Source of the DNA: an uncultured delta proteobacterium
GTDB lineage: Bacteria; Desulfobacterota; Syntrophobacteria; BM002
DNA: 64,000 nucleotides
Reading direction: 5' to 3'
Assembly (NCBI GenBank): GCA_963712115.1
Contig: CAVQGX010000030.1
Span: forward strand, 160,001 to 224,000
Position numbers and translations under genes: made by a program. Within the stretch, counting starts at the first letter, position 1. Each line of letters starts with the position of its first letter. Below, piece after piece: positions 1-64,000 of this stretch. A model generated the notes under the pieces. The model ran no database searches, had not been told where the DNA came from, and saw nothing but the letters and a program-made list of their open reading frames with translations.

Positions 1-1185
1 GACCGCTTTCGAAACCGGCTGATGTTTCCCATCAAGGATATGAGAGGCCGGACCGTTGGCTTTGGGGGTCGTGCTCTGGATGACAGTATGCCCAAGTACC
101 TCAACAGTCCTGAAACCCTAATATTCCATAAAGGGCGAACCCTATACGGACTGTCTACAGCGAAGGAGGCGTGCCGAAAAAACAATGAGACTTTGGTGGT
201 GGAGGGCTATTTCGATCTTCTGGCTCTCTACAACAAGTCTATCCATCAGGTGGTTGCACCTTTGGGCACTGCTCTTACCCTCCACCATGTAAGAATGCTG
301 AGTCGTCTTGCGCCTCAAGCGGTATTGGTCTTCGACGGAGACGACGCGGGTATGAGGGCTGCCTTGCGCAGCTTGGAGTTTTTCCTCAGAGAAAAACTAC
401 CGGTTCGGTTTTTGCCCTTACCGGAGGGGATGGATCCCGACGATTTTATAAACAAAGAGGGTAAAGAACCGTTTATGCAACTCCTCAGCGAGGCCAAACC
501 CTTGATGGAGGTTTTTCTGGAGCAGTCACTTTCAAGCTACGATGGTTCGGTGGAGGGCAGACTGAGGGTAGTCCGCACAGTTACACCTATGCTTAGACTT
601 TTGGACTCACCCATAGCGCAAGAAGGCTACTTGCGCATTCTGGACCAGCGGTTAGGGGTGAGTGAGGAAGTACTCCGGGCGGAATTGGCCATGACTGGTA
701 GTCGTAGGCCGTCAACTGCAGTTTCCCCGAAAAGGGAAAAAGAACCGGAACTTCCAGAGTGGGAAGAGGGAATTATTCGTATTTTGGTAAATTACCCCCA
801 CTGGATCCCGACCCTTAAAGATAGCTCATCCCTAGATAGTTTTCAAAGAAAAGACTGGGCGGAGGTCGGTCGACTCCTTATTAAATACTACCGGGAAGGT
901 GGAAAACTGGATCTGAGTGGGTTATTAATGGACGTGCAAAATGAACAGATCAGAAATTTGATAAGCAGTTGGTCTTTAGAAACAAGCCCTTGGCGAGAAG
1001 AAGATGCCCATGCTCGTCTTCGGGAGTATTTTGCTGGAATCAGTTCCAGCAGACGTCGGTTACAAGATGATTTGAAAAGACTGAAGGAGGAAATTCAGGC
1101 TGCAGAAGGTCGCCGAGACGAGAAGCTTATGGCAGAGCTCTTGGCGGAGCTTCAGGCTAAGAAGGCAGCCTTGTTGGCTGGCTGA
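1..1185 (+). CDS. dnaG: DNA primase (5' part lies outside the window)
   Basis: Frame is open from base 1 (DRFRNRLMFPI). It has KYLNSPET, the TOPRIM VVEGYFD and FDGD motifs, and lies directly upstream of rpoD. Confidence 0.97.
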   Translation, partial: DRFRNRLMFPIKDMRGRTVGFGGRALDDSMPKYLNSPETLIFHKGRTLYGLSTAKEACRKNNETLVVEGYFDLLALYNKSIHQVVAPLGTALTLHHVRMLSRLAPQAVLVFDGDDAGMRAALRSLEFFLREKLPVRFLPLPEGMDPDDFINKEGKEPFMQLLSEAKPLMEVFLEQSLSSYDGSVEGRLRVVRTVTPMLRLLDSPIAQEGYLRILDQRLGVSEEVLRAELAMTGSRRPSTAVSPKREKEPELPEWEEGIIRILVNYPHWIPTLKDSSSLDSFQRKDWAEVGRLLIKYYREGGKLDLSGLLMDVQNEQIRNLISSWSLETSPWREEDAHARLREYFAGISSSRRRLQDDLKRLKEEIQAAEGRRDEKLMAELLAELQAKKAALLAG

Positions 1186-1226
1186 GTAAACAATAAAGCC
1201 AACCTTTCCAAAGGGGAGATGGTTTG

Positions 1227-2996
1227 ATGGCAAAGAAATCCAATATGGAAGACCTTAGGCGACTTATCTCGATTGGCAAGGAAAAAGGGTATCTTACCTA
1301 TGACGAGGTCAATAGCGCACTTCCCGATGAACTAGTATCTTCGGAGAAGATCGACGACATGATGATGATTTTCGATGAGATGGACATCGAGATCATCGAC
1401 TCTTCCCAAAAGGGAAAGGTTCTCAAGGAAAAGATCGACAAGGATTCCGAGCGCATGGATGATGAGGAAGATACTCTGCCTTTAGAGGAAGACGCTGGTG
1501 GTAGGGTTACGGATCCGGTCAAGATGTATCTCCGCGAGATGGGCATGGTCTGTCTATTGACTAGGGAGGGAGAGGTAGAAATAGCCAAAAGAATAGAGCA
1601 AGGCGAACAGGAAGTAATTGACGCCATTATTGACACTCCCATTGGGGTGAAGGAGATCCTCAATCTGAAGGGGAAAATTGCCCAGGACAAGCTTAGAGTG
1701 CGTGATGTTTTGAAAAATCTGGACGAGGATTTTGAGGAATACTCCAGCGTGGAAGAAGACAGGGAGAAAGAGCAGTTGATAAACTTGCTGGAGGAAGTTC
1801 AGCAGATGTATGAAGAGAATCTGAAATCGGAGGAATTAATCCTTTCAAGAAGCCTCGAGGGTGAAAAGCTGGAAGCTGCCGAGGAATCTGTTCGCGTCAA
1901 TAGGAAGCGTATTGCTGAACTTTTGAAGAACCTCAGATTGGAAAAGCGGCAAGTAGATAGGATTGTCATCAAACTTCGGAGCTGTGTGGAGAGGATTGAA
2001 AAGGGTGAGGTGGAAATTGAGCGATGTATGCTTCGCACTGGAAAACCAGTTCAAGAACTGCGTCGGTTATTCCGACACGTAAAAAACAATCCTGATTCTC
2101 TGGGTCAGGTTGCCAAGGAGCTCGGCCTCAAGCCGGATGACTTTCTTGAAATGGAAAAGACCATCAAGAATGGCCGGCGTCGCATCCGACGAATTGGACA
2201 AGAGGCCAAGATGGACGTACGCACCTTGAAACAGATCATGCGGCAGGTAGATGTCGGTGAGGCCAAGGCCAAAGAGGCAAAAAGGGAGCTGGTGGAGGCC
2301 AACCTTCGGCTGGTGGTAAGTATAGCAAAGAAATACACTAACAGAGGGCTGCAGTTCCTAGACCTAATTCAAGAAGGCAACATTGGTTTGATGAAAGCAG
2401 TGGACAAGTTTGAGTATCAGCGTGGCTATAAATTCAGCACTTACGCCACTTGGTGGATTCGCCAGGCGATTACTAGGGCCATTGCTGATCAGGCCAGGAC
2501 AATACGCATTCCCGTGCACATGATCGAGACCATCAACAAGCTCATCCGAACTTCAAGATACCTTGTTCAGGAACTAGGAAGGGAACCAACACCTGAGGAA
2601 ATAGCTGATAAGATGGAATTTCCGTTAGAAAAGGTGAGAAAGGTTCTTAAGATTGCCAAGGAACCCATTTCCCTTGAGACCCCGATAGGCGAGGAAGAGG
2701 ACAGTCATCTGGGTGATTTCATAGAAGACAAAAAGGTAACGTCGCCGGTGGATGCAGTTATAAACCTTAATCTATCTGAACAAACACGCAAGGTCCTCTC
2801 CACCCTGACACCTAGGGAGGAAAAGGTACTCCGCATGCGGTTCGGCATAGGAGAAAAGGCGGATCATACCTTGGAGGAGGTGGGGCAAGATTTTGCCGTT
2901 ACCAGGGAGCGCATACGCCAGATTGAGGCCAAAGCCTTGCGAAAACTTCGACATCCAAGCCGGCGGAAGAAGCTCAAAAGCTTTATTGATAGCTAA
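1227..2996 (+). CDS. rpoD: RNA polymerase primary sigma factor (sigma70)
   Basis: Region 1.1, [43 protein letters not shown] and the region 4 HTH TLEEVG...TRERIRQIE are all present. Confidence 0.99.
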
Positions 2997-3156
2997 CCAA
3001 GACCATTGAATGTCGAACATCGAACCAGGAACCGCAGAATTATGAAATGCTCACTTCGATCCGCCTGAGGCATATTCAATATTTTGCGTTTTAAAATAGG
3101 ATGGAAAGCGTAGTAGGATGGCTCCATTCTGCATTGAATGAACGGGGATATTTCCC

Positions 3157-3185
3157 TTGACAAAGCAGATTCCGGCCAATATAAA
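3157..3185 (+). promoter_or_regulatory. sigma70-type promoter of the tRNA gene
   Basis: TTGACA (3157-3162), a 17-nt spacer and TATAAA (3180-3185), about 50 nt upstream of the tRNA. Confidence 0.7.
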
Positions 3186-3234
3186 GACAAAATTCTACTT
3201 AATGCTATGCGTTATGGGAATTGTGAGAAGAAAC

Positions 3235-3310
3235 GGGCCCATAGCTCAGCTGGCAGAGCCACCGGCTCATAACCGGTCGGTCCCTGGTTCGAATCCAGGT
3301 GGGCCCACCA
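3235..3310 (+). tRNA. tRNA with CAT anticodon, probably tRNA-Ile2 (lysidine-modified); elongator Met is possible
   Basis: 76-nt cloverleaf with acceptor GGGCCCA/TGGGCCC, anticodon arm ACCGG-CTCATAA-CCGGT, T-arm GGTTCGAATCC and encoded CCA. The paired first base excludes fMet, and the position after rpoD is typical of tRNA-Ile2. Confidence 0.93.
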
Positions 3311-3434
3311 ACTAATGTGGCATGAAGATTGGAGTCTATTACATAAGGCAACCCGTGGAGAGGGGAAAAATGTCTCTCTCCGGGGGACAAGGATCGGTCT
3401 GGCAATGGAAGACCGAGATTCCGAGGGACTCGGG

Positions 3435-3470
3435 AAAAAGGGTGCGGCAAATAGGCTGCACCCTTTTTTT
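3435..3470 (+). terminator. intrinsic terminator, possibly bidirectional
   Basis: AAAAAGGGTGCGGC-loop-GCTGCACCC followed by T7. Confidence 0.85.
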
Positions 3471-3659
3471 ATGGCAGGGCTAGAACCTAGTCTTACGGGT
3501 GTTACAAGATCAAGACTAAGAAATTATTGGAGTACTGGAGGAATTTGATTGCGGATTTCGGAAGTAATAAAGGTTCTATGATTTGTATTTTATTACTTAT
3601 AATCGGAAATCTGAAATCTAAAATGGTTATTACTCCATTCAATAATAGGGAGGAATACC

Positions 3660-4409
3660 TTGCAAAATACTTTAAAACTTCTCATTGAGCTTCAAGAGAT
3701 CGAAAAAAAGGTCAGGGCCCTTGCAGAGCAAAAGGCTCGCGCTCCCGTACAGATTGCAATGATGAAAGAGGAAGAAAATAAGGCGGGAGGGAGAGTGGAA
3801 GAAAAACAGGAAATGCTCAAATCGGCTCAGAGATTGCGAAAGGAACTGGAGCGTGAGGTCGAGGACCTCGAGAGGCGGCAAAACAAGAGCAAGCAGAGGC
3901 TTCTGGAGGTTAAGAGTAATAAGGAATATCAGGCCATCCTGAAAGAAATCGACGACATCGAAGATCTTATCCGAAGGCGGGAAGACCAAATAATTGAACA
4001 GATGGAAGTGGCCGAATCTCTGGCGGAAGAAATTCGGGAGCACGAACGCTTGCTGTCAGAGGCCCATAAGAGGCTAGAACAGGAAGGTGCTCAGCTAGAA
4101 AAGGAGGCGGCGAAGGCGGATACGCTGATTGCCAGCCTTGAGGAACAGAAGGAACGCCTCAAGCCGCAGATCCCTGCAGCAATGTGGCAAAAATATCAAT
4201 TGTTGAGTGCCAACCGAGGAGGGATTGCTCTGGCGCCAGTCAACCAGTGCACATGCCAGGTATGCCACATGAACCTGCCCCCCCAGATTTTTATCGATCT
4301 GCAGAAAAATGAAAAGATGATGCACTGCCCAAATTGCCAACGGATTATCTACTGGGTGGGTCACGAAGCTTATAAACAGTCGTGCCAGGTCCCGGGAGAG
4401 CCAGAGTAA
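3660..4409 (+). CDS. C4-type zinc-ribbon coiled-coil protein (CT398/DUF164-like)
   Basis: Long coiled coil with SNKEYQA, then CQVC...CPNCQRII; TTG start with GGAGG upstream. Confidence 0.88.
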   Translation: MQNTLKLLIELQEIEKKVRALAEQKARAPVQIAMMKEEENKAGGRVEEKQEMLKSAQRLRKELEREVEDLERRQNKSKQRLLEVKSNKEYQAILKEIDDIEDLIRRREDQIIEQMEVAESLAEEIREHERLLSEAHKRLEQEGAQLEKEAAKADTLIASLEEQKERLKPQIPAAMWQKYQLLSANRGGIALAPVNQCTCQVCHMNLPPQIFIDLQKNEKMMHCPNCQRIIYWVGHEAYKQSCQVPGEPE

Positions 4410-5060
4410 ATGGATCTGCAAAACCCGGTTGACCGTCACAGATTAAGCCGTCTTCTAGAACTGCTGGGTAAGCGGTTGAGTGGTGAATTGCTCGGAGCGG
4501 AGTTTGCAGATCTCAGCCGAGAAGATTTGCGAGCTCTCTTTGATCAACTAGCTGCACATATGCGTCGCTGCAGTGAATGGACGGATGCTGCCAGCACTAA
4601 GCAGGACGTACCCAGAATGAGCGGATCACTCTATTGTGATGGAGCCTCGAGGGGCAATCCAGGACCGTCCGGGGCTGGGGTAGTAATTTTGGATAAAAAT
4701 GGAGAGCAGATTTTCGAATTGAGTCGTTTTCTCGATAATGCCACCAACAATGAAGCAGAGTACAAAGCGCTCATAAGAGGACTGAGCGCGGCTGCGGATG
4801 TTGGCATAAAGCGGGTGCAGATTTTTTTGGATTCTGAACTGGTGGTGAACCAACTACTTGGGACATACAAGGTTCGCAATCCTCGCTTGCTCCAATTGTT
4901 TGAGGAAGCAACGTCCAGATTGCGGCTGTTTGACGAATATGCTATTTTTCATATAGGTCGCGAATTGAATCAAAAAGCAGATCGACTGGCCAATGAGGCC
5001 ATAGATCGTGGTCTGCGGGGGGGAGATAGAGAAACGTATCGTTTGAAGGAGAGAGAATAG
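4410..5060 (+). CDS. ribonuclease HI family protein with N-terminal extension
   Basis: CDGASRGNPGPSGAG, TNNEAEY, DSELVVNQ and NQKADRLAN motifs. Confidence 0.92.
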   Translation: MDLQNPVDRHRLSRLLELLGKRLSGELLGAEFADLSREDLRALFDQLAAHMRRCSEWTDAASTKQDVPRMSGSLYCDGASRGNPGPSGAGVVILDKNGEQIFELSRFLDNATNNEAEYKALIRGLSAAADVGIKRVQIFLDSELVVNQLLGTYKVRNPRLLQLFEEATSRLRLFDEYAIFHIGRELNQKADRLANEAIDRGLRGGDRETYRLKERE

Positions 5061-5452
5061 AGTAGGTCAAATGATCGCTGCTCCGCTCCTGCCGCTTTGC
5101 GGCAGACGGGGGAGAGGAAAGTCCGAGCTCCAAAGGGCAAGGTGCTGGGTAACGCCCAGTCCCGGTGACGGGCAGGAAAGTGCCACAGAAAGTAAACCGC
5201 CGGGGGAAACCTTTGTTTCCCGCGGTAAGGGTGAAAGGGTGAGGTAAGAGCTCACCAGCTCCAGTGGTGACATTGGAGGCTAGGTAAACCCCACCTGGAG
5301 CAAGACCGAATAGGAGAGCGCCAAGGGTGGCCCGTCCGAGCTCTCGGGTAGGTCGCGTGAGGCCTCGAGTAATCGGGGCCCTAGATGAATGATCATTGTC
5401 CCTCGGGGAGTGATCTCCGAGGGGTACAGAACTCGGCTTATTACCTGCTCTA
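5058..5452 (+). ncRNA. rnpB: RNase P RNA (bacterial type A)
   Basis: Contains GAGGAAAGTCCGAGCTC, GAAAGTGCCACAGAAA, GGTAAACCCC and ACAGAACTCGGCTTA; the termini pair (GAGTAGGT/ACCTGCTC) and a T-run follows. Confidence 0.97.
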
Positions 5453-5527
5453 CTCTCCCTTTTTTTATTTGGGAATCCTCGTACCCCTTCAAATTAGTCC
5501 CCATCGTTCTCTAACCGTCTATAAGTC

Positions 5528-6226
5528 ATGCGTGTTGTTGCCATAATTCCAGCTGCAGGTGCAGGGCGGCGCATGGGAAGCGTCGTCGAAAAGCAGTTTT
5601 TACATTTAAGGGGAATTCCCATCCTCGCCCGCACACTAAGAGTGTTTGATCAGAGCCCAGAGGTTGATGGGATAGTGCTGGTGGTGGCTTCTCAGCAGCG
5701 CCAAGCCTTGGAGAGTGAGGTTCTTGGCCCGCATCCTTGTGAAAAGCTGCTTCGAGTTATAGATGGAGGACCTGAGCGACAAGATAGTGTGGCCAATGGA
5801 CTGCGAACCATTCCGCTCGAGTGTGATTTGGTGGTGGTTCACGATGGCGTACGACCCCTGGTGAGTGTTGACCTACTGGGGGCGGTGCTGGAGGCGGCCC
5901 ATCATCATGGGGCAGCAATAGCAGCCATACCTGCGGGCGACACAGTAAAACAGACAGAGAATCAAAAGGTGGTTGCCACCTTGGAGCGTGAGACCATTTG
6001 GTTAGCACAGACGCCCCAGGCTTTTCATGCCAATCTTTTGCGAAGGGCTTACGAGAAGGCTGCTAGGGATCGGGTAGTTTTGACAGATGATGCTGCGCTG
6101 GTGGAACGAATTGGAGCGGCTGTGCATCTGGTCCGCGGCTCCCCAGAGAATATCAAGGTCACCACCCCATTCGACTTGGTGGTGGCGGAAGCCATTCTTG
6201 CAGGGCGCGAAGCGCAAAGAGCATAG
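5528..6226 (+). CDS. ispD: 2-C-methyl-D-erythritol 4-phosphate cytidylyltransferase
   Basis: AIIPAAGAGRRMG, ERQDSV, VHDGVRP, QTPQAF, TDDA and NIKVTTPFDL motifs. Confidence 0.97.
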   Translation: MRVVAIIPAAGAGRRMGSVVEKQFLHLRGIPILARTLRVFDQSPEVDGIVLVVASQQRQALESEVLGPHPCEKLLRVIDGGPERQDSVANGLRTIPLECDLVVVHDGVRPLVSVDLLGAVLEAAHHHGAAIAAIPAGDTVKQTENQKVVATLERETIWLAQTPQAFHANLLRRAYEKAARDRVVLTDDAALVERIGAAVHLVRGSPENIKVTTPFDLVVAEAILAGREAQRA

Positions 6227-6283
6227 CGCAGAGCGTGTTACTCTTAACTTTAAACTTTGAACTTTGGACTTGGAACTTAGAAC

Positions 6284-6772
6284 ATGATCCGGATAGGGTT
6301 TGGTTATGATGCGCATCGCTTGGTGGTTGGCAGAGCTTTGATTCTCGGCGGAGTGAAGATCCCATACGACCTTGGCTTGCAGGGTCACTCTGACGCTGAC
6401 GTCTTAATCCATGCTGCCTGTGACGCACTGCTCGGCGCTGCGGGGCTGGGGGATTTGGGGAGTCACTTTCCAGATACGGATCCTGAGTTGGAGGGAGTGT
6501 CCAGTGTCGCAATCCTTAAAAGAGTTGCGGGCATGGTGCGGAATGGAGGCTTTGAGTTGCAGAATTTGGACACCACAGTGGTAGCTGAGGCACCGAAACT
6601 GGCTCCATACATTGAGACGATGATTGCAACAATTGCTGACGCCCTGGAGGTGAACCCCAGGCAAGTGAGCGTAAAGGCCACGACCACTGAAGGCATGGGC
6701 TTCACCGGGAGAGGTGAGGGCATGGCCGCCTACGCGGTGGCTGCTCTCACGGTAGGTCAGGGTAATGGGTGA
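6284..6772 (+). CDS. ispF: 2-C-methyl-D-erythritol 2,4-cyclodiphosphate synthase
   Basis: RIGFGYDAHRL, GHSDADVLIHA and VKATTTEGMGFTGRGEG motifs. Confidence 0.98.
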   Translation: MIRIGFGYDAHRLVVGRALILGGVKIPYDLGLQGHSDADVLIHAACDALLGAAGLGDLGSHFPDTDPELEGVSSVAILKRVAGMVRNGGFELQNLDTTVVAEAPKLAPYIETMIATIADALEVNPRQVSVKATTTEGMGFTGRGEGMAAYAVAALTVGQGNG

Positions 6773-6843
6773 TAGGTCATAGGTCAAAGGTTATAGGTTG
6801 ATACCCATCACCCATAACCCATAATCTATAACCTTTGACCTGA
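6770..6843. repeat. degenerate heptamer array followed by its inverted complement (hairpin)
   Basis: (ATAGGTC/ATAGGTT)n followed by (AACCCAT/AACCTTT)n; a related array lies at about 10467-10536. Confidence 0.6.
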
Positions 6844-6903
6844 CGATTTGACTAATATTACAAATAATCTGAGCTGATAGAAAGGCCCAAGGGATTTGAG
6901 ACT

Positions 6904-8394
6904 ATGACCATCCGGATTTACAACACCTTGAGCAGCCAGAAGGAACCTTTTGAACCCTTACAGCCGGGTCGTGTATACATGTATGTCTGTGGGATCACCG
7001 CCTATGATCTCTGCCATGTTGGACACGCCCGATCAGCCATTGTCTTCGATGTGATCTACCGCTATCTGCAATATCGGGGATTCGATGTGGTTTGCGTGCG
7101 GAATTTTACTGACGTTGATGACAAGATTATCAAGCGGGCTCAAGAAGAGGGCACCGACTCGCACGCCATCGCCGAACGTTACATAGAGGCCTTTCATGCA
7201 GACATGGACCAGTTGGGTGTGGCGAGGCCGAGCTATGAACCGCGGGCAACCCAGTTTATCCCCGAGATGATAGAGCTCATCGAGATTTTAATAGAAAAGG
7301 GATACGCTTATCAGGTCGACGGTGATGTTTACTTCGCAGTGGAAAAATTCTCGGGCTATGGAAAGCTTTCTAAACGCAAGCTGGATGAGATGATTGCCGG
7401 GGCTCGAGTTGCAGTGGAGCCCGGCAAAAAGAATCCCATGGATTTTGCTCTGTGGAAAGCAAGCAAACCAGGGGAGCCGGCATGGCCAAGTCCTTGGGGA
7501 GAAGGACGTCCGGGCTGGCACATAGAATGTTCTGCCATGAGCACCAAATATTTGGGCAGCACTTTTGATATTCACGGAGGAGGCAAAGACCTCATTTTCC
7601 CCCACCATGAAAACGAGATTGCCCAATCTGAAGCAGCCTTTGGAAAAATCTTTGCTAGATACTGGGTACACAATGGTTTCGTTAACATTAACCAGGAAAA
7701 GATGTCGAAGTCTCTGGGCAATTTCTTCACCATTCGGGAGGTATATGAACGTTATCAACCAGAGGTCCTCCGTTTGTTTCTTCTCGCGAGCCATTACCGA
7801 AGTCCGGTGGATTTTTCCCCCGAAAGCATGGCTGAGGCAGAAAGAGGTCTCGAGAGGTTTTATCACACCATAGAACAGGTGAGTGAACTTGTAGGAGACC
7901 TTCCCAGCTCAGCACAGTTACCTACTATTGAGGACCCTGAATTCAGCAGCTTGCGGAATAAAATCGATAGTATCCCGACAAGATTTCAGGATGATATGGA
8001 TGACGATTTCAACACTGCAGCAGCACTGGGACAGCTGTTTGATTTGTGCAGGGCTCTGAATCGTTTTCAAGACAGCCGATCGCGGAAGCCAACTGCTGAG
8101 GAGAAAAAGCTGCTTGCGCAGGGAGTCCACCGCTTACGTGAATGTGCTAACGTTCTGGGTCTTTTGCAGCGGTCACCCGAAGAATTCTTCCGAGAGCACA
8201 GGCGGATGACGCTGGCGATACTGGGTATCGGCCAGGAAGAGGTCGAAGGGCTGATCGCAGAAAGAGCCCTGGCGAGGAAAGAGAAAAACTGGGCTCGTGC
8301 AGATGAGATAAGGGACAAGCTGGCCGAGATGTCCATTATCTTGGAAGATAAGCCTGAGGGCACGCGCTGGCGGGTCAAGACGGCCAGCGCCTAA
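6904..8394 (+). CDS. cysS: cysteine--tRNA ligase
   Basis: YVCGITAYDLCHVGHARS, GRPGWHIECSAM, HHENEIAQSE and KMSKSLGN motifs. Confidence 0.99.
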   Translation: MTIRIYNTLSSQKEPFEPLQPGRVYMYVCGITAYDLCHVGHARSAIVFDVIYRYLQYRGFDVVCVRNFTDVDDKIIKRAQEEGTDSHAIAERYIEAFHADMDQLGVARPSYEPRATQFIPEMIELIEILIEKGYAYQVDGDVYFAVEKFSGYGKLSKRKLDEMIAGARVAVEPGKKNPMDFALWKASKPGEPAWPSPWGEGRPGWHIECSAMSTKYLGSTFDIHGGGKDLIFPHHENEIAQSEAAFGKIFARYWVHNGFVNINQEKMSKSLGNFFTIREVYERYQPEVLRLFLLASHYRSPVDFSPESMAEAERGLERFYHTIEQVSELVGDLPSSAQLPTIEDPEFSSLRNKIDSIPTRFQDDMDDDFNTAAALGQLFDLCRALNRFQDSRSRKPTAEEKKLLAQGVHRLRECANVLGLLQRSPEEFFREHRRMTLAILGIGQEEVEGLIAERALARKEKNWARADEIRDKLAEMSIILEDKPEGTRWRVKTASA

Positions 8395-8451
8395 GGTTAA
8401 TTTGTCAATTAGTTGATAGGCCAATACGTGAAAGGCGTTGAAATCGTTAAC

Positions 8452-8522
8452 CACAGAGGTCAGAAGTCGGAGATCAGAGATCAGCCTTACCCCTGACCTC
8501 CGACATCTGATCTCTGACCTCT
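8452..8522. repeat. heptamer-array hairpin between convergent cysS and glnS
   Basis: AGAGGTCAGAAGTCGGAGATCAG pairs with CTGACCTCCGACATCTGATCTCTGACCTCT; 34 nt are identical to 18289-18322. Confidence 0.7.
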
Positions 8523-8544
8523 TAGGTCTATCTGCTGCCTGCTG

Positions 8545-10266
8545 CTAGCTTTCTGCTGCTTGCTGACCCCTGCCTTCCTTCATCTTCTTCTCAATCTTGG
8601 CCCAGGTGTCGCGTAAAGTCACCGTCCGATTAAATACCAACTTATTATCGGAAGAATCCGGGTCAAGGCAGAAGTATCCGAGTCTTTCAAACTGATAGCG
8701 ACTTCTTGGGGTGGCGCCAGCTAAGGAGGGCTCCAGACGACAATATTGCAAGCTCTCGAAAGAGTTCGGATTCACATTGCTTTTGAAGTCGCTGCCGTCC
8801 TCGACTTCTTCGGGGTTCGGCTTTAGGAAGAGATGATCGTATAACCGCACTTCCGCCTCGATGGCGTGGGCAGCTGAAACCCAGTGCAAAGTCCCCCTTA
8901 CTTTGCGCCCGTCCGGTGACCAGCCGCCTTTTGTGGCGGGATCATAGGTGCAGTGGAGCTCAACCACCTCACCGGTTTTTTTATCCTTCACCACATTTAC
9001 ACAGGTAATGTAGTAGCCATAGCGTAGCCTTATTTCACGCCCGGGGGCCAGACGAAACCACTTTTTCGGGGCATCTTCTCGAAAGTCATCCCGTTCCACG
9101 TATAGGACTCGGGAAAAGGGAACCATGCGTGTTCCCATGGTGGGGTCTTCAGGATTGTTTATAGCCTCCAGTTCCTCCACCTTGTCTTCAGGATAATTCT
9201 CAATTACCACCCGGAGGGGCCGTAAAACACCCATTACGCGAGGAGCGTGTCTATTCAAATCTTCCCGAATGCACCACTCGAGCAACTTTATATCGACCAT
9301 ACTGTCTTTTTTTGCCACCCCAATACGTTCAGAAAAATCTTTAATTGCCTCAGGCGTATATCCCCTTCTACGGAGACCGGATATAGTCGGCATCCGAGGA
9401 TCGTCCCACCCACGGACATACCCCTCTTCCACCAGCCGTAGCAGTTTTCTTTTGCTCATAACGGTGTGGGTCAAATTCAGGCGTGCGAACTCTATCTGTT
9501 GCGGTTGATAGACACCTAGCTCCTTGAGGAACCAGTCGTATAGGGGGCGATGGTCTTCAAATTCCAGCGTACAAATTGAATGGGTGATTCCTTCAATAGA
9601 ATCGCAGAGACCGTGCGCCCAGTCATACATAGGGTAGATACACCATTTATCGCCCGTCCGATGATGCTCAGCATGCAGGATTCGGTACATTACCGGGTCC
9701 CGCAAGTTCAGATTGCCCGAGGCCATGTCGATTTTTGCCCGGAGCACATGAGTGCCGTCTTGAAACTCACCCGCTCGCATAGCTTGAAAAAGACCTAGGT
9801 TCTCCTCAATTGAGCGGTTCCGGTATGGGCTCTCCTTACCGGGTTCTGTCAGGGTTCCGCGGTATTCCTTGATCTCTTCCGCGCTCAAGCTGTCCACGTA
9901 AGCCTTGCCTTTCTTAATGAGCTGTACTGCGTAATCGTACAACTGCTCAAAGTAGTCGGAGGCGTAGTAAAGGCGGTCGTCCCAATCGAACCCTAGCCAG
10001 CGGACATCTTCTTTGATTGACTCCACATATTCGACTTCTTCTTTAGTAGGGTTGGTGTCATCAAAGCGCAGATTGCAGAGGCCACCATAACTTTCGGCGA
10101 GGCCAAAGTTGAGACAAATGGATTTGGCATGTCCAATATGCAAGTAGCCATTCGGCTCGGGAGGAAAGCGGGTCATTACTCGACCATCGTATTTGTTTGT
10201 TTTAAGGTCCTCCTCGATGTTTCTTTTAATGAAATGGGTAGGAGGGGCAGGATCCGTTAAAGCCAT
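8545..10266 (-). CDS. glnS: glutamine--tRNA ligase
   Basis: [46 protein letters not shown] and QFERLGYF motifs. Confidence 0.98.
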
Positions 10267-10575
10267 AATCGCGGCTCCTTTCGCTTTCTCAATTTAATAT
10301 TAATATTAATATGACAAACAAGTTATTATATTTCTCCGTGGCATACTATTCAATGGATAAAAGGAGTAGGCGGCAGGTCTTGCCACCGTCTTCACCAAGT
10401 CCTATAATTTCCATTCCCATCAAAGGTTTTTGTAGGAGAAAGCTCTGCTTGCGACAATATGGATAATAGGTGATAGGTTAGAGGTTATTGGTGATGGATG
10501 AACCCGTGTTTCTAGCCTATGACCTATAACCCCTAATCTGCGTCAGCCGATTATTGAGGAGACGGTGTAGTCGGA

Positions 10576-12570
10576 ATGAAGCCCTTCCAACTGGTTACAG
10601 ACTTTGAGCCCCGGGGCGATCAGCCCGGGGCGATCGAAGCCCTAGCGGACGGTGTAATGCAGGGGCTCAAGCACCAAGTGCTGCTAGGGGTCACCGGCTC
10701 AGGCAAAACTTTTACTATGGCAAATGTCATCGCCAAAGTTCAAAAACCGACCCTGGTTATTGCTCCCAACAAGACCTTGGCGGCCCAGCTTTATGGGGAA
10801 TTCAAGAGATTGTTTCCCCACAATGCGGTGGCTTACTTTGTCTCTTACTACGACTACTACCAACCCGAAGCTTATGTTCCCCAGACGGACACCTACATTG
10901 CCAAGGATGCCTCAATCAATGAAGAGATTGACAAGATGCGACACTCGGCCACCCGCTCCTTGCTCGAGCGGCGTGACGTCATAATTGTAGCTAGCGTCTC
11001 TTGTATTTACGGACTGGGTTCCCCAGAGGCCTATCAGGGCCTACTGCTCCACCTTGATCGAGGACAGCAAATTGAGCGGGAGAAAGTACTGAGAAAGTTG
11101 GTGGAAATCCATTATCAGCGCAGTGATATGGATTTCCACCGGGGTACCTTTAGGGTCAGGGGTGATGTGGTGGAAATCTTCCCCGCCCACGAGGAAGAGC
11201 GGGCCGTTCGGATTGAGTTCTTCGGGAACGAGGTGGAGCGCATACTCGAGATTGACCCGCTATGGGGAAAGGCGGTAGGGGAGCTGTCCCGACTGGCAGT
11301 TTATCCAGCGAGTCACTATGTTACCACGCGGCCAATGTTAGAGCAGGCCATTAAGAATATACAAGCTGAACTCCAGGAAAGATTAGTTGAATTAAGGGGG
11401 CAAGGAAAGCTACTGGAGGCCCAGCGGTTGGAAGAGCGATGCCGTTTCGATTTGGAAATGCTCCAGGAGCTGGGGTACTGTACGGGGATTGAGAACTACT
11501 CGCGCCACCTTACGGGCCGGGCACCAGGGGAACCGCCGCCTTGCTTGCTGGACTACTATCCGGATGACAGCCTTTTCTTTATCGATGAAAGCCACATCGC
11601 CGTGCCGCAGCTGCAGGGAATGTATCGTGGAGACCGGTCAAGAAAGCTTACGCTGGTGGATTACGGATTCCGTCTTCCTTCCGCCCTAGACAACCGGCCG
11701 TTATCCTTTGAAGAATTTGAGGTTGTAGTGCCGCAGCTTATTTATGTGTCGGCCACCCCGGCAGATTATGAGCTGAGGAAGGCCCAGGGAGTTGTAGTAG
11801 AGCAGATAATCCGGCCGACAGGGCTTATGGACCCGCAGATCAGCGTGAGGCCGGCCGAGCATCAGGTTGATGACCTCATCGGCGAGATCCGTCGCCGTGC
11901 AGAGCGCAATGAAAGAATTCTTGTCACCACTCTGACCAAGAGAATGGCGGAGGATCTCACCGAGTATCTCACAGACATGGGCATAAAAGTCCGCTATCTC
12001 CATTCTGACATAAATACCATCGAGCGAGTGGAGATCATCCGCGATTTGAGACTTGGGCGCTTTGATGTGTTGGTCGGCATAAATCTACTGCGAGAAGGTC
12101 TTGACATTCCGGAGGTTTCATTGGTCTCCATCCTGGATGCAGACAAAGAGGGGTTTTTGCGTTCGGCAAGATCACTAATTCAGACTTGCGGCAGGGCAGC
12201 TCGGAATGTGGCTGGCGAGGTAATTCTCTATGGAAGCGAAGTAACCCGATCAATGAGCAGAGCAGTGGAGGAGACCAACAGAAGACGCCTGATGCAGGCA
12301 GAATATAATCGAAAACATGGGATTACCCCGGAAAGCATTAGGAAGGAAATTCATAATATCCTGGATTCCGTTTACGAGTGTGACTATGTAACCGTACCGA
12401 CTGTAGAGGAAGAAATTGTAGAATATAAGACAGTTGAAGAATTGGATCAGTACATAGCAGGATTAGAAAAACAGATGAAAGAGGCGGCCACCAACCTGGA
12501 ATTCGAGGAAGCCGCCCGTTTGCGAGATGAAATAAGGGATCTCAAAGAACAGAGGTTGGAGGTTTATTGA
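10576..12570 (+). CDS. uvrB: excinuclease ABC subunit B
   Basis: [31 protein letters not shown] and a C-terminal UVR domain. Confidence 0.99.
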
Positions 12571-12696
12571 CGCGCTTAGCGCGTCAATAGCGAGACTGGA
12601 TGTCGGGGGGAAAGCGATTTGATGTCCCCGTCTCGCACCTCTTGCCAGTCTCGCACGTCTCGCAATTTGCTGTCGTTGGTAATTGGACACACTAAC

Positions 12697-14556
12697 ATGA
12701 CCAAACCCAACAAACTTAAGGAAAAGCTGGACAACTTTCCCTCAAGCCCTGGTGTTTATCTTATGAAGGACTCCCGGGGCAAAATTCTCTACGTGGGGAA
12801 AGGAAAGGACCTGCGCAAGCGGGTTCTTTCATACTTCCAGGGAAAGGATCACTCTTCTCCCAAAATCAGGGTGCTGGTCAAGAAGGTCTCGGATTTAGAG
12901 TTCATTATCACAGGTTCAGAGAAAGAGGCACTTATTCTTGAGTCAAATCTTATCAAACACCACCGGCCCCGATACAACGTAGTCCTCCGGGATGACAAGA
13001 GATACCTGGTCCTGCGCTTGGATCCGAAGGAAGATTATCCAAGGCTAACCCTGGTGCGGAGCATCCGTAGAGACGGTGCCCTTTACTTTGGCCCATACGC
13101 TTCAGCCCATGCAGTGAGGCAGACTCTCAAGATGTTACACGGTATGTTCCCTTTGCGTCAGTGCAGTGGCCGCAAGTTTAAGAGCCGCCAGCGCCCCTGT
13201 TTGAATCACCAGATGGGCCGTTGCCTTGGATTGTGCGCCGGCACCGTCACACCTGGGGAATATGCGCCGGTAGTTGAGCAGGCCGTGCTTTTCTTGAGGG
13301 GTCGCACTCGGGACCTGCAGATTAAATTGCGGCGGGAAATGGAGCGAGCTGCTGATGGGCTCGAGTTTGAAAAGGCCGCTATGTATCGAGACCGTCTGAA
13401 AGCGGTGGAAAAGACTCTGGAGAAGCAGCTAATGGTTTCTTCCCGCTTTCGAGATCAGGATGTGATTGGCACGCATGAATCCGGAGAAAATCTTGGCCTG
13501 GCAATCCTCTTTATCAGAGAAGGCCGCATGGTTGGGAGTCGGGCCTTTGTCTTCAAAGACAGTAAGAACAGCGCGCCGGAGATATTGCGCGGTTTTATTC
13601 TGCAATATTACGACAAGGGCAAGTCGATCCCTGAAGAAATATTGATGAGTGAATCTGTCTTAGAACAAGATTTACTGGCGGAATGGCTATCAGACCTTAA
13701 AGAGAAACGGGTCACCCTTCGGGTCCCTAAAAGAGGAGAGGGTAGGCGCTTATTGACCATGGCCTGTCAAAATGCAGCGAACTATGTAATGAGTGAAATG
13801 CCAAGGCCTACCGATCCTCTTCCTGCGTTGGAGCGATTACAACAAAGGTTGGAGTTGGAATCTTTTCCCCATCGCTTGGAGTGTGTTGACATATCCAATT
13901 TCCGCGGCCAGTTTCCGGTGGGTTCGCTTGTGGTTTTTGAGGATGGTGAGCCGGACAAATCGGCCTACCGCAGGTATCGTATCCGGGATGTTGTTCAGAT
14001 AGACGATCCAGCGATGATGGCTGAAGTTATAAAACGAAGGTTCACTGATGAACGAGACTCGAAAGTGTTGCCAGATCTTCTCGTGGTTGACGGTGGAAAG
14101 GCGCAACTTAACCAGACCATGGCGATCCTTGATGACCTCGACTTGAAGTGGATGGTACCGGTGGTGGCCCTGGCGAAGAAGCAACGGCCAGCAGAGCAGG
14201 CTGAACCAGGTAAAAGTGACCGGCTTTATCTGGCGGGAAGAAAGACTCCTTTGCTACTTAAGAATGATCCGCCATTACAATTTCTCCTTGGCCGCCTGCG
14301 CGATGAGGCCCATCGTTTTGCCATAGAGTATTATCAAAAACGTCACCGCAAAAGCACACTTCACTCCCGACTGGATGATATTCGTGGAATAGGACCTAAA
14401 CGACGTCGCGCTTTGATTCAATATTTCGGCTCGGTAAAGCAGTTGGCTAAAGCCACTGTTGAGGAAATTAGTGAGGTTGCAGGGGTCAGCAGTAAACTGG
14501 CAGAAGAGATCTTATTTGCTTTGAGAAGTAATTCCTCTGACAAAATGACAATTTAG
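12697..14556 (+). CDS. uvrC: excinuclease ABC subunit C
   Basis: GIY-YIG (PGVYLMKD...YVGK), CxxC cluster, RNase H-like domain (DISN, VDGGKAQ, RDEAHRFA) and HhH. Start placed at ATG 12697. Confidence 0.98.
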   Translation: MTKPNKLKEKLDNFPSSPGVYLMKDSRGKILYVGKGKDLRKRVLSYFQGKDHSSPKIRVLVKKVSDLEFIITGSEKEALILESNLIKHHRPRYNVVLRDDKRYLVLRLDPKEDYPRLTLVRSIRRDGALYFGPYASAHAVRQTLKMLHGMFPLRQCSGRKFKSRQRPCLNHQMGRCLGLCAGTVTPGEYAPVVEQAVLFLRGRTRDLQIKLRREMERAADGLEFEKAAMYRDRLKAVEKTLEKQLMVSSRFRDQDVIGTHESGENLGLAILFIREGRMVGSRAFVFKDSKNSAPEILRGFILQYYDKGKSIPEEILMSESVLEQDLLAEWLSDLKEKRVTLRVPKRGEGRRLLTMACQNAANYVMSEMPRPTDPLPALERLQQRLELESFPHRLECVDISNFRGQFPVGSLVVFEDGEPDKSAYRRYRIRDVVQIDDPAMMAEVIKRRFTDERDSKVLPDLLVVDGGKAQLNQTMAILDDLDLKWMVPVVALAKKQRPAEQAEPGKSDRLYLAGRKTPLLLKNDPPLQFLLGRLRDEAHRFAIEYYQKRHRKSTLHSRLDDIRGIGPKRRRALIQYFGSVKQLAKATVEEISEVAGVSSKLAEEILFALRSNSSDKMTI

Positions 14557-14576
14557 TATTATTATTTAAATATTTA

Positions 14577-14722
14577 AGGTTTCAGTGTTCAGTGTTCAGG
14601 TTTCAGCTTTTATGTTTCTTTTTCCTGACACCTGAAACCCGAAACCCGACACCTAAGACCCTGAGATTTGGTGCTTGGAATTTGTAGTTTTGCAATGGAC
14701 GCAGGGGGCAGCTCAAAGCCGG
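14577..14722 (+). repeat. dispersed composite repeat, family B copy 1
   Basis: GGTTTCAGTGTTCAG, a T-rich loop, CTGACACCTGA, CCCTGAGATTTGGTGCTTGGAATTTG and GGGGGCAGCTCAAAGCCGG; homologous to 31921-32045, 33228-33414 and 63391-63467. Confidence 0.7.
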
Positions 14723-14769
14723 ACACTTTGGAATTATTCTATTGATTGCCCAGAGAGGAGAACAGGCAG

Positions 14770-16245
14770 ATGGAAGAGGTAAGAGTTCGTTTCCCGCCCA
14801 GTCCCACTGGATACTTACATATCGGTGGAGCCAGAACCGCTATCTATAACTGGCTTTTTGCTCAAAAGACAGGAGGAAAGTTTATCCTCCGCATTGAGGA
14901 CACTGATGTTGAACGGTCCACCAAAGAATCTATCAGGGGCATTGTGGATGGGCTCGACTGGCTTGGAATAACCTGGGACGAAGGTCCTTATTTTCAATCG
15001 GCCTATGCGGATGATCACCGGAGAGCGGCGCAGAAATTGGTGGAGATCGGTCATGCTTACAAATGCTTCTGTACCCAAGAGGAACTGGAAGGAAAGCGAC
15101 AAGAGGCAAAAAGGAGAAAGGAAGACTATCATTACGACGGCACCTGCCGAAACCTTTCTGTTGATGAAGTAAAGCGATTGGAGGCTGAGGCCAGACCCTA
15201 CGTGATTCGTTTCAGGGTGGTTCGTGGTCCAGGGGGTGTGGTTTTTCAAGATGCGGTTTACGGAGTGATAGAGAAGAAATACAGGGATATTGAAGACTTC
15301 GTTATCCTTCGCTCCGATGGTTCTCCCCTCTATGTTCTTTCCAACGCCGTGGATGATATCCGCGATCGAATTACCCATGTGATTCGAGGTCAAGACCATC
15401 TGGCCAACACACCCAAGCAAATAATGATTTATGAGGCCCTTGGAGAAAAGTTGCCCCGATTCGCTCACATGCCACTTACTCTGGATCCACAAAAGCGCAA
15501 GATTTCCAAAAGGGCTCACGGTGAGGTGGTGTCAGTGCAGTATTATCGTGAGCGGGGCTTCTTGCCCTGGGCTCTGGTTAATTTCCTTGTTCTCCTGGGA
15601 TGGTCCACTTCAGATAATCGGGAGATTTTTTCTCAGGCGCAACTCATTGAGGCTTTTTCTTTGGAAGGCATCAACCGGGCAAATTCCGTATTCGACATTC
15701 GCAAGGATGACCCCAAGTTCTTCACCGATCCCAAGGCGATAAGTATCAATGCCCATTACTTACGAACTATTGAGGTTGAAGAGTTGTTGCCTTACGTACA
15801 AGCAGAAATGGAGGCAGCCGGGTTGTGGGATCCCGCCTTCGGTTCCGAAAAAAAATCCTGGTTTGCCTCCACCGTGGACCTCATCCGCAGCCGTTACCAC
15901 ACCACAAAAGATTTCGTCAATCTGGGACGATGTTATTTTGCAGATGACTTCCCAATTGAAGACCAGGTGCTGCGCAAGAACATCTTGAAGCATGAAAATC
16001 TCAAACAATGGCTGCCCTTGATGGCGGACCGGCTAGAAGAACTGGAAGAGTTCACCGTCGATCTGATAGAGCAGGTTATCCGTGACCTTGCTGCCGAGTT
16101 GGATGTCAAGGCAGGGATTCTCATAAATGGCGCACGGGCTGCTGCTACCGGGCAGGCTGCCGGGCCCGGTCTTTTCGAGGTGCTCGCAGCTGTGGGTAAA
16201 GAGAGAGTGCTGCACCGTCTGCGAGAAGCCCCCAATTTGTATTAG
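14770..16245 (+). CDS. gltX: glutamate--tRNA ligase
   Basis: RFPPSPTGYLHIGGARTA, LRIEDTD, HVIRGQDHLANTPKQ and KISKR motifs; RBS GAGGAG before ATG 14770. Confidence 0.97.
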   Translation: MEEVRVRFPPSPTGYLHIGGARTAIYNWLFAQKTGGKFILRIEDTDVERSTKESIRGIVDGLDWLGITWDEGPYFQSAYADDHRRAAQKLVEIGHAYKCFCTQEELEGKRQEAKRRKEDYHYDGTCRNLSVDEVKRLEAEARPYVIRFRVVRGPGGVVFQDAVYGVIEKKYRDIEDFVILRSDGSPLYVLSNAVDDIRDRITHVIRGQDHLANTPKQIMIYEALGEKLPRFAHMPLTLDPQKRKISKRAHGEVVSVQYYRERGFLPWALVNFLVLLGWSTSDNREIFSQAQLIEAFSLEGINRANSVFDIRKDDPKFFTDPKAISINAHYLRTIEVEELLPYVQAEMEAAGLWDPAFGSEKKSWFASTVDLIRSRYHTTKDFVNLGRCYFADDFPIEDQVLRKNILKHENLKQWLPLMADRLEELEEFTVDLIEQVIRDLAAELDVKAGILINGARAAATGQAAGPGLFEVLAAVGKERVLHRLREAPNLY

Positions 16246-16328
16246 AAATAACACACCGCCTGCCTCTAAATCCCCCATAAATTTTCCTTTAGGCGAAGAG
16301 GATATGGCTGATCAGTCTTCTCTGACGC

Positions 16329-16344
16329 TGGCACGTTTCTTGAA
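16329..16344 (+). promoter_or_regulatory. candidate sigma54 (-24/-12) promoter
   Basis: TGGCACGTTTCTTGAA has a perfect -24 TGGCACG, correct spacing, and TTGA in place of TTGC at -12. Confidence 0.5.
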
Positions 16345-16363
16345 CGTATTACTCCCTGCACTA

Positions 16364-16558
16364 TAACCCGGATGTTTTATGAATTACTTACTACGACCAC
16401 GGATATGGTCATCCTTCCGTGCGTCCTCGGGTGTTGGCCCCTGCGACGTACCATTCAGGTACGCCTCGGATCCAATCCCGCGGTACCGCGGGACGGTTGC
16501 CCGGTGGCACGCCCATCTTCGTGGTCTCGTGACAGCAATTCATGAAACATCCGGGCTA
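16364..16558 (+). mobile_element. MITE family A, copy 1 (195 bp)
   Basis: Terminal inverted repeats TAACCCGGATGTTTTATGAATT/AATTCATGAAACATCCGGGCTA, TA at both ends, internal palindrome TCCCGCGGTACCGCGGGA; three more copies in the window. Confidence 0.88.
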
Positions 16559-16625
16559 AGACTTTTAAAGATGCGGAGAAGAATTTTGAGTGGAACTTAG
16601 CTGGTCAGAGAGGAGTAGGTGTTAA

Positions 16626-17135
16626 ATGACACTCGGTGAACTGCCTTCTAGCGGAATTTACATTGATATTGCTTTAGGGCTGGTGGTACTGCTAGTGCTG
16701 TTCTATCAGATGGCCGCACAGCAGAGAGCAAGGAAAAAAATTGGCGAGCTGGAGAAACGAATCGCCGCAGCTGAGGAAGTCCAGGCGGCGGTGTTCGCCA
16801 ACTTGGAAAAGAAGGCTAATGCATTAAAGGAAATAGTCTTTGAGAAAACAAAGCCCATGACTAACAAGCTCAATGAACTCTCCAAGAAAGCCAGCATAAT
16901 GCTCGAGAAAAATGAAGCGGTCCGACGTGAGTTGGAAGATCAAATAGGACCCCTCAGATCTTCAATAGATGAAACAACTACCAAATTTAATTCCTCCCAG
17001 GATGCCATAAGGCAAGTGGTCCAAGATGGTAAGAACGAGATCGAGAGAATGACAAAAGAAGTAGAAGGGTTTAAAGAGGAAATCAAAAAAGTAAAAGATT
17101 TCATCCGGGACGGCATTATTGACGTTGAGCTATAG
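16626..17135 (+). CDS. hypothetical protein with a single N-terminal TM helix and long coiled coil
   Basis: Hydrophobic IALGLVVLLVLFY then heptad-rich charged sequence; RBS GAGGAG/AGGT; 3 nt before the next gene. Confidence 0.75.
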   Translation: MTLGELPSSGIYIDIALGLVVLLVLFYQMAAQQRARKKIGELEKRIAAAEEVQAAVFANLEKKANALKEIVFEKTKPMTNKLNELSKKASIMLEKNEAVRRELEDQIGPLRSSIDETTTKFNSSQDAIRQVVQDGKNEIERMTKEVEGFKEEIKKVKDFIRDGIIDVEL

Positions 17136-17138
17136 CCC

Positions 17139-18233
17139 ATGAAAGAAAGCAACGCTACCATCCTTTTCGCCGACCTCATGAATTCTACGGAGTTGGCCAA
17201 GAACCTTACCCTGCTGGAATACGATGACATGCTCGTCGATTTTCAGAACACCATGTTCGAGGTGGTTTCTCACCACCTGGATTACTTTGGATATGAAGGG
17301 GAGGGCGTGGACTCGGAATGGTCAATCTCTGGAGACGAACTTAGAGTTTTCCTCTATTCCGACAACATGGATTTCGATATTCGCAGCGCCCTGCTGATAG
17401 CCACCAAGATCAAACTTGCCTGGCTGTCTTCAGGCTTCAACCAAAGAGTGCTCAGCGAACAGCGGCTGGTATCTCGTATCGGAGTGGGTATCAATTGCGG
17501 CAAGGTGATAAAAGATGTCAGGCCATGGCGGGTGAAGATAGGCAAGGCGGGGCAAAATATTGAAGGTTACGCCATCAATCTGACCAAGCGTATAGAGTCA
17601 GCCTCGCGGGAAGGCAACGTTTATCAGATCATGGTCGGTGCCAGTCTCTACAAGAGATGTCAGCAAAACAAACGAATGAATGTGGCTTTCAGCCACCCGA
17701 GGAGTCTGGTTTTTAAGGGTCTTGGCCAAAAAATACCGGTGTACGAGGTTGTTTCTTTTATCAACTTCGAGATATTGCCCTCCATGCCCGCCCCCTTACA
17801 AGAGGGTCTCATGGAAAAGATGGAGAACACCGTTCGAGATGCTATGCCCGAACCGTGGATTTTTATCGTTCTCTTGCGTTCTTACATTTCCATGTTGGCC
17901 TCAAGTCGCGACGAGTACGCCGATGTCAAAGCAGTGGAGCTTGCCCAACAGGCGCTGGACGTGGTGGATTACAAGCCGGTTATTTACAATATGCTGGGGT
18001 GGCTTTACACTAATGGTAAAAATGTTCGGAATTTGGAAATGGCCTTTCACTATCTTGACCAGTGTCTAGGCCTAGAGCCCAAGAATGAAGCTGCCCTTTT
18101 GCACCGGGCTAGAATTCTAGAGGAGATGGGCCAGACCGATCTTGCCCGGCATGCCTATCAAGAAATTCTATTTCAAAACCGAGAACACCCCATAGCAAGA
18201 AGAAAACTTGCCCAGTACCAGGTCGCCAATTAG
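17139..18233 (+). CDS. class III adenylate/guanylate cyclase domain protein with C-terminal TPRs
   Basis: ILFADLMNST, SGDEL, RIGVGINCG, GYAINLTKRIES and FKG motifs; TPR-like helices at the C-terminus (IYNMLGWLY, ALLHRARIL). Confidence 0.85.
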   Translation: MKESNATILFADLMNSTELAKNLTLLEYDDMLVDFQNTMFEVVSHHLDYFGYEGEGVDSEWSISGDELRVFLYSDNMDFDIRSALLIATKIKLAWLSSGFNQRVLSEQRLVSRIGVGINCGKVIKDVRPWRVKIGKAGQNIEGYAINLTKRIESASREGNVYQIMVGASLYKRCQQNKRMNVAFSHPRSLVFKGLGQKIPVYEVVSFINFEILPSMPAPLQEGLMEKMENTVRDAMPEPWIFIVLLRSYISMLASSRDEYADVKAVELAQQALDVVDYKPVIYNMLGWLYTNGKNVRNLEMAFHYLDQCLGLEPKNEAALLHRARILEEMGQTDLARHAYQEILFQNREHPIARRKLAQYQVAN

Positions 18234-18234
18234 T

Positions 18235-18388
18235 GTCGATAAAACCGTTTACATCGTTGAAGTCGTTCAAATCGTAGAAACCGTCCATCACAGAGGTCAG
18301 AAGTCGGAGATCAGAGATCAGCTTTAGCTCTGACCTCTACCTGCTGCCAGCTGTATTTCCCCATGCCCTTTGCGCTATGCTCTATGCC
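18235..18388. repeat. mosaic of 9-mer and 7-mer repeat modules between convergent genes
   Basis: (AAATCGTTG-like)n, (TCAGAGA-like)n and (GCTCTAT/GCCCTTT-like)n in series. Confidence 0.6.
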
Positions 18389-18389
18389 C

Positions 18390-18929
18390 TCAAAAAGAGA
18401 TGGGCTCAACATCGTCCTCGTTGAGTTCTACTGAAACCGCCTGTTGAATAATATCTATGGCCACTACCAATCTTGATTTCTCATGCTTCTTGCGAACCAA
18501 AATCCCTTCACAACCATAGAGAGGGCCATTGACAATCCTTACTAGCATTCCTTCCTTTAAATAGGGATGAACCGTAAGCACAGTGGCGTTGCTGAGAAGT
18601 GTTATCAGGCTGCTCATCTGACTGTCAGGTACTGGCAGGGGGCCGTCCTCGTTGCGAACTATTCGGACAACTCCAGGTGTCTGCAAAATCTTCAATTGTT
18701 CGTAGTTGTCGAGTGAGGCACGCACAAAGAGGTAGCCAGGGAAAATCGGCATCTGGATCTTTTTGCGTCGGTCCCTCCGTTTACTCCAGCGCTCCATCTG
18801 CGGCAAGAGACAGTCGAAGGACTTGGCCAGCAAACGAGAGTATACCTTGCTCTCGTGGCGAACCTGGGCGTAGACGGCATACCAAGCTGGTGTCATATGA
18901 GAGACCGGATCTGTCATTACTTGTTCCAA
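18390..18929 (-). CDS. specialised NusG paralog (UpxY/LoaP/RfaH-like antiterminator)
   Basis: NGN domain (WYAVY, PIFPGYLFV, ILQTPGVV) plus KOW (GMLVRIVNGPLYGCEG); exact start uncertain. Confidence 0.88.
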   Translation of the reverse strand: MEQVMTDPVSHMTPAWYAVYAQVRHESKVYSRLLAKSFDCLLPQMERWSKRRDRRKKIQMPIFPGYLFVRASLDNYEQLKILQTPGVVRIVRNEDGPLPVPDSQMSSLITLLSNATVLTVHPYLKEGMLVRIVNGPLYGCEGILVRKKHEKSRLVVAIDIIQQAVSVELNEDDVEPISF

Positions 18930-19000
18930 TATGAAGATATTATCCAGCCAGAATCTCTGGATGGATATTACTAATGCAATCCTTAAAGAAACGGTCCCCC

Positions 19001-19218
19001 TAGCCCGGATGTTTCATGAATTGCTGTGGCGAGACCACGAGGATGGCTGTGCCACCGGGCAACCGTCCCGCGGTACCGCGGGATTGGATCCGAGGCGCAC
19101 CTGAACGGTACGTCGCAGGGTGAGCTTGTCCTGAGCCCGTCGAAGGAACACCCGAGGACGCCCGGAAGGACGGTCATATCCGTGGTCGCAGTAAGCCATT
19201 CATGAAACATCCGGGCTA
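19001..19218 (-). mobile_element. MITE family A, copy 2 (218 bp, inverted, with nested insertion)
   Basis: Perfect 21-bp terminal repeats TAGCCCGGATGTTTCATGAAT, CTAG at both junctions, and an extra segment at about 19121-19146. Confidence 0.88.
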
Positions 19219-19435
19219 GTGTTTCAAAGGATGGTATCGCTCCGTTCTTCTGGTTGTCAAGAATTAATTGGCGGGCCGAATTACCCATTGAATACCCTCC
19301 TTGATACCACTTGACAAAGCAGGTTAAATAAACGAAATAATAGGAACCTTCAGCTAGCCGCGTCATTCACGAATCCTTTTGGAGTTACCCGTAGACAATC
19401 TACCTGGTAATATCGCCAGTAAGGGAGCCGCTGAT

Positions 19436-20227
19436 ATGGCTCAGTTGCAAGTTCAAGATCTTCACTTAATTTTTGGCGGCTTAACCGCTCTCAACGGCAT
19501 TAGCCTTTCGGTACATTCAGGTGAAATTTTTGCCATCATTGGTCCCAACGGTGCTGGTAAGACCTGCATTCTGAATTGTATTTGCAGGTTCTACCATCCG
19601 GACCAGGGCAGCGTTACCTTTGAAGGCCAGGAAATCACCAATTTTGCCCCCCACAAGATAGCAGGATTGGGCATAGCCCGAACTTTTCAGAACATTGAAC
19701 TGTTTCAGGGAATGACTGTGTTGGACAATATTAAGCTTGGGGCACATGTCCACTTGCAATCTGGTTTTCTCGCCGGCGGCTTTTACTGGGGTAAAGCTCG
19801 CAGAGAGGAGATAAAGCTCAGGCGGGAGGTGGAGGAACAGATCATTGACTTGTTGGAAATCCAGGCTATTCGCAAAAAAATCGTTGGCACTCTGCCTTAC
19901 GGCTTGCAGAAGCGAGTAGAATTGGCCCGTGCTCTGGCCATGAGGCCAAAGATTTTACTTCTAGATGAACCCATGGCAGGGATGAATTTGGAAGAAACAG
20001 AGGACATGGCTCGCTTTATACTAGATATTAATGAAGAGAGGGGAGTGACTATAGTTCTTATCGAACACGATATGGGCGTGGTCATGGACATTTCAGACCG
20101 GGTTTTCGTGCTTGATTTCGGCACTAGAATTGCCGAAGGGCCGCCGGAAGAGATCCAGCATAACGAACACGTGATAAATGCCTATTTGGGCGGCTCGGAT
20201 GCGGCATTTTCCAAATTGGGAATTTAA
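19436..20227 (+). CDS. ABC transporter ATP-binding protein (LivG-like)
   Basis: GPNGAGKT, RTFQN, LPYGLQKRVELARAL, LLLDEP and IEHDM motifs. Confidence 0.93.
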   Translation: MAQLQVQDLHLIFGGLTALNGISLSVHSGEIFAIIGPNGAGKTCILNCICRFYHPDQGSVTFEGQEITNFAPHKIAGLGIARTFQNIELFQGMTVLDNIKLGAHVHLQSGFLAGGFYWGKARREEIKLRREVEEQIIDLLEIQAIRKKIVGTLPYGLQKRVELARALAMRPKILLLDEPMAGMNLEETEDMARFILDINEERGVTIVLIEHDMGVVMDISDRVFVLDFGTRIAEGPPEEIQHNEHVINAYLGGSDAAFSKLGI

Positions 20228-22238
20228 GACCTTGGTAACAAACTCGTTGACTGCGATAAGAAAAGATATTGAAGGTAAGCCCCTTCCTGTGCTCTTGCAA
20301 CGCAATGCACTCCGCTACAACGACAGCCGGGTGGCCTTGCGTGAGAAAGAATATGGCATTTGGCAACCGGTAACCTGGCAAAGGTATTATGATCACGTTA
20401 GGTATTTTTCCCTAGGTCTCAAGGCTTTAGGCTTCAGAAAAGATGACAAGCTAGCGATTATCGGAGACAACCGACCTGAATGGGTTTATGCGGAGTTGGC
20501 AGCACAATCTCTTGGCGGCATTCCCCTTGGTATCTACCAGGATTCCATTCTGACGGAAGTAGCCTACATTATAAATCATTCTGAAGCTCGAATAGTTATT
20601 GCTGAAGACCAGGAGCAGGTGGACAAGATCCTTGAGATGAAGGATGAACTGCCCTTGCTCGAAAAGATCGTGTACACGGATCGTAAGGGTATGCGCCACT
20701 ATAACGAGGATGAGCTCCTTTACTTTCCAGATTTGGAGAAACTCGGTAAGGACTACGAGGGTGAACACCCGGGGCAATTTGAAGATGGTTTGGGGGCATT
20801 AAAAGACTCGGAAATCGCCCTCATTTCTTATACCTCGGGCACCACCGGATTTCCCAAAGGCTCCCTGTTGACTCACCGCAACATGTTGCAAATGGCCCTC
20901 AACCTGCACGCGGTGGACCCCAAACATGAGTCGGACGAATTTGTCTCATTCCTGCCATTGCCCTGGATCGGCGAGCAGATGATGGCGGTGTCAAGTGCCC
21001 TGGCCATTGGTTTCACGGTAAACTTTCCTGAGGAGCCTGAAACTGCTAACGTCGATCTTTACGAAATTGGTCCCCACGTTATGTTTTCACCTCCCCGTGT
21101 CTGGGAAGGAATCTCCAGATCAGTGATGGTCAAGCATCTGGATGCCAGCTGGCTCAAGCGCAGGCTCTACAAATTGGCCATGCCTGTGGGCTACCGGATG
21201 GCAGACTTCAAGTTTGCCAGAGCAAAAGCCCCCTTTGGTTGGCGGCTTATCTACGGTCTAATGCACCTGTTGGTATTCAGGGCGCTAAAGGATCGGTTGG
21301 GATTCGCCCAATTACGGAGTGCTTCCACCGGTGGCGCCGCTTTGGGGCCTGACGTGTTCCGTTTCTTTCATGCCTTAGGTGTCAACCTTAAACAAATCTA
21401 CGGTCAGACGGAGATTTCGGGAATCTCTTGTATCCATCGTGACGGGGATATTGATTTTGACACTGTGGGAAAGCCCATTCCAGAGACTGAAATCCAGATC
21501 CATAACCCTGATCCCTCAGGAGTTGGAGAAATTGTCTCTCGGAGCCCAGCTCTATTTCAGGGGTATTACAAAAATCCTGAGGAAACCAAGAAGACTTTGC
21601 GGGAAGGCTGGCTGCATTCAGGTGATGCCGGCTACATAAACGAGGATGGCCATCTGGTCTGCATTGATCGCATCTCTGATCTGATGAGCCTGGAAGACGG
21701 GACTCAGTTTTCTCCCATGTACATAGAAAACAAATTGAAGTTCTGTCCGTACATTGTTGAAGCAGTGGTGCTCGGTCATGAGAAGCCCCACGTTACAGCG
21801 ATTATTTGCATAGACTTTAAACACACGGGCAAATGGGCAGAGGATCGTCGCATAGGTTACACTACCTATACAGATTTGGCTGGCAAAACAGAAGTCTATG
21901 ACCTGATTGAGCGTGAGGTGGTGCGAGTCAATCGCAGCCTGCCGGAAGGAGCTAGAATCCAGAAGTTCCTTCTATTGTATAAAGAATTGGACCCGGACGA
22001 TGAAGAACTCACCCGGACCAAGAAGGTGCGTCGCAAGTTCATCAATGAGAAGTATATCAAGGAGATCGACGGTCTTTACAGCAATCAACAAAGCTTGGAC
22101 ATAGAGTCAATCATCCGCTACCAGGATGGCAAAACGGCCACCTTGAATACCACGCTGCAGGTGCGGACGGTGAAGCCTCCTGAAGAGTATGCAGCAACAG
22201 AGCGGGTTTCTCTGTGGAAGAGGGTTTTTGGTGGATAA
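20178..22238 (+). CDS. long-chain acyl-CoA synthetase (AMP-binding enzyme)
   Basis: YTSGTTGFPKG, YGQTE, WLHSGDAG, IENKLK and ELTRTKKVRR motifs; the true start is probably near 20232. Confidence 0.92.
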   Translation: MPIWAARMRHFPNWEFKTLVTNSLTAIRKDIEGKPLPVLLQRNALRYNDSRVALREKEYGIWQPVTWQRYYDHVRYFSLGLKALGFRKDDKLAIIGDNRPEWVYAELAAQSLGGIPLGIYQDSILTEVAYIINHSEARIVIAEDQEQVDKILEMKDELPLLEKIVYTDRKGMRHYNEDELLYFPDLEKLGKDYEGEHPGQFEDGLGALKDSEIALISYTSGTTGFPKGSLLTHRNMLQMALNLHAVDPKHESDEFVSFLPLPWIGEQMMAVSSALAIGFTVNFPEEPETANVDLYEIGPHVMFSPPRVWEGISRSVMVKHLDASWLKRRLYKLAMPVGYRMADFKFARAKAPFGWRLIYGLMHLLVFRALKDRLGFAQLRSASTGGAALGPDVFRFFHALGVNLKQIYGQTEISGISCIHRDGDIDFDTVGKPIPETEIQIHNPDPSGVGEIVSRSPALFQGYYKNPEETKKTLREGWLHSGDAGYINEDGHLVCIDRISDLMSLEDGTQFSPMYIENKLKFCPYIVEAVVLGHEKPHVTAIICIDFKHTGKWAEDRRIGYTTYTDLAGKTEVYDLIEREVVRVNRSLPEGARIQKFLLLYKELDPDDEELTRTKKVRRKFINEKYIKEIDGLYSNQQSLDIESIIRYQDGKTATLNTTLQVRTVKPPEEYAATERVSLWKRVFGG

Positions 22239-22418
22239 TGTTTAACGCATTATCCAGCGAGGCGAGAGGGCGGGCGAGACAGGAGGTCGGGTAAAAGCAA
22301 GGTTTGATTCCAAAGAATTCCACGTCTCGCTCGTCTCGCCATTTTTTGCCGATTTGCTTGGGTTCAGCGAAGAGCTATTGCCCGGCGCAATAAGGTCTTT
22401 ACAGTTTGAGGAGGCCAG

Positions 22419-23315
22419 ATGAGTCCAGGATTTCTCCATTTCGCCCAGTTAGTGGTTACTGGCTTGGTTATCGGCAGCGTGTATTCCCTCGTGGCCCTTG
22501 GTTTTGTTCTCATCTATAAAGCCACAAGTGTTATCAACTTCGCCCAGGGTGAATTTGTTTTGGTTGGTGCTTACATCTGTCTCGACCTCATATTGCGTTT
22601 TCAAATTCCCTTTGTTTGGGCTTTTTTCCTCACTATGGTTTTTTCGGTAATCTTGGGTCTGTTGGTGGAACGGCTGACTCTGAGACCGCTCATAGGGGAG
22701 CCCATCATCACTGTAATCATGGTAACTATTGGGCTGGCTACAGTGCTCAGGAGCACGGTAACCCTTTTCTGGGGAACTCAGATAAAAGTGTTTCCTTCAA
22801 TCTTTCCTCAGGAACCTCTGAACTTCCAGGGCATAGTTATTTCGGAGGTTTATCTCTGGACCCTGGGGTTCGCTCTTCTTTTTATGGCTATTTTCGCTGT
22901 ATTCTTCAAGTACTCCAGGGCTGGAATCGCCATGCGCGCCACCGCTGCTGACCAGCAGGTTTCACAATCAATGGGCATCAGCGTCAAGAAGATTTTCGCT
23001 ATCTCTTGGTGTATTGCCGCAGTTGTCTCCGGAGTGGGTGGCATTCTAATAGGCAACATAAATGGTATAAATGTCACCCTGGCAGATTTCGGCCTCAAGG
23101 TATTTCCCGCAGTTATCCTTGGAGGTCTCGACAGTATTGTGGGAGCAATCATTGGTGGCTTAACCATAGGCATTCTGGAAAACCTCATGGGAGGCTACCT
23201 TGACATGTATTTTGGCGGTGGGGTGAAGGAGGTGGCTCCCTTCGTGGTTTTGGTGGTGATCCTTATGATCAAGCCTTACGGCCTATTTGGCACGGTGGAA
23301 ATAGAGAGAGTCTGA
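22419..23315 (+). CDS. branched-chain amino acid-type ABC permease (LivH-like)
   Basis: YSLVALGFVLIY...INFAQGE, GIAMRA, ILGGLDS and KPYGLFG motifs. Confidence 0.93.
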   Translation: MSPGFLHFAQLVVTGLVIGSVYSLVALGFVLIYKATSVINFAQGEFVLVGAYICLDLILRFQIPFVWAFFLTMVFSVILGLLVERLTLRPLIGEPIITVIMVTIGLATVLRSTVTLFWGTQIKVFPSIFPQEPLNFQGIVISEVYLWTLGFALLFMAIFAVFFKYSRAGIAMRATAADQQVSQSMGISVKKIFAISWCIAAVVSGVGGILIGNINGINVTLADFGLKVFPAVILGGLDSIVGAIIGGLTIGILENLMGGYLDMYFGGGVKEVAPFVVLVVILMIKPYGLFGTVEIERV

Positions 23316-23368
23316 CAAACGGGGAAGTCGGAACGCGGAAGGCGGAACTATTTACCATGGGAAAATGA

Positions 23369-23472
23369 ACCACAGAGCACACGGAGGCCACAGAGAATTA
23401 GTTTGAGCATCTGAACTGGTTAAAATACTAAATGTACTAACTTCCTCTGTGTTCTCTGTGCTCTCTGTGTTT
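23369..23472. repeat. 9-mer (CACAGAG-core) inverted array hairpin
   Basis: ACCACAGAGCACACGGAGGCCACAGAGAA pairs with TTCCTCTGTGTTCTCTGTGCTCTCTGTG around an AT-rich spacer. Confidence 0.7.
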
Positions 23473-23531
23473 TTAACTTTCTTTCGAACAAAGATTTTGC
23501 TCACGAGATAAGGGAAAGATGGTCAGCGCCA

Positions 23532-24599
23532 ATGCCTACTGGTCTGTTTTATACTAAATACCAAGATGACGAGAAGATCTTCCATACTCTCTGGGTAAGA
23601 ATCTGGATGGGGGCTCTTCTCATTTTCCTTTTCGTGGGTTTCCCCTTTGTTGCTTCTCCTTTGAGCGGTTTTTTCGGCTTTAGTGTGCAACATATGGCCA
23701 ACATGATCGGTATTTTTATTATTGGCGCCCACGGCCTTAATCTTCTCACCGGCTTCACCGGTCAGATCTCCCTCGGTCATGGGGCCTTTATGGGAGTTGG
23801 TGCTTTCACCTCGGCGATTCTTTTTATGAAAGCTGGATGGCCCTTCTGGCTCTCCCTGCCGGCTGCAGGGTTGGTAACCGCCGGAGTGGGTATGATCTTT
23901 GGAGTTCCGTCTTTGCGCCTCCGGGGGCTCTATCTGGCCATCGCCACCATGGCTGCTCAGTTTATCATTGGGTACGCCATGCGTAACTGGACATCCCTTA
24001 CCGGAGGGAGCGGTGGTCTGAACGTAGACCGCCCCAGCATTTTTGGTTTTGCCCTAGATACTGATCTGCGTTACTACTACTTAATCCTTGTATTGGCCAT
24101 TTTTTCCACCTTATTTTTGAAAAACTTACTTCGCACCAAGACCGGTCGGGCCATGGTGGCCATTCGCGACCGCTATCTTTCAGCTGAAATAATGGGGGTT
24201 AACCTGTTCAAATACCGGCTTCTTGCCTTCGGAATCAGTTCCTTCTACGTAGGGGTTGCTGGGGGGCTTTTTGCCCACTACAATCTGGTTGTCAGTGACG
24301 AGCACTTTACCATGTGGCTTTCCATCCATTATTTGGCCATGGTAATCATCGGTGGTTTGGGCCATGTTTTGGGGGGTATCTTCGGGACCATCTTTATGGT
24401 ATTACTCCCTGAATTGCTGCGTATTCCAACTGAGATACTAAGCAACATCTATCCCAACATTTTTGCTATCTTCGGGACCTTGAGAGAACTGGTGTTTGGC
24501 CTGGTTATTATTCTATTTTTGATTTTTGAACCGGATGGTCTGGCTGCGCGCTGGCACACTGTACGCGCCTATTGGAAGTTGTGGCCCTTTTCTTACTAG
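23532..24599 (+). CDS. branched-chain amino acid-type ABC permease (LivM-like)
   Basis: GLNLLTGFTGQISLGHGAF, LRLRGLYLAIAT, GRAMVAIRD and IIGGLG motifs. Confidence 0.93.
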   Translation: MPTGLFYTKYQDDEKIFHTLWVRIWMGALLIFLFVGFPFVASPLSGFFGFSVQHMANMIGIFIIGAHGLNLLTGFTGQISLGHGAFMGVGAFTSAILFMKAGWPFWLSLPAAGLVTAGVGMIFGVPSLRLRGLYLAIATMAAQFIIGYAMRNWTSLTGGSGGLNVDRPSIFGFALDTDLRYYYLILVLAIFSTLFLKNLLRTKTGRAMVAIRDRYLSAEIMGVNLFKYRLLAFGISSFYVGVAGGLFAHYNLVVSDEHFTMWLSIHYLAMVIIGGLGHVLGGIFGTIFMVLLPELLRIPTEILSNIYPNIFAIFGTLRELVFGLVIILFLIFEPDGLAARWHTVRAYWKLWPFSY

Positions 24600-24747
24600 T
24601 GTGCGAAAATATACAGTCCGCCGATGTTAGGAGAGGAGGTGAGAAAGGACTGGAATAAGACCTACAGGGTAAAAAAATGCCAACAAGGATGGAGCCAAAG
24701 TGGCTGCCACCCTACTGATAACTGAAAAATAGAGGGGGAGGGAGATA

Positions 24748-25968
24748 ATGAAAAGGATGAAGATTTTCCAATGGGCCTGCGTGGTATTGCTTGTGACTGG
24801 ACTGGTGTTCTGGGGCTGTGGCAAGAAAGAGGCTGAACCCCTCAAGATCGGTGGCATCTTCGACATCACTGGCGCCACCTCGGGAGTGGGTAAGGACTAC
24901 GCTCAGGGCGCTAAAGATGCCGAACGTTACATTAACGAAAATGGCGGGATCAATGGCCGCAAGATTCAGTTAATTGCCAATGACTATGCCTACAAGATTC
25001 CGGAAGCCGTAAGCCTTTACAAGCAATACAAGGACGTGGACAAGGTTTTTGTCATCCAGGGATGGGGTACGGGAGACACCAATGCGCTGAAACAGCAGGT
25101 TAATAATGACAAGATTGTTTATATTTCAGCGTCTTACGACTCAAACCTCAACGATCCGTCCAAGACTCCCTACAATTTTTATGTCGGAACCAGCTATTCG
25201 GACGCCATCCGCCTTGCAATGAAGTTTGTCAAAGACTCCTTTAATGAGATGTTTCCGGATGCGAAGAATCGGGCTCCCCGGGTAGTTTTTATCTACCCTG
25301 ATCACCCCTATGGCAAGGCTCCCATACCTGCTGGTAAGGCAATGGCTCAGGAGCTGGGTATCGAAGTGGGGCCAGATGAAATTGTCGGATTGAGGGCGAT
25401 CGACGCCACCAGCCAGTTGTTGCACATGAAGGAGTTTGATCCTGACTGGGCCTGGGTTGGTGGCACAACTCCTTCCACTTCTGTAGTGGTGAAGGACGCT
25501 GCCAAACTTAATCTCCGGACCAAGATCATCTCTAATGTCTGGGGATTTGATGAAAATATTATCAAGCTTGCAGGTGACGCTGGCAACGAGCGCATTTACG
25601 GCATGGCACCCTTCGCTTTTTGGGGGGAAGATGTTCCCGGGATGAAAGCTGCCATGGAGTCAGCAAAAAAGAGCTCTCCGGATGCCAGCTATACTGTGCG
25701 CTACATTCAAGGATGGACGGCAATGATGGTCATGTGGGAAGGTCTCAAGCTCGCCGATAAGGCTGGCCAGCTGAACGGACCAGGACTTAGGGCGGCTCTT
25801 GAGACTCTTGAGAATTTTGATACCGGTGGACTAACTGCAACTGTTTCCTTTACGCCGACTGACCATCGTCCCAATACTGCCCTGCGGATCTTTAAAATGA
25901 GCGACAACAAGTTGGTCCCGGTGAAGGCTGTCTCCATTGAAAGGGAAGACCGTTTCCTGGGCTGGTAG
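24748..25968 (+). CDS. ABC transporter substrate-binding lipoprotein (LivK-like, PBP type 1)
   Basis: Signal peptide with lipobox-like FWGC, then KIGGIFDITG and INENGGINGRKI. Confidence 0.9.
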   Translation: MKRMKIFQWACVVLLVTGLVFWGCGKKEAEPLKIGGIFDITGATSGVGKDYAQGAKDAERYINENGGINGRKIQLIANDYAYKIPEAVSLYKQYKDVDKVFVIQGWGTGDTNALKQQVNNDKIVYISASYDSNLNDPSKTPYNFYVGTSYSDAIRLAMKFVKDSFNEMFPDAKNRAPRVVFIYPDHPYGKAPIPAGKAMAQELGIEVGPDEIVGLRAIDATSQLLHMKEFDPDWAWVGGTTPSTSVVVKDAAKLNLRTKIISNVWGFDENIIKLAGDAGNERIYGMAPFAFWGEDVPGMKAAMESAKKSSPDASYTVRYIQGWTAMMVMWEGLKLADKAGQLNGPGLRAALETLENFDTGGLTATVSFTPTDHRPNTALRIFKMSDNKLVPVKAVSIEREDRFLGW

Positions 25969-25992
25969 TCAAGAAGCGCATAGCGCTTCCAT

Positions 25993-26799
25993 GTGCGAGA
26001 CGAGCGAGAGTCGGTGATAATGGGAATTACCCTCAGATCTTTTAGTTCCCATCTCGCCCGACCTCCCGTCTCGCCCGACCTCCGGTTTCGTCCGACTTCC
26101 GGCCTCGCTTTTCATGCGGTTTGTTCTCCCATAGGGAATATCTTTTGCCTGGTTTATTTGCTCACAGCCGTTAGTTGCGCCTACCTCCGGCCGCACCTGA
26201 CGCCAGCAGAACTGAGCGAACGGCTTCAGTATTGTCAAGACAGATTTCTGGAAGAGTTGGTTAACATCACTTTATCCAAGGGCTATGAGGCAGTCAACGG
26301 CGAGGGTCGAGCCAGGCAAGTCCTGGAACTGAATAATTCGCGTTCCGTTACTATTCACCGGCAGTTTTTCGAAGTGCAACCTTATGGGGATGGACTATCG
26401 GAAGTATTTTTCTTGGAGAACAGAGGCTCTGTAAACCACTCGAAGTTAAGCAGTTTCCCACGCCATGCCCGGAGAGCCATCAGAGATTTTCTGAATGGAT
26501 TACCCAAAGACAGGAGGAGTCAGTACAAACCACTGTTGATCCGGCAGGAGAAGCTCTCGCGCCGGATGATCTTTTATGAGACGGATAGGGGAAAAAAGAC
26601 TTTCGAATTCACTCGTAAGGTGGGTTGTTTAGAGATAAGCAATTTATACGGACTTTACCCTCTACCAGATGGGCCATTCATTTTTTTCGGGCAGGAAAGA
26701 GAAAGACTCTCCAGGAAAGATTTTCTGCAAGCAGACGATCATTACCAAGATCTGGTAAACAATTTCCTCAGAGAGTTTCGCGGGGAAATCAAGCTATGA
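25993..26799 (+). CDS. hypothetical protein, possibly a lipoprotein; start uncertain
   Basis: 268-codon ORF filling the spacer; the first ~40 codons overlap a repeat region; hydrophobic IFCLVYLLTAVSC segment. Confidence 0.55.
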   Translation: MRDERESVIMGITLRSFSSHLARPPVSPDLRFRPTSGLAFHAVCSPIGNIFCLVYLLTAVSCAYLRPHLTPAELSERLQYCQDRFLEELVNITLSKGYEAVNGEGRARQVLELNNSRSVTIHRQFFEVQPYGDGLSEVFFLENRGSVNHSKLSSFPRHARRAIRDFLNGLPKDRRSQYKPLLIRQEKLSRRMIFYETDRGKKTFEFTRKVGCLEISNLYGLYPLPDGPFIFFGQERERLSRKDFLQADDHYQDLVNNFLREFRGEIKL

Positions 26800-26982
26800 C
26801 ATGGCTTTTCCTATCCGCCTTTTGGGGAGTAATGGAGCATAGACGATTGATGATTTTAGATTGTAGATTGCAGATTGAAGATTTTTGTCGAAGATTGAAA
26901 TAATAAAAGATTTTGATGCGAAATCTTAAATCTGAAATCAGTAGAGGTGGATTGAGGCTGACTTCGGATAAAGGATTCGTGG

Positions 26983-27783
26983 ATGGCTTTGCTCAACGTA
27001 AACAACATCGAAGTAATATACAACGACGTTATTCTGGTACTGAAAGGGTTGTCCTTGAGCGTCAACCAGGGACAGATTGTTTCACTTCTAGGTGCAAATG
27101 GAGCAGGTAAGACTTCCACTCTCAAGGCTATTTCCGGATTGCTAAAGACCGAGGAAGGGGAAGTCACCGATGGGGTTATAGAGTTTGAAGGCGAACCCAT
27201 TCATCGTCTTGAACCAGAGGAGATTGTTCGGCGGGGTATTTTTCAGGTTATGGAAGGCAGGAGAGTATTTGAGGATCTAACCGTAGAAGAAAACCTGATA
27301 GCAGCGGCCCATCTACAAAAGGGACGAAAAAAGATTAAAGGGTTACAGGAATTGGTTTATTCCTATTTCCCGAGGATCAAAGAACGGCAAAACGCTCTTG
27401 CCGGCTATTTGAGCGGCGGGGAACAACAGATGCTGGTTATTGGCAGGGCACTCATGGCCCAACCAAAACTTATGCTGCTGGATGAACCGTCCTTAGGACT
27501 CAGCCCCCTGTTGGTGGGTGAAATCTTCCACATAATCAAGAAGATCAACGAAGAACAGAAGACCACAATTTTGTTGGTTGAGCAAAACGCTCGACTGGCT
27601 CTGACCATATCTGACTACGGCTATATCATGGAGAACGGACGGATCGTCCTGGATGATACTGTGGAAAAGCTGCGGGACAATGAGGACGTGAAGCGATTTT
27701 ATTTGGGCTTGACTGAAGTGGGTACTAAACGCTCTTACCGGGATGTTAAATATTACAAACGCCGTAAGAGGTGGCTGACCTAG
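26983..27783 (+). CDS. ABC transporter ATP-binding protein (LivF-like)
   Basis: GANGAGKT, EGRRVF, LSGGEQQM, LLDEPSLGLSP and LVEQNA motifs. Confidence 0.94.
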   Translation: MALLNVNNIEVIYNDVILVLKGLSLSVNQGQIVSLLGANGAGKTSTLKAISGLLKTEEGEVTDGVIEFEGEPIHRLEPEEIVRRGIFQVMEGRRVFEDLTVEENLIAAAHLQKGRKKIKGLQELVYSYFPRIKERQNALAGYLSGGEQQMLVIGRALMAQPKLMLLDEPSLGLSPLLVGEIFHIIKKINEEQKTTILLVEQNARLALTISDYGYIMENGRIVLDDTVEKLRDNEDVKRFYLGLTEVGTKRSYRDVKYYKRRKRWLT

Positions 27784-27784
27784 G

Positions 27785-28030
27785 CAGCGGGCAGAAATAA
27801 GAGGTCAGAGATCAGAGGTCGGAGGTCAGACGAAAGAAGACAGCTTGCAGTGTGGTTATCCGTTATTACTTCTTCGGGTGATTTGTTCCTATGAGCTGTT
27901 TTAAAGGTTTCTACGATTTCTACGACTTTTACGGTTTCAACGATTTGAACGACTTGAACGATTTCAACGGTTTTAACGATTTGACCATTTGACGAATTGA
28001 CCAATTGACTACTAGGCTATGGGCATAGCG
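27785..28030. repeat. mosaic of 7-, 9- and 8-mer tandem repeat modules
   Basis: (TCAGAGG)n, about nine copies of (AACGATTTG/TACGATTTC), then (TTGACCAA)n. Confidence 0.75.
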
Positions 28031-28044
28031 AAAGGCTGGTAGCT

Positions 28045-28434
28045 ATGACACTTCACTCCTATGTGGGCAGCAACACGATTATAAAGGGCAATCTTGAGTG
28101 CAGTGAAGATTTTCTCGTGGAGGGCGCCGTTGAAGGCAACCTGAGTTCCGAGGGCCTAATAGTCTTGGGGAAGGACGCGGTGGTTAAAGGTGAGGTATCG
28201 GCAAAGGAAGTTGCCATTTCAGGAATTGTCGCGGGTACAGTAAGATGCTCGGAAAGACTTGAAATCTACGAGTCTGCCAAAATCATAGGCACAATTCAGG
28301 CGCCTGTCCTCAAGATGGCCGCAGGCGCACAGATTGACGCCAGAATAATAATGTCTCGGAAAGTTGACGACGTTGAGCTTATTTCTCAATCCCCCGAAGA
28401 TTCATATCCCTCACTGGTCAAGTCCGGCAACTAG
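28045..28434 (+). CDS. bactofilin (polymer-forming cytoskeletal protein)
   Basis: Beta-helix pattern IKGNL...VEGAVEGNL...VKGEV...ISGIVAGTV...IIGTI. Confidence 0.88.
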   Translation: MTLHSYVGSNTIIKGNLECSEDFLVEGAVEGNLSSEGLIVLGKDAVVKGEVSAKEVAISGIVAGTVRCSERLEIYESAKIIGTIQAPVLKMAAGAQIDARIIMSRKVDDVELISQSPEDSYPSLVKSGN

Positions 28435-28552
28435 AGTTGTCAGTGGTCAGCAGTCAGTGGCAAGGCATGGGGCATAGGGCTAAAAGGAAAACTCTATGCG
28501 CCAAGCTCCATGCTCCAGGCGGTGAACGCAGTGAACCAACAACGGACGATAA

Positions 28553-29023
28553 TCATTCCGGCATTGGTTCCAAAGTCAATTCGTGACTGATATCGATACA
28601 GCCAATCACGCTCTGTGCCCCAGGACACAGGGGCAGGTAAGTATTCAGGGCTTCCCTGGCATCTTCCCATTTTTCCTCTGGGGCTTTGAGCGTATAGTGG
28701 ACTTTGATCCGTGTAATTTTCAGAACTTTGTCAACCTCTTCAATATCACCTGTTACCTCAGCCTCATATAGATGTTCGAAGGTTCGAATTTTTTTGCCGG
28801 CCAGTACCACGGCCAGTGTGCCCATCATTCAGCCGCCCACCGCGCCGACGATGTGATCCAAAGTGGCGGCGTGCTCTTGTTCAGGTTCTACCTTGTAAAA
28901 ATCCTTTATTCCACCGTGGATGCCATAATAAACCGGTTCACCAAAGCCTTTGATGAGGGCCTTCCTGGTTGGTCCCTTCTCTCTCGTAATGGTGATCTGT
29001 GAACTGTGCACAACCTTACCCAT
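28553..29023 (-). CDS. OsmC-like protein, probable selenoprotein (in-frame TGA at 28831-28829)
   Basis: The 64-aa and 91-aa ORFs are contiguous and in frame across one TGA (AVGG-U-MMGTL), at the position of the first OsmC catalytic Cys. The second Cys lies in LCPG, and a SECIS-like hairpin follows the TGA. Confidence 0.82.
28797..28816 (-). promoter_or_regulatory. candidate bacterial SECIS hairpin
   Basis: Minus strand CTGGCC-GTGGTACT-GGCCGG starts 12 nt after the UGA; the apical loop begins with G about 18-20 nt from the UGA. Confidence 0.6.
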
Positions 29024-29043
29024 GATTTCCTCCTAATTTAATC

Positions 29044-29475
29044 CTAGCTTCGCAGCAGGTCATCAACTGGCGTAGCTTTTTCGAGTATATCTCCAAGGCT
29101 CAGGGAGAAAAGCTGTTGCTTGAGCATATCCGTCATTCCGACCCAGATCTCCCTCGTTGGACACTCGGTAGCACGATAACAGAGCTCGGGTTCCAAGACA
29201 CAATCTACGACCGATAGTTTTCCTTCGAGTGTCTCAACTATCTCGCCCACACTTATCGCTTCAGGCTTTCTCGCCAGCATGTAGCCACCGCGTCTCCCCC
29301 TAACACTTCGAATAAGACCGGCCCCTCTTAGCAAGATGATTAGCTGCTCAAGATACTTGGCGGAAAGATCCTGTCGCTTGGCGATCTCAGCAAGTGGTAC
29401 AGGCCCATCAGCATAGTGCTGAGCCAGATCAACCATCAGTCGAGTACCGTATCTACCGCGCGTCGAGAGTCTCAT
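29044..29475 (-). CDS. Rrf2-family transcriptional regulator with three Cys (Fe-S ligand pattern)
   Basis: MRLSTRGRYG, YLEQL, SVRGRRGGYML and CVLEPELCYRATEC; RBS GGGGAGG. Confidence 0.93.
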   Translation of the reverse strand: MRLSTRGRYGTRLMVDLAQHYADGPVPLAEIAKRQDLSAKYLEQLIILLRGAGLIRSVRGRRGGYMLARKPEAISVGEIVETLEGKLSVVDCVLEPELCYRATECPTREIWVGMTDMLKQQLFSLSLGDILEKATPVDDLLRS

Positions 29476-29650
29476 AAAGCCTCCCCAATACATACAATAT
29501 ATATAGATTAGCTAGAGATTAACAGGCTACACACCGACTGTCAAAACAAATCTTTGAAAATGCTACAGCGAGCGCATTCCCCGTCTCGCCCGGGCGGGAC
29601 TGCGGGGGTAGCAGGCGAACTACAATAAAATGGAATCTCTTCTTTACATT

Positions 29651-29846
29651 TAGCCCGGATAATTTCATGAATCACCTGCTGCGACCACAGATATGGCCGT
29701 CCTTCCTGGCGTCCTCGGGTGTCGATCCCTGCGACGGACCCTTCAGGTACGCCTCGGATCCAATCCCGCGGTACCGCGGGACGGTTGCCAGCTGGCACGC
29801 CCATCTTCGCGGTCTCGCAACAGTAATTCATGAAATATCAGGGCTA
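29651..29846 (+). mobile_element. MITE family A, copy 3 (196 bp)
   Basis: Same termini and internal palindrome as the other copies; the right end CTA is the TAG stop codon of the diadenylate cyclase gene. Confidence 0.88.
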
Positions 29847-31313
29847 GGGAAAGAGTTGTTCTGGAGAATCTTCGGAGTTGGGTTTGGACTTAAGTTGAAT
29901 AGTGACCAGGACCTTTTTGTTCTGTCCGGGAAGCAGTCTAAGAGAAGCCGGAGAGAGTACCACTGGAACTTCCACGATTTTCTCTCCACTTTGAGGTTCT
30001 ATGTCGCCTACACTGATAGGCTCGGTTTTTAGGCTAAGCATATTGTTGAGCGTTGATAATGGGCCGGTTACCCTTACAGAACCCGGTCTGACCCTTATTC
30101 TGTCAATCAGATATCCGGGGGGGGGAGATCCAACTATATTTGGCTCTACCGCTATTTCTCTCTCTACTCGAGTTTCCATTTCTAATCTTATTGCCGCTGG
30201 GGTTATACGTACCACCTCCAGACCTAGTGGTAGTTCGATATTGTCTCCGTTCAACACAATTCGGTGAAATCCCGCTTCAATCGCACTGAGATCCAAGAAA
30301 GCACCCACCTGTTCTGGTTTGAGAGCGCTAACAAGCCTGCGTTTACCAGTAATTTGTACTTCTACTCTCTCGGCAGATGATCTCCTGAGTTCTAGGCTCT
30401 CCGGTATGTTACGAAAATCCACCGCAGTGGTAACATTAATCAGAGATAATTGCTTGCCCGAGTAGATTCCCCAGGAGGCCGAAACCAGCAGGAAGGTTAG
30501 TAGAAGGCCACCAGCTTGAATAAGCAACTCCCTCACCCTGGTTCTTGGTTTTACGGCTGTGTAAGTCCCCAGGAGCAATCTACCTAGCACCATCTGGAGT
30601 TGAGGCGGTTTAGGGACCAATTCCACTTCACCCCGATGTACCACCGAGACCTCGCCACGCTCTTCGGATACTACTACTATGACCACATCAGTCATCTCAC
30701 TCAGACCAATGGCGGCTCTGTGTCTGGTCCCGTATTGTCGGGGTAAACCCTCTTTTTTAGTTAAGGGCAAGTATGCCCCAACTAACTTGATCCGGTCTCC
30801 CTGTATTATTGCCGCGCCGTCATGCAGAGGACTTTCTTTGGCGAAGATGCTGGCCATAATTTCAGGGCTCCACTTGCCTTGGAGAGTAATTCCTTCACTC
30901 AAGTGTTCGGCCAACCTGTCTCGCTGTTGGAAAACAAGCATAGCACCTATTCTGTTCTTGGCCATCTTGAAGGCCGTCCTCTCTACCTCAGGCAGGTCAA
31001 TTGTCCCAGGTTGGTAAGGTCGACCTAGGAAAAGACGAGCGGGGCTGGTCTGAATTACAACGTCGCGGATTTCATTTCTGAAAACCACCACGATGACAAG
31101 CACAGCAATAGCACCTAAACCCTGGAAAAACCAGCTGGTGAGTATAAGGCCGCTTGCCTGGGCAAGGGTGTGACACACCCAAAGGAATAGAAGGCCTAAG
31201 AGTATTTGTAAGGCCGTAGTTCCACGGAAGAGGAGAAACAGCCTGTGGATAAGAAAGCTGATTACCAAGATGTCTACAACATCTTGCCATTTGAAAGAGA
31301 AAAGGAAATCCAT
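29844..31313 (-). CDS. diadenylate cyclase (CdaA/DacA-type) fused to YbbR (CdaR-like) domains
   Basis: Three N-terminal TM segments, a DAC domain with LHDGA and GTRHRAA, a further TM, then YbbR-like repeats (VQITG, P..VRVTGP). Confidence 0.9.
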   Translation of the reverse strand: MDFLFSFKWQDVVDILVISFLIHRLFLLFRGTTALQILLGLLFLWVCHTLAQASGLILTSWFFQGLGAIAVLVIVVVFRNEIRDVVIQTSPARLFLGRPYQPGTIDLPEVERTAFKMAKNRIGAMLVFQQRDRLAEHLSEGITLQGKWSPEIMASIFAKESPLHDGAAIIQGDRIKLVGAYLPLTKKEGLPRQYGTRHRAAIGLSEMTDVVIVVVSEERGEVSVVHRGEVELVPKPPQLQMVLGRLLLGTYTAVKPRTRVRELLIQAGGLLLTFLLVSASWGIYSGKQLSLINVTTAVDFRNIPESLELRRSSAERVEVQITGKRRLVSALKPEQVGAFLDLSAIEAGFHRIVLNGDNIELPLGLEVVRITPAAIRLEMETRVEREIAVEPNIVGSPPPGYLIDRIRVRPGSVRVTGPLSTLNNMLSLKTEPISVGDIEPQSGEKIVEVPVVLSPASLRLLPGQNKKVLVTIQLKSKPNSEDSPEQLFP

Positions 31314-31328
31314 GAAATATCCGGGCTA
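31311..31328 (-). repeat. solo terminal repeat of MITE family A overlapping the start codon
   Basis: Minus strand TAGCCCGGATATTTCATG matches the MITE terminus at 17 of 18 positions and ends in the ATG of the gene. Confidence 0.75.
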
Positions 31329-31833
31329 GAGAAAAATGTACCACCCCGAAGGGGTTGAACAGCATCTGCCTCCAACTACACAAGTTACAGAACTAGCAAG
31401 ATTCATACTTGAATGCAAGTGTACTCAAAAGACTTTTTGTCAGTTGTCCGTGGTCCGTTGCGAGAAAGCATAGAGCATAGGATTATACGGGCGAGACGGG
31501 CCCTTCGACAGGCTCAGGGTAAACTCACGAGAGGTCGAGCGAGACGGGATCAGGACTCAGAGGACAGCTGGCAGGGGGCGGGTAACTGCCAGAGGTCGGA
31601 GGTCGGAAGTCAGAGGACAATCTTCCTGTGAGCTAACTGACGATTTCTACGACTTCTACGGTTTCTACTATTTACCGCTTACCAATTACTAAAACTAATC
31701 AACTATTTGACCAATTGGCGCCATGCAATGCGCTCTGTGGGCGAAAACAGAAACCCCTTGCAAACAATTGGTCATTGGTGTAAGAATTTTTCACGATTCT
31801 AGACAAACATCTCTTCAATAAGCCAGCCTAAAT

Positions 31834-31910
31834 GCCCCCGTAGCTCAGGCGGATAGAGCTCCGGATTCCTAATCCGGGCGTCGCAGGTTCGAGTCCTGCC
31901 GGGGGCACCA
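31834..31910 (+). tRNA. tRNA-Arg (CCT)
   Basis: 77-nt cloverleaf with acceptor GCCCCCG/CGGGGGC, anticodon arm CCGGA-TTCCTAA-TCCGG, GGTTCGAGTCC and encoded CCA. Confidence 0.96.
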
Positions 31911-31920
31911 AAATAAAAAA

Positions 31921-32045
31921 ACCCGGCCTTGATCTGCCCCCAAGTGGGCTCTAAGGGTCTTTCAATCACAGGGGAGTCAGCTGGTGTAATCGAGTGGTCG
32001 GATGAAGGAGTCTGTGAAATCCGAAACTCCAAGCACCAAATTACA
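31921..32045 (-). repeat. dispersed composite repeat, family B (inverted, partial)
   Basis: The reverse complement contains ATTTGGTGCTTGGAGTTT...AAAGACC...GGGGGCAGATCAAGGCCGG. Confidence 0.55.
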
Positions 32046-32116
32046 AACAAATCTCAAATTCCAATACCAAATGACCGAAACAGGTTTGGAATTTTTATCA
32101 CTCCAGTAATCCATCA

Positions 32117-32962
32117 CTAAAGTATCGGTTGCGGATCCGTATCCGAAATGTATTGTATTTTTGATTTCCAGAAGGTAGTAAATTTGTCGATATTATTTGC
32201 AGACATAAATAGATTTCTTGCTGCTACACAGTCTTCGACGGATATTATCGCCCAGCCGACACTCTTGTTCTTTATTTCAAATATTGCAGAATAGTCGAAG
32301 AATAATTCTGAAGGATGCCAACTCACATGTTCAGCTAAAATAGCTGCAGCAATTATTGCAGCTTCAGTAAATTTGTCTTTATTGAAATTCACTTCTGATG
32401 AATATCTGTTTATCATGATTGCGAACTTGCCTCGATGTTTCCGTGAATGAAAAATCTCCACATAGCATTTGTAACCATTGTCTTCTAGGTACTTTTCAAG
32501 GTATTGGACTGCAGGTCCTTGCTCTGTTGGTGTTGTTTCTTTGACTGCCGCTGTGAGAAGGATACTACTGGTTTGGCCAGTTTCACTGTATTTCTGTTTA
32601 ATAGCCAAGGTTTTCTTTTCATTTGATTCTAGAGTTACCGCAGCCTTAGCCTCCTCGACAGTTTTAGCCTTGAGATCGAAATGAATCAAGCGATCACCGG
32701 TCTCACTCGACCTGCAAAGAACTTCTGAGTCGTAATAACCCTTCTTTTGAACTTGATAACAGCGTGCCTCCCAGGCTTGCCCGTATATAGATCTTTCAAA
32801 AGGAGTAACATAGTCGGTGTCTACAAAATTTGACTGAGAATAGCCCCAATAGATATCTGCACCTGGTGGCTCCGAAGTAATGCGTTCTTTATAGGTGGAG
32901 GCGCAACCTTGACTGGCTATTGCTGTGAAGAGCAAAAGAGATAGGATTTTTCTATAACACAT
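32117..32962 (-). CDS. hypothetical lipoprotein, N-terminal PEGA-like segment
   Basis: Signal peptide ending in SQGC, followed by ITSEPPGADIY; visibly AT-richer than its neighbours. Confidence 0.7.
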   Translation of the reverse strand: MCYRKILSLLLFTAIASQGCASTYKERITSEPPGADIYWGYSQSNFVDTDYVTPFERSIYGQAWEARCYQVQKKGYYDSEVLCRSSETGDRLIHFDLKAKTVEEAKAAVTLESNEKKTLAIKQKYSETGQTSSILLTAAVKETTPTEQGPAVQYLEKYLEDNGYKCYVEIFHSRKHRGKFAIMINRYSSEVNFNKDKFTEAAIIAAAILAEHVSWHPSELFFDYSAIFEIKNKSVGWAIISVEDCVAARNLFMSANNIDKFTTFWKSKIQYISDTDPQPIL

Positions 32963-33227
32963 GAACCCCTTACCTGCGTGGATAGATCATAGTGTGTTTA
33001 CAGATTACAGAAATAACACGATAAGTGGCAAGAAGAAAGTATCCAGACAAAAATCAGTTTACCTCTTCAGTCTTTACCATGTATGCTCTGGTTGATTCCA
33101 ACCTCCTTAACGTTCCACCTGAGCACGGCCAAAAATGTGAGGAAGAAGATATTTCATTAGGGTCCCGTAAACCTGGTCCTTTTGGGCCAGGTCAAAGCTA
33201 GATGGCTTTGCCGGTAAAGATGAAGAA

Positions 33228-33414
33228 AGGTTTCAGGTTTCAGTGTTCAGGTTTAAGGTTCTAGCCTTTATTTTTCTTTTTGCTGACACCTGACACCTAA
33301 AGCCCTGAGATTTGGTGTTTGGAATTTGATATTTTGCAATACTCCATCACTCCAATAGAGTCCCCCATGCGGTAAAGACCATTGAAGTCTTCTCAGGAGC
33401 CAGCTTAAAGCCAG
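33228..33414 (+). repeat. dispersed composite repeat, family B (most complete copy)
   Basis: GGTTTCAGTGTTCAGG...CTGACACCTGACACC...CCCTGAGATTTGGTGTTTGGAATTTG...TTTTGCAAT...AAAGACC...CAGCTTAAAGCCAG. Confidence 0.7.
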
Positions 33415-33462
33415 TTCCACCGGGCCTGGATTCTCTGTTTAACTGTAAATGATCAGCAAGGT

Positions 33463-35244
33463 ATGCACGCCATGAGACGGGAAGCTCTTATATGTTTGGT
33501 TTTGGCTGTATCTATCCTTGCTGTTTACTGGCAGGTAAAGGATCATGAGTTTATCGACTACGACGATAATGTCTACATCACCGACAACCCTCACGTGCAA
33601 TCTGGATTGACGAGCAAAAGCGCGGGTTGGGCCTTTACTACAACTCGGGCCGGAAATTGGCATCCTCTCACCTGGCTCTCCCACATGATGGACTACCGAC
33701 TGTTTGGTCTGAATCCCCGGGGACACCATCTAACCAGCGTCTTTTTACACATAACAAACAGCATTTTACTGTTCTTGGCTTTGAGATGGGCCACCTCCAC
33801 TATCTGGCCAAGCGCTCTCGTGGCCAGCTTATTTGCCATCCATCCGCTGCACGTCGAATCGGTTGCCTGGGTAGCTGAGCGCAAAGATGTAATAAGCACT
33901 TTTTTTTGGCTTTTAACTATTTTGGCTTACATCAATTATGCGAAACGTCCAAAAAGAAGAACTTACTTGCTGGTCCTTGTCCTTTTCACCCTAGGCCTTG
34001 CAGCCAAACCTATGTTGGTGACACTCCCATTTGTATTGCTCCTGTTGGACTACTGGCCCTTAAACCGTTTCCAACTAAGGCGAGATTACGGTTCGGCGAA
34101 AAATAAGAGCGCTAGATCTCTTGATTCAAGTACCCAGAAGTTGCCGCCCTCCAGGTTGATAGCGGAAAAGCTGCCAATGTTTATGCTTTCCGGAATATTC
34201 AGTGTTATCGCTCTGTGGGCTCAAGAGAAAGCAGGGGCCATGTCTGGACTGGAGATAGTGCCATTCAAGTGGAGAATAGCAAATGCTCTGGTATCCTATG
34301 TGTCCTACATAGGAAAGATGATATGGCCCCGAGGCCTGGCGGTATTCTACCCCCATCCGCAAGACAGTCTGCCAATTTGGCAAGTAGTATTGGCTGGCCT
34401 CTTCTTGTTAATTCTATCTACTGTGGTTGTTAGCCTAGCCGCTCGCTATAAGTACGGTCTTGTTGGCTGGCTGTGGTATCTGGGGACTCTTGTGCCGGTA
34501 ATTGGTCTCGTGCAGGTTGGCGAACAGGCCATGGCGGATCGTTACACCTATGTACCTCTCATAGGGCTTTACATTATCATTGCCTGGGGCCTTGCTGATT
34601 TAGGAAAAAAAAGTCACCGCAGACTAACTCTGTTGATAGTATCGGTAACTTCAGTTTTAATGGTGTTGGCTCTATGCAGTTGGCAGCAAGCAAGACTTTG
34701 GCGGAACAGCATTGGCCTTTTCGAACATGCCATCAAGGTAACCAACAACAACTATGTAGCCCACTATACCTTGGGAAATGCTTTGGCCCTGCAAGGAAAC
34801 TTGGCTGGAGCAATGGCTCAATATAAGGAGGCATTGAGAATTAGGCCAAATCATGCGGAAGTTCACAACAATCTCGGTAATGCCTTGGTCCTAGAAGGAA
34901 ACTTGGCCGGGGCAGTTGGACACTACAAAGAGTCCTTGCGAATCATTTCCAGCCAGGGGAAAACGCACCGCAACCTGGGCGTCGCCCTGGATCGGCAGGG
35001 GAAGCATGAAGAGGCCATTCGTCATTATAAGGAAGCATTGCGAATAAATCCCCGAGATGCACAGTCGCATAACAACATTGGGGTAACACTTGCGGAGCAG
35101 GGAAAACTCGAGGAGGCTATTGCCCATTTTTCCGAAGCAGTAAGGATCAACCCCAGTTTCACTGAAGCGCAACGCAACCTAGAAAAGGGTCTTAGACTCT
35201 TGGGCAAGACGACATCAAAGAATCCAGTAGATAGTAGTCAGTAG
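33463..35244 (+). CDS. TMTC-like GT-C membrane glycosyltransferase with C-terminal TPRs
   Basis: FIDYDDNVY, WHPLTWLS, HPLHVESVAWVAERKD and MADRYTY motifs, followed by about four TPRs. Confidence 0.88.
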   Translation: MHAMRREALICLVLAVSILAVYWQVKDHEFIDYDDNVYITDNPHVQSGLTSKSAGWAFTTTRAGNWHPLTWLSHMMDYRLFGLNPRGHHLTSVFLHITNSILLFLALRWATSTIWPSALVASLFAIHPLHVESVAWVAERKDVISTFFWLLTILAYINYAKRPKRRTYLLVLVLFTLGLAAKPMLVTLPFVLLLLDYWPLNRFQLRRDYGSAKNKSARSLDSSTQKLPPSRLIAEKLPMFMLSGIFSVIALWAQEKAGAMSGLEIVPFKWRIANALVSYVSYIGKMIWPRGLAVFYPHPQDSLPIWQVVLAGLFLLILSTVVVSLAARYKYGLVGWLWYLGTLVPVIGLVQVGEQAMADRYTYVPLIGLYIIIAWGLADLGKKSHRRLTLLIVSVTSVLMVLALCSWQQARLWRNSIGLFEHAIKVTNNNYVAHYTLGNALALQGNLAGAMAQYKEALRIRPNHAEVHNNLGNALVLEGNLAGAVGHYKESLRIISSQGKTHRNLGVALDRQGKHEEAIRHYKEALRINPRDAQSHNNIGVTLAEQGKLEEAIAHFSEAVRINPSFTEAQRNLEKGLRLLGKTTSKNPVDSSQ

Positions 35245-35512
35245 AACTGAGCATGGGGCATAGGGCAGGGAGCAGAGATCAGAGGTCGGAAGTCCGAGTT
35301 CAGAGGACACCATGCAGGAGGCAGCAGGCAGCTTGCAGCAAGCAGCTCGATTGAGCTTTACTTCAATCCGCAATCCGAAATCCCCAACCTCTTTTCTCTT
35401 GCCACTTAGGTCTTGCTGCTGTAATCTAACCAGGTCTAGTTCTCAGACCTGGTCCCCAACAATCATAGAACACCATGCTACTGAGAGATTATACCTTCAA
35501 AGGGATCAATGT

Positions 35513-35854
35513 ATGGTGATTTCTCGGGAAAGACGTAAGCACCCTAGGGCAAGAGCCAAGTGGGCTGTTACCTTGCAGACCGCTCAAGGCGTGATCAACA
35601 CGGAAATACACGATATTAGTACCGAGGGCGCATTTATCCGCTGCTTGGACCCTCTAGAGCCAGCAGAGACTTTCAAAATGGTCATCAACATCCCACGATC
35701 AGATCGTCGTCTGATAGTCGATTCGGAAGTGGTCTGGATAAACAGCCTTGGAGCAGATCACTCTGTTACCCCCCGTGGTATGGGAGTTCAATTCACCGAG
35801 ATTTCCGGTAGTGATCGACAGTTTCTCAGCAGAATGATTTTGAATCGCATCTAA
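35513..35854 (+). CDS. stand-alone PilZ domain protein
   Basis: RRKHPR (RxxxR), DISTEG (DxSxxG) and GMGVQF; start placed at ATG 35513. Confidence 0.85.
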   Translation: MVISRERRKHPRARAKWAVTLQTAQGVINTEIHDISTEGAFIRCLDPLEPAETFKMVINIPRSDRRLIVDSEVVWINSLGADHSVTPRGMGVQFTEISGSDRQFLSRMILNRI

Positions 35855-36032
35855 TCCGGATGTTTCCAACCTTCCACTCTTCCGCATTATGCCAAACCTC
35901 TATCACTCTAAAAACCGCGAGAGCTAGGTTGGTTCTTTGGTATGGATCATGCACTCCAATAGGAGGGTGTGGAGTATTCAGCCAGGGTTATGTTGACTTT
36001 TATATCATATCAGGGTCCTGCTAAGAAGAAAC

Positions 36033-36533
36033 ATGGCTTTAGGGTGGATTTTAATAGGCGGCTTCATTGTTTTCGTTTTACTTCTCCTGGCAAAAGATGA
36101 GTACTACGACAGGCAGGAGAAGAAAAAACGCATGGAACTCAGGGCAGAAATAGTATGGCCCGTTATAATATCTAAAGAGGTTGAAGTTCTGCAAGGCAGG
36201 ACAATCAATATCAGTGCTAGCGGGGCATTGCTATACTGTCCGGACCAACTCTCATTAAATGAGATCGTCCGTCTCACCATGAAGCCCCCCATAAGAGCTC
36301 AGCTGGAAATTACAGCGGAGGTGGTAAGAACCAATGTTCAGTGCTCTGAAGACGACGACCCACCTCAGGGAGTTGCTGTTCGTTTCATCATAATCTCAGA
36401 GAAAGACCGGCAGTTCATTTCTTTTAGTGTCTATGATCACCTCCGAGGAGAGAGGTTTCCCGACCAGTCACTTTACTCTCCGGCCAACCCTTCGCAGAAA
36501 GCCAGAACATTAATGCCCAAGTCGGGAAGGTAG
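36033..36533 (+). CDS. membrane-anchored PilZ domain protein
   Basis: N-terminal TM helix, RMELR, NISASG and GVAVRF. Confidence 0.82.
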   Translation: MALGWILIGGFIVFVLLLLAKDEYYDRQEKKKRMELRAEIVWPVIISKEVEVLQGRTINISASGALLYCPDQLSLNEIVRLTMKPPIRAQLEITAEVVRTNVQCSEDDDPPQGVAVRFIIISEKDRQFISFSVYDHLRGERFPDQSLYSPANPSQKARTLMPKSGR

Positions 36534-37243
36534 TAACCCCCCTCGAGTACAGTAAAAAATCTCCCTTGACATAGACGCAGGGCTGTACTCCTTATAGCCG
36601 CACCCATCGCCCGATAATCGTCAGTTTCCAAGATGCCTCCCCAATCCCGAACATAGGTGTCGAAACCTGCAGATAGAGCTAAGAGATCAACCTCACGGCA
36701 GTTTTCCAGCTCTTCCTCCAAAGAATCAAGATAGGCTTTTCTTGTCTTACCACGAATATTGACCACAGTTACTGCCTGATTGTCCTTGAAGATATTCTCC
36801 GTTCCGTCACCATAATGTAAGTCCAGGTCTAAAACCAACACACTTGCAACTGATCCTTTCGCTATCAATTTAGAGATGGCTACCGCGATGTTGTTAAAAA
36901 AACAATAACCCCAGTAGCGTTCAGGGCCAGCGTGATGTCCAGGTGGACGAATGAGAGCTAGGGCTGGTATCCTTCTAACCGCCTCCTCTGAGGCAGTGAT
37001 GGCTCCGCCAGCGGCGAGAAGGGCTGTTTGGTAGGTGTCTCGGCCCTCCAGTAGTACCCGCTCCACCATAGCTCGAGAGTGGACTCTATAGATGTCTTCG
37101 AGCACTGCAGGTTCCGGCCTAATTAAAGGGAAACGATCTCTCAGCTTGAAATAAACGGCTTTTACTCGCTCGGGACATTCAACCGTAGAAGTATAGTAGG
37201 GAGTAAGACATCCTTCATGGTAGACAAAGGAAAAAGGCGCCAT
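36473..37243 (-). CDS. histone deacetylase family protein (Zn-dependent amidohydrolase)
   Basis: ECPERV, RPPGHHA, GYCFFNNIA, DLDLHYGDGT, SAGFD and LEGGY motifs. Confidence 0.93.
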   Translation of the reverse strand: MAPFSFVYHEGCLTPYYTSTVECPERVKAVYFKLRDRFPLIRPEPAVLEDIYRVHSRAMVERVLLEGRDTYQTALLAAGGAITASEEAVRRIPALALIRPPGHHAGPERYWGYCFFNNIAVAISKLIAKGSVASVLVLDLDLHYGDGTENIFKDNQAVTVVNIRGKTRKAYLDSLEEELENCREVDLLALSAGFDTYVRDWGGILETDDYRAMGAAIRSTALRLCQGRFFTVLEGGYYLPDLGINVLAFCEGLAGE

Positions 37244-37607
37244 CTCGAACTCTTATTGCCAGTTTATTCTGGTGTGCGAATGAAAGTGTATTTGCTGATG
37301 TCTCTTCTATCGTTCCCACCGGGGCGTAGGCCCCTATGGGCCGGAGGCCAGGGCTCATCCGCCTGCGGCGGAGTCACTTCTATCCTGGCTGTGGCCGGGG
37401 GAAGGCGCCCTCTCCCTGTTTCCGCCTTCGGCGGACCAGGGGCTCCCCCAGCCACAGCCAGGGAAGTGGCACAGACCTTCCGCAGTCACTCAGAAGAAAC
37501 ATCAGCAAAGGCCAGAAGGGAAGGCTGCGAAACAACGAGCATCTGAGCAACCTATCTTTACGAATCTCAGCCTTGAAAGGGCTTGCATGAAGATGTGGTG
37601 CTTCCTA

Positions 37608-37624
37608 AGCAGGAACTCTGCCAA
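37608..37624 (-). promoter_or_regulatory. candidate sigma54 promoter
   Basis: Minus strand TTGGCAGAGTTCCTGCT fits GG-N10-GC. Confidence 0.45.
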
Positions 37625-37751
37625 TAAATGGCGCGAATATGATCGTTGTGGAGTAGCCTTCCCGTGGCCTATGTCACAAAAATATTTTTGGGAAACTCCT
37701 GGTCAGTTTACCATTGACAGAGGAGCAAATCGAGACTAAGCTCAGCCGACC

Positions 37752-37946
37752 TAGCCCGGATACTTGATGAATCGCTTGCTGCGACCACGGATATGGACGT
37801 CCTTCCGGGTGTCCTCGGCTGTTGGCTCCTGCGACGTACCATTCAGGTACGCCTCGGATCCAATCCCGCGGTACCGCGGGACGGTTACCCGGTGGCACGC
37901 CCATCTTCAAGGTCTCGCGACAGCAATTCATGAAACATCCGGGCTA
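37752..37946 (+). mobile_element. MITE family A, copy 4 (195 bp)
   Basis: TAGCCCGGATACTTGATGAAT...ATTCATGAAACATCCGGGCTA with the same internal palindrome. Confidence 0.88.
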
Positions 37947-38013
37947 AGAGCGGGAAAGCCGAAATCGGTTATTCGCCCTTGAGCAATTGAACTTCATATT
38001 CAGTTAAGGAAGT

Positions 38014-38421
38014 TTGCTTGTGAAACCATCCATAAGAGTTCCCCACTCGACTTTGTCTGAGCAACCGAACGTTTTCATTCTACACTGTGGCCTGGATATC
38101 AAAAAAGTGGAAAGGTCATGCGAAAAAGCAGATCTCCCGGTAAATTTAATTCTTTTTCGACGGGAAGAGGTTTTTTCCTACTATGTGCGGCTAGGCAGAC
38201 CTAGGCCTGACCTGATAATCATCCGGAGTCACTTCCGTTCGCTACTCACCTCCTTGGGTCAGGTCAAAGAGATTCCAACCATTGTGGTTTCAACTCATGG
38301 GAAGCCCACAGACTGCCTCCATCCCTTTATTCGGGCCTGGCAAGGCTATGATGGTCCTGACACCTTCAAGCTGTATGAGAAACTGGCCCTGTCTATGAGC
38401 AAAGAACTTTCCGTCCATTAA
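38014..38421 (+). CDS. hypothetical protein, weakly receiver-domain-like
   Basis: 135-aa ORF filling the spacer; RPDLIII...EIPTIVVS pattern; start uncertain. Confidence 0.5.
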   Translation: MLVKPSIRVPHSTLSEQPNVFILHCGLDIKKVERSCEKADLPVNLILFRREEVFSYYVRLGRPRPDLIIIRSHFRSLLTSLGQVKEIPTIVVSTHGKPTDCLHPFIRAWQGYDGPDTFKLYEKLALSMSKELSVH

Positions 38422-38425
38422 GATC

Positions 38426-39655
38426 TCACAGTGCGTTATTGTAAAAGGCCACGCTGGCGAAGGTGACAAAGGAACCTTCGTTGTCTACCCTGGTATAGTC
38501 GTAGCGTAGAAGTTCTCCTTCCACCGTCCGCTCTAGTGCTTTTAGCATGGTGTAGAGAGGAGGTAAGCCACAAATCCGGCGCCGATTGCGCTCCCGTATC
38601 AAGGTGGTAGCGAAGGTTTCAGCGTCGGCATTAGAGACAATCTCCAGTAACCTGTGGTCGGCCTCCTTGTGTTCACGCACAGTTCCCGCGTGAGGCCTAA
38701 AGGAATCTCCGTAACGAGGGCCGATATGAGCCAGATCTACACTGGACAGGAGACAAACTGGATGGGGATAGTTATCTATAGTCTCCTTGAGCGCTTGCAC
38801 CGCATGTTGAATGTCATCGGTACGCTGCTCAAGCTCCTCAACCCCAAATGAACAAAGAATTGGCACAATCCGAACCTCAGGAAGCAGGAGTCGAAGAAAA
38901 AGGGCTTGGAATTCAATTGTGTGTTCACGCCGATGAGCAAATTCGTCTGCAAAAAGATCTAACTTGCAACGGCTGGATAATTCACCGATGAATTCTTTGT
39001 CCACAACCACAATGCCTAAGGGGGTTTCAAAGTCCTTGCGACACAAAGCAAAGTAATGGGGCAAAGGTTCATGCCCGGTGCCCAAGACAACGCAGGTGTG
39101 CACAGCATTTGCCTCCACTAATGCCTTGTAAGCATAAGCGAAACAGGGACCACCAGAGCGCAAATCGATATGGGGGGCAATCAGTCCGGCTATAGTTCTC
39201 CTAGGTTCAATGGGACTTGGGTCGCCAGGCCCGCCGCTTTCAGGGGCAAAGAAACTTTTTAGCTGAACCCGAAGATCGTCTCCGTTATTCTCATAGCTGA
39301 GTCCAGCGTGATAGGCTGGACGGGTAGGTTGATTATGAAACTCGGCGGTTAATTGCCGCATGCGGCCGCGGCTGTTCTCATTTTCTAGAAAAAAGTGGGT
39401 ATCCAGTTTTTGCAGGAGACCATCCAAGTTTTCCCTGTAAAGGATACCTCCAAACCTTCTCATGTAGGCGGCTTGAATATCCACTACCGAGTTTGATCCA
39501 TCCATGAGGGTTACTAGAAAGTAGGCCTGGGGACTGAGTATCAAAGTCTCCGGATTGAGACCCTCAAGGTCCCGGAGGGCAATGTATAACTCTTGCCCAC
39601 GGCGAATAGGAATGGCTTCCAAACGATTCCGCAATTTTGGCAACTTTTCACTCAT
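38426..39655 (-). CDS. AmmeMemoRadiSam system protein B (Memo1 family) with N-terminal extension
   Basis: RPAYHAGLSY, IAPHID, EHTIEFQ, SVDLAHIG and ICG motifs. Confidence 0.9.
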   Translation of the reverse strand: MSEKLPKLRNRLEAIPIRRGQELYIALRDLEGLNPETLILSPQAYFLVTLMDGSNSVVDIQAAYMRRFGGILYRENLDGLLQKLDTHFFLENENSRGRMRQLTAEFHNQPTRPAYHAGLSYENNGDDLRVQLKSFFAPESGGPGDPSPIEPRRTIAGLIAPHIDLRSGGPCFAYAYKALVEANAVHTCVVLGTGHEPLPHYFALCRKDFETPLGIVVVDKEFIGELSSRCKLDLFADEFAHRREHTIEFQALFLRLLLPEVRIVPILCSFGVEELEQRTDDIQHAVQALKETIDNYPHPVCLLSSVDLAHIGPRYGDSFRPHAGTVREHKEADHRLLEIVSNADAETFATTLIRERNRRRICGLPPLYTMLKALERTVEGELLRYDYTRVDNEGSFVTFASVAFYNNAL

Positions 39656-40056
39656 GAAAATCTCTTCAATTGGCCTCAATATTGCTATAATCTGCTGGTG
39701 ATGGACTTACCCCGCTCACAAAACCTCAGACCCGGCAGACTTCCTTTGGGGCAATATCTAAGGGGTAGTTTCTCACCAAAAAGTAGACAAGGAAAGCAAT
39801 TATCGCAAAGCGCATAGCGTTTTGAGACGGACGTAGAGTATAGTGAAAAAGAGGAGACGGAGCAATGTTTTTTTGGACAAGGAAAGTGTTTGACTGCACA
39901 AATAAAATGTGTTATTTCAACATTATAAGTCACTTAGCCCAGGTTCAGCCTCGTCAGTGTGAATAATCCTTTTTCGGGCTTCAACTTCAAAGCCAGATAA
40001 ACTTGAGCTATAATTTCCCGGACGGTTGTTCAATGGACCTTATTTGACATCTTATT

Positions 40057-41805
40057 ATGATTAGGAATTTAAACTACAAATTGATCGCCTCAATCCTCCT
40101 GTCATTAGTGTGGAGTTGTGCCCATTATGGACAAAATGTTCCCGTGGGAAATAAGGTTGCAGCCGAAAAACCAGAGATGGAATCCTACCTCACCTCCCGC
40201 AGTGAAGCTTATTACCATTTTATCCGATCACGCCAACTTCTTTACCAGAACCTGGTGAAGGAGGCACTGGCAGAACTTGAACTTGCTGCGGCGGCCGACC
40301 CTGAGGCACCATACCTTTTTGCAGAGCTGGCATCCTTTTACTTGCGCCAGGGTGAGAATGCGAAAGCACTGGCCGCGGCAGAGAGGGCGAGGAATCTAGA
40401 TCCAAGTTCAATCAAAGCAAGAATGATGCTTGCCGGCTTGTACAGCAGTCTTAACCAACCGGAGCTTGCTATTGCAGAATACAAAGGAGTCCTCGAGCTG
40501 AATCCTAAAGAGCAAAAGGCTCTGTTGTGGCTCGCTTCCCTGTACGCCGCCGAGAGTCAATATGCAGAAGCTGCAGATGTCCTAAAAATACTGGTGGAAC
40601 TGGATCCCGAAAATCCGGTGGCAAATTATTATCGTGCCCGAATGGAGCTAGAGCTGAAGAATTATAAAGAAGCTGAAAGCTATTATATGAAGGCCCTGGA
40701 AATCCGTCCGGACCTCGAAATGGCTCTCATGGATTTAGCCTACCTGTACGAATTGCAGAACCGTTATCAAGATGCCGAGAAAACATACAAGAAAATTCTT
40801 GCATTCGATCCAGAGAATAGGCAGGCTCACTCGCGACTGGGAGATCTGTACTTACGGCAGAATAACTACCGTGGGGCCTTGGCCGAGTATCAAAGAATAA
40901 CTGAGCCTGCGGAAAAGGGCCTGGAGATGCGGAGCAAAATCGGCCTCATTCATTTGGAGTTAGGAGAATATGACCAGGCCATAGAAGTATTCAGCGCTTT
41001 GCTGGCAGGACAACCCGATAACGGGCAGATTAGATATTATCTGGCAATAGCCTACGAAGAGAATGGTGATATTGAGGAAGCTTTGGCACAGTTCGAAGCG
41101 ATTCCTTCTGACGGGCCTTATGGAGTTAAATCCAGAATCCATCGTGCCTTCATTCAGGAAAAGAAAGGGGATATAGAAGGGGCCATTGCCACTCTCCAGC
41201 AAGTGATGGCAGATTACCCCGATGAAGAGGATGGTTATCTTTATTTAGGGAACATGTATGAAACGCTCGATCGATTTACCGAAGCGGAGGCAGTGCTCAG
41301 GCAGGGATTGGAGATGGTTCCTGATCGACAGCGGCTTCATTTCCGTCTCGGAGTGGTTTTGGATAAATTGGGGGAACGTCAGGGTAGCATTTCTGAGATG
41401 GAGAAAGTAATAGCCCTGGACCCCAACCATGCCAACGCTCTAAATTACTTGGGATACACTTTGGCGGAGCTGGGAATCAGACTAAAGGAGGCGGAGGAGC
41501 TTATTAAACGTGCCCTGGAAGTGAGACCGGACGATGGCTACATCACTGACAGTCTGGGCTGGGTTTATTTCAAAATGGGCCGCCATGACGATGCGCTTCT
41601 TTACATCCAGAAGGCTCTCGAGAAATTACCAGAAGATCCCCTGATTACGGAACATCTCGGGGATACCTACATGGCTTTGGGCAAATGGCATGAAGCACAG
41701 GAGGCTTATGAGAAGGCATTACGGTTGGGTCACGAAAATCCGGGTCAATTAGAAAATAAAATAGAGAAAAGCAGAAGCAAAGCAAACAATAAGAAGGCCC
41801 GGTAA
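40057..41805 (+). CDS. multi-TPR lipoprotein
   Basis: Signal peptide ending in VWSC; many TPRs; ALNYLGYTLA and YITDSLGWVYF motifs. Confidence 0.9.
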   Translation: MIRNLNYKLIASILLSLVWSCAHYGQNVPVGNKVAAEKPEMESYLTSRSEAYYHFIRSRQLLYQNLVKEALAELELAAAADPEAPYLFAELASFYLRQGENAKALAAAERARNLDPSSIKARMMLAGLYSSLNQPELAIAEYKGVLELNPKEQKALLWLASLYAAESQYAEAADVLKILVELDPENPVANYYRARMELELKNYKEAESYYMKALEIRPDLEMALMDLAYLYELQNRYQDAEKTYKKILAFDPENRQAHSRLGDLYLRQNNYRGALAEYQRITEPAEKGLEMRSKIGLIHLELGEYDQAIEVFSALLAGQPDNGQIRYYLAIAYEENGDIEEALAQFEAIPSDGPYGVKSRIHRAFIQEKKGDIEGAIATLQQVMADYPDEEDGYLYLGNMYETLDRFTEAEAVLRQGLEMVPDRQRLHFRLGVVLDKLGERQGSISEMEKVIALDPNHANALNYLGYTLAELGIRLKEAEELIKRALEVRPDDGYITDSLGWVYFKMGRHDDALLYIQKALEKLPEDPLITEHLGDTYMALGKWHEAQEAYEKALRLGHENPGQLENKIEKSRSKANNKKAR

Positions 41806-41875
41806 ACCGGGACCTGGTTTATTGCCAGACAGGAGAGCCGTGGAGCCAGAGTCAGATCCCTTTTGGTCAAATTAT

Positions 41876-42664
41876 ATGGACATTGTATCGGTGGTGCCCA
41901 GAAGGGTGCTGCTATGCGCTTCCTTCCTCTTTCTTCTCATCGGTTGTGCTAGGGAAATACCCACCTTCGAGCCGGCAGATATGCCGGCCTCTGTGGTTGT
42001 AGAACATCTAGAAAAGGGAAAAGAACAGCTCCGGAGTTTTCGTGCAGTTGGTTCGATTCAGGTTAAGGGGGATAAACAGCGCTGGTCGGGCAGGGCCTTT
42101 TTCCTGGCCCAACTTCCAAGTTCTTTGCGGCTGGAGGTGTTGAGCTTTTTTGGACAGCCAGTCATTTATGCAGCGAGCGATGGTTCCGAATTCCTTGTCT
42201 GGGAGCCCGGTAATAACCGTGCCTATCAAGGGTTAGCTGCCCATGGGACTTTGGCGCGCCTAATCAAATTTCCACTGCATGATCAGGAGGCAGTGCTACT
42301 CTTGGCAGGCCTTGTACCTACCTGGTACCAGGTAGAACAGAAGCTTTTCAAATTGCCGGATAACGGGAGGATGCTGCTGCAATTGGAGGACACTTCTTCG
42401 CGGCTTACACAGAAGGTTTGGCTTGAAGGCGAGAGCCTGGTTGCCACAAAAATCGAGCGTATACGAGGTGGCAAACTAGAGCTGGAGGCTACATTTTCGG
42501 ACTTTATGGACATCGAGGGATGGTTTTATCCCAGAAGCATTGTGATGGAGGGAGCCAAAACCCGCGTCACTATCCGCTATGAGCAAATCGCTATCAATGA
42601 AAGTCTGGATCACAGTGTTTTTCACCTTACTCTCCCTGAAGGGGTAGAGATCATTCCCTGGTAG
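41876..42664 (+). CDS. LolA/LolB-fold lipoprotein (DUF4292-like)
   Basis: Lipobox LLIGC, PSSLRLEVLSFFGQP and a C-terminal F.LTLPEGVEI; follows the TPR lipoprotein. Confidence 0.7.
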   Translation: MDIVSVVPRRVLLCASFLFLLIGCAREIPTFEPADMPASVVVEHLEKGKEQLRSFRAVGSIQVKGDKQRWSGRAFFLAQLPSSLRLEVLSFFGQPVIYAASDGSEFLVWEPGNNRAYQGLAAHGTLARLIKFPLHDQEAVLLLAGLVPTWYQVEQKLFKLPDNGRMLLQLEDTSSRLTQKVWLEGESLVATKIERIRGGKLELEATFSDFMDIEGWFYPRSIVMEGAKTRVTIRYEQIAINESLDHSVFHLTLPEGVEIIPW

Positions 42665-42730
42665 TTCCACACCCAAACTATTTGGCTGTCCTCTCTCCTC
42701 AAAGAGTGGGCAGGTAGCTGTCTAGAGTTG

Positions 42731-43192
42731 ATGCAGCGATTTGTTGCCGATCGCATGCTGGGAAAATTAGCGAAGTGGCTGAGAGTTCTCGGCTATGATG
42801 TAGTCTATTTAAAAACGGCTGCCGAGGAGGAAATTCTCGAGAACCTTCAGGAGGGCCGGACGCTGCTGACAAGAAACCGTAGGGCACGGTTATGGCGAGG
42901 GAAGGGTAGAGTTTTCATGGTAAACGACAATGACCCCAAAATACAGCTGCGCGAGGTAGTAAAGGGTCTGAGGTTGGCGGAGTCGGGTGGTGCTATCTTC
43001 AGTCGCTGCCTAAACTGTAATCGCTTTCTTGACGCAGTCAGTAGAGAAGAAGTCCGTGAGGAGGTACCTGATTACATCTACCAGAGGCAAAAGGAGTTTC
43101 ATCGGTGCAGTGATTGCGGAAAGGTATACTGGCATGGGAGTCATGCAGTGAGAATGCGGCAACAGTTGAGAAAGATACTGGATGCTGGATGA
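42731..43192 (+). CDS. Mut7-C RNase (PIN-like) domain protein
   Basis: FVADRMLGKLAKWLRVLGYD, LLTRN, SRCLNCN and CSDCGKVYWHGSH motifs. Confidence 0.92.
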   Translation: MQRFVADRMLGKLAKWLRVLGYDVVYLKTAAEEEILENLQEGRTLLTRNRRARLWRGKGRVFMVNDNDPKIQLREVVKGLRLAESGGAIFSRCLNCNRFLDAVSREEVREEVPDYIYQRQKEFHRCSDCGKVYWHGSHAVRMRQQLRKILDAG

Positions 43193-43297
43193 TGGAATCA
43201 GGATATTCGATGCTGGATCGCGGTTAGGTACTACCTGTTCTGCAAATTTTAGACATTTTAGATCATTTTAGGCACTTGATTTGTAGGGAGGCCAAAA

Positions 43298-43663
43298 ATG
43301 TCTATGGCAGGAAACCTATTGAATAAATTTTGGCTGTGGCTGTACTCTTGGCTTCGTGCTTCTTTCTATTGGTTCAGCAAAGTAGCAATGGGTGGTAGCA
43401 TCCGATTCCGTCGTCGGCTTCTTAAGGTTAGGGAAAAGAAATCATTGTTGAAAATGGGTCGAAGAATCCATAAGTTGCATCAAGACGGTCAGAATGATTG
43501 GGCTGGAGACAGCAAGGTGAAGGAGATTCTGCAAGTACTTGAGGAGAGCAGTCGGAAGACAGAGGAGCTGAAATCTCGCTTGCAGGAGAGGAAAGACCGT
43601 TATAGGGAGAAGGTTCAGAAACTAAAAAATAAAACATCTAGCCCGAAAGGAATCAAGAGCTAG
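43298..43663 (+). CDS. hypothetical basic coiled-coil protein
   Basis: 121-aa ORF with RBS GGGAGG. Confidence 0.6.
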   Translation: MSMAGNLLNKFWLWLYSWLRASFYWFSKVAMGGSIRFRRRLLKVREKKSLLKMGRRIHKLHQDGQNDWAGDSKVKEILQVLEESSRKTEELKSRLQERKDRYREKVQKLKNKTSSPKGIKS

Positions 43664-43685
43664 GCTGAAGGGGAAAGCTCAAAAT

Positions 43686-43846
43686 CAAATTCGAAATCCT
43701 AAGCACGAAGCACGAAACAAATTCGAAATTCTAATGTTCCAATTCTCGAAACAATACAAATCAAAAATCATTCACAGGAGGTTTTTGTCATTTGGATTTG
43801 GAAAATTTGAATTTGTTTCGGATTTAGATATTCGGATTTAGGATTT
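43686..43846. repeat. heptamer (AAATTCG/AAATCCG) inverted array hairpin between convergent genes
   Basis: AAATTCGAAATCCTAAGCACGAA...ACAAATTCGAAATT pairs with AATTTGAATTTGTTTCGGATTTAGATATTCGGATTTAGGATTT. Confidence 0.7.
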
Positions 43847-43877
43847 ATCCGGATGTTCCCAGTTAAGCATTCCAGAT

Positions 43878-44384
43878 TTATCCAGATATGTCTCCACATT
43901 CACTGGGATCGCCCTGGATTTTGGCCAGAGCGTGCTCGAGGGCCGGGAGAAGTGCTTCCATGTTTTCCTTTGCACCTTTGACGCTACCAGGAAGGTTTAT
44001 AATAAGTGTTTGACCTCTGATTCCCACCACGGCACGTGAAAGCATGGCATGAGGGGTCTTGGCCAGGCTGTTTGACCTCATGGCTTCAGCCATACCTGGC
44101 ACTTGGCGGTCTAAGACCGCAAGAGTGGCATCCGGTGTAACATCCCGTGGACTAACGCCGGTGCCACCGGTGGTGACCACGAGATCGAGGCAGGATTCGT
44201 CGGCTAGATGGCGGAGTCGTTGTTCCAGCAACGGCTGATCGTCTGGCAGAATCTCCAAGTTAGCTATGGAAAATCCTGCCTTGTCCAGAATTTCCCTGAG
44301 CACCGGTCCACTTCGGTCCTCCCGCTCGCCTTTGAACCCTTTGTCACTGATGGTCAATATTGCCGCTCGCCGCATACCCACCAT
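43878..44384 (-). CDS. MogA/MoaB family molybdopterin adenylyltransferase
   Basis: ILTISD, REDRSG, TTGGTGVSPRDVTPDAT, LSRAVVG and INLPGS motifs. Confidence 0.93.
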   Translation of the reverse strand: MVGMRRAAILTISDKGFKGEREDRSGPVLREILDKAGFSIANLEILPDDQPLLEQRLRHLADESCLDLVVTTGGTGVSPRDVTPDATLAVLDRQVPGMAEAMRSNSLAKTPHAMLSRAVVGIRGQTLIINLPGSVKGAKENMEALLPALEHALAKIQGDPSECGDISG

Positions 44385-44398
44385 TTTTCCGCTAAACT

Positions 44399-45301
44399 TT
44401 ACTTAACACCCTTTTTGATTAGAAATCTGTTCGTAGCAGCAGTCAGCACGCTTGAGACACCCTTGCTTTTTGACAGTCTTTTGAGATCTGAGATCATTAG
44501 TGTGCCGATAATTCTGAGTCCAATGGTAAGAGGCGTTTTGGGATTATTTGCCAGAGCCAGGCGGACTTGGTAATTCTTCATCCAGTCCCGGTTACCGGCA
44601 ATCTTTCGAAGTAGCTCCTCTCCCACATTGCGTGAGTTGGCAATGGCGACAATCTCGGGCTCTGTTATCCGTGGACTGTCCAGTACCGCCTCCTGAATCT
44701 GTTTGTTACTGTCCTTGACGAGAATGCTTCGCGCCTCTTTGTCGCCGCTCATGGCGAGCTTGACCTTTTCGGGGACCGGTAGGTCTTGTATCTCTTGATA
44801 GCGGCTTTTGGCCCTTTTCTCCTCCTTTTCCTGCTTGGGTGTTGTAGGGGCACGTTGAGCGATTGTCCTCTCGGCAGCAACTACTAGCTCTTCAGGCAGC
44901 ACTTTGCTCTTGGCTAGGTCTGTGAGGTCTAAGTCCCGGAGGGTGGTTACCAGTTTGAGGGCAAGGGGAAGGGGTGTCTTGGGATTATTCACCAAAGCCA
45001 GACGGACCTGATAATTCTTTAACCATTCACGGTTAGATGCAATCTTGCTAAGTAGAGCAGAGCCGATCTCAGCTGACCTGGCAAAGGCCACTATCTCCAC
45101 TTCAGTGATCCGGGGGCTGTCGATCACCGCCTCCTGGACCTGCCTATTACTATCTCTGACAAGAAGGGCGCGCAACTCTCTGTTGCCCGTTTTTTGGGCC
45201 AATTCTATTTTTTCGGAAACTGGTAAAGCCAGGATCTGCTGGATCCGGCTTTCGCTTAAATGGGCTTTATCATTAGCCGCCGGCTTTCCCGTCTCATCCA
45301 T
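44399..45301 (-). CDS. hypothetical protein made of two tandem copies of a helical (HEAT/LRV-like) domain
   Basis: Internal duplication: LPVSEKIELA...DSNRQVQEAVIDSPRITE...WLKNYQVRLALVNNPKTPL versus LPVPEKVKLA...DSNKQIQEAVLDSPRITE...WMKNYQVRLALANNPKTPL. Confidence 0.8.
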   Translation of the reverse strand: MDETGKPAANDKAHLSESRIQQILALPVSEKIELAQKTGNRELRALLVRDSNRQVQEAVIDSPRITEVEIVAFARSAEIGSALLSKIASNREWLKNYQVRLALVNNPKTPLPLALKLVTTLRDLDLTDLAKSKVLPEELVVAAERTIAQRAPTTPKQEKEEKRAKSRYQEIQDLPVPEKVKLAMSGDKEARSILVKDSNKQIQEAVLDSPRITEPEIVAIANSRNVGEELLRKIAGNRDWMKNYQVRLALANNPKTPLTIGLRIIGTLMISDLKRLSKSKGVSSVLTAATNRFLIKKGVK

Positions 45302-45561
45302 TAGCGCACCCTTTTGCAGGTTGGACTGGACCATGATCCATCCAGGAACTCTGGGTGGACACTAGTCCAAGTTTCCAATTCATAAATAAGCAATTTCCTG
45401 GGTCCCCTGCGGGACTCAGTCTCATCCTTTGGCGGCGGGTTCCCATTTGGCGTTAAGCCAAAAGATTGGGCGGAGCCGCAACGGATCAACCGCATCCCGC
45501 CACAACGGGACCGATTGATCCGCCTGAAGCAGATAAAAACGGTATTTATGAAGGGAAACTA

Positions 45562-47646
45562 CTAGTCTTCTTTCTCGTTTTGAGCCTCTGCTATCAACTG
45601 TTCCTGCAAGTGAGCGGGCACTTCATCATAATGGGAAAGCTTCATAGTGAACATGCCCCGGCCACCGGTTTTGGAGCGAAGGTCAGGAGCATATTTAAGT
45701 ACTTCCGCCATTGGTACGAGGGCTCTCACTATCTGGTTCTTTCCTTTGGAGTCCATACCCAGTACCTTACCGCGTCTGGAGTTGAGGTCGCCGATTACAT
45801 CACCCATATTCTCATCCGGGACCGTCACTTCCACCTCCATAACCGGCTCAAGCAAGGTGGGTTGAGCTTCTGCTACTCCTTTCTTGAAGCACATGGACGC
45901 AGCAATCTTGAAGGCCATTTCTGAGGAGTCAACCTCATGGGATTTACCATCGTAGAAGCGCACTTTGAAATCCACCACTGGATAGCCTGCTCGCACTCCG
46001 GTCTGCATGGCCTCCGCAATTCCCTTTTCTACCGCAGGAACAAAACCGCGGGGCACATTCATGCCCACCAGGGCATTTTCGAATTCAAATCCCGTGCCAC
46101 GATCGAGGGGAGTGAGATCAAAATGAACTTCTGCGAACTGGCCCCGACCGCCAGTCTGTTTCTTATGCCTATAAACGATGCCCTTTGCTGGCTTTTTAAT
46201 AGTTTCGAGGTATGGAACCTTTGGGGGGGAGAGATTCACCTCTACACCGAACTTCCGCTTGAGTTTATCCATGGTAGCCTCAATGTGAATTTCACCCATA
46301 CCGGAGAGAATTGTTTCCTTGGTTTGCTCTTCACGGTGCACCTTTAGAGTAGGATCTTCTTCCATCAATCGAGCCAGAGACGAAAAAATCTTCTCCTCAT
46401 CCCCTCTACTTTTTGGCTGTACCGCCATTGAGACAATAGGCTCCATGGTTCGGATAACTGGGTAAATGATAGGTTTATTCGGATCACAAAGGGTGTCGCC
46501 GGTAAGAGTCTCTTTCAACTTGGCAACAGCAACAATCTCTCCTGGTCCTGCACTCTGGATGGTTTCCTGGTTCTTGCCCTTCATGAGCAGTAGAGCACCA
46601 AACCGCTCTTTTACCTCTTTGTTGGCATTGTAGAAATTGCTATCAGCTGAAAGGGTGCCTGAAAAAATACGCATGACTGTCAGCCGACCGGCATAAGGAT
46701 CGCTAACTGTTTTGATTACTTGAGCGCTCAATGGTCCTCCTGCCTCAGGTTTACGCATTTCTTCTTCTTTGTTTTTGGGGTTTATCCCCGTTTTTTCGCC
46801 GCGTTCCTGAGGGCTGGGAAGACATCGGACAATGAGGTCCAATACCATCTGTGTGCCCATGTTCTTGGTGGCTGAGCTACAGGTAATAGGAACTACCTCA
46901 CCGGCAATGCAGCCGCTGCGCAATCCGTTGAGGAGTTCTTGGTCGGTGAGTTCTTCTCCTTCCAGGTACTTTTCCAGCAAGGCATCATCGGATTCGGCTA
47001 TACGTTCAATTATCTGTTCACGGTGAGTTTCCACCAAATCAGCCATATCGTCCGGAACACTGATCTCTTTTGTTTTGCCGCTTCCATCATCTTGGAACTC
47101 ATAGGCCTTTCCCCTGAGGAGATCTATAATACCCTTGAAAGTCTCGGCCGCACCAATGGGGAGGTGCACCGGGGTAGCCTTGTCACCGAAGATTTCCTTG
47201 ATCTCATTGAACACTTTAAAGAAATCAGCGCGCTCCCGGTCCATTTTATTTATCGCTATTATGCGGGGCAGATTGAAATCATCGGCAAAGTCCCAGACTT
47301 TTTCTGTCTGGACTTTTACTCCATCAATGGCATCAATCACTACCAGCGCTCCGTCAACCCCACTGAGGCAGGTCTGGGTGTCCGCTAGGAAGTTAAAATC
47401 TCCCGGTGTGTCGATGATGGTAATGGGTGACTTCTTCCAAACGAAACTACAAAAGGAGGAACTTATGGTTATTTGCCTGGCAATCTCTTCGGCTTCGTAG
47501 TCTAATATGGAGGTGCCGTCGTCCACCTTGCCCAGCCGTTTGGTATCACCCGTGTTAAAGAGCATCGCTTCTGCCAGGCTTGTTTTTCCTGCACCCCCAT
47601 GGGAAATTATTCCTACTGTTCTCAGATTGGCTATGTCTTTGCTCAT
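45562..47646 (-). CDS. fusA: elongation factor G paralog (EF-G2 type)
   Basis: Full EF-G architecture (GGAGKTS, DTPG, NKMD, GMGEIHIE, KQTGGRGQF, HEVDSSEMAFK) outside the str operon, with divergent switch motifs. Confidence 0.9.
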   Translation of the reverse strand: MSKDIANLRTVGIISHGGAGKTSLAEAMLFNTGDTKRLGKVDDGTSILDYEAEEIARQITISSSFCSFVWKKSPITIIDTPGDFNFLADTQTCLSGVDGALVVIDAIDGVKVQTEKVWDFADDFNLPRIIAINKMDRERADFFKVFNEIKEIFGDKATPVHLPIGAAETFKGIIDLLRGKAYEFQDDGSGKTKEISVPDDMADLVETHREQIIERIAESDDALLEKYLEGEELTDQELLNGLRSGCIAGEVVPITCSSATKNMGTQMVLDLIVRCLPSPQERGEKTGINPKNKEEEMRKPEAGGPLSAQVIKTVSDPYAGRLTVMRIFSGTLSADSNFYNANKEVKERFGALLLMKGKNQETIQSAGPGEIVAVAKLKETLTGDTLCDPNKPIIYPVIRTMEPIVSMAVQPKSRGDEEKIFSSLARLMEEDPTLKVHREEQTKETILSGMGEIHIEATMDKLKRKFGVEVNLSPPKVPYLETIKKPAKGIVYRHKKQTGGRGQFAEVHFDLTPLDRGTGFEFENALVGMNVPRGFVPAVEKGIAEAMQTGVRAGYPVVDFKVRFYDGKSHEVDSSEMAFKIAASMCFKKGVAEAQPTLLEPVMEVEVTVPDENMGDVIGDLNSRRGKVLGMDSKGKNQIVRALVPMAEVLKYAPDLRSKTGGRGMFTMKLSHYDEVPAHLQEQLIAEAQNEKED

Positions 47647-47975
47647 GGACACTCCTCTCCGGCGCTATTTTATATTAGAGTATGCTTTTTAGGGCGATTG
47701 ACGAGCCTTTGGGATTGGATTCTGAATACGGAAGGGTATTCACAGGTAAACTGGTCCGTCTTATGTCGCCTTACTTCTTTCTACTGATAAGGAGTTGTTA
47801 CCACATTTCAAAACAGGTTTTGCCTGGCAAAGCGTGGCAAAGAGGTAACAAATGAAATTACCTCAGCGCAGAAATCAAAGTCAAGAAAAAGTTTGGCACC
47901 CACTTTTTCGTTGATTCTTTTTCTGGCACTGTGCTAAATATCAAGTTTTCCACTATTTATCTGGAGATAGCCGCA

Positions 47976-48920
47976 GTGAAGAAAGCACTTCAGGACTTTC
48001 TCAGATACCTCAGGGTGGAGAAAAATTACTCTGGCCACACCTTGAGAAATTATGAGAGCGATCTTCACCAGTTTATCGGCTTCCTGGGCGATAGGAGCGA
48101 GCGGAAGAGTTCATCAGATCGGATCGTTCCGCAACAGGTAGGCCATTTAGATGTTCGTGCTTATCTGGCTTCACTCTACCGGCGAAATGCCAAAAGTTCT
48201 GTGGCGCGGAAGCTGTCTGCACTCAGATCTTTTTTTGCCTACCTGGTCAGACAGGGGGAGATTAAACAGAATCCCGCAGACATGGTCTCCGCCCCTAAGA
48301 TGGGGAAGGCCATTCCCGATTTTTTGCAGGTAGATGAAACCTTCCAGCTCATGCACGGTCCAGAGGGTGATAATTTGCTGGGAAGTCGCGACCGGGCCAT
48401 TCTTGAAGTCTTATATTCGTGCGGCCTGAGGGTCAGTGAACTGACAGCCTTGAATTTGGATAATGTTGACCTCGAATTGGGAATTATTCGGGTCATGGGC
48501 AAGGGAAGCAGGGAGAGGGTAGTACCCGTCGGCAGCAAAGCAATAGAGGCACTTTCCGGCTATATGCAAAGAAGAGGGGAATTGCTGGGCATGCAGGTGG
48601 AACACGGCGCAATATTTCTAAACAATCGTGGCGGTCGCTTGAGTTCCAGGAGTGTGGCTCGGTTGCTGAAGAAACACATGCAGAGATGTAATATAGGAAG
48701 GCCGCTGAGTCCCCACGGACTCCGGCATAGCTTCGCTACTCATTTGCTCGATGCGGGAGCCGACCTTAGGGCCGTGCAGGAAATGTTGGGCCACGTCAGT
48801 CTATCTACCACGCAGCGTTACACTCATCTGAGTGTAGACAAGCTCATGGCTGAGTACGACAAGGCACACCCGCGCAGCCGGCTGCAGAAGGTGAAGGAAC
48901 CAAAAACAGGGGAAGATTAG
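47976..48920 (+). CDS. xerC: tyrosine recombinase XerC
   Basis: RKLSALRSFF, YSCGLRVSEL, GKGSRER, HGLRHSFATHLL, LGHVSLSTTQRYTH; upstream of hslVU. Confidence 0.88.
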   Translation: MKKALQDFLRYLRVEKNYSGHTLRNYESDLHQFIGFLGDRSERKSSSDRIVPQQVGHLDVRAYLASLYRRNAKSSVARKLSALRSFFAYLVRQGEIKQNPADMVSAPKMGKAIPDFLQVDETFQLMHGPEGDNLLGSRDRAILEVLYSCGLRVSELTALNLDNVDLELGIIRVMGKGSRERVVPVGSKAIEALSGYMQRRGELLGMQVEHGAIFLNNRGGRLSSRSVARLLKKHMQRCNIGRPLSPHGLRHSFATHLLDAGADLRAVQEMLGHVSLSTTQRYTHLSVDKLMAEYDKAHPRSRLQKVKEPKTGED

Positions 48921-49143
48921 ATTTTTTCAGACATAGACCGAAAGTAAAGTGCCAGCCGGCTGCGACTAGGCAGTAAGCACTAGACACTAGGCAGCAAAAA
49001 TGAGTCGGTAGGATTTCACAGGGCAAGTGCTTAGGATTTCGAATTTGATATTGAGCGCTCCCCGTTCCAAGTTGTAGTGCCTAGTGCTTAGTCCCTAGTG
49101 CCTAGTGGTAGACGGGAAAATCGCTTTACAAGGGGATTTGGTC

Positions 49144-49698
49144 ATGAAGGGTACAACCATTTTGGTAGTTCGTCGTGGATCCCAAGTGGTGGTTGCAGGC
49201 GATGGACAGGTTACTGTGGGAGATACGGTTTTAAAACACCATGCCCGTAAGGTGCGCCGCCTTTACCAGGGAAAGGTTATAGCCGGATTCGCCGGTACTA
49301 CCGCAGATGCCTTTACACTTTTCGAGCGATTTGAAGCCAAACTGGAACAATACAGTGGCAATTTGCGCAGAGCTGCAGTTGAACTGGCCAAAGACTGGCG
49401 TACAGACAGAATGCTTCGTCGCCTCGAGGCCTTGCTAGCCGCGGTGGACCAGGACAACTCCCTGGTTATCTCGGGGAACGGCGACGTCATAGAACCGGAT
49501 GACGGTATACTGGCCATTGGTTCGGGAGGCCCGCAAGCACTGGCCGCGGCCCGTGCTCTGTCGAGACACACCGACCTCAGTGCTCGGCAAATTGCCCAAG
49601 CGGCAATGGAGATCACAGCTGAAATCTGTGTTTACACCAACGACCATTTTGTTTTTGAGGAGCTCGCAGAAGGCAACGATGGAACTAATTCCACCTGA
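49144..49698 (+). CDS. hslV: ATP-dependent protease peptidase subunit HslV
   Basis: GTTI...[27 protein letters not shown] and ICVYTN motifs. Confidence 0.98.
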
Positions 49699-51046
49699 AA
49701 TAGTCAAGGAACTAGACAAATATATTGTTGGCCAGAATGACGCCAAGCGGTCTGTAGCCATCGCCCTAAGAAACCGCTGGCGGCGGCAGCAGGTGCCAGA
49801 ACATCTAAGGGACGAGATTGCCCCTAAAAATATCATCATGATTGGCCCGACAGGCGTGGGTAAAACTGAAATTGCCCGGCGTCTAGCTTCGCTGGCCAAT
49901 TCACCTTTTCTCAAAGTTGAAGCCTCCAAATTTACCGAAGTGGGATATGTGGGACGTGACGTAGAGTCCATGATTCGTGATCTCTGCGAACTTTCAGTCA
50001 ATATGGTCAGGGGTGAAGAACAAGAACAGGTGATGGCCAGGGCGGCTGAGATCGCGGAAGAAAAGACCCTAGATATTTTACTTCCGGGCGAAAGAGACCA
50101 AGAGTACCCAGCCGAGGCTGGTTTTAATACGGCTGCCCAAACTGATCAAGTTGAGGCGAAAACTGTTTCAGGAACTCGGGAGAAACTTCGCCGGCTGTTG
50201 CGGGAAGGGCGGTTTGACCAACGTTTTGTTGACTTGGAGGTGAGCGATAGAAGTCACCCCATGATCGAAATCTTCAGTAGTGCGGGGCTGGAGGAAATGG
50301 ACATCAACTTGCGGGAAATGTTGGGTAACGTGATGCCTCGCCGCACCAAGCGACGCAAGGTTAAAGTCCCTGAGGCGCTGGAAATTTTGACCCAGGAAGA
50401 AGCCCAGCGGTTGATCGACATGGACAAAGTAATCAAATTGGCCATTGAAAGGGTAGAACATTCGGGCATTATCTTTCTCGATGAAATAGACAAAATAGCT
50501 TCCAGGGAGAGTACTAGGGGTCCTGACGTCTCGCGGGAAGGAGTCCAGCGTGATCTGCTGCCCATTGTGGAGGGTTCAACGGTCAACACCAAGTACGGAA
50601 TGGTACGAACCGATCACATTCTCTTTATTGCTTCCGGGGCATTTCACGCCTCCAAACCAGCAGATCTTATTCCAGAACTTCAGGGACGATTCCCCATTAG
50701 AGTGGAACTGGATCCATTGGGAAAGGAGGAATTTGTCCGCATTTTGAAAGAGCCGGAAAATGCTTTGACCATACAGTATGAAGCGTTAATGGACACAGAA
50801 GGTATTGAGCTCATTTTCCAGGAGGATGCTATCGATGAGCTTGCCCAAATAGCCCATGACGTCAACTCTCGCACAGAGAACATTGGGGCCAGGCGGCTTC
50901 ACACGGTGATGGAGCGACTCCTGGATGAGGTTTCCTTTAACGCCCACGAGTTGAAGGGGCAGCAGATCCTGATAACCAGAAAGTATGTACAGGAAAAACT
51001 TCAGGAAATCGTCAAGGACGAAGATCTGAGCCGGTACATCCTGTAG
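49679..51046 (+). CDS. hslU: ATP-dependent protease ATPase subunit HslU
   Basis: [44 protein letters not shown] and NIGARRL motifs. Confidence 0.99.
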
Positions 51047-51203
51047 TTATCAGTCAAATGGTCGATTCGTCAATTCGTGAAAGGGTGAGGATTTGTGTTC
51101 TTTGTGGTAAAGGAAAAAGGTCACATAACTGTTGCAGTTTGTTTTTTAGCAATAGCGTGCTTACCGATTAACGATTGAACCATTTGACCAATTAACAATT
51201 TGA

Positions 51204-52103
<900 letters not shown>

Positions 52104-52109
52104 TCGAAA

Positions 52110-52334
52110 GACACGGCGAGGCGGGGAGAAGCACTCAGAGATCGGAAGTCGGACGTCAGAGGTCAGCAAGTCAAATCGTCAACTTGTCGAATAGTCAAAT
52201 GGTTATGAATCGCCTTAATGACGAATTAACGATTTGACCAATCGACCAATCGACGAATTAACGAACTAACGGTTCTAACGATTTGAACGATTTCAGCGAT
52301 TTCAACGATTTACTGCTTACCGCTTACCGCTTAC
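52110..52334. repeat. mosaic intergenic repeat array
   Basis: (TCAGAGG)n, an inverted pair (GTCAAATG/TTGACCAA)n, (AACGATTTG)n and (CTTACCG)n. Confidence 0.7.
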
Positions 52335-52372
52335 GAAAACGAATAGGCGCTATGCGGAGTTCAAAGGTACCT

Positions 52373-53566
52373 ATGGACAGACAAAATCTCATGCATCAAT
52401 CGCAAAATCATATTTGCCAGACCTATAATCGCTACAACCTGGCCATTGCCCGTGGAAGCGGCTGCTATCTATGGGACCAGGAAGGCCGAGAATATCTAGA
52501 CTTCGTTGCTGGCATTGCCGTGTGCAATCTGGGACACTGCCCGATGGAGATTTCCCGGGTGATGTATGAGCAGGCGCAGCAGTTGGTGCACGTCTCAAAC
52601 CTTTACTACACGGAACCCCAGGTCAGATTGGCCGAAGCCCTTACTGGCAGTTGTTTTGCAGATAAAGTATTTTTTTGTAACAGTGGGGCCGAGGCTAATG
52701 AGGCAGCTATCAAGCTGGCACGGAAATACTCGCGGAAAGGTTATGGCCCTGGCCGCTACGGTATCATCACCATGAAGAATTCCTTCCATGGACGCACCCT
52801 GGCCACGCTTTCTGCCACCGGGCAGCAAAAGATTCAGGAAGGATTCGAACCTTTGGTTGACGGCTTTCGCTACGTGGATTTCGATAGCGTAAATGCGGTG
52901 GCTGAAGCCATTGATAAAACAGTCTGTGCAGTGCTGGTTGAACCCATTCAAGGAGAAGGGGGAGTCCGCGTTCCCCACGGGAAGTATTTAGAAGGTCTGC
53001 GAGAACTCTGTACAAGGCATGACCTGCTCCTCATTTACGACGAAATTCAAGTGGGAATGGGAAGAACGGGAAAGCTCTTCTCTCACCAGCACGAAGGTGT
53101 AACCCCGGACATCATGACTTTGGCCAAAGCACTGGCGAATGGCATGCCAATTGGCGCAATGCTCACCATTGATAAAGTGGCAGAGGCCTTCGGCCCGGGT
53201 AGTCACGCCAGTACTTTCGGGGGTACACCATTGGTTACGGCAGTGGGTTTAGAGGTCTTTCGGCAAATCAGTGCTGCATCTTTTCTGGAAGAGGTTCGGA
53301 GTGTTGGGGAGTACTTCCAGGAGCGCTTGCTGGCCCTTCAGGAAAAGTATCCTTTTATTAGAGAGGTAAGAGGCCGCGGACTCATTTTGGGGATCGAACT
53401 TGATTTCCCGGGGAGTGAGGTTGTGGCCCAATGTCAGGAGAGAGGTGTTCTGATTAATTGCACCGCAGAAAAAGTACTCCGTTTTTTGCCTCCACTGATA
53501 GTGACCTCCACAGAAGTGGATCGTCTAATTGAGACCATGGAAAGCATTTTCAGGCAGAAGCATTAA
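52373..53566 (+). CDS. argD: acetylornithine aminotransferase
   Basis: YLDFVAGIAV, NSGAEANE, FHGRT, EPIQGEGG, DEIQVGMGRTG, AKALANG and HASTFGG; within the arg cluster. Confidence 0.93.
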   Translation: MDRQNLMHQSQNHICQTYNRYNLAIARGSGCYLWDQEGREYLDFVAGIAVCNLGHCPMEISRVMYEQAQQLVHVSNLYYTEPQVRLAEALTGSCFADKVFFCNSGAEANEAAIKLARKYSRKGYGPGRYGIITMKNSFHGRTLATLSATGQQKIQEGFEPLVDGFRYVDFDSVNAVAEAIDKTVCAVLVEPIQGEGGVRVPHGKYLEGLRELCTRHDLLLIYDEIQVGMGRTGKLFSHQHEGVTPDIMTLAKALANGMPIGAMLTIDKVAEAFGPGSHASTFGGTPLVTAVGLEVFRQISAASFLEEVRSVGEYFQERLLALQEKYPFIREVRGRGLILGIELDFPGSEVVAQCQERGVLINCTAEKVLRFLPPLIVTSTEVDRLIETMESIFRQKH

Positions 53567-53707
53567 TTTTGTCTGACACCCAGATTTAGAGAGAAACCTA
53601 TTGGTGACGTTGAGTTAAGCGTCTTCTTTGTTTCAAAGACAAGAAGCACAAGAGGCAAGTATTACGAAACGCACGCGCTATGCGCTAGGCGAACTCGGTA
53701 AGTAGCC

Positions 53708-54622
53708 ATGAAAAGAGATTTCTTAACCATCCTGGACTTAAGCTTCGAGGAAATTGACGCTCTCTTGAGACGGGCGTCAACTCTTAAGGAAGATTTAAGA
53801 AAGGACGTGCTCAAACCCACGCTAAGGGGGAAAACCTTGGGGCTTATTTTTGACAAGCCCTCGACCCGCACCAGAGTATCCTTTGAGGTTGCCATGTACC
53901 AACTGGGCGGCAGGGTAATTTTTATGAGTTCGCATGACACTCAGCTTTCCCGGGACGAGCCTCTGCGGGATACCGCCTTGGTTCTTTCCCGCTATATAGA
54001 CGGTTTGGTAGTTCGAACCTTTGAGGATGCTGATTTACAGGAACTGGCAAGACATGCCGAGATCCCAGTTATTAACGGTCTCACCGACCTCTACCATCCC
54101 TGTCAGGTAATGGGTGACATCCTGACCATACAGGAGAAAAAGGGTGACCTCAAATCACTGCGAATAGCTTGGGTGGGTGATGGCAACAACGTGGCACACT
54201 CTTGGATAAATGCTGCGGCCCGCTTGCCTTTCAAATTATCTCTTGCTTGTCCACCGGGATATGAACCAAAAAAAGAGATTCTGGAAACGGCGAAAAAATT
54301 GGCCGGAGAAAGAATAATTTGCGGAAATGATCCACTGGAGGCGGTGAGAGATGCAGATGTTATAAACACAGACGTTTGGACAAGTATGGGGCAGGATGAG
54401 GAAAGACGAGAGCGGTTGGCTGCTTTTCAAGGCTACCAAATCAATGGCGATCTACTGAGAAATGCCAAGTCCGACGCTATCGTTTTGCACTGTTTACCTG
54501 CCCACCGCGGCGAAGAAATCACTGATGAGGTGATGGACGGGCCAAACTCGGCTATATTTGATCAAGCAGAGAACCGCATGCACTTGCAGCGGGCCCTTCT
54601 CGATTGGCTGCTGCGTGCATAG
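53708..54622 (+). CDS. argF: ornithine carbamoyltransferase
   Basis: STRTR, HPCQ, GDGNN, WTSMG and HCLPAHRG motifs. Confidence 0.97.
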   Translation: MKRDFLTILDLSFEEIDALLRRASTLKEDLRKDVLKPTLRGKTLGLIFDKPSTRTRVSFEVAMYQLGGRVIFMSSHDTQLSRDEPLRDTALVLSRYIDGLVVRTFEDADLQELARHAEIPVINGLTDLYHPCQVMGDILTIQEKKGDLKSLRIAWVGDGNNVAHSWINAAARLPFKLSLACPPGYEPKKEILETAKKLAGERIICGNDPLEAVRDADVINTDVWTSMGQDEERRERLAAFQGYQINGDLLRNAKSDAIVLHCLPAHRGEEITDEVMDGPNSAIFDQAENRMHLQRALLDWLLRA

Positions 54623-54623
54623 T

Positions 54624-54768
54624 AGTCAAATCCTCAATTGGTCAGTCGGTCAAATTGTCGAGTGGTCGATTGGTCGAATAGTCAAATAGTCGATCCGTCT
54701 CACAATGTGCCCAACTATACAATCGACGATTTGACCAATTTACTATACTAATTGACGATTCGACTAAT
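54624..54768. repeat. 8-mer inverted array hairpin
   Basis: (TGGTCAAA/TAGTCGAA)n followed by (TTGACCAA/TCGACTAA)n; relatives at about 51052-51204 and 62440-62471. Confidence 0.7.
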
Positions 54769-54800
54769 TGCCCAATAACTGCAGTGTGGAGGAAATAAAA

Positions 54801-56015
54801 TTGTCTGAAAAAGTACGAAAGGTAGTTCTAGCCTACTCGGGTGGCTTGGATACCTCTATAATCCTCAAGTGGCTATTAGAAGAGTACGAATGCGAAGTCA
54901 TAGCCTTTGCCGCCGATTTGGGCCAGGGGGACGATCTCGCAACCGTCAGGCAAAAGGCCTTGGCCACGGGGGCCAGTAAAGTAGTTGTCGAGGATCTGCG
55001 AGAGGAATTCGTTCGGGACTACGTGTTTCCGGCCTTCAGGGCCAATGCCATCTATGAGGGACATTACCTCCTGGGCACCTCCCTTGCTCGTCCCCTTATC
55101 GCCAAAAGGCAGGTGGCGCTGGCTGAGGCTGAAGGGGCAGATGCTGTAAGTCATGGAGCAACCGGCAAAGGTAATGACCAGGTAAGATTCGAGCTTAGTT
55201 ACGCTGCCCTCAATCCAAAGCTCAAGATTATCGCGCCCTGGCGGCAATGGCAGCTCAAATCCCGCCAGGATTTGCTGGAATTCGCGCAAAAACATGGCAT
55301 CCAGGTACCAGTGACGCCTGAGAAACCTTACAGCATGGACGGGAATCTCCTCCACCTTTCATACGAAGGTGGTGTGCTAGAAGACCCCTGGCTCGAGCCG
55401 GAACCGGAGATGTTCATGATGACAGTCGCTCCGGAAGCTGCTCCAGACGAACCTCGATATGTGGAGATCGATTTTGAGCGGGGCAATCCTGTAGCCGTGG
55501 ATGGCAAGCCTCTTGCCTGCGCGGATATCCTTGCTGCTCTAAATGAACTTGGCGGGGCCAACGGCATTGGCAGGGTGGATCTCGTGGAAAATCGGTTTGT
55601 GGGGATCAAGTCGCGGGGAGTTTATGAGACGCCAGGGGGTACAATTCTTCGGATGGCGCACCAGGCAGTTGAATCCATCACCATGGATCGCGAGGTGCTG
55701 CATCTGCGTGACAGTCTAGTTCCCAGATATTCGAGTATGATCTACAACGGCTTCTGGTTTTCACCAGAGATGCAATTACTTCAGGAAACTATGGATGCTG
55801 CCCAGGAAAATGTATGGGGTAGGGCACGACTCAAGCTTTACAAGGGCTCGTGCCAAGTGGTGGGTAGAAAATCTTCCCGATCTCTTTATCAGCCTGAATA
55901 CGCGACTTTTGAGGAGGATACGGTCTACGATCAAAGCGACGCAGACGGTTTTATAAAACTCCTGGGACTACGGTTGCGCTTACAGGCTCTACAGCGCAAA
56001 GCGCAAGGCGCATAG
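54801..56015 (+). CDS. argG: argininosuccinate synthase
   Basis: [21 protein letters not shown] and [17 protein letters not shown]; TTG start after GGAGG. Confidence 0.98.
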
Positions 56016-56153
56016 CGCTTTGCGCAGCGAGAGGAGAGGTCGTGCGAGACGGGAGGTCGTGGGTTAAAAGGATTCTATGATTTTCGTCTCGCTCTTCTCG
56101 CCCGTCTCGCAAATTGCTTGTGTAGCTCACAATTAAATAAATAGGATGCAATA

Positions 56154-57533
56154 ATGGCTGGAAAGCTATGGCAGGGTCGGTTTCGAGAAGGGACCAGCAA
56201 GCTGGTTGAAAGTTTTACCGCCTCCATCAGGTTCGACCAGCGTCTCTACCGTTACGATATCGAAGGTAGTATGGCTCATTGCAGGATGTTGTCCCGGCAG
56301 GGGCTTCTAAGTCGTGAAGAGGAAGATACCCTCATTCAAGGTCTGGGGGAAATCCTACGGGAGATCGAGCGTGGTAGTTTCGTTTTCGACGAGGCCCAGG
56401 AAGACGTGCACATGGCCATTGAGCAACTTCTCATTGAGAAAGTAGGTGAAGTTGGAGGTAAGCTCCACACAGGCCGCAGTCGAAACGATCAGGTAGCACT
56501 GGATATCCGCCTCTTTCTCAGAGACGAAATTAAGGGTGCCGACGAGGACATAAAGGATCTGCAAGGCAGCCTGGTTGAACAGGCCAAGGCCAATTTAGGT
56601 ACAGTCATGCCCGGATTCACCCATCTGCAGCATGCCCAACCGGTGCTCTTTTCCCATCACCTTATGGCTTACTATGAAATGCTCAGACGAGATCGGCAGA
56701 GGCTTTCTGCTTGTTTGGGCAGGGTTGATGTCTCTCCCCTTGGCAGTGCTGCCCTGGCGGGGACTTCTCTTCCCATCGACAGCAAGATAACCGCTGAGTT
56801 GCTTGCTTTTCCGGCCCTAAGCCGCAACAGCATCGATGCAGTGAGCGACAGAGATTTCATAATCGAATTTACCTCAGCTGCTGCCCTGATCATGATGCAC
56901 TTGAGCCGAATGTGTGAAGAGCTTATTCTATGGTGTTCTACAGAGTTCGACTATATCGAGCTTTCGGAGAGTTTCTGCACGGGTTCCAGCATTATGCCTC
57001 AGAAGAAGAATCCGGATGTTCCTGAGCTGGTTAGGGGAAAAAGCGGCAGGGTCTACGGCCACCTGATGAGCTTGCTTACGGTGATGAAGGGATTGCCCCT
57101 GGCTTACAATCGTGATCTCCAGGAAGACAAGGAACCGCTGTTTGATACAGTGGATACAGTGCGTCAGAGCCTGAGAATTTTAGCGCGACTTTGGGAACAC
57201 GTTACACTAAACAAAGAGCGGATGGAAAAGATGGCATCCTCCGGGTTCACCTTGGCCACCGATGTGGCCGAATACCTGGTGATCAGAGGAATGGGGTTTC
57301 GCCAAGCACATAGGGTAGTAGGAAAAATGGTGCGATACTGTCTGGAGGAGAGCAAGGAACTGGAGGAAATGACTCTACAGGAGTTCAAGGGATTTGCCTC
57401 AGTGATCTCCGAGGATATCTATAATATATTGAACTTGAAAAATTCTGTGGACAGCCGGAACTCCGTGGGAGGTACCTCGCTGCAGCAGGTGCGGGAAGCA
57501 ATCACCCGTGCAGAGGAAGAGCTGAGTTCATGA
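56154..57533 (+). CDS. argH: argininosuccinate lyase
   Basis: LWQGRF, HTGRSRNDQ, GSSIMPQKKNPD and YNRDLQEDK motifs. Confidence 0.98.
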   Translation: MAGKLWQGRFREGTSKLVESFTASIRFDQRLYRYDIEGSMAHCRMLSRQGLLSREEEDTLIQGLGEILREIERGSFVFDEAQEDVHMAIEQLLIEKVGEVGGKLHTGRSRNDQVALDIRLFLRDEIKGADEDIKDLQGSLVEQAKANLGTVMPGFTHLQHAQPVLFSHHLMAYYEMLRRDRQRLSACLGRVDVSPLGSAALAGTSLPIDSKITAELLAFPALSRNSIDAVSDRDFIIEFTSAAALIMMHLSRMCEELILWCSTEFDYIELSESFCTGSSIMPQKKNPDVPELVRGKSGRVYGHLMSLLTVMKGLPLAYNRDLQEDKEPLFDTVDTVRQSLRILARLWEHVTLNKERMEKMASSGFTLATDVAEYLVIRGMGFRQAHRVVGKMVRYCLEESKELEEMTLQEFKGFASVISEDIYNILNLKNSVDSRNSVGGTSLQQVREAITRAEEELSS

Positions 57534-57967
57534 CAAGAAGGAGGCTGTGGCCGCATTCATCGGTTTTCATTGTCTTGTGTTGCCTTGGACTATTATTGGG
57601 TGGTTGCGGGAAAAAGGGGCCACCCAAACCGCCGCGCCAAGAGGAACTGCCGAAAGTGAATAATCTTCAGGCAGTTGCTGTTGATACAGGGGTTAAACTG
57701 ACCTGGACCATGGACTCAAGCGATGAGGACGCGGCCGGATTTAACGTTTATCGCAGCAAGGTCCTGCCAGAAATAAGCGACTGTCCGGGCTGCACACGGG
57801 ACTTTGAGGTTATCGCCACTATCAGAGTGAAATCGGGTGAGACCCGCTTTCAATTAGTTGATCAATATGTCGAGGGCAAGGGTAGGTTCTATTACAAGGT
57901 AACACCCTTCGACAAACAGGATCGTCCCGGACCCGATTCCAATGAGTCCAGGGTTTTTATTGAATAG
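57530..57967 (+). CDS. LptM/YifL-like lipoprotein with a fibronectin-III-like extension
   Basis: LLLGGCGKKGPP lipobox motif, then LTW...GFNVYRS...YYKV; located upstream of lysA-dapF. Confidence 0.7.
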   Translation: MTRRRLWPHSSVFIVLCCLGLLLGGCGKKGPPKPPRQEELPKVNNLQAVAVDTGVKLTWTMDSSDEDAAGFNVYRSKVLPEISDCPGCTRDFEVIATIRVKSGETRFQLVDQYVEGKGRFYYKVTPFDKQDRPGPDSNESRVFIE

Positions 57968-57984
57968 CGCCTTGCGTTTTTACG

Positions 57985-58062
57985 AGTAAGCAGTAAGCAG
58001 TAAACGGTAAGCGGTTATTACGAAGCAACAAGACTGCTTACTGCTCACTGCTTACCGCTTAC
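57985..58062. repeat. heptamer inverted array hairpin
   Basis: (AGTAAGC)n followed by (GCTTACT/GCTTACC)n. Confidence 0.75.
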
Positions 58063-58140
58063 CCCGCTTTGCGATCAGCGGCTTCTTAACAACTTGAAGT
58101 CACGAATTACTCGCCCTGCGAACTATTTGAAGGACTAGAA

Positions 58141-59400
58141 ATGCATCACTTCGAATATCGAGAAGGAAGGCTTTACTGCGAACAAGTTTCCATTGAAACC
58201 ATTGCCAGAGAAGTAGGCACACCCTTCTATTGTTACAGCCACGCCACTCTGAGTCGTCACTTTCGCGCCTTTGACAGCGCCTTCGCCGAAGTTGATCATC
58301 TCACCTGTTTCTCGGTCAAATCTTGTTCGAATATCGCCATACTCAATCTTTTTGCTTCCATGGGGGCGGGCATGGACATCGTCTCCGGAGGCGAACTCTA
58401 CCGGGCTTTGAAAGCAGGTGTACCCGCTGAAAAGATTGTTTTTTCCGGGGTAGGTAAGACCGAAGATGAACTAGTTTACGGGCTCGAGAGCGGCATCTTG
58501 ATGTTTAACCTGGAATCACCCCAAGAGATGTTCTTTTTGAACGACTGTGCTGCCCGCTTGGGTCGCCGTGCCCCCATTGCCATCCGGGTGAATCCGGATG
58601 TGGATCCCAAAACCCATCCTTATATTTCCACTGGTTTGAGGGAAAACAAATTCGGCATCGACCTTGATATGTCTGAATCCATGTATGCCCAGGCCAAAGA
58701 AATGTCCAATTTGGAGGTGATTGGGGTTGGCTGCCACATTGGTTCACAGCTCACAGAGGTTTCCCCTTTTCTGGACACTATTAAGCGGTTGAGGCTACTA
58801 ATCGATCGGCTAAGAAAGCAGGACGTAAACATTAGATATCTCGACCTTGGCGGCGGCTTGGGCATCACCTACTCTGAGGAAGCTCCTCCCCACCCAAGGG
58901 AGTACGCTAGGTCGCTCCTGGCGGAGGTCGATGGCATTGATTGTACCTTGATTTTTGAACCGGGCCGCGTTATTGTGGGTAACGCTGGCACTCTAATCAC
59001 CCGGGTTTTATACACAAAAGCAGGGCCGGTCAAAAATTTTCTTGTGGTTGATGCCGGCATGAATGACCTGGTTCGACCCAGCCTATACGGCTCCTATCAC
59101 CACATCCAACCAGTGGTTGACCATAGGCGACCGCAACTGACTGCTGATGTGGTGGGGCCTATCTGCGAAACCGGTGACTTTCTCGCTCGTGATCGCAGCC
59201 TCCCACAGGTTGAACCCGGAGAACTGCTGGCTGTGATGAGCGCAGGCGCATATGGTTTTGCCATGTCTTCCAACTACAACTCTAGGCCCAGACCGGCAGA
59301 GATTTTGGTCCGGGATGACAAGTTCGAAGTAATACGCTCGAGGGAAACCTACGACGACCTATTAAAGGGAGAGCGGCTGCCCGATTTTCTCCGTTTATGA
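58141..59400 (+). CDS. lysA: diaminopimelate decarboxylase
   Basis: VSGGEL, HIGSQ, DLGGG, EPGR, GPICETGD and GAYG...SNYNSRPR motifs. Confidence 0.98.
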   Translation: MHHFEYREGRLYCEQVSIETIAREVGTPFYCYSHATLSRHFRAFDSAFAEVDHLTCFSVKSCSNIAILNLFASMGAGMDIVSGGELYRALKAGVPAEKIVFSGVGKTEDELVYGLESGILMFNLESPQEMFFLNDCAARLGRRAPIAIRVNPDVDPKTHPYISTGLRENKFGIDLDMSESMYAQAKEMSNLEVIGVGCHIGSQLTEVSPFLDTIKRLRLLIDRLRKQDVNIRYLDLGGGLGITYSEEAPPHPREYARSLLAEVDGIDCTLIFEPGRVIVGNAGTLITRVLYTKAGPVKNFLVVDAGMNDLVRPSLYGSYHHIQPVVDHRRPQLTADVVGPICETGDFLARDRSLPQVEPGELLAVMSAGAYGFAMSSNYNSRPRPAEILVRDDKFEVIRSRETYDDLLKGERLPDFLRL

Positions 59401-60251
59401 ATCCAATGGAAAGAGCAATTGATTTTTACAAGATGAGCGGCAGCGGCAACGACTTTATTCTCGTTGACAATCGCGCCAACCTAATTGAAGCAGCGGTGGC
59501 CCCTGAATTGGCCCGTAAACTTTGTAGAAGGAAGGTATCTGTGGGGGCTGACGGTCTTATCCTCATTGAGAATGATGATGAAGTTGACTTCAGTTGGAAT
59601 TTTTTCAATGCAGACGGGAGTAAGGCAGAGATGTGCGGCAATGGGGGAAGGTGCGTGGCCAGGCTCGCTAACATGTTGGGTATTTGTGGCTCAAGTCTCT
59701 CCTTCCGGACCCTTGCCGGGATCATCCGGGCAGAGGTCTCAGGAAGGCGGGTGAAGCTGCAAATGACCGAACCTCGCGATCTGAGGCTCGACCTGGAGCT
59801 AGAAGTCAACGGACAGAGGTTTAATACCCATTTCGTCAATACCGGCGTACCCCACACGGTTTTTATCCTTGACGGGCCTGAAATCCTTGCGCAACAGGAA
59901 GTTGTGGGACAGGGTCGCAAGGTTCGGTATCACTCCCAATTTGCACCTGCCGGAACCAACGTAAACTTCGTTGCCGTGCTCGGCGAGCAGGAGCTTGCCA
60001 TTCGGACTTACGAACGGGGGGTGGAGGACGAGACCCTTGCGTGTGGTACGGGCGCCACAGCCGTTGCCCTGGTTGGTGCGGCAAAGGGGATGGTAAAACC
60101 TCCTGTGGATGTCCAGACGAAAAGCGGAGAGACTCTCACCATTTACTTTGATCCTAGGAAGGAACTGCCACAGGAGGTTTACATGGAGGGTGAGACTAGG
60201 GTGATCTACCAGGGAAGACTCTCGGAAGAAGCTGTCCAGATTACATTGTAG
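59397..60251 (+). CDS. dapF: diaminopimelate epimerase
   Basis: KMSGSGNDF, EMCGNGGRC, GVPH and ERGVEDETLACGTG motifs. Confidence 0.98.
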   Translation: MNPMERAIDFYKMSGSGNDFILVDNRANLIEAAVAPELARKLCRRKVSVGADGLILIENDDEVDFSWNFFNADGSKAEMCGNGGRCVARLANMLGICGSSLSFRTLAGIIRAEVSGRRVKLQMTEPRDLRLDLELEVNGQRFNTHFVNTGVPHTVFILDGPEILAQQEVVGQGRKVRYHSQFAPAGTNVNFVAVLGEQELAIRTYERGVEDETLACGTGATAVALVGAAKGMVKPPVDVQTKSGETLTIYFDPRKELPQEVYMEGETRVIYQGRLSEEAVQITL

Positions 60252-60308
60252 AGTTGATTGCTCGCCGCGGTTTCTCCAAAATTAGGTTGTAGGATACACC
60301 AGTTCTTA

Positions 60309-60336
60309 TTGACAATTCTCCACAAATTAGTAGATT
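60309..60336 (+). promoter_or_regulatory. candidate sigma70 promoter of dapA
   Basis: TTGACA, a 16-nt spacer and TAGATT. Confidence 0.5.
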
Positions 60337-60461
60337 CTTTCATTTAGCTATCACAATCCAGTATCGAGTATCCATTATCCAGTCCAGCATCTAGCATCCA
60401 GTAACTTGGAAACAAGAGCAAGGTACAACTTTCAAAGGATAGAAAAGCGAAGGAGGTTACC

Positions 60462-61337
60462 ATGTTTTCCGGAGTATTGCCCGCCATTGTCACCCCTTTT
60501 AAAAACGGTGAAGTGGACGAAGAAGGTCTGCGACAATTGATCGAATTTCAGATCGAAGATGGAGTTCACGGTATTGTTCCCTGCGGTACCACCGGTGAGT
60601 CGGCTACGCTCTCACACGAGGAACATGAGAGGGTGGTGGAAATCACGGTGGAGCAAGTGAAGGGACGAGTTCCAGTAGTCGCCGGGACCGGTTCCAACAA
60701 TACCGCAGAGGCCGTAAGATTGACGGCCCATGCCAAAAAAGCTGGGGCTAACGGCGCGTTAATGATCAGCCCTTACTACAACAAGCCTACCCAGGAGGGC
60801 ATTTATCAGCACTACAAGAAAGTGGCTGAAGAGGTAGATATTCCCATCATCATTTATAACATCCCGGGACGTACGGCCAGCAACATTGAGCCCACTACTT
60901 TTGCTCGCCTCGCAGAGTTTAAAAATATTGTCGGGGTTAAAGAGGCTAGCGGTTCAATGAAACAAATTACCGATATTATACGGCTTTGTGGACCTGAGTT
61001 TACCGTTCTTTCCGGTGAGGACTTTCTTACCTATCCCTTGATGGCCGTGGGCGGCAAAGGGGTTATTTGCGTGGTGGCGAATATTGTGCCGCGAGACATG
61101 TCTGACTTGTGCAACCTTCTCTTGGCTGGCGATTTCGACAAAGGCCGTGAGCTTTACTATCGTCTTCTTCCTCTCTGCCACTCTATGTTCATCGAGACCA
61201 ACCCGGCACCGGTGAAAGCGGCCCTTGCGATGATGGGTAAGATTTCCTCTGCGGAGGTGCGATTGCCTCTGGCCCAAATGTCGGACGATAATCTGGCGAA
61301 ACTTCGCAAGGCTTTAAGAGATTACGGGGTACTCTAG
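60462..61337 (+). CDS. dapA: 4-hydroxy-tetrahydrodipicolinate synthase
   Basis: GTTGES, PYYNKPTQ, YNIPGRT, GVKEASG and ETNPAPVK motifs. Confidence 0.98.
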   Translation: MFSGVLPAIVTPFKNGEVDEEGLRQLIEFQIEDGVHGIVPCGTTGESATLSHEEHERVVEITVEQVKGRVPVVAGTGSNNTAEAVRLTAHAKKAGANGALMISPYYNKPTQEGIYQHYKKVAEEVDIPIIIYNIPGRTASNIEPTTFARLAEFKNIVGVKEASGSMKQITDIIRLCGPEFTVLSGEDFLTYPLMAVGGKGVICVVANIVPRDMSDLCNLLLAGDFDKGRELYYRLLPLCHSMFIETNPAPVKAALAMMGKISSAEVRLPLAQMSDDNLAKLRKALRDYGVL

Positions 61338-61486
61338 TCTGCCGCTTGCAGACCGCATAGCGCACAGGGAAGAAACGACACGGAGGAGGGGCGAGACGGA
61401 GATATTGCTGCGATTAGTTCGACATCGTCTCATCTCCGCATCACCGTTTCTCCGCGTCCGTTTTCGAACAATGGGGGGTAATAGCC

Positions 61487-62290
61487 ATGATTAGAGCAAT
61501 AGTAGCGGGGGCAGCGGGAAGGATGGGTGGCCGAATTATCCATACCATTGAAGCCACGGAGGGAATTACACTTGCCGCTGCTTTTGAGCGGGCAGATCAT
61601 CCTTGTGTAGGTTCTGATGTTGGCGAGGTAATCGGCCTGGGAGCGAAGGGATTGAAGATTGCTCCTGACCTGCAGTCGGTCCTGAACGCAGGGGATGTGT
61701 TAATAGATTTTACTCACCATGAGGCTTCGGTAGGACATCTTCGCCTGGCAGCGGCTGCCAGAAAACCTGTGGTAATCGGGACTACCGGATTTACTGGTGA
61801 TGAATTGGAAATCATAGGCAAGTTGGCCAGGGAAACACCTTGTGTTCAAGCACCCAATATGAGTATGGGTGTCAATTTGATGTTCAAAGTTGTGCAAGAT
61901 ATGGCCAAGGCCTTAGGTGATGGATTCGACGTGGAGATTATTGAGGCTCACCACCATCACAAAAAAGATGCCCCGAGCGGGACTGCGGTGAAGCTTGCCG
62001 AGAATCTTGCCGCTGCCCTAGGACGAAACCTTGAGGAGGTAGGGGTTTATAAAAGACATGGCATGATAGGCGAACGGCGACCAGAGGAGATTGGAATCCA
62101 GACCATTCGGGGAGGTGACATTGTCGGAGAGCACACTGTGCTTTTTGCAGGAGTCGGTGAGCGACTCGAGTTGACGCACAGAGCTCACAGTCGGGATAAT
62201 TTCGCTCGCGGTGCGGTAAAAGCCGCGAGGTGGATTGTGAATCAACCCCCCGGGATTTACGACATGCAGAATGTTCTGGGACTGAAATAA
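61487..62290 (+). CDS. dapB: 4-hydroxy-tetrahydrodipicolinate reductase
   Basis: GAAGRMG, IDFT, GTTG, EAHHHHKKDAPSGTA and RGGDIVGEH motifs. Confidence 0.98.
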   Translation: MIRAIVAGAAGRMGGRIIHTIEATEGITLAAAFERADHPCVGSDVGEVIGLGAKGLKIAPDLQSVLNAGDVLIDFTHHEASVGHLRLAAAARKPVVIGTTGFTGDELEIIGKLARETPCVQAPNMSMGVNLMFKVVQDMAKALGDGFDVEIIEAHHHHKKDAPSGTAVKLAENLAAALGRNLEEVGVYKRHGMIGERRPEEIGIQTIRGGDIVGEHTVLFAGVGERLELTHRAHSRDNFARGAVKAARWIVNQPPGIYDMQNVLGLK

Positions 62291-62472
62291 ACAGCAGGCA
62301 GCAGACAGCGAGCAGGTAGTTAATTAGAGAATTAAAGAACTAGAAGATTAGTATAAATAAGCAACGCGCTAACGATTTACCGTTCACCGTTTACCATTTA
62401 CGACTTGAACGATTTGAACGGCTTCAACGATTTGAACGACTTGACTAATCAACTAATTGACTAATCGACCAA

Positions 62473-62970
62473 ATGCAAAGACATCAGGCCTACATTGGAT
62501 TCGGCTCCAACCTGGGTAATCGTTTGAGCAACTGCAGGAATGCTATCGGAGCCTTGGCAGCACTGCCTTTTTGCACTCTGCTCAAAACCTCGTCATTCTA
62601 TGAAACTTCACCAGTTGGCTTGGTGGAACAGCCAGCCTTCATCAACGGGGTAGTTCTGCTGGAGACAGCTGAGGATGCCCATTGGCTCTTACGCCAAATG
62701 GTGGAAATCGAAAAAACCTTCGGCAGAATTCGTACTCTCAAATGGGGTCCCCGATCAATTGATCTGGACCTGCTCTTTTTTGACGATCAGATAATCAACA
62801 CACCCGAGCTATCTGTGCCCCACCCCTTACTCCATGAGCGGCGCTTTGTGCTTGAACCGCTTAATGAAGTCGCTCCCAATTTCCGCCATCCTTGTTTGGG
62901 GAAAAGCGTGGCTGATCTTCGGCATGAGCTGAATGACGGGGATCAGCGGGTGGAGGTACTCAAAATCTGA
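62473..62970 (+). CDS. folK: 6-hydroxymethyl-7,8-dihydropterin pyrophosphokinase
   Basis: GFGSNLG, WGPRSIDLDLL and PHP...ERRFVLEPL motifs. Confidence 0.97.
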   Translation: MQRHQAYIGFGSNLGNRLSNCRNAIGALAALPFCTLLKTSSFYETSPVGLVEQPAFINGVVLLETAEDAHWLLRQMVEIEKTFGRIRTLKWGPRSIDLDLLFFDDQIINTPELSVPHPLLHERRFVLEPLNEVAPNFRHPCLGKSVADLRHELNDGDQRVEVLKI

Positions 62971-63245
62971 TGATTCGCCTTGCTGTCTTTGTTTTTCTGG
63001 TGATTGTTGTTTACAAGCTGTTGAGTGGTTTGCTAAAAGGTTTTGGTGCTTCAGACAAACAAGAGGTCTCTGGTGATCGAATCGCAGCAGATTTGATCCA
63101 AGACCCCCAATGCGGTGCTTACATTCTTCCGGCGCAGGGAGTTAGCGCCAGAATGGGGGGCAAGACCTTCCATTTCTGCAGTGAAAGCTGCAAAGATAAA
63201 TACCTTCTGGGGCAATCAGAGAAGTCAAACGACAAGACTGGCTGA
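62970..63245 (+). CDS. small membrane-anchored YHS/TRASH domain protein
   Basis: N-terminal TM, DPQCGAYI and HFCSESC. Confidence 0.85.
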   Translation: MIRLAVFVFLVIVVYKLLSGLLKGFGASDKQEVSGDRIAADLIQDPQCGAYILPAQGVSARMGGKTFHFCSESCKDKYLLGQSEKSNDKTG

Positions 63246-63390
63246 GTTAGCATATCCCTAGCTCAAGTCTATCCATATCTTCAGACGATATAATATTGCG
63301 GAATTTAGGGACTATAAAGATGAGGAGCTGTTTTCGGATACTGGAGTATTGGAGTAACTGAAAATTCCAAATAAAAAAGCACCGTTACTG

Positions 63391-63467
63391 AGGTTTCAGT
63401 GTTCAGGTTTCAGGTTTTACCCTTTATTTTTCTTTTTGCTGAAACCTGACACCTGACACCCTGAGAT
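63391..63467 (+). repeat. dispersed composite repeat, family B (partial)
   Basis: GGTTTCAGTGTTCAGGTTTCAGG...CCTTTATTTTTCTTTTTGCTGAAACCTGACACCTGACACCCTGAGAT. Confidence 0.7.
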
Positions 63468-63618
63468 GGGGAACAAGAATTGCATCGGAATAGCATGCGG
63501 TTGCCCTGCAGCAAGGGAAGGCTTTGCGGGTTTGTCCGGTGCAATTCAAACAATAGTGTAGAGCTTCCCCTTCTTCGTTAGTTGGGGACAACCGAAACGC
63601 AGAAACAGGAGGCTGTGA

Positions 63619-64000
63619 ATGAAGTTTTTCATTGATACTGCCAACCTCGACGAGATTAGAGAGGCCAAAGAACTTGGCATGATTGACGGGGTAACTACCA
63701 ACCCCACGTTGGTGGCCAAGGAAGGGTGTAAGAATAGAGGAGATTTCAAGAAGCTCATTTACGAGATTTGTGAAGTTGTTCAGGGTCCCGTGAGCGCCGA
63801 GGTGGTAAGCACAGACGTGGATGGCATGGTGAAGGAAGCCAGGGAGCTTGCCGAAATTCATGAGCATGTGGTGGTCAAGATTCCGATGATTACTGATGGG
63901 CTTAAAGCGACACACCAATTGGCAGAGGCAGGTATCAAGATCAATGTCACCCTGGTTTTTTCTCCCCTGCAAGCCCTTTTGGCAGCCAAAGCTGGCGCAA
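63619..64000 (+). CDS. fsa: transaldolase / fructose-6-phosphate aldolase family protein (3' truncated by the window end)
   Basis: Translated by hand: [13 protein letters not shown]...GVTTNPTL...GPVSAEV...VVKIP...NVTLVFS; RBS AGGAGG. Confidence 0.93.

Follow-up and report, generated by a model that had tools for sequence, protein, structure and literature searches.

The rrf2–osmC-like gene pair

On the minus strand of the window, i.e., the whole 64,000-nucleotide stretch of DNA that was analyzed, a gene for an Rrf2-family regulator is followed by a gene for a small OsmC-like protein. The reading frame of the latter (29023-28553) consists of 156 codons plus a stop and is interrupted by a single internal TGA at 28831-28829, which corresponds to codon 65; TGA also serves as the gene's own stop. 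The features of the locus are the following:

28553-29023, minus strand: OsmC/Ohr-fold gene, 156 aa when read through the TGA at codon 65, with Cys133 at 28627-28625 and Cys142 at 28600-28598
28829-28831, minus strand: in-frame TGA at the position of the peroxidatic Cys, very likely selenocysteine (Sec), based on TGA and Cys counts in homologues
28797-28816, minus strand: predicted bacterial SECIS, 7-bp stem and 6-nt loop UGGUAC with G24 at 28808, based on homologue comparison and published criteria
29029-29034, minus strand: ribosome-binding site AGGAGG, with 5 nt between it and the start codon of the OsmC-like gene; relatives are purine-rich here
29044-29475, minus strand: Rrf2-family regulator, 143 aa, with Cys92, Cys99 and Cys105, scoring below the IscR, CymR, NsrR and RirA cut-offs
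29516-29544, minus strand: promoter-like site upstream of rrf2, made up of TTGACA, 17 nt and TAATCT preceded by TG-n, conserved in 15 of the 16 regions aligned

The residues around codon 65 read HIVGAVGG-U-MMGTL, and an LCPG motif further on contains Cys133. The original prediction, made from the sequence alone, had described one 156-aa frame with a single TGA; its coordinates and both motifs were correct, and the 20-nt gap between the Rrf2 stop codon (29046-29044) and the ATG of the OsmC-like gene, as well as the AGGAGG, were confirmed on the sequence. A third cysteine, Cys142, had been overlooked; it is present in 41 of 44 close homologues. The expectation that annotation pipelines would split the gene was also borne out, the two halves existing as separate public proteins in clusters of 228 and 79.

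The pair is flanked by genes encoding a CdaA-YbbR diadenylate cyclase fusion (29844-31313, minus strand) and a bactofilin (28045-28434, plus strand), an order preserved at most loci of the genus. A MITE-like repeat of ~195 bp (29654-29847), with imperfect terminal inverted repeats of ~21 bp, lies 180 nt upstream of rrf2 and has 93 genome matches of at least 150 nt. Its summed depth in RNA-library contigs is very high, probably reflecting copy number across organisms, and spurious open reading frames at 37674-37982 look like the same repeat.

Probable selenocysteine at codon 65

A search of 61 genomes (the genome of origin and 60 relatives) gave a match in 29, including 17 of 17 in the genus, and all 28 matches covering codon 65 carried TGA. 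When a 49-row profile was run against 301 genomes of the phylum, 39 genomes matched; of the 43 match rows, 39 had one TGA and one full-length row had none, the other three being weak, partial and free of stops. Over 91 full-length loci (of 97, a redundant set), codon 65 was TGA in 90 and TGC in one, and thinning to 80% nucleotide identity left TGA in 43 of 44 homologues and TGC in one. A sister branch with the motif U-L-T-G-T, collected in a search seeded from a Nitrospinota record (74 metagenome loci, L167-L240), had TGA in 67 of the 69 loci covered at this codon and TGY in 2, with 5 uncovered. Among the best 150 library proteins, 44 stop at the break, 18 start after it, 48 span it and 40 are partial otherwise; the spanning proteins have Cys at position 65 in 35 cases and another residue in 13 (one of them Trp). 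The original prediction had proposed homologues with Cys or TGA at this codon as a check, and these counts bear it out.

If the TGA were a real stop, the locus would contain a pseudogene or a pair of small genes, of 64 and 91 aa, unless the codon were a sequencing error or read as Trp. Such readings, which we consider very improbable, draw on the ATG ATG that directly follows the TGA in 42 of 43 close homologues, where a 91-aa half would start, and on the fact that each half is called as a protein in public sets. A genuine stop would, however, be expected to drift to TAA or TAG, neither of which occurs in the 91 full-length or the 69 covered sister-branch loci; the sister branch has Leu-Thr and no ATG after the TGA, and a break at this point would remove a catalytic residue and split one fold. 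The use of TGA as the gene's own stop and the Cys found in homologues also speak against these readings. As for a base-call error, which the original prediction had named as refuting, contigs near-identical to the locus extend across codon 65 in two DNA runs and two RNA-library runs, with no variant among the matches listed. The genome of the TGC orthologue at L154:3564-4025 (G223, 98% complete) yielded neither selA nor selB, both of which are found in two congeners, and in this orthologue the hairpin stem described below is disrupted by a GCC to TCC change; the match between a Cys codon and missing Sec machinery thus comes from a single case.

The hairpin begins 12 nt past the UGA (28816-28797), as originally predicted; in place of an 8-nt loop led by G, folding and the homologues favor a 6-nt loop with G24 as its second base. 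Numbered from the U of the UGA, positions 16-22 pair with 29-35 to form a 7-bp stem closed by G22-U29, with an energy of -10.9 kcal/mol. These values fall within all four bSECIS criteria as given in PMC13188914, i.e., a loop of 3-9 nt with a G in the first two loop positions, a stem of 4-16 bp, a distance of 16-37 nt from the UGA (19 nt here) and an energy of ≤ -7.5 kcal/mol. Compared with shuffled sequence the hairpin had no extra stability (z -0.45; 55 of 200 shuffles equally good), and its support is evolutionary: conservation, not energy, exceeds chance. Across the 43 thinned homologues, codons L70, A71, L74 and A75 of the stem had a top-codon share of 0.79-0.93 and thus varied less than any other synonymous site of the gene, the other 52 conserved Ala, Leu, Gly, Thr, Val, Arg, Ser and Pro positions listed ranging from 0.26 to 0.68. 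Stem pairing held in 96% of 301 cells from the 43 homologues, a score reached by none of 500 shuffles in a control that is inflated by kinship among homologues; slid-register controls gave 4-52%. Paired changes were present as well, with C16-G35 replaced by U16-A35 in 7 of 43, while the closing 22-29 pair, with G or A at position 22, is G-U or A-U in all (A-U in 19 of 43). Loop base G24 is nearly invariant (41 of 43). Of the 8 other TGA sites examined in the same genome, 3 likewise have G24-G25 in their predicted loop, namely those of selD and two mvhD genes. The sister branch has a different SECIS-like hairpin a few bases further on (stem ~23-28/34-39, loop UGGAN), with paired changes of its own as judged by eye.

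The original prediction had also called for a check of the Sec machinery. The genome carries selA, selB and a selD with an in-frame TGA of its own, and five of 8 matches to mvhD-type genes bear TGA. In this assembly selC was not found, a result that would also fit a genuine stop at codon 65: among the 150 of 464 candidates that were scored with Rfam, the best reached 45.8 bits, under the threshold of 47, and the top two read as Ser tRNAs; neither ARAGORN (default or relaxed), a pattern scan nor, among the matches listed, blastn with the relatives' loci gave a selC gene. It is present in 23 of 28 relatives, where the gene that precedes it maps, in at least seven loci compared, to the end of contig C31 of our assembly (357391-358437); in two of those loci the match reaches the last base of the contig, ~250-320 nt short of the tRNA position. 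Since the upstream gene runs out at the contig end, the absence of selC is probably an assembly gap. The genes for tRNA-Asp and tRNA-Phe are likewise unlisted by ARAGORN for this assembly. A selB match was found in 32 of 34 TGA carriers, and both carriers without one have selA; because almost every genome of the phylum has selB (282 of 301, 94%), this co-occurrence is uninformative.

Based on these observations, the two annotated halves are very likely one gene, in which the downstream hairpin helps the ribosome to decode the UGA as selenocysteine. That the internal TGA at codon 65 specifies Sec is the claim in which we place the greatest confidence, and Sec insertion would follow from the codon counts and the conserved hairpin.

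Fold, active site and relation to the published OsmC-like selenoprotein

The read-through protein matched the Pfam OsmC family (PF02566) with 40.2 bits against a cut-off of 27.5 over residues 56-147, spanning the break, and its predicted structure had a pLDDT of 96.5 and a pTM of 0.89. In a structural search of 48,161 chains, ranks 1-11 were all OsmC/Ohr proteins (Z 15.2 to 9.8; first unrelated chain 7.2), headed by 2onf (Z 15.2, rmsd 2.0 Å, 139 aligned), and Foldseek agreed with an OsmC fold (E 2.7e-9). A single-sequence search of the PDB gave 0 matches, none of the NCBIfam OsmC-family models matched the protein, and the ESM Atlas, queried with a Cys orthologue, returned generic OsmC clusters only.

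The best structural matches (Z 15.2-13.0) are members of the Ohr-like/YhfA group, namely Ta0195 (2onf), 1ml8, which we take to be E. coli YhfA, Psyc_0566 (2pn2) and Aq_1549 (2e8c); this is a loose group, not a clade, and its identity to our protein is 10-16%. Like the protein described here, these have two Cys without the canonical Glu (PMC5384416, PMC8945050). The function of the YhfA type is described as uncharacterised (PMC8945050), and an Ohr-like protein without the Arg and Glu was inactive in the peroxidase assay of one laboratory and active in that of another (PMC5384416). XfOhr (1zb9), E. coli OsmC (1qwi/1nye) and Thermus thermophilus OsmC (1ukk, Z 12.6) have the fold in common with the protein encoded here (Foldseek TM 0.67-0.71). 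Positions 65 and 133, 68 residues apart where the superfamily has a spacing of about 60, align with the two catalytic cysteines of the Ohr/OsmC thiol peroxidases and are kept in 49 of 49 rows when TGA is read as Cys. In contrast to those enzymes (identity 10-18%), the protein has Sec for the peroxidatic Cys, Leu for the catalytic Glu with an Asp one residue later, an extra helix at 37-43 and the third cysteine, Cys142. Ohr and OsmC require an Arg and, ten positions ahead of the first Cys, a Glu (PMC5962072, PMC5384416), the reference spacing in XfOhr being Glu51/Cys61. The catalytic Arg is in the beta1-beta2 loop in Ohr and in the beta3-alpha1 loop in OsmC. Here Leu55 occupies the Glu position and Asp56 stands beside it, each in 44 of 44 homologues, and HMMER aligns Asp56 to E. 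coli Glu49 solely via a one-residue gap. Arg20 (at the start of beta2), His36, Tyr43, Asp56 and His57 are invariant in close homologues; in the model, the extra helix, with His36 and Tyr43, precedes the active-site helix.

Judged by sequence profile and predicted fold, the protein is a member of the OsmC/Ohr superfamily and, by the Glu criterion, not of the Ohr or OsmC subfamily proper. We place it in the Ohr-like/YhfA group, a loose assemblage of unsettled activity. By analogy, it probably acts as a two-cysteine redox enzyme of the Ohr/OsmC kind, and peroxide reduction is the activity that we favor with moderate confidence. Following the Ohr/OsmC scheme, the protein would form a homodimer in which Sec65 attacks the peroxide, Cys133 resolves the oxidised Sec65 to a selenenylsulfide and a dithiol such as that of a lipoyl protein restores the reduced form; Cys142 may pass electrons on, and the invariant Arg20, His36 and Asp56 are candidate catalytic helpers. 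Thiolates depend more strongly on activation than selenolates do, a difference that may explain how the protein manages without the canonical Glu. The genome has four matches to GcvH-family lipoyl carriers; no GcvH or lipoyl-protein gene lies beside the locus in three locus sets (flanks of 1.5-5 kb), and no gcv genes occur among 73 neighbours.

A different function, which we regard as possible and clearly less probable than peroxide reduction, would leave the Sec recoding intact and make the protein a thiol/selenol oxidoreductase or carrier that handles persulfide, polysulfide, nitrosothiol or protein disulfide via Sec65, Cys133 and Cys142. The missing canonical Glu, the extra helix with its invariant His36 and Tyr43, and the conservation of the third Cys would all fit such a role, as would the titles of the five best structural matches (putative, hypothetical or OsmC-like), the deltaproteobacterial or Syntrophobacterales genomes of the close hosts, and a divergent TusA gene at one locus. 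The two-Cys geometry is, however, that of the peroxidases, and no recurring sulfur-transfer, Fe-S or selenium genes were seen among the 88 and 73 neighbour proteins scanned, a result that also speaks against the sulfur- or selenium-handling module originally proposed. At three sister-branch loci (L184, L198, L203), the same strand carries an upstream gene with a below-cut-off match to NF008299 ('oxidative stress defense protein').

Zhang, Fomenko and Gladyshev predicted a selenoprotein family named 'OsmC-like protein' in 2005, describing three Sargasso Sea sequences with the motif UxxT, absent from the genomes sequenced by then (PMC1088965). Published representatives read GF-U-LLT (PMC12013277, PMC1088965, PMC2398784), a 2026 list of 119 selenoprotein families has one OsmC-like entry (PF02566, UxxT; PMC13188914), and the accessible text on the Olavius deltaproteobacteria gives no OsmC-like selenoprotein (PMC1976440). 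The family catalogued as NF041052 (OsmC_like_Se) has in common with ours the OsmC fold, a UGA codon in place of the first catalytic Cys and a hairpin behind it, and both are known from computational prediction only. Three NF041052 members read AF-U-LLT (twice) and GF-U-MFS, whereas the motif here is ATLDH...G-U-MMGT (GG-U-MMGT). The OsmC-like protein did not match the NF041052 model (95-bit cut-off) at E 0.01, nor at E 10 in the genome search; weak matches were obtained for 23 of 49 family rows (best E 9.8e-7), and alignment to the three members extended over at best 18 residues (E 0.006). A 42-row tree set the family apart by a 100/100 branch (midpoint root, long branches), and members above the cut-off were found in 2 of 301 phylum genomes, versus 39 of 301 for the clade found here. 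Identity with the published NF041052 selenoprotein was thus rejected, since there is no profile match, the motif differs and the clades are separate, and we are confident that the clade is distinct from the catalogued family; the sequences printed in the published papers themselves were compared with it by eye only. Judging from these sequence comparisons, Sec was likely gained independently in the two. The original statement that such proteins had been reported in anaerobes did not hold, as the published OsmC-like selenoproteins were found, in the accessible text of those reports, in metagenomes of the marine surface and fall into a different clade. In an incomplete survey of literature on OsmC with selenocysteine or selenoprotein, and on Rrf2 with selenoprotein, no paper on this clade or on the pairing was found; 'OsmC' was also not found in the text of the BSepDB supplement, which is possibly partial, and the clade may be listed in BSepDB. 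The genome contains a second OsmC-family gene (contig C30, L053:1300-1880), with Cys at the first site and seemingly Ser at the second; it is the genome's best NF041052 match, sub-threshold at 54 bits.

The Rrf2 regulator and the proposed function of the pair

The regulator scored 126 bits against the Rrf2 superfamily cut-off of 73 and missed all named equivalog cut-offs (IscR 119/208, CymR 128/195, RirA 50/193, NsrR 49/182). The three cysteines that had been noted in the original prediction are the linker residues Cys92, Cys99 and Cys105, found in 6 of 6 aligned rows; superfamily and linker cysteines are common to this protein and to IscR, NsrR and RirA. In contrast to IscR, it lacks a His three residues past the third Cys, presumably the IscR His site, and has Arg108 there. 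Three-Cys Rrf2 proteins bind Fe-S clusters and derepress upon cluster damage (PMC11672702), and the three linker cysteines make a cluster plausible, as a prediction, for this regulator. No isc or suf genes lie beside rrf2. A paralogue on contig C42 (L151:5525-5947; 65% identical) is followed by a small ABM-domain gene and is divergent from a methyltransferase gene.

In 18 of 19 family genomes rrf2 is located upstream of the OsmC-like gene on the same strand, whereas just 2 of the 35 genomes outside the family have an adjacent Rrf2 gene (within 1.5 kb), which is divergent, head to head, in these two members of a single genus; the originally proposed pairing is therefore almost wholly a feature of the family. 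In that genus (g10; L152, L153) the Rrf2 is 43% identical, with a MOSC-domain gene next in one genome and an ATP sulfurylase nearby in the other. The promoter-like TTGACA-17-TAATCT occurs in 15 of the 16 upstream regions aligned, the 16th being masked by N. A scan for consensus promoters and terminators was at chance level and did not list this site because its -10 box (3/6) misses the threshold. No palindromic operator was seen by eye upstream of rrf2, nor one common to rrf2, the C42 paralogue and the divergent loci. Two RNA-library runs of one study gave contigs that span rrf2 and the OsmC-like gene; strand, level and a single transcript are not deducible from them, and they give a weak hint of co-transcription.

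It is tentative, and in our view doubtful, that the Rrf2 gene is a mere neighbour inherited in one family, without control of a selenoprotein gene that has its own signals. This would account for the 33 of 35 genomes outside the family without an adjacent Rrf2 within 1.5 kb, for the gap of ~700 nt between the two genes in one family member, and for miscellaneous, unrelated neighbours elsewhere, including MarR, MerR and IclR regulators. The 20-nt gap on the same strand, the conserved promoter-like site ahead of rrf2 and the head-to-head arrangement in a second lineage argue against it. We consider an rrf2-osmC-like operon in the family quite probable, and direct repression of the OsmC-like gene by Rrf2 a guess with even chances. 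One promoter would then transcribe rrf2 followed by the OsmC-like gene, and damage by oxidant or NO to a cluster on the three Rrf2 cysteines would release repression.

Our preferred reading of the locus, held with reasonable but limited confidence, is an OsmC-fold selenol hydroperoxide reductase of the Ohr-like/YhfA type with UGA read as Sec, likely co-transcribed with Rrf2 and possibly repressed by it. A bolder version, which we put forward only speculatively and think rather unlikely in full, is a second independent invention of Sec in the OsmC fold. The clade would then be a selenoenzyme family of anaerobes, widespread and as yet uncatalogued, with a distinct active site (Sec65, Cys133, Cys142 and Arg20/His36/Asp56) and a different SECIS hairpin in each of its two branches, and in this lineage an Fe-S-sensing Rrf2 repressor would control it directly.

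A Sec-OsmC is not a new kind of system, as such selenoproteins are known, and the link to Rrf2 is a lineage feature. The split gene represents a common annotation error, since 62 of the best 150 library proteins stop before or start after the Sec codon. Retention of the costly Sec at codon 65 argues that Ohr-like/YhfA proteins are real redox catalysts, and the natural Cys orthologue gives a ready Sec/Cys pair for comparison. If the regulator is indeed an Fe-S-sensing repressor, cluster damage would be tied to a selenium-dependent detoxifier in this lineage, and if Sec was invented a second time in this fold, the Ohr-like/YhfA group would gain a testable member.
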